Shown here piece after piece: positions 1-64,000 of a stretch of DNA of 64,000 nucleotides (within the stretch, counting starts at the first letter, position 1; every line of letters begins with the position of its first letter). Source of the DNA: Podarcis liolepis (Eukaryota); NCBI GenBank assembly GCA_965112155.1, contig OZ218100.1; one strand, written 5' to 3'. Both the position numbers and the translations under genes were made by a program. The notes beneath the pieces are model-generated. The model was not told the DNA's origin. It made no database searches and saw nothing but the letters and a program-made list of their open reading frames with translations.

Positions 1-1360
1 AGGAGAAGGTGGCGGAGGAGGAGGAGGAAGAAGCGGACCCTTTACTATGGCCGTGTCCTGCTATACGCTCAACAGCCTAGTGGTCATGAAGAGCGGCGAG
101 GAAGACGAGGAGAAGGGCGGCTGCGGAGGCGGCAGGAGCAAGACACCGCCTGTGACGCGCAGGCAGGTGCTGCCTGCTCTGGTCCCGGGAACCGAGAGGC
201 ACAGCAGCTACTGCCCGCTGCCCGGGCGCTCCAGCGCTCCTGCTGCCGCCACTCCAGCTTTCCTGTTCCCGCCGGCGGAGCCGCTGCTGCTGCAGGCAGG
301 GGGCGAGGAGGAGACTGCGCCCCGCGGGCCCCGCCGCCGGCTTAGCAGCCCCAGCTGGGCGAGCCCCCCTGGCCGCTCGCCTTCGCCCGGCTTGGAAGAG
401 GCGCGCAGAACGGCGCGGCTCCTGCAGCGGCAGAACGTGCAAGTGACTCAGAAAGTGGGGCTCTTCGAGGCGCACATCCAGGCGCAGAGCTCCGCGGGCG
501 CCTTCCTCCTCAAGAGTCCCGGCGCGGGCAGGAGGAGGAGGTCGCCTTCGCCCAGCCCGGCTCGGGGCGCGCAAGTGCTTGGACGCGCACCGGAGGCGGG
601 GTCGAAGCAGCGGCAGGAGGAGGAGGAGGAGGCGACCGTCGAGGGGCCGGAGAGCCCCCTGGCCCGGCTAGAGAACAGGAGGAGGACGCCGGAGCAGGAG
701 GCGGAGAAGAGAGAGACGGGCTCTCCGGCTGCGCAAGGCGCGATGGAGACGGAGAACGGGCCCCTTCTTAGAGCACAGCGCCGGGAGGAGAAGGAGGTGA
801 TGGGCGGCGGGAGAACTGGAGCGCAGGAGTCCAAAGAGTTGGAGAGCAAGTCGCCTCCGGCGCGCGTCTCCGAGGGGAGGGAGAAAGGGGACCCCTCGCC
901 AAAGGCGCACACTCGGGGCGCGATGGACAGGGCGAATGGGGCTTCCAGGACGCAGGAGGAGAGGAGGCCGGGGTCTGGTGGGGGGCAGGACTTGGAGAAG
1001 AGAAGCGGCTCCTCTGAATGTCAGGACTCCAGAGACGTGGTGAGCGCGAGGAGATGTCAAGGGGTGACGGGCAGCGGGAGGCAGCTCCTGGAAGACGACG
1101 CGCGGCGTGCCCGGGGGCCGCCCAAGGTGAGCGGGTCCTCCAAGGCTCCAGATTTCTTAGAAGGCGCGCAGGGGAGGAGCGGCTTTCGTGGAGGGCAGGG
1201 CTCCGACGCGACGGAGAAGCCCCTTGGAGAGCCGCTCCCGGCAGGAGACCCGCCTTGTGTTGCCAAGACTGACGGCGAGGAGGGTAGCAGCAGCAGCAGC
1301 AGCAGCTTGCTAGTTGTGGAGTGCTCAGCGAAGAAGCTGCCGCCGGCACCCGAACCTTCC
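1..1360. promoter_or_regulatory. CpG-island-like GC/CpG-rich segment overlapping the first coding exon
   Basis: Very high GC and dense CpG by eye compared with the CpG-poor intron; boundaries approximate. Confidence 0.7.
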
Positions 1361-1738
1361 CCAGACATTATGGCTGAAGCTAACGGAGCTGGGCTGCAAG
1401 AGCAGCAGCATCCTGGGGGGCAGCAGCCTCTGCCTGGGACCTCGGCTGCCCTAGAGCAGCAGGAGCAGGGAAAGCCCCTGATGGAAGCTGAGAGTTGCTG
1501 CGGAGGAGGAAGCAGCATCCCTGCTGTCATAGTGACTGACCTGGGTGCTCAGGAGGAGGAAGAGGCAGGAGGAAACCCCCGAAAGAACATGCCTGTCAGG
1601 AAGTTGTCTTCCTCCTCAGCCTCTTCCACAGGCTTTTCCTCATCCTGGGAAGAGTCTGAGGAAGACATCTCCAGCGATCCCGAGAGATCCTTGGACCAGA
1701 GCCCAGCCTTCCTGCAAACCCTGGATAAACCAAGAGTG
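47..1738 (+). CDS. ITPKB: ITPKB first coding exon (564 codons; disordered N-terminal/targeting region)
   Basis: Starts [14 protein letters not shown]; contains [39 protein letters not shown] and [37 protein letters not shown], all recognisable from vertebrate ITPKB. Ends at phase-0 donor GTG|gtaagt (1738/1739). The ORF track extension to 1858 is intronic read-through. Confidence 0.96.
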
Positions 1739-3875
1739 GTAAGTTCTGAGCAAAGCAAGTGTCAGACAATAAGAGAGATTACCAGCAGGTTTCTCAATAG
1801 CTTGCCTCTGCAGGTGATGGGCGTCTCCTCTGCCCTTTATGGAAGGGAATCCTCTTAAAGAGGAATAAGTTGTTCACTCACTTTTCGATCTGTTTCTGTT
1901 CTGGTGCTTATGATCACTTTACTTTTACTTTTGCCTTCCCTTAATATTTCGTGTGTTTGGCTTATTCCATCAAGTTTCATTCTGCTAAGAGTGAAATGAG
2001 ATAACCCACATCTTCATGCTAAGAAGTCACACAACTGATGTTTCCATTAGGTGTGTTCATCATTATGTTGTGCGGGAAATCTGGAAAATGGAAACAGAGT
2101 TTGGTGGGGGAAAGGAACCAGAACAGGGTGGTAACACCTCATCTTGAGGGTACATCCAGAGGTGCCAGAGGGCAATGGGCACCAGGGCTTCTTGCGGTAT
2201 GACAGAGACCACCATGCACTCAGAGTGGTTTGATTTAAACAAAGGTGATTTAAATTGTTTGAATTGTTAAGGAAAAAGAACAAATTAAAATGATTGATTT
2301 AAATGCAGTTTCTTATTTTGAAATTCCTGTAAATTTGCACAGGCATGCTTACTAACTGGTTACTATAATAATTTAAATGTATTAGCTTTTAATTAAATAG
2401 AGCCTTTATGCATAGCTGAGTCAAGAGACACATTTCTCTCTGGCACTCTCTTTACAAATTCAAGAATATTAAACAACATCTCTTACTTGATGGCTAAGTA
2501 AGAGTATATTTATTTGGAATGAAGCCCCACTGAAGAAAGTGGAACTTCTGAAAAAATATTGCACAGAATTTCACTTTGAAGTATTGAGACCATAAGGGCT
2601 ATTAGCTATTGAGCAAAATAGTGTTTATTAATGTGATTGAGAGAAATGTCCATGGCATTTGGTTAGTAGGCTCATAAATATTCATAACATGAGAACTGAA
2701 CATATTGCAGAACTCAGGAAGTTGAAGGGTTTAATTAGGAGTACATGATCACCCATATGGGCTCTGTGGATGATCCTGGCAGTATACAAGATGGCATCTT
2801 TTGGATCCTAGTACCAGTGACGGCTTGCTAGACTCTGGGTCCAGGAGGAAATCAGCAATAATAAATTCAAGGCATGCTTCCCTTGTGTCATTTATAATGC
2901 TTAGCATTATAACTGAAATAGTTTCACCCAGTGTTATTTTGTACACAAACCTTTCATTAACTCTGTTTGATAGATGGCCATAATTAGGTTTTAAGATATT
3001 TTAAGATACTTTAACATGTTTGTTTATATAGGAGAGACAACTATAATTAATTACTTCTGAAATAAAAAAACTCCCTATTGTTTGAATTTTCAAAAATAGG
3101 ATTTTCATTTAAAAAGACACACGCACCTTCCATTTAAATCTCCCCAGCACACACAGGACACTTACTTCAGTATGATCAAATTAGTTTCATATGAATCCCA
3201 CAACAGTGACTGCAGTTGTTGACGGGAAACGGGGTGTTGGTGGGGATGCATTTTTTTGCACCCGTCCTGATGGTTTTCAGATTCTTGTGGGCCTCTGAGT
3301 CCAAGTGTCCAGCTGCCCATAATTGAATTCCATATGGATTTCCAACCTAAGATGAGGGCAGAAAGTCATCTCACAGTGGGGAAAATAGTTCAGGGCATTT
3401 GTTAGAGCTGAGAGAGCTTCAGCTGTTAACACTTGTCCCAGATGATTAGGAAAAAATCATTATTTGTCATCTTCTTAAAAAGCCAAACTTGCTAGCTTGC
3501 CAGACTCTTCTGTTTCATTGCTAAGACCCCTTCAGCTGTTATTAATCAGGAATGCTTCATGCTTTTATTCCCAAGTAAAAGACAAAGCAAGTACCATGCT
3601 CCCTCTGTCTGACTTAGCTGTTTGCACAGAAGTCATAGCCACTCATAACCTGAAAATTGTTTGACTATAAGAGAAGTTCCATACAGACTTCAAGAAGTAT
3701 CTGAAAGCGAGAAGATAATGTTTTTGACACATTTACCTAACCGAACTAATGTCTTCATCTTCAAATGTGTTCAAGGGCAACATCCACAAGCTTAGCAAAT
3801 ATATGGTAGTCTGTTGATTGTAAGGATTCTATTACAATATTTTAGCAAACCTATCATTTAACTATATTAAATCAT

Positions 3876-3947
3876 GTTGTTGTTGTTTAGTCGTGTCCGA
3901 CTCTTCGTGACCCCATGGACCAGAGCACGCCAGGCACTTCTGTCTTC
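3876..3947 (-). mobile_element. Bov-B (RTE) LINE extreme 3' end, 5'-truncated
   Basis: Reverse complement of ...ccatggggtcacgaagagtcggacacgactaaac(aac)n; 12-bp TSD atattaaatcat (3864-3875, 3948-3959). Confidence 0.88.
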
Positions 3948-4096
3948 ATATTAAATCATACTTGTGCCCATCTAGACATGCATAAGATGAGCAGGTTGTT
4001 CATAAATTATTATTATTGTTGTTGTTATTATTATTTAAACTTAGTAGTTGCTTGTCACCCAAACAGTCCCCAAGTGAATTACATTTTAAAAAAAAC

Positions 4097-4152
4097 GTTG
4101 TTGTTGTTTAGTCGTGTCCAACTCTTCGTGACCCCATGGACCAGAGCACGCC
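4097..4152 (-). mobile_element. Bov-B (RTE) LINE extreme 3' end, second copy
   Basis: Same 3' end and (GTT)n tail; short A-rich TSD aaaaaac. Confidence 0.85.
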
Positions 4153-4599
4153 AAAAAACACATAAATACATTATATCATAGAAAAGGTGGGAGAATCCTA
4201 TAACACATTCATATTCCATACAACATTTTGGAAAAAGGAAAAAACTAAAACCACTCACTTCCCATAACAGTGATGGAAAACATTGGCAACACCTTAACAA
4301 TAAACCAAAAAATACTCCCATCCACCAGCATAAAAAAATTAAAGCTCAACATGGACACCCCCCTCTGTAGTCTAAAAATCATTCATGTCAACATTGTGAT
4401 TTTTAAATCTACCCACTGTACCCAGAATTCTAGGGTCAAGGCCAGCTGCTATATGTCAGTGCAGAGTGGGTCCTCCAGGAATGGTCTTCATCAAGTTTCT
4501 TGATAATTGTCAATTGAGGCTCAGGTGGCCCCTGTGGCTAGGAGTGACTTTTATCAGCACTGACAGGTACGTTACCTGTGGCCATTCCTGAACAGGGAT

Positions 4600-5235
4600 A
4601 ACCTGACTACTGTAGTTCATGCATTGGTAACCTCAAGACTGGACTACTGCAGTGTGCTCCATATGGTGCTGCCCTTGGTAGCCTCTGCTGGTCCAGAAGC
4701 TTCAAGTAGTGCAGAATGCTGCGCCTAGTCTAGTGACAGGCATACATGATACCAATGTTAAAAGGCCCATACTACTTTCCCATCCACTACGGAGCCAGGT
4801 TCAAGATTCTACTACTAGTGTACAAAGCCCTGAATAACTTTTACACAGGATACCTTAAGGATTACGTCACCCTTCACACCCCAAGTCAATCGCTGAGATC
4901 CTTGGGGAGAGCAGTGTTAATGGTTTCCTATGGGTCAGAAGCATGAATCGTATAAATGAGCAATTTGGCCTTCAGTGTTGTGGAACTCCCTCCTACAAGA
5001 AGTTAGACAGGGACCGTCTCTGCTGAGTTTCATATACCTAGCCAAGATTTTTATTTCAAGAGGCCATTGCACCCTGAATGCTTCTTAGATGTTTTTCTTT
5101 GTTTTAAAAAAGATTTTAGATTTTTAACTTCCGGTAGTTTAAGTTATGCTTTAAATTTTTGTATCTTGTATATTTTATTGTTGTAAGCCACTTTGGGACC
5201 TAGATGGTGAAAAAGCAGGATATAGTTTCTTAAAT
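4600..5235 (+). mobile_element. Degenerate L2 LINE 3' portion
   Basis: catgcattggtaacctcaagactggactactgc (decayed HALVTSRLDYC), FKILLLVYKALN in the ORF track, and tgtaagccactttggga 3' UTR motif. Confidence 0.75.
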
Positions 5236-5914
5236 AAAATAGATATAAACTGTATCAGTGGAAAATAGCTTAGTGTTGGTGTGTTGCAAAGGAGCAAATG
5301 GCAATAATTGTTAGGCTTATGACCTCCTAGGTTAAAGACCAACAACTGTATTGTGGTGCAAGATTTCATGGGCTAAAGCCCACTTTGTTAGAGCAGACTT
5401 CAGTATGTGACAGCTCATAACAAAATATGTTTGTTAATTATTAAGGGGCCACAATACTTGTTTTTGTTGCAACTAATTTTACTGTAATTTACCTCTTAGC
5501 TTAGCTGCAGTTGTTGGGTAGTAAATTGCCTAATATGTGCTTATTGTAAAATATGAATACATGCTATGTGAGATTTCTCCAAATATTGAGGAAAGATTCC
5601 CCTGAACCCCCTTGATCTTGTCAAGTGTTGGGATAATTTCAGAAATGCATTGTGGCACAATAACTTTTGTGTGTGGGAATTTGTGGTTATAGCAGCATTA
5701 AGGTGTTCATCTCTCTTCCTTTTTTCATGCTTTAATTATTGGCCCAGCCACATTGTGCAAGACTGGCTGATTATCTGATATTTTTCTGATAAACAACAAA
5801 GACTAACTGCCAGTACTTGAACAACAGCAAGAAGAAGGCTATCTTTTTACCAGTGTCAGAAGGTAGGATTTCTCACCCTTATATTCTGGGCAAGGAAGAT
5901 TAGTCTAGTAGAAT

Positions 5915-6296
5915 GGTAAAGGTAAAGGACCCCTGACAGTTAAGTCCAGTCGCAGACACTCTGGGGTTGCGGTGCTCATCTCACTTTACAGGCTGAGGGA
6001 GCTGGTGTTTGTCCGCAGACAGTTTTTCCAGGTCATGTGGCCAGCGTGACTAAGCCACTTCTGGCGCAACGGAACACCGAAACCAGAGCAGCACATGGAA
6101 ACACCATTTGCCTTCCCGCCGGAGCGGTACCTGTTTATCTACTTGCACTTTTTGGCGTGCTTTCAAACTGCTAGGTTGGCAGGAGCTGGGACAGAGCAAC
6201 GGGAGCTCACCCTGTCACAGGGATTCGAACCCCCAACCTTCTGATTGGCAAGTCCAAGAGGCTCAGTGGTTTAGACCACAGAGCCACCCGTATCCT
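5915..6296 (-). mobile_element. Sauria SINE, full length
   Basis: tRNA-like head with B box (ggttcgaatccc on - strand), typical body, (ACCTTT)n tail; imperfect TSD attagtctagta/attagtcttgta. Confidence 0.92.
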
Positions 6297-8189
6297 TATT
6301 AGTCTTGTACCTTGACTATTTTGTCCTTAGAGTGGGACCCCCCCCCCTTATGGTGCATGGGATGGCAGAGAGATTGTTGGTAAGGAGACACGGGGCAGGG
6401 GCAAGTTAACACTAGGAAGTAAGCTGGTTTGCAGGGTTCCTTTGTTCAATAACAAGGTTTCACTAGATTAATCCAACTCATCTATCATCCTCTTCAGCTT
6501 CCTGATTAGTCAAAAGAGCAGCAGGACTCATTCATGAAATAAAGAATTCATGGGCATCTTGACCTTGCTCCTGCCCATTGAAAATGTATAAGGGAGTGAG
6601 TATCTGAATACAGGTAACTTGCAACTTAAGCATGTTTAATGTGTTATTTCAGTTGTACATGGTTCACGGCTAGCCAGTTGAAATCACAGAAATCGAATGT
6701 ATGGAAGGTGAAGAGCTTAAAAGTTCTCTTTGTTCAGGGTTTTCCTGGCCTGGAAAGAGCTTTTGATAAGCTCTCTGCCTTACTTGGGCTGCTGCTGGTA
6801 AGACCCATTCAATGTGCCAGCTCCGAAAGGTAGGACTGCTCATGTGGAGACAGTTTTGTGTCCTCCAGGGGGTGGTTTGAGTATACACATTTTTGCGTAT
6901 ATGCAGCACCCTGAGAGCATAACCCCCGCATATGAGGCAAGTTACCTGTATGTGGAAATGCAATCCTGTGGGCCTCTCCCATGACAGTCGGAATGCAAGT
7001 GTGGGCATATATTTATTGGCATATGCATGCACACACACACACTTTATGAGCTCTCTTAATGTTAGATTTTCTGTATACAATTGACAGCAAACGATGTTTC
7101 AGTAGTTCAAACCTGGCAGCCCAAATGCAGCCTATTAATTCCATGTAATTCTGCTACCTTGAATGACCAAACTGACCCCAACCTTACAATATATTCTGCC
7201 CCCTCCAGGGACCTTGTGCATTCCCAATAGTTCTGAAGTTGCAAACATGTCTTATTTGCGTTTGTGTTATTTCCAAAGGGAACATACATATATTTAATAC
7301 AGCACTTCTGTCCTGAAAGGGCCTTTATGTAACTTGAAACCTTACCATCACGGTCTGCTTGTAATCTAGTTAAGTATCTGCTTCAACTAACTTCGTGCAT
7401 CTTGATCCTGAAAGGTTGAAGACATGGCAGCATGAACAACATTCACAAAGCAGCAACCTATTTTTTATCAGTTTCCGGCTTGTGGCTCGGAAGTTTGTTG
7501 CCAGCCTTTTAACAACTCTTTTGTCAAAATGTGTTTATATTTTATTTTATTCTGTGAGATCTTTTAGTCTACTAAAACTTTGGAAATCACACTGCTCTCC
7601 ATTCTAACCCTGGAGGAAAATTTGTTTGTTATGCTACTTTGGGCTAGGCTACTACCTACACAGGAGAGGTGGTGATATGCATTAGGAAAATACCTTTCTG
7701 GGATGTACACTTAAGTGCTCAGTCAACAGAAGGCTCGCTCTGACCTTTTTCTGAGGCCGTACACTGCCTGATTAAGGAACCTTTCAGGAACATCCGGTTG
7801 TCTATACTAACTCCTGGATGTTCTCTGTGGGGAAGACCTTGTGTTGACATTTCAACACAGTATCACCTAAAGCTATTTTGTTTTCCACAGCACCAAGTGT
7901 CTTAGCTAGGCAAGTATCTCGGATAAAAGGCGATGTATGGTTGATCTCCCTTCCCCCAACTTTAGCTTGATATCCTCAAGCCCTGAAGAAGATGCCATTT
8001 TTGCTGCTGTACTGTGAGAGACAATACATGATTAAATCAGTCTAGTATTTCGTAGCCACCTCTGAAGTTGCTCAGCCCAACCCTACTCGTATACAAACTG
8101 GTATGCAGCTCCTACGTTACTGTCTGCATAAGAGTCCTGTAGCATCGACTGTAGTTATTCTCATTTTGTTGAAATGGAGAAGAAGGCAC

Positions 8190-8350
8190 AGAAGGCTGTC
8201 TTATGCTGAATCAGTCCATTGGCCCTTCAAGTTTAGCATTGTCTACACTGGCTGGCAGTGACTTTCCACAGGGTTTCAGACAGGGGATATTCCTGACCCC
8301 TCCTTGGAGATGCAAAGGATTTAACCTGGGGCTATTTGCATGAAAGGGAA
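8190..8350 (-). mobile_element. Old tRNA-derived SINE (related copies about 17240-17370, 30395-30580, 31595-31880)
   Basis: Recurrent motif gctgtcttat..ccattggtccatcta..cagtattgtctacac.gactggcag..ggattgaacct (B box on - strand). Family name not assigned. Confidence 0.65.
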
Positions 8351-9775
8351 ACCTGTTGAGCTCAAATGTTTGTGTTGCACACCGCTTTGTTTCAATAGGG
8401 AAGCAGTCTAGAGATCTAAAAGTGGGTGGAAGGATACACAAACGGCAATCCAGCATTGTGGAAAGTCACAGCGTCATCTCGTTGTGGAAACTTGAAATAC
8501 GCTCCAAAGCACATAAGCATAGGAAAGGGCATGTTGTAACAGTTATTCCAAAGGAAGAGGAGGCGAATCAGAGTGATGAGCTTGACATCTTTGACAGGCT
8601 TGGCTGCTTATACCGTCTGGCCAGAGTGTGGGGCTTTACTAAATCTGTGTTTTGCAAGTTGGAGAGGAATATATTCCGCTCCAAAAGGATGGAGGACAGA
8701 GTGATCCATGAATGTTATACATCAGTGGTGTTGCTTAGTGCAATTGTCTGGAGGAAGCCCTTGAGGCTGGCTACATGGTGTACCTGTCATGCATGAGTCA
8801 TCATAAATGTGTTCTAATATTATAATGTTGTATGCCCAGGCATGGAGAACCCTTTTAGAGCCAAAGGCCCCATTACTCCTCTGGAACACTGTCAGGGTTA
8901 CATTCCAGAACCACAAAGAATCAACAGAGAGAGACAGAATCGCACATGTTAACCCTTTACTCCACCCAGCCTTTCCACCCTGCTCAGCTGTCTCTGGAGC
9001 AGGCACTTCCAAATACCTCGAACTATCAATTGTACCACATTAGTTGCCAACACTGGAAGTTAATTCCTATTATGTGGTGCTTTATGAATATCTGTTCCAT
9101 CTTTTCTAGGTATTGTAGGAAAGCTCACTTCTATTTCATTGCTATAAGACCTGATCGGATTGTTATTGTTTCTTTAGATTTTTGCATTTCTGCTGCTTTT
9201 TGCCTTGTAGCATTGAATCCAGTTCTCATCCCCTTACTGCTTATATGTTTTAAGTTGTATAGAGGCTGCCACGTTATAGGCAGTGACACAGCAAGCATTA
9301 TATGGAGTAGGGCTCGGACAACAATGCAGATTTATGGTGATGAAGGTAATAGGTTTTTTATTTAGTTAGCATGTATTTTTTTTACCTTGCTCGTCAGCTG
9401 AAAAGCTTGCAAATCAATAAAAAGAAAACAAGATCATCCCTGGCCTTGGAGTTACGATTTAAAAGGCATGACACAAAAAGAACAAGGGGTTCAGAGGGAG
9501 GAAAAAGCAAACTGAGTCACTAGTTCTGAAGTTCTAAGGATGACTAATTTAGATGGAAACAGTTCAGGTAGTCTGATGGAACGACTATTGCTAGGTGATA
9601 GATGAGGGAGAAGAAGAACCAAAGGCAGCTGGTGACTCAGCAGAGCCGATGAAAAATCTCTGCTTCTCACCCCTCCCTCTTCTGCAGCCTGATGGAATGG
9701 CTGTTAGGGAGCAGGCATTACATATACAAGGTACTACGTTGTATTTGGTGTATTGTAAGCATTCCTGTGCACTAG

Positions 9776-10705
9776 AAGTTGGGGTTCACCCTATAAAGTC
9801 GATTGCCTGTAGGTTCAGGACAGAGAAGTACTTTTTCTGCATAGCACATGGTTAGACAAATGATGGAACTCCCTGGCACAAGATATGTTGATGAAGTGCA
9901 GCTTAGAGCAAGCAGTAGGCAAGGAGAATAGGCCTATCTATCTATCCATCCATAAAGGTAAAGGTACCCCTGCCCGTACGGGCCAGTCGTGTCCAACTCT
10001 AGGGTTGTGCGCTCATCTCACTTAAGAGGCTGGGAGCCAGCGCTGTCCGGAGACTCTTCCAGGTCACGTGGCCAGTGTGACGAAGCTGCTCTGGCGAGCC
10101 AGCACCAGCGCAGCACACGGAAACGCCGTTTACCTTCCCGCTATAAAGCGGTACCTATTTATCTACTTGCACTTAGGGGTGCTTTCGAACTGCTAGGTGG
10201 GCAGGAGCTGGGACCGAAAGACGGGAGCTCACCCCGCCGCAGGGATTCGAACCGCCGACCATACGATAGGCAAGTCCTAGGCACTGAGGTTTTACCCACA
10301 GCGCCACCCGTGTCCCAAGTTGGGGTTCACCCCATAAAGTTGATTGCCTGTAGGTTCAGGACAGAGAAGTACTTTTTCTACATAGCACATGGTTAGACAA
10401 ATGATGGAACTCCCTGGCACAAGATATGTTGATGTAGTGTAGCTTAGAGCAAGCAGTAGGCAAGGAGAATAGGCCTATCTATCTATCCATCCATAGCTGT
10501 TGCCTATTACAGCTAAGGGCGAAGTCTCTCATGTTCAGAGGCCGTGCATATCTGAGCACAGGGTATCCAGGACAAGCAGAGAATGACCATCCCTTTAATG
10601 CCCTGCTTACAACCCTGCAGAAGTATCTTCCTAGGCTATGTTGGAGACAGAATGCTGGACTATATCAGCCCTTGGTCTTACCCAGCAAGGCAGTTCTTGT
10701 GTTCC
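9776..10705 (+). mobile_element. Old CR1 LINE 3' fragment interrupted by a Sauria SINE
   Basis: ttcaggacagagaagtactttttc..atggaactccctggcacaagat..acagaatgctggact..cagcaaggcagttcttgtgttc; related fragments at about 33630-33965, 54425-54650 and 60495-60570. Confidence 0.7.
9955..10316 (-). mobile_element. Sauria SINE (variant subfamily), full length, flanked by 179-bp direct repeats
   Basis: Head gggacacgggtggcgctgtggg on - strand, B box, (ACCTTT)n tail; flanks 9776-9954 and 10317-10495 match with 5 substitutions. Confidence 0.93.
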
Positions 10706-10784
10706 CATCCCACGCAAAATGGAATTTGCAGAATGTAGTGTCCCTCTGAGAATATCAGCTTTCATTTTATTTGGGGGGGGGGGA

Positions 10785-11154
10785 GAGAGCAAAATTTTCA
10801 CTTCACACAGCTGCAGCATTTGATAAGGTATGAACACTGTCTGCTGAAGGCTTATGGCATGTCTAAAGCTATTAATATAGCCGAAAACAGTGCACAAGGA
10901 ATTCTTACAAAACAGTGAAAGAGGTAGTGTGCTTCAGGGAAAGTTTTCCGTTGAATGAGAACAATTATAGATATCATGGCCCTTCTATGAAAAACTTTCC
11001 CTGAGGCACACTGCCTCTTTCACTGTTTTTGCAAGTATTCCTTGTGCACTGTTTTCGGCTACATTAGTAGCTTTAGACATGCCATAAGCCTTCAGCAGAC
11101 AGTGTCCATACCTTATCAAATGCTACAGCTGTGTGAAGTGAAAAATTTGCTCTC
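10785..11154. repeat. Long inverted repeat: arms 10785-10947 and 10991-11154, 43-nt spacer
   Basis: Manual alignment gives 9 substitutions and 1 indel over about 163 bp; loosely extends to about 10760/11180. Mirror ORFs MCTVFGYI.. on both strands confirm it. Confidence 0.95.
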
Positions 11155-11200
11155 TTTTTTTCCCCCTTCCAAAAATGAAAACTTGTTTATTTTTGAAGAC

Positions 11201-11341
11201 CAGGACTTTTTCCCCCCGGCTGGCACTGGCTGGAACTCCGTTCCAGAACCTCTTAGGTGGGCACAATTGCCATTCTTAAGAGAACGAGGGAGGCGTTCAT
11301 GGTGAGTTCCTGCACCTCTTTTTTCCGGAAAAATAGCACTG
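11201..11341. mobile_element. Short non-autonomous DNA transposon (hAT-like MITE), degenerate
   Basis: Ends caggactttttt ... aaaaatagcactg resemble imperfect TIRs; no clear TSD. Confidence 0.5.
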
Positions 11342-13269
11342 ATGATGATGATAATTTATATCCTACCTTTCCCTTCCCCCTAACAATATAACATTCTAAT
11401 GGTAACTTTGTAAAATCAATTTGAAAAATGCAACGAAACAGCAATGTCAAGATTATCAAAACAAAAATGGACAGTGTATCATATTATAAATTAAGACACT
11501 GGAGTTGGCATAATACCATGAAGCTAATTAAAGGGGCCATCTTAAGATTCAGTTATTTTTACAGATCAACTGTCGAATAATGAGGAACATTTCAGTTTGG
11601 ATTAAAATTCTCACACCTGGGACTTTTATTCCCAAGACTTCTGCTTACAGTTGTTCTCTGGAGTCTATCCATGTCAACCAGACATATCCTCAAGTCATTA
11701 ATAAGCTGCATTCTAAATAGCATATGATATGAAATGCCCTTTATTTTTTCCCTGTGGTGCTACTTGGTTTCATTGGTGTTGGCATGGCGATATTATCACT
11801 TAACCCATATACAGGTCCTATCCTTCTTAGAGGATTGGAACTCATTTGTCACATAGAAGTACCGGTAGTTTAAAGCAGACATTGGAATAAAAATCTATGC
11901 TCCAAGATTTGGTATCGTGAACTTCCTTCAGCTTTCGTGCGAGAGCAATAAATACAAATTCTGTATTTGGCAAAGAGTTTTGAATGCTTGGGTAGCTTGC
12001 TTTTTTTTGAAGAGCAGAATACCGCTGGCCTTTGCTAATTTTTGTAATTTGTTTGCCTGACACTTTCCAGACAGAGGAAAGTGCCACCAAAATCATTTGG
12101 AGTCGCTCCTGCCCTGAAACAGGTCAGTCCTTGATGGTTGTGCAATACTTTATTGTGGCCCAAAATGTAAGATAATTGCTACAGCACTTTAATCCTCCAT
12201 TGTCACTCATTGCTAGCAGATTCCTGCTATGAAAGCTTTATTGGGGCTCCGTATCTGTGGCTTCCAGAGCATCCCAGCAGCTGGGGAATGTGGAACTATT
12301 TGCTAGGCATTCAAAACATTTCATGAAAGTGAAGGCCTTCTTGCTGGAAGTCTCATGTGATATGCAAGCTGCTGTTAAGATTTACTGTTCCAGCATCTCC
12401 TTTGCTAAGTGCAGATAACTGTGAAAGGCTTTTAGCACTCATGTGCAACAATCAATAATGGCAACCTGAACAGGGACCGCAAGTCTGCACGCACCACCTG
12501 CAGTGTCTCTGGGAGAGCTGGCTATTCCCCACTTCACTCCTGATCTACCTGGGCTGAGTAGCAAAGGCTTAAGGGGGATTCAAAATGTATTCAGCTAAAC
12601 ACATTTAGAAGGCTCCTCATGATCAGGACCCCTGATAACTCAGTGAGGGATCCTGCATGGAGCACACAGGAATATTGGGGTGGGGCTTGGATGCTCAGCC
12701 CCCAAACTCTTCTTCAAGTTGCCATTTGGTTTCAGACATCTGCGTCTCCACATACAATGCAAGGGATCCTAAGATCGCTGCCTGCTTTTAAGTGCAAGCC
12801 TCTATTAACATTAGCAAAACAGCATGACTGTTTGGGAAGCCAGTGTATAAGAGTGTGTAATGTTTGCTAGCTATTGAAAGCGAAAGCTTATTCATTCCTT
12901 TGACTGGCAGTGACTGTGAAATAAAGTTGAAGTGAGCTTTGTTTATATATGACACGTTGTAGCCAAGTGCAAGTCAGACCCTTTGCTTCTGTTTTTCCTG
13001 TTCTACGCAGCCAAAAAGCCAACACACACCCCCGCCATTAATTTGCCATATTTTTTAAAAAATCATTTTTTCTCTGGGTGCAATTGTATTTGGGTAATGA
13101 GAAGTGAGAGAAACTCTGTTTTGGGAGATATGTCTTGTGAAAGAGTAATGCTAGAACTGAGATTATCCCAGACACTCTTGGGTGACTGGGACTGTGTGTT
13201 CTTGGTCCAGTTCAGCAGGAGCTTTCAGGATCAGGAAACGGAGATAGTGATTGTGGCACAGATGGGGTA

Positions 13270-13617
13270 AAGGTACAGGGACCCCTGACCATTAGGTCCA
13301 GTCGTGGCCGACTGTGGGGTTGCGGTGCTCATCTCACTTTATTGGCCGAGGGAGCCGGCGTACAGCTTCCGGGTCATGTGGCCAGCATGACTAAGCCGCT
13401 TCTGGCGAACCAGAGCAGTGCATGGAAACGCCGTTTACCTTCCCACCACAGCAGTACCTATTTATCTACTTGCACTGGCGTGCTTTCGAATTGCTAGGTT
13501 GGCAGGAGCAGGGAACGAGCAAAGGAAGCTCACCCCGTTGCGGGGATTCGAACCACCGACTTTCTAATCAGCAAGTCGTAGGCTCTGTGGTTTAACCCAC
13601 AGCGCCACCCATGTCCC
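13270..13617 (-). mobile_element. Sauria SINE, full length
   Basis: Same consensus as the other copies; 13-bp TSD cacagatggggta (13257-13269, 13620-13632). Confidence 0.93.
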
Positions 13618-15177
13618 TTCACAGATGGGGTAGTTTCATATTATTTACCATAGGTTGGGTGCAGACCCGGTTTCTTGAAATTAATGAATCCTAAATGTTT
13701 TATTTAGGGTATCCTAAACAATATGGAGCTTAGTATATGTTGCCTTCTGGGCCTAGGGAAGCTGAGCTTGGGGTCAGGGACCTGGCTTCCAGATAAGGAT
13801 TTGAAAGCCTTTTTCATGCAAGTTTGGGAGAATGGTGGAGTAGGCGGTCATAGCAGTCTAGATCATATGGGGGGAGATACCAGAATAAAAATAGGAGAAA
13901 AAATGGATTTGCCCACCAGAATTGGGTTAGAGGACATATCCAGAATATCTCCTTGAAGACTTTGGAGGGAAGGTTCAGAAAAGGGATCGGCAGGAGGCTG
14001 GGTAGAAGCAAGAGTGAAACATGGATTGTATCTGCATGTCTGTATATGCTTGTGCGTTTACTGATGCAATTTTCCAGCCTGAGCATTCAAATCAATGCAC
14101 ACAGAAATATTTTAAAATAACATAAAATTCCATTATAATAGCAGACTGTTAGAACCACTTAACAGCAAATTAAAACGACGGTTGTCAGCAAAAAAAAAAA
14201 AAAGTTCAGAAATTCCCAAAGAGTAAATCAACAGTTACCATTAAAGGTTTTAGAGAATAAAAGTGCACTGAGCTGCTGATGAAAGCTGTGCGAAAGGAAT
14301 TCTAGTTGCAAAAGGTTCCAGAGGGAGGGAACCACAGCCAAAAAAGCTGTTCATGAGTCAGGTGCTGCCCATTTAACTCTGAAATCATAAGAAAATGCTG
14401 AGGATAAGCAACCAACAGCATCTTTTTCTCTTGGCTGTTCGGTTTGAAGACAGCCAATGCTAGACAGGAGGTTGCCAACCTTTTTAAGCCTGTGTAGGGC
14501 ATTTGGATTGTTGTGTGAGCATCTCCTTTAGCCACTTATTTTTAACATATCTTTATATAGTACCATCAGTGCACATTGCTCTGTACACAATTCAGATAAG
14601 GAATTCTACCCCGAAGAGCGTACAGTCTAAAACAATGGAAATAGCTTAACTTCCCTGGATCAAGCGCCCTAACCCTGAATGACACACACACAGAGAGAGT
14701 GGATGCAAACAGTTTGCTTTTCCAAGAGATCTGCTTCCAGTAGAAAGAGAGAGTTATTCGGTACATCCCCCCCTTCCCAACAAAATAAGGGCTGCAACTG
14801 TCCCTCCTCAAAAGCTCTGCTGTGTCAAGGCAAGACTTCTGTGGTCTGCAAAAAAGTGACAGCAGATTGATTGGGGCAGGCAGACTGCTGTCCAGCTCAG
14901 TAAAAGTAGCTGGAGAAACAGAGTCCACATTTTCCTCCCATCGAAAAGTCTTGAACCCGCTCACCTTAATGGCATGGCAGAATTTTAGGACCTGATAGAT
15001 GACAGCCGAGGCAGCTAACGAAAAAAGGACAGAAAGGAGATTGAAAACCCAATAGTGAGCTACAAATGTACCTACAGTCACAGAGGCATATGAGAGAAGA
15101 TGTCATAAGGATGTTAGCCAATGGGGGCCATTTTTCAATTTCCACTGTTGCCAGGCTAACTTTAAAGTATATGCAGC

Positions 15178-15303
15178 GTTCCTTATCTGGTACTCCAGAT
15201 GTTTTGGATTCCCAGCTCCCATCAGCTCCAGCCAGCAGGGCCAGTGAGCAAGGATAGTGAAAGGTGCAGCTCAAAACATCTGGAGGGCACCAAATTGGGG
15301 AAG
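15178..15303. mobile_element. Palindromic MITE (related copies about 31630-31746, 48640-48760, 52065-52150, 53290-53356)
   Basis: ctccagatgttttg ... caaaacatctggag inverted arms around a ctcccatcagc..ccagc core that recurs in the window. Confidence 0.7.
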
Positions 15304-16365
15304 TTTTGGCTACTGCCTGCCTCTGCTTCCTGCCTCTCTACTCCAGATAAAAATAGCAATGCTTTGAAATAAGGTTGTGGTGATATATCCCAGAAGGAGC
15401 CCAGTGCAACTTTAAGGATGGGGGCCTTTCTCTGATTTGTAACCTCTGTATTTTTTTAAATGGTCATCAATGTGTATCTTGGGGAAAATGGAGTTGGAGG
15501 AAGCTCTGATTGACTGAGAGGAGACTTCCTAAGTTTGCATTTTGAAAACACATCTAGGGTGGTGGCTCAGTATAAAGGGTGGAACTCATTTGGGTCAGGA
15601 TGTTGATCTTTGGCAGCCAGTGTTTCCATTCATAATGTGCATTGTTGTTATGCCCCTGAAAAAGAGTTATCTCTTTCTAATGTACCTTTTTAATCCCCCC
15701 CAACATTTTAAAGTAAGTAACACAAGATGCTAGGAATTCATTAAAGGAATCACCATAAAAAAAACATTTCTTTAAAATAGAGAACAACTTTTATTAGTTG
15801 GCAACCTAGAAACTTCAGATAATTCAAATACACAGTAGCTGAAATTACAATCTCAATCTTTTTTTGTACTCTAGAACAAGTGAAGACATAAAACACCACT
15901 GAGCACTGGTGCTATAATTTCCATGCCTGCCAGTTTGCTATCTTGTTTTAGAACAGGTTTATGTTCTAAATGTTTAGTGAAAACATTAGCTCAGTACTAA
16001 TGTTTAGTCATTGTGTGGCAGTGAAGTCACACTCTTGATTATCTTGGCACCTGGATGTGCTATAAAATGCCACAGTGGCCTAACTCAGTCTTGCATAATT
16101 CTCAAAGTTCATGTTTATGTTCTGGTGGCTGAATACATCTAGTTATTCTCACTACTTTTAGATGGATGGAGCCCAAACAAGATTCCACACACACGTGTTA
16201 GAATTCAGCAGTCACTGTGGGGAAATTAGCTGTTTTCTGGAAATTACTTTGTAAGCCTTTGCCCTCCCGTAGGAGAGGCAACGTGTTGAGGGTGAGATGT
16301 TAAAAGGAAGGCCCAAACATTACCAAAACCACACCATGAAAAATATAGTTAACTATGACATCGCA

Positions 16366-16625
16366 ACAGGCCCAAGACATTTTTGCTGCCTGAGGTAAAT
16401 GTTAAGATGCCCCCCTCCCATTCAGTGTAGAACAGAGACTGGCAACTGAGTCTTACTTCAACACTAGTGAGGGAATGGTGGCTTCTGCTCCACCTGAGGG
16501 CAGTAGTGGACAGACCACATGGCTGGAAATCTGTTGACCAGCCTCTTACTTTTGCTCCCTGCCACCTCAGCATCTGCCGCCTGAGTCGGCCATCTCACTC
16601 TGCCTAACAGTAGGGTCAGCTCTGC
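16366..16625. mobile_element. Degenerate hAT-like non-autonomous element (related at about 55190-55270 and 62822-63026)
   Basis: Shared ccaagacattttgctgcctgagg 5' motif and tagggtcagctctg 3' end. Confidence 0.55.
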
Positions 16626-19600
16626 TTGATTGCCATGAACACAAGTGCAGTAGCACCCTACCTGTCAGCCGCCATCTAATTAAAGCCAATTACTGCAGCA
16701 TCTATCAGGTGCAGTAATGAATGTGTCGGTCACTGGCTGTGGTTGCTTCATGTAGGCAGAAATGCCCATAAACGTTGGCTACAAAGCTGAGTCTTCAGAG
16801 TGGATGCAAGCTAACAGGGCCTTGTGGGAGCAGTGCATAAAACGGTTCACGGCTAATGTGAAAATCTGGCCGTGTAGAGGTTTCTGCATTTCTTCAAAGA
16901 ATACCAGGAAAAATCCAAAACAATTACAGATGTGTACATTTTAGTGGGATTGGCACAGGGTCCTTTGGGACAGTGCCCATAACAAGTGGTGTGTTTATGC
17001 TTCCTTGCCACAGCGATAGTTTTTGTAACTTTAAAAAGTCACATAAAATGTAGATGAATACATATGTCCGCATATGTAGCCAGCCGTGTTAAGAACAACC
17101 CACCCTCCCAGCATGTGCGATGAGACTTCTCCATCTTCCTACCCAGGAAGAAATTTCTATCGGTGCAGCAGACTTGCCTTGAACACCCTTCCTTTTTTAA
17201 AGCTCTTTGAATTTGTTGCACTCTAGAAACAGGAATCAGCCTTATACCGATCATGAGATTGGTCTACCTTGCTCAGTGTTGTGGCTCTCCCTCCAGCATT
17301 TCATACAGGCGTCTTCCCTGATTCTACCTGGAGATGCAGAGAATTTAATAGGAACTGCACGCTCCACCACTCAGAATGTGCACAAGTCCTCTAACTTAAA
17401 AAAGAAGAGGCTACTTCCATCATGCCTGCAGAGAAGCTGCTTTCCCATTTATTATGGCCTATAATGCTTCTGATGATAACCAGGAGAATAAAACACTGTT
17501 TCTTAAATAGTTTTGGAAAGGCAACAACAAATAGCTCTCTGATCAACATTTGCAAAATAGGAACTAAAGTAAAGTTTGGTCATGTTGCGGTGTTTACTAA
17601 ATGTGCTTGGAGTCAAATGTTTACATTTTAAATGGGTTAATTTCAGTGGCAGCTGGTTCCTATAAAAGCTAATGGGGTAAAGAAAGAGACCCTGTTCTCT
17701 GCTCAGTAACTCCTTGCCTAGACAAAGGATGTGTGCAAATGAGTTCATAACTGCTCATTATGGAATCAGTGCAGTTCACTCAGGCAGGGTTTGTTTGTTG
17801 TTGGGTTTCTTTGCAGTGCCTATCAATATGCCGCCATCCCCATTTGGCTTGGATTTACCTTTTCCATTTAACATTTGGTAAGTTAAAAAGACCCCCATCC
17901 AGAACCACCAAGCCTGTTCTTTGCAAAGCTATGCACAATTGCCATGCCACCACACTAAACAAAATGGTTGGTTGTGGTTGCCAAAAACATCTTGAAAATC
18001 TTGTGTGCCCCAATATAACTATTGCTTGAACATGGCCAATGTAGCAGCCATGCCCACAATCACAAGGGGAGACTCCTCCTATAGCAACACATTGCTCTGC
18101 TGACACGGTGCTGAGTCTTCCAGTCAGTTTGATCAGTGCCAGCAGCCTTGAGGAAAGGGACACATTCCTTCAGTAGTTCTCTGTTTACCCTCTTGCAAGT
18201 GCTCTGTGATGCTGTCGGGCAGTTTCTTTCTCCTTCAGTTCTCCTTGTCCCCCCATTCACAGTTTTAATATGGCTTTTGCCATATTAAGAAATTGCCCTG
18301 TGAATTGGGTGTCTTGTTTTCTGGAAATGGAACACCACTGAAATAGCGTAAGAAGCAATTTTATTGCATGGTTGTATTGCTCCAAAATGGTTATGTACAT
18401 CATAAGAAAATGTCTTCCTGTTCTAGCAAGTGCAGCTTGTTTGACAAGTTGCAAATGGAAATCCATGATCTATCATTGTGATTCAGATACGCTCCTACCT
18501 CCTATGCAAATATATAACTACCACTTACTAATAGTAACAGCTGGTTAAGTTTCCGTTGTACTTTCTATAGTTTATCATTGCCAGAAGCCTTTTTTTGGTA
18601 AGGGGGGCAATGAATAAACTTATTATGCTGCTTCCTTCTTCCATGAAGCCATAATAGCACAATTTATACAATAGTTTCTATAGGGCACATTGGCAGAAGT
18701 GCTTGACCCTATGGAACTGGGAAGGCAAATCTCAGAGGAGGAAAGAAAGAAGTTATACTTTCCTGGAGATCCAGAAACTGAAAAGCTAAGTCTGCAATCC
18801 TTTTGGTATGCTTTGTGCTGCGGGATTTTCTTAAGTTACAGTGTGGTGTTATTGTACCCGTAGGCTACTCATATTAAATGTTTTTCCAATTTTAGCAGCA
18901 TTCTTTCCAGGCTCAACTACATTTGTTTTTATCTTCTCTATGGCAATTGATGACCTCAGTCTGAAAATGCCTAATTCCGTAGGATTTCTTGTTATGTATT
19001 TCTTCCACATCTGGAGCTGAATCAGGGCTGCTTAATCCAATGACATGTTGTAGCATTTTATGCTTTCTGTAATAAATCTCAGATTCAACGAGTCAGCAGC
19101 GTTTACAGATTGCAAGTAATAATTTTAAACAGTCTTTAATGATAATACAGAAAAGAGCTTGAATAACGATTCTCCTTCCCGTCCCATCAGAGCCTACCAG
19201 TAGGAAACCAAACAGGGAGAGATAAATGATAAGATAAACAATCTGATCCTTTAATAATTTCACATGGAAAATCAAACAGCAATTTGGCATGGAAATGGAA
19301 CAAGAAACAATAACCATGACTTTAGAAGGGATTACAAGAGAAGTCTGCAAATAATAAGTAAGATATATAAATGAAGAGGAGTCTCGTGCTGCTTCAACAC
19401 CAGCACCTTTTACTGCTGAAGCATTGCTTTTCCTCAGTTGGAAGCAGAATATCTATATATATCTATAGGAGAGAAAATTAGTAAAACTAATTTTAGTAAT
19501 TAATTAGCAAAGCTAACATCAAGGCTGTAATTTTAAACCTACTTTCTTGGGAGTGAGCCAGATTTAATTTAGTAGGATTTACCTCTGAGAGGACACACTT

Positions 19601-20734
19601 AGGGTTGCTTTATAAGAGGAACTGTGCAAGGAGCAATTAGCAGGCTATTCAACAGTAATCCTACTCCTGACCTTAACAGGAAGCAATAAAAGGACAGAAA
19701 TTGCAAGAAGGAAGCTTTAACTTAAAGATACAGGAGCCCTTTGCCTTGTTACGCTGTGTAGGTTTGTGCTCCCATTTTTAAAATGTCAAAAGAAGGTCTG
19801 GAAAATACATGAGGAAAACACACAAAACCCTGGCTTGCAATAGGCAATAATAAAATCATATTGAATAACCTGACGCCAATCCTGTTGGATTCTATGAGTT
19901 TTATTCCCAGCTAAGTGGTGTTATGATTGCCGCCCAAGCAACTTTTTTTTTTTTTACGTAAATGTATTCAGAACCGTATAAAATGTTGCCTCAGTGTGTA
20001 ACTGTATGTACAGGTGTCTATGAGAAAGCCCCAGTTTGGACTGTGGGACTTACTCTGGAGTGAATATCCATGGGTTTGGGCTTCTTTTGATTTTTTTCAG
20101 CCCAGGTGGTCCTTTTTTGCTATTCCAAAGGCCTGTGCACTCAACATCAACTGCGGATAATGATTTCAAAGCAGGTTTAAAAGATTCTAAAACGAAACAA
20201 CTTTTTAAAAAGCCAAATGAAAAAGTACAGTAGTTTAAACGACTCCAGTGCTTTCACGCTTTGTCCAGAATGTTGCAGCTAGTATTAGATTTGGCGATCT
20301 GTTGCCATACCATTACGTGTCAGATTTTGTAAGCATGTCACACGGTTTGCCCGTGTGCATGCTGAAATCTTATCATGTGTGTGCCAGTGCAAAAGGGGAA
20401 AAGTTTGGCATTCTTCTTAAGCTTTCATGTCAACACCCCAATATAGGAACCAAAGTGAATCCTTTCGTCAACATCTGAAAAGGACATTCATGGTTAAAAA
20501 CAACAACAGACCTGTCAGTGCTTGCTCTAAATATTTGACATAGCAGCCTTTCTGTGCAGTATGCTGGAACCTTGCATAGTACAGCTTCCCCTTTGCATAT
20601 ATATGATCCTGTTGTGTAATTGGAGAAATAGGCACAGAGACAAGTTGTACTTCACCAGATGATTGACATATTGTATATACGTTGATTTTTCAAGCAGAAA
20701 CGGCCCCCTTTTCTTACAAATTACTGGACAGAAA

Positions 20735-20913
20735 CAGTGGAACGGACACCCTCGGGAGGTTGTGGACTCTCCTTCCTTGGAGGTTTTGAAGCAGAGGTTG
20801 GGTGGCCATCTGCAATAGATGCTTCGATTGAGATTCCAGCATTGCAGCGGGTTGGACTAGATGACCCTCAGAATCCTTTCCGACTCTATGATTCTATAAT
20901 TCTATGATTCTAT
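20735..20913 (+). mobile_element. CR1 LINE 3' end
   Basis: gtggactctccttccttggaggtttt..ggttggactagatgaccc..(ATTCTATG)n octamer tail typical of CR1. Confidence 0.9.
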
Positions 20914-21089
20914 TGGAGGCAGACAGTGGTAGGTTGGCAGTTCAGGTTCAGTACTTTTGGGTCAGAATGGATTTACCATGTGCCTGTTATAGCCCTGAGC
21001 TTATTTTTACAATCTAAAAACTCCTGCTGTTTGAGATGGTATATGTGCACACATAAGGTCCTTTTAGCATCTCTCTCTCTCTCTGTATG

Positions 21090-21128
<39 letters not shown>
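21090..21128. repeat. (TAGA)n microsatellite
   Basis: Direct reading. Confidence 0.95.
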
Positions 21129-21139
21129 GCACAAGAAAG

Positions 21140-21403
21140 TGTTAAGTTGTGGGTGAACATATCAGACGACACAGCGATTCTTCAAACAGCTCTTGTTTAT
21201 TCACAGGCCAGAACAGAACAGAACTGAAGGGTTCAGCCAGCCTGCTTATATAGAGCTCCACTACAACGCAACAGTAACCATTTTCTGTAACTATCCAATC
21301 ACTGAACGTCACTTTCAATCCCTTTTTTGCATATGTGGACCTGAGTAAAAACTATCTACAGTATCCCCCTGCTGGCCCAGGGTGAGAACTTCAGTACATA
21401 ACA
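21140..21403 (-). mobile_element. Solo LTR (264 bp)
   Basis: TGTTA...TAACA termini; 5-bp TSD GAAAG (21135-21139, 21404-21408); on the - strand a TATATAAG (21245-21252) precedes AATAAA (21196-21201). Confidence 0.85.
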
Positions 21404-21644
21404 GAAAGGCCACTGGAAAAGGCAGTAAATTTCTGGCCTACTGACAGGGTTTGTTTGGTACCTGTTCTCTCTTACCTCCCTGCTGAAATTGGTCTTGAAA
21501 GAAAATTTTGTGTGTGTTGTGTCCCAAGCAGTTTTTCCAGTTTGCAAAAGTGCCCACAGGACCAATAAGGTTGTCAACCTTTAAGATGCAACATAAAAGG
21601 CTGCTCAGTGCATACCTCTGATCTAATGCCATCCTGTTATTATT

Positions 21645-21800
21645 TAGAAGACATCTGAAGGCAGCCCTGTTTAGGGAAGTTTTTAATGTTTGATGTTTTA
21701 TTGTGTTTTTAATATTCTGTTGGAAGCTGCCCAGAGTGGCTGGGGAGGCCCGGCCAGATGGGTGTGGTATAAGTAATAAATTATTATTAAATTATTATTA
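21645..21800 (+). mobile_element. L2-type LINE 3' end with (TTA)n tail
   Basis: aggcagccctgtttagggaagtttt..ggaagctgcccagagtggctgggga..cagatggg..taataaattattatta. Confidence 0.75.
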
Positions 21801-22880
21801 CTGAAGGGCTACAGCTTAAACTGAGGACAACAAAGTTTGACTTCCGTTGAAACTGAATCACGTTGTGGCATGAAGTAATAAATAGTTGTGGATGTGGGGT
21901 GTTGGATGACTTGAACAGCTCCTTAAGAAGTGGAACTACACATGTACATTTAGAGAAAATAATTGCCCTAACTCACAGCAGCCAGACATCAGTTTTAGAA
22001 ATCTGCAGGAAGGTCTGAATTTTGCATGTGGCCAGGAGGCAAGCCATTCATTCCTTCAGACACTAACAGTAGGGCTATTCAACTGATTTGCTAGATGGAC
22101 ATTCAATACCAGGCAGTGAGCTAGTGCTTTGTCATAACTTGAGCAAACAACATACTTTCCAGTTACAGAGAGGGAGGAAGAGAGGGAGAGGAAATTGAAA
22201 GTATTTGCTGTTCTGTTCAGCTTCGCTGAGGACCTGTTCCAACATACAGATTTGTATCCATGGGTGGCTTTTTGGATTGACTCCTATGGAAAGACTTGTG
22301 GAAAATGTTACAGAATGTAGCCTGTCCAAAAAGCGTTCCCCTGAGATGCATCTAACTAAACTTAAGAATCAGACTCAACGGGCTTATCCTTGAACTAATT
22401 AGAATTGGCCGGAAAGTGTTTCTTGACACCTATTTGCCCTCCTTGTGCTTTGGAACAGTATGGAATAGAATTAAAATATAATTAAAATTATATGCTAAGT
22501 GGCCTTTTATGGAAATTATGAATTTTGTTGATTGAGAAGGAGAGACAGGACATACACATATTAAGCAGATTTTGCTTTGCTTTTTCAGGGCCCAGGGAGG
22601 AAACAGGTGACAAAAAAAGTAGAGCCCAACGATGAACAAAACAAACTTTGCCTTCCTGTTTGCTCACTTGAAGGAGAGGGTTGGTCATATCATCTAGGCT
22701 CTGGTGATAACTATATGGAAAATAAAATTTTACAGAGCATTTTCTGAATGAAACATGGTGAAAGGTTCATCTCTAAGGAAAATATAGGAGGGCTGGGACA
22801 GACTGGCTATGCTTTATGTGTTCGTTTCCCCTCACCAAAAGAATCCTGCTGTGAGGGGAAAATTTTTTCCAAAATTACTA

Positions 22881-23114
22881 CAGTGGTACCTTGGGTTACA
22901 GACGCTTCAGGTTACAGACGCTTTAGGTTACAGACTCCGCTAACCCAGAAATAGTACCTCAGGTTAAGAACTTTGCTTCAGGATTAGAACAGAAATTGTG
23001 TGATGGCGGCAGCGGGAGGCACCATTAGCTAAAGTGGTGTCTCAGGTTAAGAACAGTTTCAGGTTAAGAATGGACCTCTAGAACGAATTAAGTTCTTAAC
23101 CCGAGATACCACTG
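22881..23114. mobile_element. Tc1/mariner-pogo-type MITE, family A copy 1
   Basis: TIR cagtggtacct.gggtta / taacccgag.taccactg with TA TSD. Confidence 0.9.
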
Positions 23115-23378
23115 TATTTTAAAATAAAGAGTGAGTGGGAGACCAGCTCTGTTTATATTACCTCTGATTAAGGTTATAGAACAGGAAAACACTGTCCTTG
23201 GGGATACTACCCAGCACCTGTTTCTGGGTGTAGATGATAAGATATTTGCAGAAGTCCTGATCTTGAGACTAAACAGCTAGCATGATGACCTATGAAGACC
23301 AAGTGGCAATTAATTTTTAAAGGCAATGTTAGACTTGGAAAGCTCTAGAAAAGCACTATAGGGTAGGATTATGAATAA

Positions 23379-23506
23379 TTGGTAGAGCATGAGACTCTTA
23401 ATCTCTGGGTCGTGGGTTTGAGCCCCACATAGGGCAAAAGATTCCTGCATTGCAGGCGGTAGGACTAGATGACTCTTGTGGTCCCTTCCAAATGTGTCAT
23501 TCTATG
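23379..23506 (+). mobile_element. tRNA-Lys(CTT)-derived SINE with CR1-type tail
   Basis: ggtagagcatgagactcttaatctctgggtcgtgggtttgagccccac matches tRNA-Lys-CTT, followed by attcctgcattgcag..gactagatgac..ggtcccttccaa..attctatg. Confidence 0.85.
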
Positions 23507-24264
23507 GATTTCAGGCAGGGGTCTTCCCCAGGCCTACCCGAGACCTCCCGCATAAAAACCATGCACTCTGCCTACGAAGCTACAGCCCTTCTAGTCATCT
23601 GACTCTTTTATCCCAAGGTAACTGCTGTTCTGCACCCTTCACTGCCACAGGCTAAACTTGCCATGTGAACTTAATGAACTCAGCACCAATTGACCTTTGG
23701 AAATTGCTTGGTCTGTGCTGAGTTCAGCACACTTTGCCTGCCCAACAAAACAAAACACCGGTCACACCAAGACATTAAGAGGTCCTAGAGTTCATTAGTT
23801 TTGAGGATATTGGGCATAGAGCAAGGTATATAGGTCTTCTTTTCAACCAGCCTACGACAAAGAGTGGAAGCCCTGTGCAAGTGTCTCTGTTACAGCCTAC
23901 TGTGTCACTCTGCAGCCTGGTAGCGTTCAGTGCAGGCGGTAGGATCCTATAATACTCCTTCCAATGTGATCCTGAATATGTTTCCCCAGAAATAAATCCT
24001 GTTTTGCCCAATGACGTTACTCCCAAGTTGGCATGTGTAGAACGGAATTTAAGGTTGCCACCCATTGGATACTTTCCTAGGAGTCACTTTTACTGAAATG
24101 CAAAACGCTGTGCTAGCAGCTTCATAAAATGTGAAACACTTAATTAAATAGCTCAGATATGATTCTGAATTATAACGACCGATGATGCTGATCCGGAATA
24201 AATAGTGTTTTCCTAGGAGCCAGAGAGAGATGTGCACACATATAGCACTGCCTACAACAAATTG

Positions 24265-24488
24265 TAGTTCGAAAGCACACCAAAAAAAGTAGATAAATAG
24301 GTACCGCTCCAGCAGGAAGGTAAATGGCGTTTCTGTGTGCTGCTCTGGTTTGCCAGAAGCGGCTTAGTCACTCTGGCCACATGACCCGGAAGCTGTACGC
24401 CGGCTCCCTCGGCCAATAAAGCAAGATGAGCGCTGCAACCCCAGAGTCGTCCATGAGTGGACTTAACTGTCAGGGGTCCTTTACCTTT
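24265..24488 (+). mobile_element. Sauria SINE, 5'-truncated
   Basis: Body and tttaccttt tail; TSD tacaacaaat. Confidence 0.9.
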
Positions 24489-24780
24489 ACAACAAATCTA
24501 ATTAGGACATTTAGAACATTTGCTTGCTATAATTAACTGGATAAATAATATTACACAATAATAACAATTTTCCAGTGCTAGATTTTCCACGCTAGATTTC
24601 CACGCTAGTAGTAGTCACATATTTTAATCTGGAAAGTGTCTGGATTGGGGCCAGGGTCCCCCACCGCTAACCTCCTGCTGTGGTCTCAAACCAAAGGGGA
24701 AAGGCCACCAGCCATCCTTTTGCTCCTCGTGAATTGCCTTCCAATAGTCCTTGGAGCTACAGGGGAAACCTCTTTGGCTT

Positions 24781-24864
24781 CTTGCCCTTGCACTCATGCA
24801 GTTGTCTGTTATGAGCATGCCACACATGCTCATGACAGACAACTGCATGGAGAGAAAGGGCAGG
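24781..24864. repeat. Short near-perfect hairpin (25-bp core stem, 5-nt loop)
   Basis: catgcagttgtctgttatgagcatg (24795-24819) pairs with catgctcatgacagacaactgcatg (24825-24849); outer tgccctt/aagggca extension. Confidence 0.92.
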
Positions 24865-27616
24865 CTTTGCAAACGTGTAATGATGGGATATACATGTTTG
24901 CGCAGTGGAGATGAACCACAACAATGCACGTATTGAGTACTCTAGTGTTTTGGGAGTCTGGATCTGGCAATCCCTTTGCCTCGCTGCAATTCAGGTTGTG
25001 GGTATGGTCTGGTATGCCTCCCAAATTCATGTGCAGGCATAATTTTAAGGACATAAATAAAAACAGTCTCTCTAAGATATTTCTGTCTTTCTAAAGAAAG
25101 CTTTGAATTCATTCGTAATTGCTCCTCTTGTTTCTGGAACAGGAAGTAGTTTAAGAAACCATCTATCATGACACTTAGTGGAAAAAAATGGTTTCAGGGC
25201 ATTTCAAAACAACATAGCCGTAGTATATTTCAAAATTACTGCATTTTCAAGTATAGGGCCCAAAGATTGAATTTTTTGGGGGAGAGAGGGTTGTCTTATG
25301 CTGTCTAGTGTAGAGGAACTTTTGTAGTGATGAACTCAGCAACTGCAGAAGACAGCCACTGCTTTTACACTTCTGGTGCTCAGAAATAGTAGAGCTACAG
25401 GATGGAGAAAAGACTTATTATTAATGGGAGACAAGGGATCCCAGTGGGGTGATTGGAGTGGGGAGAGGTGAGGATGGGTGAGCAGCAGCCCTTCTGGATG
25501 TCAAATTGAGGGCAGAGTGTAACTTAAAATATTGAAGAGGCTGAGACTGGGACTTGAGCATCCTAATTCTTTCTGGGACTGAGAGTTCTGGTGAAGAGTT
25601 CTGAATAAAGGAAAGCACTTGGAACTTGGCTAGCTATTGTATCCCAGAAGCAGAGGTCCATGATCCCATGGTGGCAGGACCACCATGAGAAAGGAACAAA
25701 ATTTCTGCTGCTGGGATCCTCCTTAAGCGTACAGGAAAATGGTTTGAGGCACTTACCTCTCTCCACGATTTACAGGCTTGTTTTTAGTTCCATTCCAGAG
25801 AGGTTACTTTGCTCCAGAGGAAAGGACCACACCTTATTGTCAAAACAGCACACAATACAAATAGAAAGTAGCCAGGTGAAAATTCAGATAATAATCACCA
25901 CCAGCCTCCAGACTTTTAACAAGCCGCAGTGAATAAAGCTGCTTTTCCAAGGCTCTGAAGCGTTGGCCATGATAGTTACTTCCACAAGCTCAGGACCTTA
26001 CATACCCAGTAGCTCACTGTGTTGTGTGCCAGAGTTTTTCTTTGAAGTTAGCTAAAACAATCAGAAGCACACTCCACGCCAACGCAGAGCAGGGCTTTCA
26101 GTGTGACTGCCCCTGTTCTGTGGCACAGCATCCCTGCTGTGGACAGGCACCTAATATTTGTACTTTGCAGAAACAATTGAAGACATTTTCAGTCCGGTGA
26201 GCTTTTTCAGCGGGATGAAAAGGTCTCTCTGTAGGAGATGTTTATTTTGCACCGTTAAAAAACCTACCTTTAGTTGTTTTGCTGTTTTGTACAGGTGCTG
26301 CTATTGTATGTTCGTAAATTGCCTGGAGACTCGTATGAAAGGTGATTCGTAAATGAATAAAATAAATAAGAAGGGTGCTAAGAGAAGAAAGGGGCAGGGA
26401 AGAATCTGCTTTTGGGGGCTGCACAACACAGCTCAAAAGACAAGAGGCTCCTAGCAGGGCTTCCTCTGTTAATAACTGTGGAGGTTATAGAGGACAAGGC
26501 ATTCCTTACGAAAAAAACTGCAGCCCTCTCTTGCAGCCCTGTCAGTTCCTCGGGTATGCTTTCCTCCAATTTTGAGAACTGGGATGCTATGGAATAGAGT
26601 CACAAAGTTCCCTTGTGGATCAAGAGTCTTATTGAGTTCAGAAAGTTTATTTGCAGGAGGGGAGTCTGAAAGGTGTACTTTGCAGTCCCTCCGAACAAGT
26701 ATAGGATGGCTTGATGTGAGTATAGCTGGCCTGATATGACTTGACCATTTCCGTGTCTCTGCCAAATACAGTCTGGTCTGAACAGAAGCAGCCCGCCGTG
26801 CTTGTGCTTCAATTGAGCAACGGCATTTTTCTTACAATCAATTCTTTTTCCTGCTTAGTCATTTGTCCTTACAAGCTCCCTTGCTGCGTTGCAATGTGAG
26901 AAAGCATCACACCCAGTCCCGTGCTTCAACTGGGATGTCTCTGTCTACATTTATAATGGTTTAAAACCAGGATTGTGTACTGAAGTCTTGTGTGACAAAA
27001 CCCTCAGCTTTTGTTTTTGTTTTTTAAAGCTACCTTAAGGAATGAGTGGTATTGTGAAATGAAGGAGTGCCAACACATTATTGGTGTTTGATCGAAGAGG
27101 GATTTCTGGCATTTTCTGATTCCGCATTAGCACTTCTTGTGGTTGGGAATAGTCTAAAAGAACACCATGTTAGCAAACTACCAGCCTTAAAATGGGGCGG
27201 GGGGGGGGGGGAGAGAGGAAGATTGAGCGTGTGGCATGTGGGTAGGTGCACAAAATTATAGCTGGAGGAAGGGAAGTGTGTGGGTGCGTTTGGTTTGGAG
27301 CAAGTGTGCATGCTTGGTTGGCCCCTTTGAATGTGTGGGTGTACATTTAAGTCAGTGTGCTAGTAAAAGCTTTGGATAGCAAAGAATGAGAAGAAAAAAG
27401 AGAGGGAGGTGAAGACTGTCCAGGAATTTAGCATTTATTACAATGGTTTGTATTGTGTTCATCTGCAAAGTCACTTTAATTAGAAAGTCAAAAGTTTAGA
27501 ACTTCTGATTAAACCTCTTTGGCAAATGAACAGCTGCTGTAAACAAAAGCAGTTCTTGCACTGGTGGGGTAGTGCGGGTGGATTATGGTTGAAGGAAAAG
27601 TGAGATTGTGATTGCG

Positions 27617-27618
<2 letters not shown>

Positions 27619-27652
<34 letters not shown>
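27619..27652. repeat. (AG)n microsatellite
   Basis: Direct reading. Confidence 0.95.
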
Positions 27653-27656
<4 letters not shown>

Positions 27657-27709
27657 CTCACTGAAAAGACAAAGGAAGAAAGTAAGACAAATTCAAGGAA
27701 TGACAAGTA

Positions 27710-27935
27710 CAGTGGTACCTCGGGTTACATACGCTTCAGGTTACAGACTCCGCTAACCCAGAAATAGTGCTTCAGGTTAAGAACCTTCCTTCAGGATGAG
27801 AACAGAAATTGTGCTCCGGCGGCGCGGCAGCAGCAGGAGGCCCCATTAGCTAAAGTGGTGCTTCAGGTTAAGAACAGTTTCAGGTTAAGTACGGACCTCC
27901 GGAACGAATTAAGTACTTAACCCGAGGTACCACTG
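27710..27935. mobile_element. MITE family A copy 2
   Basis: Perfect TIR cagtggtacctcgggtta / taacccgaggtaccactg; TA TSD. Confidence 0.93.
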
Positions 27936-29577
27936 TACAAATAAGGGGTAGGAAAGATAGAATATAGGATGAAAAACTGAAATACGGTGCTCCATGGAAT
28001 GAGGATAGAAGAAACATCAATAGACAAAAGGTGAAGCAAGAAACTTTTAAAAAGCTTCGTAAAACTAGTGTTCTAGTACATCTCTTTGCTGGGCATCATC
28101 TACTATGCATTCATTGGCTCTTATTTTTAGAAAGTTGACATCCACAAATATTTTCATAATATTTCCCTGATTTCCATATGAAAATATCTGAGAAGGGAAG
28201 ACCAATCTGGTGGGTGTTTGCATATGGCACCTGCCTTGACCCACCTTGACCTCATTGTGTGATTTGGATTTATAAGAGGTTAAGTCACTTGCAATTTTGT
28301 AAAGTTATCCCTTAGGTCCAGTGGTATTTATTGCATGGCAGCTTGGGCATCCAGAGAGTACCAAGGTTCTTTTCTGGACAGTTGCACAGGGTCTGCAGAA
28401 GAAGTGTTTTCAAGTGGCTGAAAAAGCTGTTGAGGAAGCTCTTGAGCTGGGATAGCATGTGTGCATTGAGCCACCCTCCCAGGTGAGGGTCGCCACATCA
28501 GTTTATATCTCAGGATTTGCCTGCACACCCTCACAGCTTTTCAAAATATATGTTAAGAGTGTTCAGGGCATAACATTATCAGTTGCCTTCTGTTAATGAA
28601 AACACCCCAGAAAGAGAAGTTGCAGCTCCTCGTTGAGATCTCTTATTGGCCATGGACCTTTCCTTAAGCATTTGCAATGGAACCTAAGCATGCTTGGAAC
28701 TGTGGGAAATGTAGTTCTCGTGGTTCCCAACATTCCTGAATGATGATATGTGCACATTTGGGGACACTGAGAATCATGGGAGCTATGATTCTGATTCTAC
28801 ATGGATCTGAGAACCCCATGTTTGAACCCCGCATTGTCAGACTGCACCGGTCATTAATGACCATCAAGCTGTACCAAGTAATTTCCCCCAGTCTGCTTTC
28901 CCTGGCCTCACTGCTAGCACTGACCCCTTCTGTTCCATTCATCTTGCATTTACAGTCCAGCTTCAGTAAATGCAACACTACTAATATATACACTATTAAA
29001 ATCTCTGTTGATTTTCTCTGGCAACAGCCTGCTTTTCATTTAAAGTTCATGGTACGGTAAAGCGGTACCATGGTTCTTTTATAAGGAATTTTAATTAAAT
29101 GCCAACCATTAAATGGAGAAAATGCATTTGCAAACACTTTCAGTCTAGCATTACTGTGGGCATAGATCATGAAGCTTTTCACTCTTCAGTGCCTCACTTA
29201 TTATATAAGTGGAAAATGATTCGTTTCAGATGTAGGAGCTATGATCTTGCCAATTCCATATAATGTGCTGGTTCAGCTATGTGCAATATATTATTCTCAA
29301 GTTAATTCTTTTTCCCCCAACTTACCTCATTCTCTCACTCTTCATTTCCTCTACTTTTAAGAGCTTTCACACTGGGAAGTCAATAGCATTAAATAATTTC
29401 TTCTGTGCATTGACTACATTTAGTGACTCCATTTGAGGGAGGATCAAGGATAGAGTTCTTCTGTCTTACAGTGTTTGCAAATTCCTCCTCACTAATAAAG
29501 ATGTTCCAAGCAAATTTTACTGTAATGCATTGGCTTACTTACTGTGTGCATCTGGCTGAGGCACCGATCACACTATC

Positions 29578-29645
29578 GTATGCATATTTACTTGGGAGTA
29601 ATCCGCTGTGTACAATGGGGCTAACTTCCAAGTAAGTGTGCATTG
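29578..29645. mobile_element. Short (~80 bp) palindromic repeat family (related at about 2500-2580, 19520-19610, 23965-24050)
   Basis: atgcatatttacttggga ... ttccaagtaagtgtgcat imperfect arms; similar degenerate palindromes recur. Confidence 0.55.
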
Positions 29646-30261
29646 ACTTTATCTGGTTATTATTGTGCCCTGCCCAAAACCTCTGCCAAACGGGGAGGGT
29701 CCGCCATGAATACTTGTGCAGGAGGAATGAAGAGATGATACAGAGGTCTGTCCAGATTGCTGGATGGGAACAATGCATTGAGGGCAGGATGGTGGTGTGT
29801 ACACCAGGATCTTTTCCCCTAGGCTGACACCACATTAGATATATAGTGTGAAACTGCCCCACCTTAGTTAAACCACAGAAAACCTGCCTTGTTTGAAGAG
29901 GGGAAATGGAACGCCAGTGCACTCTCAACTAATACGCATGATCCTTAGTGCTATTTTTGTGTCTTTTCAGGAGCTGTGGTTTTCATGTGTGAAACTGGCC
30001 ACTTTTTTGGTGGACACCATTCTATCAGCCTCTTTAATTTTAAAAAATTAGAACTAAATATTAGCACTCTGGCAATGTCTTCTTTAAAAATATTAAAATA
30101 ATAGGGCTTAAACTGAAGAGTATTGTCCTGCTAATTAAATAAATGATTAGAAAATGCCCCCCCATTTAAAAAATAGCTATCTTTTTCCCAATCTAAAAAC
30201 TTGTTGATTGATTTCAGTGAGTCTACCCTCAGTATGATTTATTTGGGTCCAAACCAACACT

Positions 30262-30262
<1 letters not shown>

Positions 30263-30313
<51 letters not shown>
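30263..30313. repeat. (AAT)n microsatellite
   Basis: Direct reading. Confidence 0.95.
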
Positions 30314-30314
<1 letters not shown>

Positions 30315-31934
30315 CTCATCATGTCAGTTATTAGACAACTGTGGCTGCAACAAGTAAGCACTATACCAAAAATGAAAAGGAAAAAAAAAACCAATAGGAA
30401 CATGGGAAGCTGTCTTATACCAAGTCAAACCATTGGTCCATCTACCTCAGTATTGTCTACACGGACTGGCAGCATTTTTCCAGGATTTCACGTAGGAGCC
30501 TCTCCCAACCTGACCTAGATATGCCTTAGGATTGAACTTGCAACCTTCTGCTTACAAGGCACACACTCTGCCACTGAGGTGGCGCCCCCCCCCAAAAAAA
30601 AATGATTCCCTGACTGGGCAGTGAGCACAACAAATCCTAACCATTATAGCACCAAAGAGAAGAATTAAAATAGATTGTTTAAAGAATGGCTGCTCAGGTT
30701 ACTTATACCTTCTCTGTTTATACAGCTATGCCAACCTCACTAGAGTAGACAGAACGCTGAAAATATAATGCCCTCAATAGTGCAAGAAGTTAATTTCATT
30801 TCTTCTTGCAGTTTACAGGCAGAAGAGAGTAGCTATGGTCTGGAAGCACCTCTAGTGAGTTTGTGCTGAGGTGACATTTGAACTTTCCTTGGGACTTTCC
30901 TTCCTTTACACCTCACATTCTTGGCTGCTTCACACTTGACTCATTAGCATGGAAGGAATTGAGGTTGTGATTACTTTTCTTCCTTTTTTAAAAATTAAAA
31001 ATAATAAATAATCCCAAACTGTCAGAATGACTCAAACTTGAAATCTCTAGTCAACTGTTTTAATTGCAGTTTCTATCTCAGGAGCAGCTCAACAGGAAAT
31101 GTTGACCAGGGACTGGTCACACTCACATGGGCCATTGCTACTACTGAGTGTTAGTTGTTTTTGCCTGCTGATTTTGACTAATCATCAGCCTGACATTCTA
31201 ACAAAGCTGAACTGAGTGGCAGCAGTAAGAAACGATGGGGCTTTTAAAAAACAGTAGATTGGTTTCATGTATATGACTAACTTGATGCTAAAAACAAAGA
31301 AAGAAAGAGCTTGGCTTCTGGGAATGGCTGCATAGGATTACTTTTAAAGATCAGAGAGAAGGAAAGTTGTAGTCAAAGGTCATGTGAGTAAAAGCACGGG
31401 TCAATGGCAACAATTTGTAATTTCAATTCTGTATATAGCTTTTTCATGCCAAGATAACCCGTTTCAAAAGCTTTGCTGCATTATTCCTCCTGAACAGCTT
31501 GTTCCTATTGAAGGTCAAATGTTGTTATCTCTTAAATGCAAAGGAACGTTGAGAGCTGCCTTAGACCATGCCCAAGTAACTGTCCACCTAGCCTAGCATT
31601 GTCTACTCTGACTCGCAGCAGCTCCCTAGGGTGGGAACTGGGAGCCTTTGGCCCTCCAAATGTTGCTGGACTCCAGCTCCAGCCAGCAGGGCCAGTGGTC
31701 AGGGATGATGAGAGTTGTAGCTCCAACATCTGGAGAACCACTGGTTCTTGAAAAATGCTGCAGGGTCTCAGGTAGAGATGTTTCCCATTATCTGCTACCC
31801 TGTTTTAAAACAAACAGACAAACACCTGGAGAAGTCGGGGATTGAACCTCAGAGTTCCTGCATGCAAAGCACTGCACTAAGCTGTGGATCCTGTAATCAA
31901 ATGTGAACTTTCCATCCTTTTTTTTTTTTTTTGC

Positions 31935-32120
31935 ATTTGTCCTGCCACTTCCTCGAGTGTCATACATGAATCTCCTACTCTCTCCTCACAGTAACTCCAT
32001 GAAATAGGTTAGGTTGAGAGATAGTGAGCGGCCTACGATCACCCAGAAGCCCTGTGGCTGAGCAAGGATTTGAAGTGGGGTCTCCCCAGTCTGTGACCCA
32101 TGCAATAGCTAGCGCATCAC
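31935..32120 (-). mobile_element. Old CORE/MIR-like SINE
   Basis: cctcacagtaac..taggttaggttgagagatagtga..tcacccag..ggctgagcaaggatttgaa (reverse CORE plus B box). Confidence 0.65.
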
Positions 32121-34437
32121 AGGAGCTCTGATAGAAGCCAAGCTCCTTAATTGTTGTTATAATTCACAGTAGAATGTGGATTCTTATCCTGCGTAACAAA
32201 AGCAAATGTGTGAGGGGGGATAGTAAACCAAGTGTTCATGAGGCCTTAATTTTATATCAGAACCATCCGGCATCACAGCTGGCAGATAGGAGAGCGTCAG
32301 GACAGAAGCAATAGATGGGTTAGACTTGACTTAGAGACTTTAGAAGGCATGATAAGAAGTGTGTTTATCTGAAGGAAGATAGTTTGCTTTTCTGTAATAA
32401 ATTTTCCATTGGAGCAAGCCCAGGATTTCCATTTCTCAATTAGGGGCTGTTCAGCTGCCATTGTGCTGTTCCTTCTTGGCACCCACATTTCTGGTTTCCC
32501 TTTTCATGGAATGTACCACTGCCATTCATCACTGTGGAGTTTGGGGGCCGTCTTCCATCCTAATATCCTTAATACGTAGCCCAGACTTGTCAGGTTTTGT
32601 AAAATGTGTCCTGATAGCTGTAGAAATGAAACCGAGTCGGATGTTTACTACGGAAGGTGCAGGATCTCCATCCTGTTTAATATGGAAGAAAACTGTTCAT
32701 CCCAGCCAGAAATCTGAAGGCATGAAAGCAGTGCTGAACTGGCTTATCCTCTGCATATGAACATGGTCTCTGTATTCCAGCAGGTGTAATTAAAGCCATT
32801 TCTCAAAATCCAGAGGTAGAAAGGAAAAGGAGAGTGAGAAAAGGTTAATTTGCCATATCTATGATCATCAAAACAGCTGTGTGGTGCCACGAATTACTTG
32901 AAATTACAGATCCTGGCCTTACATCACCCATGTGGTGTCTAGTTTGGCCCCTAAGGGAAGCAAGTGTTGTGCTACCATATAATGCCTGCGAGGGAGCATT
33001 TCCACCGCTTTGCATACATGGGAGGTGATTTCCTCTTACGAAAGAAAAGCCAGGGATGCACCGTGTGTTTCCTTTTTCTGGTGGCAGCAAGCCAAGCCAA
33101 ACACGTCAACACAGATAAAGCCATTTTTATGCAATCCCCCTAGCAATGGCATACGTTACGGGTTTCCTTTTCAGATTTGCATTAGTCTCGAAGCCCTTTG
33201 AACTGACCCAAATTGCAGGCAAGGAAGCCTCCTACCCGCACGGTTAACTGTAAGCGTCATGAAGAGGAGGGGAAGGGCATTAGAAAACCAAAAGTGGATG
33301 TTGTTTTTCTGTGGCTGCACATGCTTTTGCAGAGTAGTTTCTCTTTGAATAGAGAACAACATAAGGATCTGTACAAATAGTAGCAGGAGAATTAGAAATC
33401 TGTGTGTGTACAAATGACACACAGTCTTGCATGCATTGAATGCCTATGGACAGTATATTAAGATGCAACCTCTGTTTTTGTCAGGGAGCATATGTGCATT
33501 ATCCATTATGTGAAAATGGCATTTATGTGGCCAGTTTTCATTTGACCTTTGCGGAAATGCGTCAGGTCAGGCTTTGTTGGATTGAAAAAATTATGCTCCC
33601 ATTCACTCGTATATAAGTGTAGCAATTGAATGGTGGGATATTCAGGACAGACAGAGGGAAGCGCTTCTTTAAAAAGCACATAATTGAACTATGACACTAC
33701 GACAAGATGTGGTGATGTCCTTCCTCTTAGATGGCTTTAAAAGGTAGTTAACAGAGTAATTGAGGATAAAATGATAATTGGTCAAGTCATGATTGTTATA
33801 TGTTCCTGCCATGATCAGAAGCAGAGGGAATGCAACAGGGAGAGGGGGCTGTTGTCCCCCACCTCACCCTGGGCCTGCTTCTGGGCTTCCCATAAGCATA
33901 TGGTTGGTTACAGTGGGAAATAGGAGTCTGGACCTGATAAGGCTAATTCAGCAGGGCTCTTCTTATCTACTTAACTGAATGCATGGAGTGTGGACCTGGG
34001 CCACACCTGCTAGCCTTTACTTTGACTTGCCTGTGTTCAAGATTCCTGCTTGCACAGAGTCTCTGTGTGTTCATGGTGGTATAGGCACATAGTTTCTGTT
34101 CACACAGATTCCTTGTATTTGTAGGAGCATGACCCCAATTGCCTTTCCATGTGCTCATTTAGACAGTCATTTTGTTCCATAGAACAATGCAAACCCAGGA
34201 TTCATATCACTCTGCTGGGGGGGGGGGGACTGATTTCATAATCACTCACAACATCTGACTCATGGATGCCCTGTGGAATGTACCAAAGTCTTGAATGTAA
34301 ATTTTGCAACTGGGTTACTGTATTTATTCTAAGAATGCACCCCCAGGTGAACCAACATGGAAGTAAGTTGCAAAATCAAGGGGTGCACATATTTATTTAG
34401 GATTGTTGAGCTACTGTGGATCCAAGCTTATAAATTA

Positions 34438-34608
34438 CCGTATTTTTCCGTCTATAAGACGCCCCCATGTATAAGACGCCCCCTGTTTTTGGGGGCTCAG
34501 ATTTAAGAAAATGGGGGGAGATGTATCCGTGTATAAGGCACCCCCTAATTTTTTACATTATTTTTAAGGAAAAAAACCTAGTCTTATACAGTACACGGAA
34601 AAGTATGG
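34438..34608. mobile_element. Tc1/mariner-superfamily (pogo/Tc2-like) MITE
   Basis: TA|ccgtatttttccgt ... acggaaaagtatgg|TA; internal tataagacgccccc repeats. Confidence 0.8.
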
Positions 34609-37580
34609 TATTTTATTTTCTGCAACTGCATAATGGATGGAAACATGAAGGAAATGGTTTGTGCTTTACTGAAAAACACTGTTTCATTGTGTTCTTCTCA
34701 CAATGGCGAAATTCAAAGAAGACAATACTGAAAAAACATGGAATTGTGCTGTGATAGTTTATCTGTACCAAGGTAGACCAATGCCAAACATCTGTTAGCT
34801 ATTTTTAGTCTTTAAAATTTTTTCTTACCATTAAAAGCCTATTGTAGTTTTCACAGATTTAAATTGTTTTCCTTTGTTCTTTGAAGTTCCATTATAAGAA
34901 GACAAAGCATTAACCATCAGAGATGTGCGCCTCCGTGCCTTTTATCTTTTTCATGTGTGGTAGCCCATATATTTATAATGGGCAACCCACATCCCTTCGT
35001 GCAACTCCACCAATTTGCTGCTGCCTTATTAGGAACGTATGAAGGTGCCTTACACTAAACTGCTGATGACTGAAGATGAACCCATTGCTCCTTTTTCATG
35101 GTTTTATGTTGAACAACTCAGTTGTAATCACTCGTGCCAGTGTGCCTCTGACTGGTATGTAGTTGCTAAAGTTCCAGTATAATGTCATGCTTTGTGAGGT
35201 GGCGGTGGCACAGCTACTGATACACCCTCCAAAGCTGGTTGTAAGGTCAGGCTAAAAGGAGGAAGAGTGGGCGTGTTCTTCTTGAACCAGCCACTGCTTT
35301 TGGCTTCTCGGGAAAATTTCTCTTGTATAAAAAGGCATCCAGTAATCTGAAGATGTCACATAATCAAAACAAAAGCAGTTTTCTAACAAAATGTCACTTT
35401 GCACTGTGATAACACGCTCTTTTGAGTTCTTTTGCTGTCCAGAGAATGTTCAGAAAGATAATTACACTAGCGCCTGTTGGATAAATGTCTCTATTTAGTT
35501 TGGGACTTTCTCCAGATGTTTGCAAGGTTTCATCATCCCCTTGCTGCTGTCAGCAGTCTCCATATCTTGGGCATTTCACCATATCATTTGTACAACTTTA
35601 AGCTTGTTGCTTTCGTCCAGACAGAGAGGGAAGGATTCGATTTGAAATGGAGCAACTAGTTTACAGGAACCAACTGCTAACTGGTACAGCATGTGCTGTG
35701 AAGTGAAGTAATAGTTCCAACTTGGCACAGGTTGGAGTGACAGAGGTGACTAAGCAGCAGAACTGATGAGTCGCAGTAACCAATCGCCTTCCAGCAGATG
35801 TGGGAAACCTTTATGAAAGCCTGGATAGATTGCTACTCAAGAAGCACAAATCTTGCTTCTTGAAGTGTTAATAGAAGAGAGGGGGCAACGTGGAGCTGGC
35901 AGTGTTTCCCCCACGGTGTGCATTATATTCTGGGCAGAGAAAAAGACTGTCCACGAAGGCTGTATGGCAGTGCCAGAGGCTCCAAGGTGGGACAGCGGCA
36001 ATGGACAGAAGCAATCCCCAAGAGGCATTTTATCCAAGGTAAGGGAGTTATCCTCAGTTACTGGGCATTATAAGTCCTGACCAGCACCTGAGATGGATAT
36101 ATGAATGGGGTACATGGCAACATGTGACAAAAAGGGCTTTGAATAGAAAAGGACAACACTTAAAAAAGAGGATGCTGTCTGGATTTGAAAAGTGTCTGAG
36201 CACCTGACTGCACCTACTTTCATTAAGAAGTTTTTCCACTATGTGGTGTCCATTCCTCACTGCAAGCTTGTTTTCTCAGGTAAACCATGTGTGCGATAAA
36301 ATCTGTAATATGAAAGACTTGCCAACTGGTTATAAGTTTTAGTATAGCGTGCAAAGTTGTTTGTAATAAGGACATACTGCGTTGTGCGAATGAACCATGT
36401 GCTTTCAAGCTGATGGTGAAAGTAAAGTTTTTTCCAGTGGTAAGAGAGGATTCAAGTTCGCTTAGACTCTATTCTGTGCTATAATTAGTGAAGATATTTC
36501 TGAAGCGATGACTCTCACAATCACCTTAAAAATATAATTTAACTGTGAGCCTCTGCGGTACTGTGTGAAGAACAGCCCTGCAGCTACTTTTTCTGTGACT
36601 GCTATTTTTTAGCATTTTCACTATTGTCAGATTTAGGTATTGGGCAGACATCATCGGCTGCTGAAAGGTTTGACTTTAAGCTTCTGGCATCAAAGCATAA
36701 TATATATTTTTGATTTTTTTTATTGATTATGTTTGAGATTAGCAACCCAGGCCTATGAACTGCCTTGTCAGTGAATACATGCTATAAATGGAGCATAAAT
36801 TATTTCATTATTTATTCTTTAAATTTGTGTACCACCCTTCACCCGAAGATCTTGGGGCAGTTCACAGCATCAAAATACAAAATAAAAATGCAAAACACAC
36901 AATAAGGTCACAAACAGCACTGTTGTGCTTGTGTTGCGAACATAACTATTGCAGCAAGGTGGGCTGTAGCTGCTACAGAGCCACACTGCCAGAACTGGGC
37001 AGCTAGGTATGATCACATTGGGCTTGGGTTCTGGAGACATCACACTTAACCCTCTGCTCTTCCATTTGACTTCGGTATAGCAAGCTATATTGGCACAACC
37101 ACATGCATTTGAGGACCTTTCTGCAGATTGGGTCATCCTAAAAATGACAGCCTTGGAGTCACTTGATCAAAAGTTGAAGAGATGTTGATTCTCTGACCTC
37201 TTTAACACCCTCTCTTTCACTCTGGGAGAAATAACCATGTAGACAATTACAGACTGAGGTGAGTTAGGCCAAGAGACTTGGTTGGCCCAGTGACCTGTGG
37301 TGGTGGAGTTCACAGTTCCGTAGAGAAACACATCAGGTGAGAAAAAAATGGGTGCAGGTGTATCTTCTTCTATTCCTCTGTTGGTTTACCTGCTCACCCT
37401 CCTCCTCCAGCATGTGGTGTAAAAAGCAGAACTCCAGTCCTGCCCCACACCAGATAGGGGAAGAAATCAAGAATATAGGAAGCTGGCCCAATTGGCAATC
37501 ATTCTGCAGCCCTAAAGGAGATCAGTTACACCAGGGTAATGGCTAAAAGTTAACTGGCAAAGCTGCAGTTTATGTTATTT

Positions 37581-37916
37581 GTTGTGGTTCTTTAGTTGTT
37601 TAGTCATGTCCAACTCTTCATGACCCCATGGACCAGAGCACGCCAGGCACTCCTGGCTTCCACTGCCTCCCACAGTTTGGTCAAACTCATGCTGGTAGCT
37701 TCAAGAACACTATCCAACCATATTGTACTCTGTCATCCCCTTCTCCTTGTGCCCTCAATCTTTCCCAACATCAGGGTCTTTTCCAGGGAGTCTTCTCTTC
37801 TCATGATGTGGCCAAAGTATTAGAGCCTCAGCTTCAGGATCTGTCCTTCCAATGAGCACTCAGGGCTGGTCTTCTTGCAGATAGGTTTGATCTTCTTGCA
37901 GTACAGGGGACTCTCA
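37581..37916 (-). mobile_element. Bov-B (RTE) LINE 3' fragment
   Basis: Reverse complement of the 52820-53180 copy; - strand encodes SPECSLEGQILKLRL. Confidence 0.92.
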
Positions 37917-37962
37917 CAATACACATACTGGTGGTAAATAATAAATTCTTTTAAAAATCTGT

Positions 37963-37965
<3 letters not shown>

Positions 37966-38018
<53 letters not shown>

Positions 38019-38019
38019 T
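37966..38019. repeat. Compound (TC)n(TG)n microsatellite
   Basis: Direct reading. Confidence 0.95.
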
Positions 38020-38850
38020 AGTATGTTTGATTATTACTTTTTGTATTGGAGAAAGAGAGTCCTAACACTGGCTGGTAGCAATTGTGTGAGAATGATGATA
38101 ACTCTTTTCTTACTTCATTCACAGTAGCATCAATCTGAAACTCACGTTAATGTAAGACAGATTGTAGTGTGATGATTGGGGGGTGGGAGGAATGTATCCA
38201 CATTATGTGTACCTCTAACATACATTGTACTGTTGGCTTGTATGGCTACAATCAGATCTGAATTGTTCTTAATGTGAATACACAGCATTTTTCACAGTCT
38301 TGGTTCCCATTCTTTTCATGCTATCCCAGAACCACATGAGCAAAGAAGGCACAATACATCTCAGTACAGAGCAGAACATGGTGTACAGTTTATTTCCTAT
38401 CCAGTTTTGCCTTTCACTCGTGTGAACTGTTCTACCTCACCTTCTGCAATGGTCCTTTGCTACAGACTGATTTTTGCAGTGCAAGCATTTAGGCTATAAG
38501 TGCTTGCTGAGCACTGGACACTGTGTGTGGTTTGCAGAGACCAAATACTTTAAAAGAACGTAACAAATTATAGAAAAATATTCTGTGCATGCATATTCTA
38601 AAGCAGCTTGAGGGCAGGGGTAAGATTGCAGCTATAGACAATTGCTTTACATGGCACCATGAAACTCATCTTGACATTTTTCTTCAAATGGCGCTCTGTT
38701 AACCACTGTTTATAGATGCGGGAGTTGTTCTGCACACCACAGTCGTGCATCTACTGCTTCACTAGTTGTGCTTCTGGAACTTTTCAGTGCAGAAGGATAG
38801 GTGTAGAGGGTCCCACCCAATACAGCAGCAAAGCGAACAAGAGTTAAGAT

Positions 38851-39454
38851 TAGGGCTGGGCGATAACTGTTTTCCAACAAAGTCATATACTGCCAGCTAG
38901 GCACCACAACATGGCGGTATATCACAATGTCGGAAAGGAGCCCATGTCAAAGCAGTGGCGGACAAGGCAGGCCCATCCACTGCCTTGGCACGAGCGGGGT
39001 GGGGAAGTGGCCTGCTTCTCCCGCTCGCACCTCCCACCACCCGTCCCAAGGCGATGGCAACTGAGGCAGTATCTGCTGTTGCCTTGAGATGGGCAAGGGG
39101 GAATGGCGAATCTCAGCTGGCAGATGGGCAGGCGGGCTTCTTTGAGCCTTCTCGCCCCCCACCTGAGCAAGGCCCGCATCCCACTGGTGCGTGTGTCTGC
39201 CAGAGGACAGGGGGCTTGTTGAAGCAGAGGGAGGAATAAGCTGTATCACACCTCACCGAAGCATCTTGTTTCTCCCTCTGCAGCAATATGAAGGCAGATC
39301 GTAGTTTGTTTCTCTCTCAGCCCACTGGGCGCTGGAGGTAGAGGGACTCAGGAGGAGGTGGTTTCACCAGCGATATACCACTGTTTGAAGCTGTCATCGC
39401 AATCTGCGCCTAATACCGGTCCTGGGCAATATATGGATATATTGGCCAGGCTTA
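38851..39454. mobile_element. Non-autonomous hAT element, ~600 bp
   Basis: tagggctgggcgata ... tattggccaggctta degenerate TIRs; 8-bp TSD gttaagat/gttacaat (6 of 8 match); GC-rich interior. Confidence 0.7.
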
Positions 39455-41544
39455 GTTACAATGTCTATCAAAGTGGAATTGGCAAAATGCAAAGCATAGG
39501 CACAGGACAGTTTCCTGCTGGTGATGGAAAGATGCTGCATTGGTTTGCATTGAGAGATTTTTGGGCAATGATCAGACATGGTAGATAAAACTCCGCCCCC
39601 CTCCATACCCCGTTTATGGATACCCAGGAGTTTCTTCCATAGAAAAGACAGTGAATAATAAACAGGCTTCTAAAAACTTGCTGACATGTCCAGAAGGAGG
39701 CCATAACACTTCTACTAATGAAGTCCCCAGGAATCACTGCTCTATGAAACTGCCTTCTTAAGCTCCTTTTTACCTAGGAGTCTGGAAAATCTGTTTCCAG
39801 TACTGCAGTCTCATGCTGACCTGGTTACAATGTGGAATTCAATTCTCCCTATAAAAGGGTAAACAACTGGAACACTGGCAAGGGTCGTGATAATGTTGAA
39901 AGCAAGCCATGCTGTAACAATTGGCTCCCGTGCTTCTGGCAGAGCCAACGAGGGAAGGCTTCTTAGAATACGAGTAAAGGCACTTTGCTTGGATCCAAGG
40001 GCAGGAGACCTATGACGATCACTAGGCATGGTTGACAAACATGGCGCAAATTAATCTTGGCTAGGAATGCAGCAGCAGATGGTTCGCTGCTTAAGTGAAT
40101 TGTACTTGCTTTCGTTTAGGATTCTTGACAGCAGCTTCGCAACGTAACATCACCAGTGTTGGAAGTAATTTGTGACATTTGTGTATAGTCAGATGTTCTA
40201 GAAATACGGAGTACATGCCTCGTTTACTCATTGAAGGCCTGAAGGATAGAAGATGCCTTTTGTGTCTGGAAGATGCAACCTGCAAGAGCTGAGCTGATGC
40301 AACATTTGCCTTTCAGTGGGTTAACTTTAACTATTGCTTAACACGCCTGCCCCCCCCCCCATCAGTACATTTTCAACATAAACATTCCCGGTGCAAATTA
40401 GTATGAAATATGATAATGATCTAATTCTTTTAGGTTTATTGTGCTTTGTCTAGAAGGACATTGGCTACTGATGGCAATGAGCTGAAACCTAACACTTTGG
40501 GCTTTTTCCTCCATTTGTGGGATGTGGCCACCTCTCTTTGAAAGTCAGTGTAAGATGTTCTGAACTACTTTTCTGGTGTTTCTAACAGTTTGGGAAATGT
40601 GATAGTTTGTGCCTTGCGGCTCTTGTCTTCCTAATCACAAATTAACACATTGGATGTACTGTTCTAAAATGAAGGTTTTCAGTTAGTACCTTCAGCAAAA
40701 TGTCTCATCTTTATTTCCATGCTCTCCCGATGAGGAATGAATTAACTGGGGTATGCAAGGTGAAAACGGACCACTTTTGCCTTGCATGCTTCAGACATTG
40801 CTGGGAGATAGAGCTGCACCTAATAATGGTTCACTTTTGTTCATGATACTGCAGACTGGTAAAAGACCAAAGATCAAGTTCAGGAAGGTCAGGGCCGCTC
40901 CAGACCTTGCAAATTTCTACCCTCTGAGTACTTCTGCAACCTTATCCTCATTTCCTCCTCTGTGCACAGTCTTGAATCATAGTCATGCGGAGCAGCACTT
41001 TCTTCATACGGTGTTCCAGGGCTTATATTGCCTAAAAGGCTCAAATTATTATTTAGAAAGTTTATTCCCAGATGCTTGTGGGCTGGTATGGTTACTCAAC
41101 AGAAAGGAGAAGGCATTCTGCACATAATCAGAGGCATTTTTCATTATGTTGCATTTCTTGGAGCTGAGCTATGTGTTTCCAAAGCAGATGAGGCAAAGCG
41201 CTGAGCCTGAACTAAAATTAAACATTGCTTTCAGCATGAACTTAATTGTGCTTGCAATCTTTCATCTACCAATAACCGTAGCTAATTGCATGCAACAGAA
41301 GTGGCCCTGAGCTGCTATTGTGAAATAAGCCCCACATAAATTGTGCATGCCCATAACGATGTACAGAACTGCTCATCAAGTGTTCTTCTTGATACTATTT
41401 TTTAAAACATAAAATTCTTACATTTTCTTTCTAATACTGTAGTTACATCTTGGTGTTGCTGTAAAAATATATCTATGTTTAATGTCCCCAATGTATCGGG
41501 TGCTAGGGGAGGGGTAGAAACTCTCTTGGGACTTGCTCCTTCTG

Positions 41545-42330
41545 AGGTAGTTTGTCCATCTTTAGTCCCCACTCTGCACTCAGCTCTCACCTGTGCCTCC
41601 TAGTAGCTGCCAGCATACAACAGCAGCCACACCCTGAGAAACAGGCTTTGATTGACCAGCTAAACCAGGGGAGGCTAGCCAATGGGTCTCAAACCCTTGG
41701 TGAGTTAGGGACTTCTTCTGCATGTGAAGATAGGCTCTGATGGATTGAATGGACGAGACCAATAGTGGGTTCAACAGTCAAGAAGGCTGGTACTGCATGT
41801 GCTGTAGAGGGAAATATGGGACAGGTATACACCTGGGAAGGTAGCCCATCTAAGAGAAGGAAAACTCTGGTCCTAAATCTCTGCTGCCTATACTCATTCG
41901 TGAGAAAGGCTTTGGGAGTAAACCTGAAAAATCCACACCTGCTGCCTTGCGGGACATCTTAGCCCTTGAAAGGGCTAAGGAGTAAACCCCAAACAAATCT
42001 GGAGTTGAGTCCCTAAGATGGTTGGATGGCTCCTTCCGGCAACTCATGCAACCAAGCTGGTGCCTAATTGCTCTGCTTTCCTCTGGACTAGATCAGTGAG
42101 GCTGAGAGGAGGGTCTTGTCATCTGGGCAACCCAGGACCTCCATGCACACAGCCCAGACTTGTGCCCCGAGGAGGTCACTATGGCACTGCCAACGCAGCA
42201 AAAACAGCTCAGGAGGCAGCAGTTGCACGTTACCAGTCTCTGCAGGCACTGTGATTCTCCAGTGGTTTGACTTCATCCCCAGAGACACACTCCATTGACT
42301 CTTGAGACAGACAAATGCCAGCAAACACCA
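41545..42330 (+). mobile_element. RTE-clade non-autonomous retroelement (5' UTR-like part joined to a 3' end)
   Basis: cagctctcacctgtg, agaaggaaaactctg, ggagtaaacc and a 3' end gagacagacaaatgccagcaa resemble squamate RTE elements from memory; no long ORF. Confidence 0.6.
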
Positions 42331-42502
42331 CAGCTGATTAATATAACAACCCAGGAAACTCTTGAGCCTCCTCACTACTTCTCACTCGGGTCCATGTTAC
42401 CTAAGGGATCACCTTGCCCCATATATCCCTGTTTGGCAACTGTGCTCCTCAGATGAGGAACTGCTGGGAGTACCGCATGTCCCAGAGGGTACTTAAGCTG
42501 TA

Positions 42503-42742
42503 CAGTGGTACCTCTAGTTACGAACTTAATTTGTTCCAGAGGTCTGTTCTTAACCTGAAACTGTTCTTAACTAGAGGTGTGCTTTCGCTAATGGGGCCTC
42601 TTGCTGCCGCTGTGCCCCTGGCACACGATTTCCGTTCTTATCCTGGGGCAAGTTTTCAACTTGAGGTAACTCTTTGAGGTTAGCGGAGTTTTTAACCTGA
42701 AGCGTTTGTAACCTGAGGAGTTTGTAACTCGAGGTACCACTG
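42503..42742. mobile_element. MITE family A copy 3 (opposite orientation, more diverged)
   Basis: TA|cagtggtacctc ... gaggtaccactg|TA; interior is the reverse complement of copies 1, 2 and 4. Confidence 0.88.
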
Positions 42743-42801
42743 TACTAGAAACAAGGCTTTTCGAATTGCAGATCCATCCAGCTTTCTGAGGTTTTCTCTG
42801 A

Positions 42802-43079
42802 GGTGTGGTGTAGTGGTTAAGAGCGGTAGTCTCGTAATCTGGGGAACCGGGTTCGCGTCTCCGCTCCTCCACATGCAGCTGCTGGGTGACCTTGGGCCAG
42901 TCACACTTCTTTGAAGTCTCTCAGCCCCACTCACCTCACAGAGTGTTTGTTGCGGGGGAGGAAGGGAAAGGAGAATGTTAGCTGCTTTGAGACTCCTTAA
43001 AGGGGGTGAAAGGCGGGATATCAAACCCAAACTCCTCTTCTTCTTCTTCTTCTTCTTCTTCTTCTTCTTCTTCTTCTTC
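42802..43079 (+). mobile_element. tRNA/CORE SINE with L2-type 3' end and (TTC)n tail (Squam3-like)
   Basis: A box tggtgtagtggtt, B-box-like ggttcgcgtctcc, CORE gctgggtgaccttgggccagtcac, agctgctttgagactcc, (TTC)n at 43037-43079. Confidence 0.82.
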
Positions 43080-43249
43080 CCAGTCATTTATGGAATATCA
43101 ACTGTGCACCTGTAGAAATTGTTTTATTGTTTTTACAGTTTGTAGGAATGGTTTTAATTGTCATTTTAACTGGTACAATACTTTGATGACTTTAGGTTGT
43201 GAAGCCATTTATAAATTTGTAAAATAAAAAATAATAAAAAAATCAAATA

Positions 43250-43475
43250 CAGTGGTACCTCGGATTACATATGCGTCAGGTTACACACTCCCCTAACCCA
43301 GAAATATTACCTCGGGTTAAGAACTTTGCGTCAGGATGAGAACAGAAATTGTGCCGTGGCGACGCAGCGGCAGCAGGAGGCCCCATTAGCTAAAGTGGTG
43401 CTTCAGGTTAAGAACAGTTTCAGGTGAAGAACAGACCTCTGGAACAAATTAAGTACTTAACGCGAGGTACCACTG
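43250..43475. mobile_element. MITE family A copy 4
   Basis: TIRs cagtggtacctcg / cgaggtaccactg; TA TSD. Confidence 0.92.
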
Positions 43476-43902
43476 TATTTAATGACTATTGTATTTCTGA
43501 AAGTCATACTGAAGTGTAGCCTTCCATTGTAGTCTCTGAAGTGACAAAATGGGTGATTTGCTTCCAGGTGTCTGATTGTTGGAGTTAACTTGCAAATAAA
43601 CTTACACCAGTTTCAGTTGCAAATGTATGCCGTCAGTTCATTTGTGTATATTGATTTATTCATCTGTAGAAGGCAAATGCTTTAGCGGATTAGCAGTGGT
43701 CCCTGTGGGCCTTTACTAAGGCTGCTTCAACTGCCTAAAAATGATATATACTGTTCCATGACAAGCTGACTCTTTTTCTACTGGAAATACATTGGTGGAT
43801 GTGTTGATATTGTAGCATGAAAAATCTAGGAAGTCTAAAGCAAATGAAAAGTACATTTTGTTGAAACAGGTAGCTGTGAAAATACAGGTAACTCACAACT
43901 TA

Positions 43903-44247
43903 AAAGGACCCCTGATCATTAGGTCCAGTCGTGGCCGACTCTGGGGTTGTGGCGTTCATCTCGCTTTATTGGCCGAGGGAGCCAGTGTACAGCTTCCGGG
44001 TCATGTGGCCAGCGTGAGTAAGCCGCTTCTGGTGAACCAGAACAGAGCACAGAAACGCCGTTTACCTTCCCGCTGGAGTGGTACCTATTTATCTACTTGC
44101 ACTTTGACGTGCTTTCGAACTGCTAGGTTGGCAGGAGCAGGGACTGAGCAACGGGAGCTCACCCCGTCGCGGGGATTCGAACCACCGACCTTTTGATCAG
44201 CAAGTCCTAGGCTCTGTGGTTCAACCCACAGTGCCACCCGCATCTCC
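43903..44247 (-). mobile_element. Sauria SINE, full length
   Basis: Consensus match; 13-bp TSD aactcacaactta (43890-43902, 44248-44260). Confidence 0.93.
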
Positions 44248-46559
44248 AACTCACAACTTACATGCATTTAACTTGTGAAACTTGTGAAAAGGGAGTGTGA
44301 GGTTCCAGGAAAACTGACTTTGGCAATCCCACCTGCTATTGAATCCAATGTGTTTTGACTGTATGAACCTTTATCACAAGGACAAATTACAAAGTGAGGA
44401 ATATGCAGCAAGCAAGAGAGAATGTCATGTTTGAAGTACTGACTTCCAAAGCAGTGACCTGGCTGAATAAATGCAGTATTCAATTCAACCATTTCTATTC
44501 CATCCCTTTACTTAAACAGCCACCAGTCCCTGGCCCCCTTTCTGACATTAGCATGTACTTCTGATTACTGGGAGCAGGGCATATCTACAGTGTGCCATGC
44601 TTGGGAGCTTCCCACTGATAGTGGGGTGGAGGCCAGTGAGGGAAGAAGGGACCCTTTGTCTGAGTCAGCAAGACAATCCTCATAACATTGTGGTTGTAGC
44701 TAAAGGGTTTTATTTGGAGAGAGAGGCACTGTTGCCTGCTTTACAATTCCTAAGCAATATTGCCTACTCTTTAATAGGAATATTTGTAATTCATATTGCT
44801 GCAGTAGTATTTATAATTCAAATACCTCTTGCTATAATCTCTCTCCATTCAGAAGGTATACATCCTATCTTACAGGTATATTAGCAGCCGGACAGGGGAA
44901 GGCTTTCTGGCCTTGGTGTTTACACAGCTGGACAAACAGCATATTCAAATCTGTGTTTTGGGGGAAAGCTGTGCAAATGTAGCTTTTAATTTCCAGCTTT
45001 TAAAAATGTACTGCTTTACATATGAGAGGCAGAACATCTTTTCCTCTGCAGATCTTCACTCAAATTTCCAAGTATGTCTGGGCATTCAGAACCACATATT
45101 AATTTTAATACATGAGTTGCGTGGATGCCGTGCATTTTGATGTAGACACCATTTGCCCTCATCCCAGATGTGAACAGCTGTTGAAGGAAGTGTATTGTGC
45201 ATGACTTCAAAGGGACTTGCTACTTTACTTCCTCCTCTCCCACCTGTCAGAAGGGCACTTCTTAAGTTTTACTGAGCTCTGGCGAGCTATACTGGACCAG
45301 TCCGTATAAAATGGAAGAACTTGAGTTCTTTCGTCCCAACCCAGATTGTAACATCCCTTTGTTTTGTCTATACACAATGCATGCCAAAGATGCTTTCGAA
45401 TCTAAGTACATCCTCAAAACGTCCCCCCCCCAAAAACAACAACACTGATCACATTTTTCTAGGGACGGGTGGCAACCCTCACCCCTTGTTGTGAGCTCCA
45501 CACTAGCAGAACTTGTACTTCTGAAATCCCAACAATATGTTTTCTGCTTCTGTTAACACTGGAGCTACAGTATGACCCCCATCGTTCCACTTACTACACA
45601 TTTGGAAAGAGAAGTTGGGTACACCGCAACAAGTGCATTGTCTGTCACGCTGTGCCCACAAGTCATACTCCTAAGCTTAAATTCATGTGATCAGGCAGCT
45701 AATGCCCTGCAGGGCTTTTGTAATCTCTTGCTGATCTCTATAGAGAGCTAACTTGTTTGAGGGACTCCTCCTGTTCAGGCTAGCTAGCTTGACTGAGGAC
45801 AATGTAATGGAAAAATGTAGAAACGGGGCCTGCCTGGACGTCATGCGGTAGCTTAGCAACCGGTCACTGCACAGAACTTCTTAATAGGCAAGTTTGCCTG
45901 TCAGTTTTTGCACAGGCCTGATGGTGCGATTTCGTGTCCCCCCTCGAAAGATGCCGGAGAACAGGGAAATACCAGGGCTTCCTGATGTCGCTGTGGCTAG
46001 CTCTGTGCCAGCAGAGGATCACTTTACAAGCTATGCCAAGAATCAAGCAAAGCAGAAAATGTTCAACAGCCGATTGTTGGTGCAGGGGTTAAGCCTCTTT
46101 AAAGAAACAACAACCGGCAGTAGCATTTCCTGTTGCTAGCTTAACAATGCAGATGAAGAGTTGTTTAAATTGTTTTGTAGTAAATCTCCAGTAACAGGAA
46201 GCTGGAAACAATTGGGGAGTTCAGTAGTTTGTGACTTTCTATTTTTGTAAAAACAGACATCTCCACATACAATGCTTTGACCGTAACTGCAGAGTTGCTT
46301 GCATTTGACATCCATCTCTAGCTCCCTTTTGAAAGAAAGAGTGTAGAATTCAGATTCCTTTCATTCTGATTTTCTAGTGGATAAAGTGCTTTGGTTACCC
46401 TTAGCCTCACAAAAATGAGAGATTACGATGAGACAGTGACTAGTGAGCAGAACATCTTTTTCCCACATCCAAACTTGATGCTGTGTCCATTACACCATGC
46501 AACCCATCCCATTCTTATCCTGCTACCATAATCCATACACAATATAGTGTCCAGTGAAA

Positions 46560-47134
46560 TATAGTGTCCAGATCAAGGGACATAATAGTCCTGTTCTATT
46601 CTGCCTTGGTCAGACCACACCTGGAGTACTGTGGCCAGTTGTGGACACCACAATTTAAGAAGGATGTTGAGAAGCTAGAACATGTGCAAAGAAGGGTAAC
46701 CAAGATGACCAAAGGTCTGGAAACCAAGCCTTATGAGCAACAGTTGAGGGGGTTATATTAAGCCTGGATAAGAGGAGACTGAGAGGAGATATGATAGCCA
46801 TCTTCAAATATCGAAAGGTCTGCCACATGGAAGGCGGAGCAAGCTTGTCTTCTTCTGCTCTGGAGGGTAGGACTCAAACCAATGGTGCTCCAGTGAGTAG
46901 GACTCGAGTCAATGGATTCATGTTACAAGAAAAGAGATTCCTACTCAACATCAGGAAGAACTTTCTGTTGGTAAGAGCTGTTTGATGGTGGAACAGTCCC
47001 CCTCAGATAGTGGTGGACTCTCCTTCCTTGGAGGTTTTTAAGCTGAGGTTGGATGGCCACCTGTTTTAGTTGAGATTGCAGAAGTTGGGTGAGATGGCCC
47101 TTGGGGTCCCTTCCAACTCTACAGTTTTATGATT
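46560..47134 (+). mobile_element. CR1 LINE 3' fragment (decayed ORF2 C-terminus plus 3' UTR)
   Basis: [30 protein letters not shown] and RF.LNIRKNFL in the ORF track; ends ggtcccttccaactctacagttttatgatt. Confidence 0.93.
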
Positions 47135-49068
47135 CAGTAATAACTGAGCAGTCATATGCTGGAGTTTCCAAAATATGAGGGCATAATGCAGACAGGAGGT
47201 TTTCTGTAAGAAGCTAAGCCCTAAGGCTGTATCCTTTTGATAATCATCTTCCTCCATATGTCTTCACAAATGTACAGCCTTAGTATGATAGAAAGGAATT
47301 GCTCCACTACTTGGAAACTGCCATGTCACTATAAGCAGACATATTGATCTCTTTCCATTTGCCCAAGTTACGCTGCATCAGGTTGGCAGATTACATATGG
47401 AAGCATTACAAAGTTTTAAGAACTCCCCACAAATAGAAAATAACATAGCAGGAAAGAGGCTCAGATGGGCCTTTCCTCCTCGTGAGCTGTCTTTCAGCTT
47501 TTAATTAGGTGAATTTATTATCATTATTAATAGTGATTAGATGGGGGAACATTAAGAAATTTATCCGGCTACCTGCTGCATGTTTAAATTGAGCAAAAAA
47601 TGGAAGTGAGGCTCAGATGTTCTGTTGTGCTTTTGATGTATTAGTCTATTGGGAGAACTGTGTTCACATTTTGTTCAGCCATAAAGCTCTCTTGGTAGGT
47701 TTGGGCACTGTTTCTCAGCAATAACCTACCTCACAGGGTTGCTGAGATGATAAAATGGGAAAATTCCATGTTACTTTCCTTAAACTCTGTAGCGGAAGGC
47801 CCAGATACTAATGGATAAATAAATAACAATGGGCACACCCTACACAGAATAATAGATTGTGCAAGAATGGTTCCTGGACTGTTATCTCAGCATTGTTTTG
47901 CGACTCTGCAGGCATCTGCACGTCTTTTGAATGCTTTTCTATTATTAATGCTAAAACATTCCACTTTCCTGTTTCCAGTGACTGTTTCCTCTTTAGGTTA
48001 GAGAATAATTTCTTTACCACATCTAATGGGTCGGCATAAGATCTACTAAAGCTGAAAAATGTACTCTTATCCCCCTTGTAAATGCCTTGGGGGAGATCCT
48101 GAATATACAAAAGTGTAAATGATTTCCTTGTTTCAAGTTTACAACATGAACAGCTTCATATTTTTAAAACTACAATTTCCTGTTGTATGCAAAAACATTT
48201 AGTCGTCCCCCCCCCAATATTTTGGGTAGATATTTGATATATGATGACTCCCCAGAAGTCTTGATTAAGACTCCAGAAATCAAATCAAATTGCTTTGTGC
48301 TGAGAATTTCTGAACATGATTTGTTTACTTTCAAGAGCTGGATGACTCAAAGGGGCAAAGTAAAGGCAGCTTTCCTTGTTATGGATTTACCATACAACCA
48401 TACTGCGTGCCTGCACCTAGGTGTTTCATAATTAGCTGTGGTTTCTCAGCTTACCATCCATGTCGATATACATGGGAGCTACTGCTGATACGACTTGAGT
48501 ATAATTTGTTGGTGGTTGTGATGTGCTCCTAGACCTAGCGTTACATCTGGATGCTCAAATGGCATCTGTTGCCAGGACTGTCTTTAGCTAGCTTTGGTTT
48601 GCCAGCTCTGTCTTCTCCTACAGTACAGGTGGAAAATATAGGGGCTTTCATGTTGTTGTACTGCGACTCCCATCGTCCCTGACCATTGGCCATGTTGGCT
48701 GAGGCTGATGGGGGTTGTAGTCTGACAACATCTGGAGAGCACCATGTTGACTACCCTTGTCCTAAGATGGTCTGACCACAATTATACATCAACTGGACAA
48801 CTGGCTATAAATGTGGCGTCCTGGCTGTTGGCCAGGACTAACTTCTACATTCACTTCATTCCAGTCCCAAAGGAATTTTATTGGGTGTCACTTAGCTTTT
48901 CAGCCACAATATAAGGTACTGGTTCTGATACATTAAGCCCTAAAAATATAGGATGAAGTTAACCCAAGGAGTGCGCAGAAATGAGAGCACCATACCTGAG
49001 TCCCACCTGTAAAGAAGTTTGTGGTTTTGAACCAGGCCAAAAGATGGGATATAAACTGATGAATAATA

Positions 49069-49501
49069 CAGTGGTGCCTCGCAAGACGAAATTAATTCGT
49101 TCCGCAAGTTTTTTCTTCTTGCGAGTTTTTCGTCTTGCGAAGCACGGTTTCCCATAGGAATGCATTGAAAATCAATTAATGCGTTCCTATGGAAACCGCT
49201 TGCCAGGCTGACGGTGCGGAGAAGGGCTTTTCTCCCCACCGCCAGCCTTCGGAGGAGCCTTCCGAAGGCTAGCGCGGGGAGAAGGGCTTTCCGCCCCACC
49301 GCCAGCCTTCGGAGGAGGTCCAAGGACAGTGGGGAAGACGCGCTGCGCTTCCCCGCTGTCCCGGAGATTTCCCTATGGGCTTTCGTCTTGCGAAGGAAGC
49401 CCATAGGGAAATTCGTTTTGCGAAGCGCCTCCAAAATGGAAAACCCTTTCGTCTAGCGGGTTTTCCGTCTTGCGAGGCGTTCGTCTTGCGGGGCACCACT
49501 G
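49069..49501. mobile_element. Tc1/mariner-pogo (Tigger-like) MITE, family B, CpG-rich
   Basis: TA|cagtggtgcctcgcaagacgaa ... ttcgtcttgcggggcaccactg|TA; internal repeats ttcgtcttgcga and ccccaccgccagccttcggaggag x2. Confidence 0.92.
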
Positions 49502-49865
49502 TAGCTTCTTTTGTTTTTACTAGAGTTCTGCTATATGTAAGGTTAACTAGAAATATTCCATGCAAGTCATAGTTCTGTCAATTCTCCCATGACAACTTGC
49601 ACCACTTCTGAAACAGAAATGTTTTAACGTCTCCTGTGCTATTGTGATCAACTGAGCAGGAACTTTCTATTACAATACTGGTTCTATTTGTACCACGTTA
49701 TGGGTAGGGTTGCAAGATTTTTGTTCCTCTTTTCTGTACACTAGTGTAAAGCTTGCTAGATCAACTTAGTTTCATACTTGATGGACTGTTCCTAAAGCAG
49801 GGAGTCTGGGAAAGCTTGATAGTGCACAGCCAGTGACAGTTCAGTGCCAAAAGGGACTGATGTAA

Positions 49866-50030
49866 TAGGGTGGAATTCAGCATTGCGTTTTTCCAGTAGT
49901 TCTGTGTGCAAGCATTGCAGCTTGCCAGATGGAATGAGCCCTTCTCCTCTCCCCTGATGTTCTGGGGTTTCTCCTGGCACCCTTTTGAGCCAATTTGGGG
50001 GCACACAGGGAGAGGAGAGAGAGGAAAGCT
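49866..50030. mobile_element. Old interspersed repeat; inverted homolog at about 57225-57465
   Basis: gaattcag..cccttctcctct..ttctggggtt..ccaatttgggggca aligns with the reverse complement of 57260-57460. Confidence 0.6.
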
Positions 50031-50072
50031 TTTAAAAAAAACGTTCATTAGAGTTTGACACTTTGCAACATG

Positions 50073-50545
50073 ACATAGAATCATAGAATTGTAGAGTTGG
50101 AATGGACCCTGAGTGTCATCTAATTCAACTCCTTGCAATGTAGGAATCTCAGCTAGATTATACATGGGGGGGGGGGGAGATTGCGCTATCTTCCATGCGA
50201 CAGCCCTTTAGATATTTGAAGATGCCTATTATGTCTAGATGCAGCCTAGATATGAAGCAGCCTAGAATAGCATTAGTTATTTTTGCTGCTGCATCACAGA
50301 ACCCTGCAGCACCCCTCTTGTCACTTTTTTCCAGGATGACACGGAACCATTAATGAGCACTCTGGGGTTGGTCAGTCAACCAGCTACAAATCCACCTAAC
50401 AGTTATCTTGTCCAGTCCACATTTTACCAGCTTCACAAGAATATCATAGAGGACTTTGTCAAAAGCCTTACTGAAATGAAGATACACTATGTCCACAGCA
50501 TTTCCCTGATCCACCAAGCTTTTAAATCTATCAAAAAAGGAAATA
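50073..50545 (-). mobile_element. Fragmented CR1 LINE
   Basis: catagaatcatagaat tail, agatatttgaagatg and gactttgtcaaaagccttactgaaat internal pieces (reverse DF.KAFDKV motif). Confidence 0.78.
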
Positions 50546-50859
50546 TTGTAGCATGTGGATCATATGATAGGATCAGGGTTGAAAGTTTGGCACTGGACTG
50601 ATTTTGTGTTGCTTTTTTTTTTTAAATCAAGCACGTAAGGTGATCAGCAGAGAGACTTGCTCTGTCTTATGGCCGATGTAGCAGGTGGGACAGAATCAAA
50701 TTTTGTCACCTATGCTTTAATGTCTATAAGAAGCTGCAATAAGAGATTGTCCGTACATTTGAGATTTGATGTAATTAATATAATAAAACCCACCTTTCTG
50801 TTTCTTTTAGCAAAGCAGCTGGCAGCAGCCGTATCTTTTGTGAATTAGTAACTGGAGCT

Positions 50860-51200
50860 TGTGGTTGGATAGATGTGCCTTAACAAGTTTAACTTTAATC
50901 CAGGCAAGATGGAAATGATTATAGTTGTGGCTAGAGATTCTGGAACCATGCAATCTGCTTGCAATAGAAGGTGTGTGTTTGCATTACTCTTATTGTAGCA
51001 GGTATGCAGCTTAAGTGCCCCTTTGAATCCACTGCAGTATTTGGAGAAGTGTGTGACAGCAATGGCCAGGAATTATTTTTCATTATATGTTATATTTAAT
51101 GCATCAGCTGTGTCCCTTTGTGGAGAACCCTGACCTCCACAGCACCTTTGCGACCTCATGGACTATATGAGGACTTCCTTTGAATGTTGGTTTGTAGCTG
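50860..51200 (+). mobile_element. Highly degenerate L2 fragment
   Basis: aacaagtttaactttaatccaggcaagatggaa (decayed NKL.LNP.KTE) and ggccaggaattattttt. Confidence 0.5.
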
Positions 51201-51274
51201 TGGCCAGTAAAGAAGGCTGGCTGGTTTGTTCTGAGAGTATTTGAAAGCAAAAATATATTAGTTTTGTGCTGATG

Positions 51275-51500
51275 CAGTGGTACCTTGGGTTAAGAACTTA
51301 ATTCGTTCCGGAGGTCCATTCTTAACCTGAAACTGTTCTTAACCTGAGGTACCACTTTAGCTAATGGGGCCTCCTGCTGCTGCCGTGCCACCACCGCACG
51401 ATTTCTGTTCTCATCCTGAAGCAAAGTTCTTAACCTGAGGTACAATTTCTTGGTTAGCGGCGTCTGTAACCTGAAGTGTCTGTAACCCGAGGTACCACTG
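51275..51500. mobile_element. MITE family A copy 5 (opposite orientation)
   Basis: cagtggtaccttgggtta ... taacccgaggtaccactg|TA (left TA mutated to TG). Confidence 0.92.
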
Positions 51501-52819
51501 TACTAGGGTTCTGTTGAGGTGCTTCCCCTTACCTTTTCAAAGGTTGTTAGATCATCACTAAGTCACCGTCTTTAAAGACCATTTCTTCCCCTTATGAGTC
51601 TAGTTGCCTGTAAGACCTTGAGAGCCTTCTTCAGAGTATTCTTCTTTAGAGGATGAACTGCCAATGATAAGCAGCAGCAATCACTGGTTTTCTGTTCATC
51701 CTCCTGCCAGCCCCAGAGCTTCAACTCTAGTTGGAGGTATTTTTGGATACAGTGTTTTTTTTATATGGATTGGAGAAAGACTGGTAGAGAGGTTGCTTAA
51801 TGGTGGTTTAGAGGGTGCTCTCCACTTAACGTGGTATTTGCTTATGCATGTAGGGGCCCAGAACACAACTGCTGCATAAATGGGGAGTCGCTTGTATTTA
51901 CACATGGTACCTGCAGCCAAACTCTGAGCTGTATATTAAGAGAGAGATGTTTGTGCACCCCTCCACTGTGTTTATATTTTAAAATGTTGTACAAGTCTTT
52001 CTACTGATGATCTGGATGGAAATGAAAAAAATTAATGGGGTTCTCTTGCCTTGTCCATATACAACAGGGATGGGCAACCTGAGGTCCACTAGAGGCTGAT
52101 GGGAAGTCCAAGAGGGATGGCAGGAGCTGTAGACCAGCAATATCTGGAGCTAGATCCCTGTTAGAAGCTCAGTAGACAATCTGTTTGACTTAACAGAAGC
52201 TCCAGTGGCCATGACGAGCTCTTTAGCACACTTACCAGCATTTGCAGTTTCCATTCCTGAAGTTTGCAAAACAATAAAACTTCAAATAGCACTTTAAATC
52301 ATTAAAGTGCTGTCCAAACACTAACGTAGCTAATGTCAAATATAAACCACAGAGAATTAAAAGGCCTTGAAAGGAATTAAAAGGTCAAGGTTGCTCAGCA
52401 GTACTTGGTTTTAAGAGTCTCTTTTATTTGTAAAAAAATTAATACAGACATATTTCTAAAACTGGTTGTTATAATCTGTATGGGTACGTACTGAGAAGTG
52501 TTTTGGAACTGTTCTTTCTGGGGGAATGTGAGAGAGCAAACACTGATACTCCTTGAATTATTTAAAATATAAACTCTTAAAATACTAATTGACTTTTACA
52601 GCGGAGATAGTATCAGTTTCACAAGTCTGTAGCTTAGTTCAAGATATAAAGTCAGTAAAGTGGAATGCCTCAGTTTTAAGACTGGATAGGCTATTAGCTG
52701 CACAAAAGTTATTGCTCGCACTAAAATGTAGAATCTCCCTTGTTACTAATGTAGTATCTAGTTCAAATCTGAAAACTTAACCATTTGAAATAAAGACCCA
52801 CATAATTAGAAAGGTAATA

Positions 52820-53180
52820 CTTTTGAATTATGGTGTTGGAGGAGACTCTTGAGAGTCCCATGGACTGCAAGAAGACCAAACCTATCCATTCTTAAGGAAA
52901 TCAGCCCTGAGTGCTCACTGGAAGGACAGATCGTGAAGCTGAGGCTACAATAATTTGGCCACCTCATGAGAAGAGAAGACTCTCTGGAAAAGACCCTGAT
53001 GTTGGGAAAGATTGAGGGCACAAGGAGAAGGGGACAACAGAGGACTAGATGGTTGGACAGTGTTCTCGAAGCTACTAACATGAGTTTGACCAGACTGCGG
53101 GAGGCAGTGGAAGACAGGAGTGCCTGGCATGCTGTGGTCAATGGGGTGACGAAAAGTCAGACACGACTAAACAACAACAA
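52820..53180 (+). mobile_element. Bov-B (RTE) LINE 3' fragment
   Basis: FELWCWRRLLRVPWTARR..ECSLEGQ..*FGHLMRREDSLEKTLMLGKIEG.RRRG.QRTRWLD; (AAC)n tail. Confidence 0.95.
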
Positions 53181-53356
53181 TGTCCCAATTGCCACGAATC
53201 ATCTCAAATTAACCCAAGAATGTGACTCAGTACTTTGGAGGTGGTAGAATGTGCAAACTTCTGACTTTTCAAATAGGCTAGAATTAGGTGTTGGTGGATT
53301 ACAAATCCCATTATCCTAACTATGGGCAGGTTGGCTGGGGCTGATGGGGTTTGGGA

Positions 53357-53535
53357 GTTCCGGAGGTCCATTCTTAACCTGAAGCACCACTTTAGCTAAT
53401 GGGGGCTCCTGCTGCTGCCGCACCACCAGAGCACGATTTCTGTTCTCATCCTGAAGCAAAGTTCTTAACCCGAGGTACTATTTCTGGGTTAACGGAGTCT
53501 GTAACCTGAAGCGTATGTAACCCAAGGTACCACTG
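53357..53535. mobile_element. MITE family A copy 6, missing one TIR
   Basis: Starts gttccggaggtcc, ends ccaaggtaccactg|TA. Confidence 0.88.
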
Positions 53536-53630
53536 TACTTGTAGATCAGCTTTTATTTTATGGAAGCCTGGTAGGAAGAGCTGAGTGGATCCCATATATT
53601 AAATAAGATGTACAAGAGCTCCCTGTTTAC

Positions 53631-53632
<2 letters not shown>

Positions 53633-53670
<38 letters not shown>
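53633..53670. repeat. (AC)n microsatellite
   Basis: Direct reading. Confidence 0.95.
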
Positions 53671-53674
<4 letters not shown>

Positions 53675-53777
53675 ATATGCATGCTGCCTGTGTTTAAATA
53701 TTTGGCAGAAAGTGTAGTGGTACACTTGCACTCTTTCCCTGCATCCCATGTACACATAAATCTTGTGTGAACCTGAA

Positions 53778-53909
53778 GGGTAGCTCAGTTGGTAGAGCAT
53801 GAGGCTCTCAATCTCAGGGTTGTGGGTTTGAGCCCCCTGTTGGGTGAAAGTTTCCTGCGCTGCAGAGGGTTGTACCAGAGGATCCTCGGGGTCCCTTCCA
53901 ATTCTATGA
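53778..53909 (+). mobile_element. tRNA-Lys-derived SINE with CR1-type tail, second copy
   Basis: tagctcagttggtagagcatgaggctctcaatctcagggttgtgggtttgagcccc followed by ggggtcccttccaattctatga. Confidence 0.85.
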
Positions 53910-56365
53910 AATTTTTGGGTGCATCATTTGTCACTTTCTGCTACTCCCCTTTACACACCCACTACTTCCTCGGTGCTTTTGTTTATTTTCTGTCGGTCCT
54001 TTTAACTATTTCTGGTGCCTTCCTGAATGGGGGAGCATGGTTATAAATATCCCCCCCCACACACGTATATAACTTTCTTTTGATCATCCCAGAAAACTCC
54101 ACAAGCATACCACATTAAAAATTTCTACAGCACTTGTTGCAGCAATCCAAAAAGTGTCTGCTGAGAATTTACAATTGCTTTCTTTTCTCTTCCGGCCAGG
54201 CTCCTAACCAGAAAACTGCACACGCAAATTTATAATTGCCTGTGTGTTTTTGAGCATTTCCTGGGTTGGATTTTTATTTTAAAAAATTACACAAAGCGTG
54301 CATACAACTGCCTCCGCACATGCTCTGTCTGTACTTAATTGGCATAGCAGAATCAGCAGGTAGAGATTTTTGCACAGGGAGACAGTCCTTATCACCTACT
54401 AATGCCTGCAGATCAAGGAGCTCTTAGGTGGCTTTAAAAGAGAATTGGACAAATTCATGGAGGAGAAGATTGACAGAGGTTGCAGCTGGAGGCAGTAATG
54501 GTTCCATATACCAGTTGCCGGAGACGGCAGGTGGGGAGAATGTTCTTGTGTTCAGATCCTGCCTGCGGGTTTCCCACAAGGATCCTATGAGAACAGGATG
54601 CTGAACTAAATGGTCCAGTGGTCCAGCAGGCTCTTCTTATGTTCTTCAATCAGCTCTTGCAGCAGCAAGGCCAGGTAAAAGAACCAGCAAGTTAAATTGG
54701 ACACATCACCTCTTATGAGCTTGTAAAGCATCCTTATCTGTGTGGATTTAACTTCAGTCCAGGCTTTATGGCTTGCTGCTGCATGTTTTCACCAGCTGGA
54801 AGTAGCTTTAGAGGGTGGCAGAGGAATGGCAACATAGGGCATAGTTATGCTTGCTTTTCCTGTCCCTCAAAGGCATATGTGAGATGCAAGTGAGGTGCTA
54901 AAATTCCGCCTCCCTTCCCTCTTGGGCCTTGTTTTTTCTTGTTTTACAAGGAAATGTGTGCCAGGAGGTGAACTTTTGAAGCCTTGGCAACTTGTTCAGT
55001 CCTGGCAGTTCAGACAGCTGTGAGGCCTTCCTGCTGTGTTGAAGGAAAGATTGTGGGTTGCTCCACAGCACGGTCAAATTCATCCTGATGCTTGAAGTGC
55101 ATATGGTGGTGGTTCTTCCTCTCTATGGTATGGGGACTCCCAGATGTTGGGTAACTTTGTGTGCATACTGGCACACATGGACTGATTGTTAGGGCTGCCC
55201 CCAAGACATTTTGCTGCTTGGGGCAGGGCAGCAAATCCGTCTCATGTCCCGCAATCAGCCGCTTGAAGTGCTCACTCAGATGAAAAATAGGACTGGACTT
55301 GCTGGTTGTGTTATCATTTACCAAAATCTTCTAAGTTTCATTTTGGAAAGCTAGAGCAGGGCTTTCTTTCCTGATTATGGAGGAACGGGGCCCAATATTG
55401 GGACAATGGAAAAGCAAAACTTTGCTGTAAGAGCAATTGTCAACTGGAGCTGACACCCTTGGGGTCATGTACCACTTGGTTGAAGCCTCTGTAAGGGCTA
55501 TTCTGTATGTGCCAGAATGAGAGCATTCCTAAGACTGGAGCCAGGCTTGAAGCTGTGCTTCCAGCAATGAGCTGTTCAGCCAGATGTTTCTACTTGCCAA
55601 GGCTTGTTAATGGGCAGAGTAGTCTGCTGTTCCATGTCCTTAGCCAATAAACAAAACTTATTGCTTGGCGGGTAAGGGAAGATGTTTTCCTTTTTTAATT
55701 TTTTTTTTTGGGGGGGAGAGGATGCTATCATTGCAGAAACCTCAACTCATTCCTAAAAAGCCCCCACCTTCATTAATAAGCATGGAATGGTCTTGCTCCT
55801 CACCCCCCCAGTCGCCATGACTGCTGGCACCATGTCATCTCACAAAAATAGGTCAACTCATTTCTAGGCAAACATTCTGTCTCCTCCTTTAGGACTCTCT
55901 TGGATGCTCTTAGATCTCTTCGCTTTACACAATAGGGCAAAGTGTTTGCACAGCAAATTGCTGCTTCTAACCTTAGAGGTTGGTTCATATATCATGGCCG
56001 ACAGATAGAACTTTTTGATAGCTTACAAAGTGGCTCTCTGTAAATTCTTCTGGAAAGACAAGGAGAAACGAGGTGTTACCTCTATCAGGCAGGCACAATA
56101 TTTATTTCATAGGGCTTTTGAATGAAAGGTTATTCTTGTATAAATTGTGAAATGAAACAAAACAAAAAAACCCTTTCAAAATTTGGCTACATTTTGCCCT
56201 CTCAAAAGACACCAGTTGAGCAAGTGACGAGTCCTTGTTTTAATCTAACAAATGAAGCTGTTGAGGACAATGGGCTAATGTAGGGCTTTTTCTCTCTGAG
56301 AACTAATGGCACACTAAAGCTTCCATAGCCATGATTGACTGTAAATATCCATGGTGAATTCCCAA

Positions 56366-56465
56366 GCACACTGCTCCCTTATGTATGAACTTAACCTCTC
56401 TATAATAGAGAATTGCACACTGCTCCCTTATGTATGAACTTAAACTCTCTGTAATAGAGAATTGC
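56366..56465. repeat. 49-bp tandem duplication (2 units, 2 mismatches)
   Basis: gcacactgctcccttatgtatgaacttaa.ctctct.taatagagaatt at 56366-56414 and 56415-56463. Confidence 0.93.
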
Positions 56466-57833
56466 TTCCTTGTGGCTTTCCAGCATAGCTGAAGATGACA
56501 TGAGAAGCTCAGCCGCAACATAAGGAGATTATAGCATTACAAGAGAAGCAAGTCATAAACTCCTTGGAGCTGTTCCAGGAACAAAACTAGCTAATTTGGG
56601 ATCCCCAAATCCAATCAAAAATTCAGAAGGGAGAAAGTTCATAAGCTTCCTTGTTTATGAATGAGGAACACACAGGGATAGCAAACGTGTGTTTTAGTTC
56701 ACAATCTTGCTGCATTGATTTGGGTGAAATGCACAGTTCCCTTTTATAGTGATGTGATAGATGAATTCTGCATGAAGCCACAATAGCCCAACAGCTTCGT
56801 GATGGAGGGCTGCATGAAAGAATGACCTAGAGGCTCCCTCCAGGCGTCTTTTTTAATGTGCATTCATGATCATTTGCACTCATGATGGTATCAGGGTAGC
56901 TACACATGGCCCCGTATTCAACAGTGTTTTGCACCTGTGGTGGACATGCGGCCATTTCCAGTCAGAGTGTGTGCCCCATGCCGTCCTGTTGAAATCCTGT
57001 ATGCTTTTTTATGCCACAGACGTTCCATGGAGAGAGGAGTCATCTGCCCTGCTTTTGTTGAATTAAGATACCTGAGCACCCCTCCAGACAGCAATAACGC
57101 AGTAATATTGGCGAAGTGTTGTGGAACAAGTAATAAAGCAGAATGGTGTGTGGATAGTCCAGTATAAATACACTACTAATGCACTATTATTGCATCAGTG
57201 ACATGTTGCAGAATGCACCTGCAAAGAAATGCCCAGGGCAGGATTCAACTAATGAGTCACATCAGTGCAAGCCTGTACAAAATGCTTTATCTCCTTCTCC
57301 CCCCCCCCCATGCCCCCAAAATTGGTTTGGGGTGTCAGGATAACCCCCAGAACCCCCAGAAGAGTGCACAGGTAGAGGAGAAGGGGGATTGTTCTGTCTG
57401 ACAAGCCAAAATGCCTTACACTGATGCAACAATCAGAAAAGCATGGCACTGAATTCTTCCCCTGGAGGCAGCCCTTAAGAACTCAGACTTAAGAAAACCC
57501 AGCACAATTCGTTGGTTGGTGAAGCAAAACACCCTCTTCTTGCTAGAGAACTGTGTCAACTTCCATGTAAGCCTGAGCCTTGAAGAAGCAAAAGTTTCGT
57601 CCTATCGTTTTTCATAATATCCCCCAATGGAAAGCCCCTAAGATCAAAATCCATTAAGTTCTGGTCTTTTCTTTTAAGGAAACTTGATAGCCACTCATTG
57701 AATCTGTCCCTGTTTGATAATATGGGTGTACCCTTTTGGCTCATCGCAACCATTACATAAAAGTCGACCTTTCTTGTGTGCAGGCCACTGCCTTAAAAAT
57801 CCTTCAGTGTGGCAGCAGCATATGCTGAAATGT

Positions 57834-57968
57834 TAACATTTAAGGACTCCTTATCTGTGCATTGCCCAATTGTGTGCGCACAATGCCACTGTTCCCAGGG
57901 AATGAGCTCTGGTGTGCATATGTCACACACAATTGGGCAACGCACAGATAAGAAATCCTTAAATGTTA
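57834..57968. repeat. Inverted repeat with 43-bp arms (probable small MITE)
   Basis: taacatttaaggactccttatctgtgcattgcccaattgtgtg pairs with cacacaattgggcaacgcacagataagaaatccttaaatgtta (3 mismatches). Confidence 0.9.
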
Positions 57969-59665
57969 CTCTTCCACATATAGTTCTGCCGTGGGAAAGA
58001 GTTTTTCAGTGTCCTGCACACAAAGATCCCATTCATCCCCCACCCCCATCTTTTAACACATGGTTTGTAGAGTTTCCCAACATAGGTACCACTAGGACTC
58101 TTAACTCATCATTGGGGCACTACTAACTTTGAATGGGAAGGGCTGGTTTTGCTAGGAGTCTGCTTACAATATTGTTTAGGAAACGTACCGTGATGGTTTG
58201 TGTACTATCCTTGACGTAGCTTTGCTTCATTTCAGTCTGGCTTTGAAGTGCTTCAAGGTTTTCTCTTGCTATATGATTGCTAACCACTGAGGAAACAAAA
58301 CCTTGGCTCCAGAACAGTTACTGCTCTGGCAGTCACTTTTATCCTGGGACTGAGTGACTTATGTTTGTGTTTTCGTAGGAGGATTCCTCTGCTGGGCAAG
58401 TTGAGTCTTATTGATGTGAAGCCCAAATTCCCTTGGAGACTCTCCTTTGAGAATTTTTTTTTTTTTACATCAGTCAAAGCAAAGGGCTGCTTAAATAACA
58501 AAACAAAAAAAAGCAAAAGGGGAATCCAACTGTGCTCTCTGCCAGCATAGAACAAAAGAGCCAAAGTACAGTGCTCCTGGCAGTCCTCTTGGAAACACAC
58601 ATGTTGGTCTAGGCAGATGCCTTCAGAAACATTTGACAGCAATTTGGCAAGGCTGCAACTTTTGACTAAACCTGGACTTGGTAGAGGGAAAGGAGAGGTT
58701 GCTGACAAATTGCCAGTTTGGTTCTGTAAAAGAACCTCATTGCTAGGCTGATCCCCCCTGGTCCTGCCATTGCTACTCCTAAATGTTTACGTGCACATTT
58801 CAGGTGGTCCCATGTACACAAGGACTGGGAGACTGCAAGGGCCTGTGGAAGGTTGTGGCACATGCATAGATAATGCCCTTTGATTCAAGATTATTTGCTC
58901 CTTGAGTCTAAACAGCTTGGGTTCTGAATTAAGATCACTTAAGAAAGCTCACAAAAGGAAAAAATAGCCTGCCCTCTTCTGCCTCCTTTGCTCCAAACAG
59001 CCCCTGCTGAATAATGTGGGCTGATGGAGAAGGATAGAGTTGCCCAGAATTGGGCAAATTTGGGGTGATTGTCCTCTTCTTTGCCAAGAGCACTCCAAAT
59101 TGTTGTATGGAGTCTTGTGACTCCAGGGAGACGCTTTTCCAGGGGCACAGGTGGTTGTGGCAGGAGGAGAGGGGATGGAAAACTTTCCTTCTGTAAACTT
59201 TGCTAACTTGGTACCTGACCCTACGTAGTTGGTTGGTTTTTTAAAAAAACTTTGAATAACTGTGGGACTGACTTCCAAGTAAGTATTAATAGGATTGAAC
59301 TATGCATGTTGCTTCAGAGATTAAATTAAAACCAGGGAAGCCTGTGGAGAGTTCTTCTCTGTCCTCTGCAATGTGGCCAAAAAAAGGAGATAAAATTGAG
59401 TTTCTTCCCCTCTTCCCCTCTCTTTCTCACTCACACTGCAACAAGCTAGGGAGCAAATGCTATGCAGATGCTGAAAGAGCAACATCCATAGGAAGAATGC
59501 ATGGTTTTGATTGGCTTAGGCTGGGCTGTAATAGGCCTGAAAATGTATAAATATGGTTGTGAGTGACAGGAGAAAGACTGAACTGTGGCTCTGGATGGTT
59601 TGTGGGGGACAGAATCATGGCAGGGCTCCGTTCCACTTTGTCCATAAGAGGAGACTCCCCTGAAG

Positions 59666-59812
59666 CAGTGGCGTAGCGTGGGTTGTCAGCACCCGGGGCA
59701 AGGCAAGTAATTTGCGCCCCCTAACCCGTGGTTTTGCACCCCCTAACCCTAACCCCCAGATGTTGCGCCCGGTGCGGCCGGCCCCCCCCGCACCCCCCAC
59801 GCTACGCCACTG
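59666..59812. mobile_element. Young hAT MITE (147 bp)
   Basis: Perfect 17-bp TIR CAGTGGCGTAGCGTGGG / CCCACGCTACGCCACTG; perfect 8-bp TSD CCCTGAAG (59658-59665, 59813-59820). Confidence 0.95.
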
Positions 59813-61244
59813 CCCTGAAGCGAGCTTTACACCCAGATAAGTCTGTACAGTATAGGATCACAATCTTCCAGTTATTACCATCCCATAATTTCATACTTGT
59901 AACCTTTAACTCAACATCTCTGTTTAAAAGAGGTGGGGGTGGGGGGGGGAGAAATCTGCCCTTTTACTCTTCATCTTGCTAAAATTAGGACAGAAAAAGC
60001 TAATCAGTTAAAAATATCTTGGGTATGCACCTTTTATGGTTGCAAGGAACCGTTACACACCACCTAAAATTAATTGCAACTTTTGTTAATATTAAGACTG
60101 TCTAGTTTCTTTTTAAATATATGTTTTGTTGCAAATATAACAGAAAGAAAAAAGAAAGAAACGACGTCAGCTCACACTAACAGTAAGAATAATCCATCAA
60201 TCCTAATTCAAACATGCAGAGTCCATATGTCCAAATAGATATCCAGAAGAGATTGATTGATGATTACAAGATATATGTTCAAATGTAGCAAGGGCAGTAA
60301 GATGTTCAGCTTCTTGAGAAATGAATGGTGGGTATTTTTTATCCTTCCAAGTTTGAACTATATGTCTCTTTCATTGTGTAACTGATAGTCGTCATCCCCA
60401 ATCACAGGAGTATAATTTAAAACTTTATTTTATTTTATTCCTGTTTTCTGTTACCAAGGAAATGCTTTTTCTCCCTGTCCATTAACACTCAAACTTGTGG
60501 ACACCCAATGAAGGTGATATTGAAAGATTTGAGAGAGATAAAAGAAAGTACTTCTTCATGCAGCGCATAGCCCTATTCTGCCTCTCCCCACCCCACCGTA
60601 CCCCAAATTGGGCTCATGTGCACACATGAGAGACACACTTAATCAAAGGTGAAATTGTTATCATTGTGGGTAGTACTTCCTCTGGTCAAAGTGACATTCG
60701 TGTACTCAGAACTAATGGCGAAAGCAGATGTCTTTCTCAGGAGAACAAAAATAGGTTCCTGGATTCAGGGACATGGCAAAAACAAATGTCAAATACAAAA
60801 GGGCAGAGAATTTCTCAAGGGCGTGTTCACAGTAATTCAGTTCTTGCCTGAAGAGGAAGAGGTGAACACTCTTCAGTGTCCCTCCCCCCTTCTTGTATTA
60901 ATAGGACGGTGTCCTTTTCTTTTTGAAGCAAGCTGTTCGTTCTCTCTCTCTCTCTCTCATCTCTGTAAATTCACACAGGAACAGGAAGTTGAATGAGTGT
61001 GTACATATATAACAAATTTGTGAACGACTGACCGTCTGTATATAGCTTCAAAGGTGGGGCACACAACAGATGATTGGTCAATCCTTGGATTATTTAGCTG
61101 CTTATTGTAACATAGACTTAGTTTCCTGCCTCAGCTTGTTCTTCACCAGTGTTTCCCCTTTCACATTTAACCACTGTCTAGGTCAGATATTACTGGGATT
61201 ACAGTTTGTGTCAACTATACTTAATTGTTTTTCACCCTTTCTAG

Positions 61245-61370
<126 letters not shown>

Positions 61371-62220
61371 TAATCTCAAAGGGAAACTCCTGCCTAATAA
61401 AGAGAAAGTGTTTCGGAAGTCTCTTAGTGGATTTAAGATAATTAGCTACCTTAACACAAATTGTTTCTGGAAATTGAAACATAAGTGCTTGCGCTAGGTC
61501 GTCTCTACGGGGGTGGCTTGAGCCAAATGCTAGGGTGTGTACAAACCTCGGGAAATCTGTGGCCCAAGGATGAATGCTAATGTCTGAGCCACAGAAAAAG
61601 GACACATAACTTCTGCCACCAAAATGCTCTGATGTCCTCGCCAGAGCAAGTCTTTGCTCCGAAACGAACAGTGTTTGAAATCTGTTGGGATCCAGTCCAG
61701 GCCAACACTCTTCTCTTATTTAGAACAGCCTGACTATATATCCCTGGCAGATGGTTGTCAACCTTGCCTTGAAAACCCTCAAGGAGGCTTATTCCACTGT
61801 TGAGTTGGCTTTAGAATGGAGAAATTCACCTAGAGTTTTAACCTAAGAACCAGACTTCCCTGCTGTGTCCCAGGCTTTCCAGTTGCCTAGCCTTTCAGCC
61901 TGATGCTTAAGGGTACACTAAAGATAACCTGAAAGTTTTCCATTATGTATTAGCACTCCCTTGCATATCTGAGCATCTTCTAGCACCACACCCTTTTGAA
62001 CATGTGCACATGCATGTGCCCCTGAATGATCTGGAGTTGCTAACTAGGATCTTTTTTGAAGTAAACATGACTGCGTTGTGCCTGGAAATACTATTTGATG
62101 CCACTGCACTTAACCATTTTGTTAGAAGCAGGGAACAAGTGAAACCTTTTCTGTGTGAAACCTTTCCTGTACCCAGTGGAAAACTCAATGTTATCCTTTG
62201 CTTTTTGTTCTGTCTCTCAG

Positions 62221-62434
62221 GTAGCTTCAAAGCTGCAGCCAATGGGAGGATACTGAAGAAGCACTGCGAGTCTGAACAGCGCTGCTTGGACCGCTTGATG
62301 AATGATGTCCTTAAGCCGTATGTTCCTGCCTACCATGGGGACATAGTGAAGGATGGGGAGCGTTACAATCAGATGGAAGATCTCCTGGCTGACTTTGACT
62401 CTCCCTGTGTCATGGATTGCAAGATGGGAGTCAG
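62221..62434 (+). CDS. ITPKB: ITPKB internal exon (214 nt): IP3 3-kinase catalytic domain with PxxxDxKxG motif
   Basis: (G)[70 protein letters not shown](R); acceptor tctctcag|, donor AG|gtcagt; phase 1 start matches the previous exon. Confidence 0.97.
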
Positions 62435-63948
62435 GTCAGTTTTCCTTGGTAGCTAAGGGCACAACCTGCCTCTTCCCCAGCTTCATCCAGTAACAGCAGA
62501 AGCATGATTTCATCTTGCAGTGCCTAATGCCTTTCTGCTCCCCCACAGGAGGCAGGAAAATGCTGAGCATGAGGTCATCATGCCACACATTTCTGTTACT
62601 GCATTTACTTGGAAGATGGCGGCAGCCACACATCTCCATAATACCTAGCTAGGCTCTAAGGGTGAAGCCTTTTCCCAGCCATTTGGGTGGATGGATTTCA
62701 GGTAGCAAGAAAGGCTGGTTTTAAATTGGTGTATCACTTTGAAACCAAACCCCCATTCTTCATATGTTTCCTAAAAAATGGTGCAGATCTGACCACTAAG
62801 CCAAGCTTAGCACCGATATAGGCAGGACTGTTCCAATGCATTTTGCCGCCTGAGGGCAGATCAGCTTAGGGCACCCTGTCTCTGCACCAAGTCAAAATGC
62901 ACGATACCGCGATATTGTTTTGGCATTTGAGGCAGAAAATCCCACAAGTACCTCTCCCGCTAGTTGTCAGTAAAAATACAAAGGTAATAAATGAAATAAC
63001 TTTCCCTAATGGCAGAGCTTGCTCTGACTTATAGGCCTTTTGGCTCAGAAGTGAGTATAGTAATAAAGATGACCTTAGAAGACCGTACTTTTCAGTTGAA
63101 TAGTATTATTTGGGTGAGCTGTAAATTGGGAGCAGAGGGTGAATACTGCGCAGTCCTCACCCAAGGTTATTTAAACCAGGTTGGCTGTGGGAATTCCTGA
63201 TAAGCTGGGCTACATCATGTCAGGTTATTTTCATAAGTTAAAATGTATAATTCTGCCATACAGTCTCAAATTCCTCCTGAACATTACCATGACAAAATGC
63301 AAAAGGGGTCTCCTGATTATTATTAGTAGTAGTAGTAGTCGTAAAAAATTAATTTAAGTGTGGGAGATTAAAATGAAAGTCTTGATGTTTACCTGTGAAG
63401 AAAATGTCTTCAGTGAGCCGCATATCTGGAGAAACTTTAGCTGAAGTGGCAATTTAGATACTGAGCCACCCTCTTCCCAGCCCCCTTTCCAGGATAAAGA
63501 AATCCACTGTCCGGTGTCATCGTGAGTTTACTCGTTGTGAGGAAAAATGCCGTTTGCTCTGTTTGGCTTGGAATCTGTTTGCGCTGAGGGAAAGCAAAGT
63601 TCAAATTAACTGCATGAACAAATGGAAAAACATTCTAAGCTGGGTTAACGAGTACTTTCCCCCCAAAAAAGTACATCCTTGTTCAAGGAGATAGCGGAAG
63701 ATTTTGCCTCGCAGTTTGTTTGACCTAGAAGCAACTTGTAGGTCTGCTATACAAGAGTACTTCGAAACTGGTGGCAACTGTACAGAAACTTGAATACTTT
63801 CTGAGAACCCTTGGCCAACTAATTCAAACTGGAGCCAAAATGCTTCATTTAATGGTACAAAGGATACCTTTTTAATATTCAAATATATTATACAATATAC
63901 AAGAGTCGGACAAGATTATTATGGCAGGAAATGGGTGATGCCAGAGGC

Positions 63949-63988
<40 letters not shown>

Positions 63989-64000
63989 TGCCACCCATCT
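63949..64000 (-). repeat. (AAT)n microsatellite, probably the tail of an L2-type element running off the window
   Basis: (AAT)n at 63949-63987 followed by ccacccatct, similar to the reverse complement of the agatggg.. 3' end at about 21757. Confidence 0.75.

Follow-up and report, generated by a model that had tools for sequence, protein, structure and literature searches.

A probable 179-bp target site duplication around a Sauria SINE in Podarcis liolepis, a likely extreme of a rare tail of long duplications

The DNA analyzed here (the window) is a stretch of 64,000 nucleotides from Podarcis liolepis. Between positions 9776 and 10495, a minus-strand SINE of 362 nt is enclosed by two direct repeats of 179 nt each (9776-9954 and 10317-10495), which are 97.2% identical and differ by five substitutions and no indels (copy 1/copy 2: 9792 T/C, 9800 C/T, 9839 G/A, 9894 A/T, and 9899 C/T). 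As the preliminary description of this DNA had reported and our alignment confirmed, the repeats abut the SINE, with a gap of 0 at both junctions, where repeat and SINE meet base to base. Similarity is lost abruptly at the outer ends of both repeats. The A at 9954 can also be read as the final letter of the SINE tail, so that the length of the duplication is 178 to 179 bp. The features of this index locus are as follows.

9776..9954, plus strand: copy 1 of the target site duplication (TSD), on the 3' or tail side of the SINE; 179 bp of host DNA, unique in this genome except for copy 2
9955..10316, minus strand: full-length putative Sauria SINE of the 362-nt subfamily, with its head at 10316 and its tail at 9955
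9965-9955, minus strand: (ACCTTT)n tail of about two units, ACCTTTACCTT, recognized in the sequence and typed according to PMC13295347
9985..10000, minus strand: 16-nt 3' motif that agrees, by sequence comparison, in 15 of 16 letters with Bov-B-like LINE ends bearing (CAA)n tails in this genome
10243..10306, minus strand: tRNA-like head, with stretches read by eye as A-box-like (10306-10296) and B-box-like (10253-10243)
10317..10495, plus strand: copy 2 of the TSD, on the 5' or head side of the SINE; 179 bp, fused to the first G of the SINE without added letters or microhomology
10494..10508, minus strand: first-nick signature, with AATA at -13 to -10, G at -9, C at -1, and TA as the first two letters of the TSD

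A search of this genome with 9600-9954 as the query, which skips very common words, placed the 179-mer at just these two positions, with one further match of 77 nt at 77% identity, so that the repeated sequence belongs to the host rather than to an element. An LTR element, or an insertion mimicking a solo LTR, was rejected, as the 179-mer is locus-specific host DNA and the terminal repeats do not recur at other loci. Around the locus, positions 9600-9705 hold a fragment of an old interspersed repeat, matched about 36 times in this genome at 72 to 93%, and 10784-11155 is a MITE-like fold-back of 372 nt, with 129-nt arms that are 95% complementary, inner arms of 47 nt, and a 27-nt loop. An Rfam scan of 9000-11500 returned only subthreshold miRNA-hairpin matches, at the fold-back, and one weak snoRNA match. 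Elsewhere in the window lie further imperfect palindromes at 57774-58023 (72%) and 24783-24862 (84%), and an open frame of 618 codons without a Pfam match at 2-1855 on the plus strand.

We classify the index element as a Sauria SINE from features of its sequence, namely, the tRNA-like head, the (ACCTTT)n tail, the 3' motif shared with a LINE, and a high copy number. The (ACCTTT)n tail is used as a criterion for Sauria SINEs in PMC13295347, which also describes the pairing of Bov-B and Sauria. The Rfam scan gave no tRNA match to the head at an E value of 0.5 or below. In this genome there are 3,462 exact matches to the 27-nt 3' motif of the index subfamily and 22,814 for the major subfamily. 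Extrapolation from 102 incidental matches in 1.23 Mb puts the total near 1e5 copies, a rough figure that is biased upward. Clustering of 371 full-length copies placed 171 of them, the index among these, in a 362-nt subfamily, 95 in its 356-nt sister, and 55 in the 350-nt major subfamily, which is 18% away. The index SINE differs from the majority of its cluster at 8 of 362 positions, 7 of them at CpG sites. Its identity to the other Sauria copies in the window is only 75 to 79%, which bears out the earlier impression of a variant subfamily, and the four other window copies do have short TSDs, of 12, 13, 13, and 10 nt, as had been described.

The same 16-nt motif (15 of 16 letters) is carried by 50 distinct (CAA)n-tailed ends in the sampled DNA, and at one such locus (L152) a reverse transcriptase frame (RVT_1, E value of 2e-37) stops about 120 nt before the motif-bearing end. 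The preliminary description had attributed a shared 3' end to Sauria and Bov-B, and a 3' motif is indeed common to the SINE and to a reverse transcriptase-coding LINE of this genome. We call this presumed partner Bov-B-like, a name that rests on its tail type and on the motif. The window also contains the 3' ends of four Bov-B-like elements, all truncated at the 5' side and tailed with (CAA)n, at 3876-3947, 4095-4153, 37595-37916, and 52850-53183, two of them about 220 nt apart.

To describe the site of first-strand cleavage, we took 241 clean TSDs of 10 to 17 bp and built a matrix from the 218 that could be anchored on TA. These 218 sites are 94 to 98% A/T at -12 to -10 with a purine at -9, in agreement with the Tn-TA signature of the literature. 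At its outer end, the index duplication scores 8.4 bits at offset 0 (the best of seven offsets and so slightly flattered), a score reached by a fraction of 0.0002 of 20,000 random positions. Because the duplication begins at a site with this signature, its outer end was likely set by the element's own endonuclease. At the opposite, far end, no mirrored endonuclease signature rose above background (P = 0.13, compared with 0.11 to 0.97 for the other long cases described below). The ages of duplication and insertion are compatible, with four non-CpG differences between the copies of the 179-mer and one or two in the SINE, in a comparison of low power (binomial P of 0.38 to 0.69).

We then looked for the locus in Logan contigs from seven runs (X1, X3, X5, X15, X16, X17, and X18) covering six related organisms. 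The left flank was present, in whole or in part, in 20 of 24 runs among those listed. The SINE head was joined to the start of the 179-mer in contigs of X1, X3, and X17 (organisms A, C, and G) and of X16 and X18 (organisms F and H), from four studies, in each case with just 5 to 23 letters on the SINE side, which is below our 31-letter rule for bridging. In X18 the loose letters ahead of 9776 are the first 22 nt of the SINE. A separate entry from the left flank into the same 179-mer was also found in X3, X16, and X18, and two such entries, from the left flank and from the SINE head, are what two copies are expected to give. The tail-side junction at 9954/9955 was bridged by none of the contigs listed for the seven runs, and no head junction was seen in X5 (organism E), which has a coverage hole at 9896-9923.

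One contig of X15, of 1,125 nt, joins the left flank, a single copy of the 179-mer with copy-1 letters, and the right flank without the SINE (window 9560-9954 and 10317-10780). This contig is likely a simplification of the assembler graph, since X16, from the same sample (S14), contains the head junction and X17, which likewise holds that junction, continues through 10495 without a break. It could also be a real empty, reverted, or solo-TSD allele, and contig depths for this sample do not discriminate heterozygosity for an empty allele. Among the six organisms we found no proven case of an orthologous pre-insertion site. At the five differing sites, the relatives' contigs mostly show the copy-1 letter, so that most changes may belong to copy 2, although these contigs are collapsed and the polarity is unsure; the CpG change at 10341 is apparently common to several organisms, and the A at 10380 is also found in X3.

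The index insertion predates the split of several related species. Given the junction between the SINE head and the 179-mer in contigs of five organisms, the 179-bp repeat is likely an old and real TSD made at insertion, not a misassembly. The preliminary description had likewise argued for a real duplication rather than an assembly artifact, and both the relatives' junctions and the nick signature sustain that argument.

To place this length among those of other insertions, we surveyed 2.0 Mb of the genome, a non-random sample mostly centered on SINE 3' motifs and mostly from three contigs (C1 to C3). Of 570 copies found, 24 without a 3' end and 29 with less than 400 nt of flank were removed, leaving 517 copies including the index. 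Flanks measured 400 to 1,200 nt (at least 1,000 nt for 425 of the 517), and duplications longer than the flank would escape detection. Planted duplications of 60 to 900 bp, each carrying an indel and about 7% substitutions, were found again in 40 of 40 trials, and in 150 of 150 trials mismatched pairs of flanks yielded no repeat longer than 9 nt.

A TSD was called in 378 of the 516 other copies, with a mode of 12 to 14 bp. Seven of the 516, about one in seventy (1.4%; 95% confidence interval of 0.55 to 2.8%), had an end-anchored TSD of at least 30 bp: L132 (31 bp), L376 (35), L151 (45), L249 (47), L353 (46 to 49), L396 (54 to 57), and L194 (100 to 107), the last being the one other copy (∼0.2%) at or above 100 bp. 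The first nick of these cases scored 7.2 to 9.4 bits in six of the seven and only 1.0 bit in L132. The preliminary description had looked to a secondary peak near 150 to 200 bp across Sauria and Bov-B copies; the lengths instead formed a decaying tail from 31 to 107 bp, and no other SINE copy fell at 150 to 200 bp (0 of 516; one-sided 95% bound of 0.58%). Among the Bov-B-like LINE ends, for which element extents are lower bounds, none of the 38 (of 50) with sufficient flank had a TSD of at least 25 bp bar one microsatellite.

It had also been suggested that the long duplication goes with the variant subfamily. This did not hold: the 29 nearest other copies fetched, 96 to 97% identical to the index SINE, all have TSDs of 8 to 15 bp, and long TSDs, which occur in several subfamilies, were found in 3 of 348 A-type copies and 4 of 168 others (Fisher P = 0.22). 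The GGAC of the SINE head lies beside the far end in two of the seven long cases versus 7 of 241 short ones, and is absent from that position at the index locus; some long TSDs may stem from the cDNA end having annealed farther downstream. Helical phasing of the lengths was not significant after correction (best Rayleigh P of ∼0.044 over seven periods, with eight lengths set by hand).

A number of candidates were dropped from the long class: L046, L107, L287, and L213 are simple repeats; L320, L293, L061, L383, and L313 reflect adjacent SINE tails or head-to-tail copies; L328 has a local repeat 18 nt off the end and a 12-nt TSD of its own; L088, L298, and L119 have other repeats 200 to 380 nt from the 3' end; and a third, older copy at L194 was left out of the count. 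A generic scan for direct repeats in sampled loci of at least 2.5 kb gave 50 candidates, 12 of them low copy; none added a long TSD at a SINE.

Several of the sampled loci have unusual arrangements. The long TSD of L194 lies inside an older local duplication. At L132 (2994-3483), the SINE and 76 extra letters before the 3' copy, including a second SINE 3' fragment, lie inside one duplication of 31 to 36 nt. Head-to-tail pairs of Sauria SINEs occur at L320 (3302-4036) and also at L293, L061, and L383, and at L320 a 13-nt repeat lies between the two full copies and recurs on either side of the pair. At L298 (536-4637), a tandem duplication of about 3 kb (93 to 97% identity) holds a Sauria SINE in one unit only, with a normal 11-nt TSD.

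We consider it probable, at roughly 0.8, that the 179-bp repeat is a true TSD for which the Bov-B enzyme made its first cut at a usual site and the second strand was broken 179 bases away, instead of 12 to 14, as the extreme of a decaying tail. On this reading, the first nick would have fallen where the duplication starts, at a site that fits the family's signature, and, as in established target-primed reverse transcription, would have primed reverse transcription of the SINE RNA, starting at the (ACCTTT)n tail. The usual second cut at a fixed distance, as in the "specific-cleavage" model of PMC4245944, would then have failed, and a distant, sequence-independent nick from a repair or replication intermediate may have been used in its place. 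A distal, unrelated nick has been proposed for L1, for which TSDs above 100 bp were found in up to 10% of events in HeLa cells and in most events in NER-deficient cells (PMC5223499). The 179 bp between the nicks would have been unwound or displaced, the full-length cDNA joined straight to the far end, and both gaps filled. Such a course would recur in the ∼1.4% of copies with long TSDs, across subfamilies, with the index locus at the extreme of their decaying tail.

The preliminary description had instead placed the second cleavage about one nucleosome repeat away and suggested a possible long-stagger mode. A distinct mode of this kind, with the second cut one nucleosome repeat or Okazaki fragment away and a minor peak near 165 to 200 bp, would agree with the length of 179 bp. 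The index is also rarer than a fit to the seven other long TSDs predicts (2e-5 per copy from an exponential tail and 4e-4 from a power law, both with n = 7), so that a minor second mode could still exist, and C. elegans RTE-1, reportedly described by Youngman et al. in 1996 with TSDs of about 200 bp, would favor it. Against it stand the empty interval at 150 to 200 bp in the unselected SINE sample and the lack of long cases among the Bov-B-like ends. Six of the seven long TSDs moreover fall at 30 to 60 bp, and a flat spread over 30 to 200 bp is rejected (P = 2e-4), and the index, having been chosen for its length, cannot count toward a mode. We regard this explanation as unlikely. In a related form, which we would likewise call unlikely, chromatin would set a second way of finishing Bov-B insertions, in a hidden class of less than 0.6% whose nick lies one nucleosome or Okazaki fragment away, besides the 30- to 110-bp tail (∼1.4%, or about 1,800 loci). 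If this were true, Sauria SINEs would be a fossil record of the sources of second-strand nicks in vivo, and copies with long repeats could be cleanly excised by recombination between the repeats.

The far end of the duplication bears on whether the Bov-B endonuclease could have produced it by nicking the two strands independently, at Tn-TA sites 179 bp from each other. A partial mirrored motif (ATT, 9 nt, TA) does lie 3 nt outside that end, but it reaches only 2.5 bits as the best of nine offsets, as do 13% of random places, and none of the eight long cases falls below a P of 0.1 for such a motif, making this origin very unlikely. A duplication independent of the insertion, through a blunt SINE landing at an older tandem junction or a later rearrangement that copied the flank, has some precedent in the SINEs that lie within older local duplications at L298 and L194. 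Those SINEs, however, keep a TSD of their own, and the repeat ends lie off the SINE ends, whereas at the index locus repeat and SINE ends match exactly, no second, short TSD is present, the nick signature stands at the outer end, and the duplication and the insertion are compatible in age; we therefore find this origin highly improbable. An assembly that merged an empty and a filled haplotype into a false duplication is the least credible account. The X15 and X16 contigs carry the copy-1 letters at 9839, 9894, and 9899 into the right flank, X15 without the SINE, as merging might lead one to expect, but merging cannot make the junction between the SINE head and the start of the 179-mer that was found in five organisms, and the junction contig of X16 differs from copy 1 at two letters, like copy 2. 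The index insertion is thus likely the far extreme of an uncommon by-product that other mobile elements also leave, and not a separate nucleosome-sized mode.

Second-strand cleavage is a poorly understood step of non-LTR retrotransposition, and long TSDs have so far come mostly from L1 in cultured or repair-deficient cells. The index and the seven smaller cases indicate that an RTE-dependent SINE leaves long TSDs in the vertebrate germline after a normal first nick (strong in six of the smaller cases and weak in L132). With the roughly estimated 1e5 copies, the full distribution of TSD lengths is measurable and could test distal-nick, replication, and nucleosome models. TSD finders limited to about 50 bp overlook such insertions, which copy small pieces of host DNA and whose long repeats could permit clean loss of the SINE, a matter of relevance where SINEs are used as phylogenetic markers.

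Among known systems, C. elegans RTE-1 belongs to the RTE clade, like the presumed Sauria partner, and long flanking direct repeats are said to have been reported for it by Youngman et al. in 1996; it is an autonomous LINE, unlike the index element. Table 1 of PMC6007223 gives TSDs of 10 to 49 bp for 30 of 53 RTE-1 copies. As far as their accessible text goes, PMC1852546, 10.1101/2023.08.08.552548, PMC3024322, and PMC11702581 contain nothing on RTE-1 or on long TSD lengths in the germline. With Sauria and Bov-B insertions as described in PMC13295347 and PMC6007223, the index shares the tRNA-like head, the (ACCTTT)n tail, the 3' motif found in the (CAA)n-tailed LINE, and a TSD whose first letter is the T of a TA lying about 10 nt past an A/T tract. 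In contrast to the TSDs of 7 to 15 bp given for RTE-clade elements (PMC6007223), its TSD measures 179 bp. The TSD scans described in PMC13295347 and PMC6007223 took only perfect repeats of 10 to 49 bp, and a case of the index type would therefore be invisible to both. Our literature search, the coverage of which left subscription papers largely outside, found no report of long TSDs for Sauria SINEs or Bov-B, and the 30- to 110-bp tail appears to be undescribed for the Sauria family in the literature searched.

The closest likeness is to L1 insertions with large TSDs (PMC5223499 and PMC4245944), in which a normal first nick is followed by a distant second one and TSDs above 100 bp form a minority of highly variable length. 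PMC5223499 cites Gilbert 2002/2005 and Symer 2002 on such insertions and describes long L1 TSDs as able to recombine like LTRs, while PMC1291365 states that L1 TSDs reach several hundred nucleotides. The L1 events of PMC5223499 arose de novo in cultured cells, whereas the index is a germline insertion of a SINE partnered with an RTE element and common to several species, and the frequencies differ as well, with L1 TSDs above 100 bp in up to 10% of the HeLa events compared to ∼0.2% at or above 100 bp for Sauria here. Rare, very long TSDs retained in the germline are also seen for HERV-K (HML-2), with lengths of 250 bp and 111 bp (PMC5488345), although these arise by integrase-mediated retroviral integration and not by target-primed reverse transcription. 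The index locus is a single rare outlier of a known type and not a new mechanism; what is new is modest, namely, that the long TSDs of an RTE-dependent SINE form a tail in the germline that can be measured.
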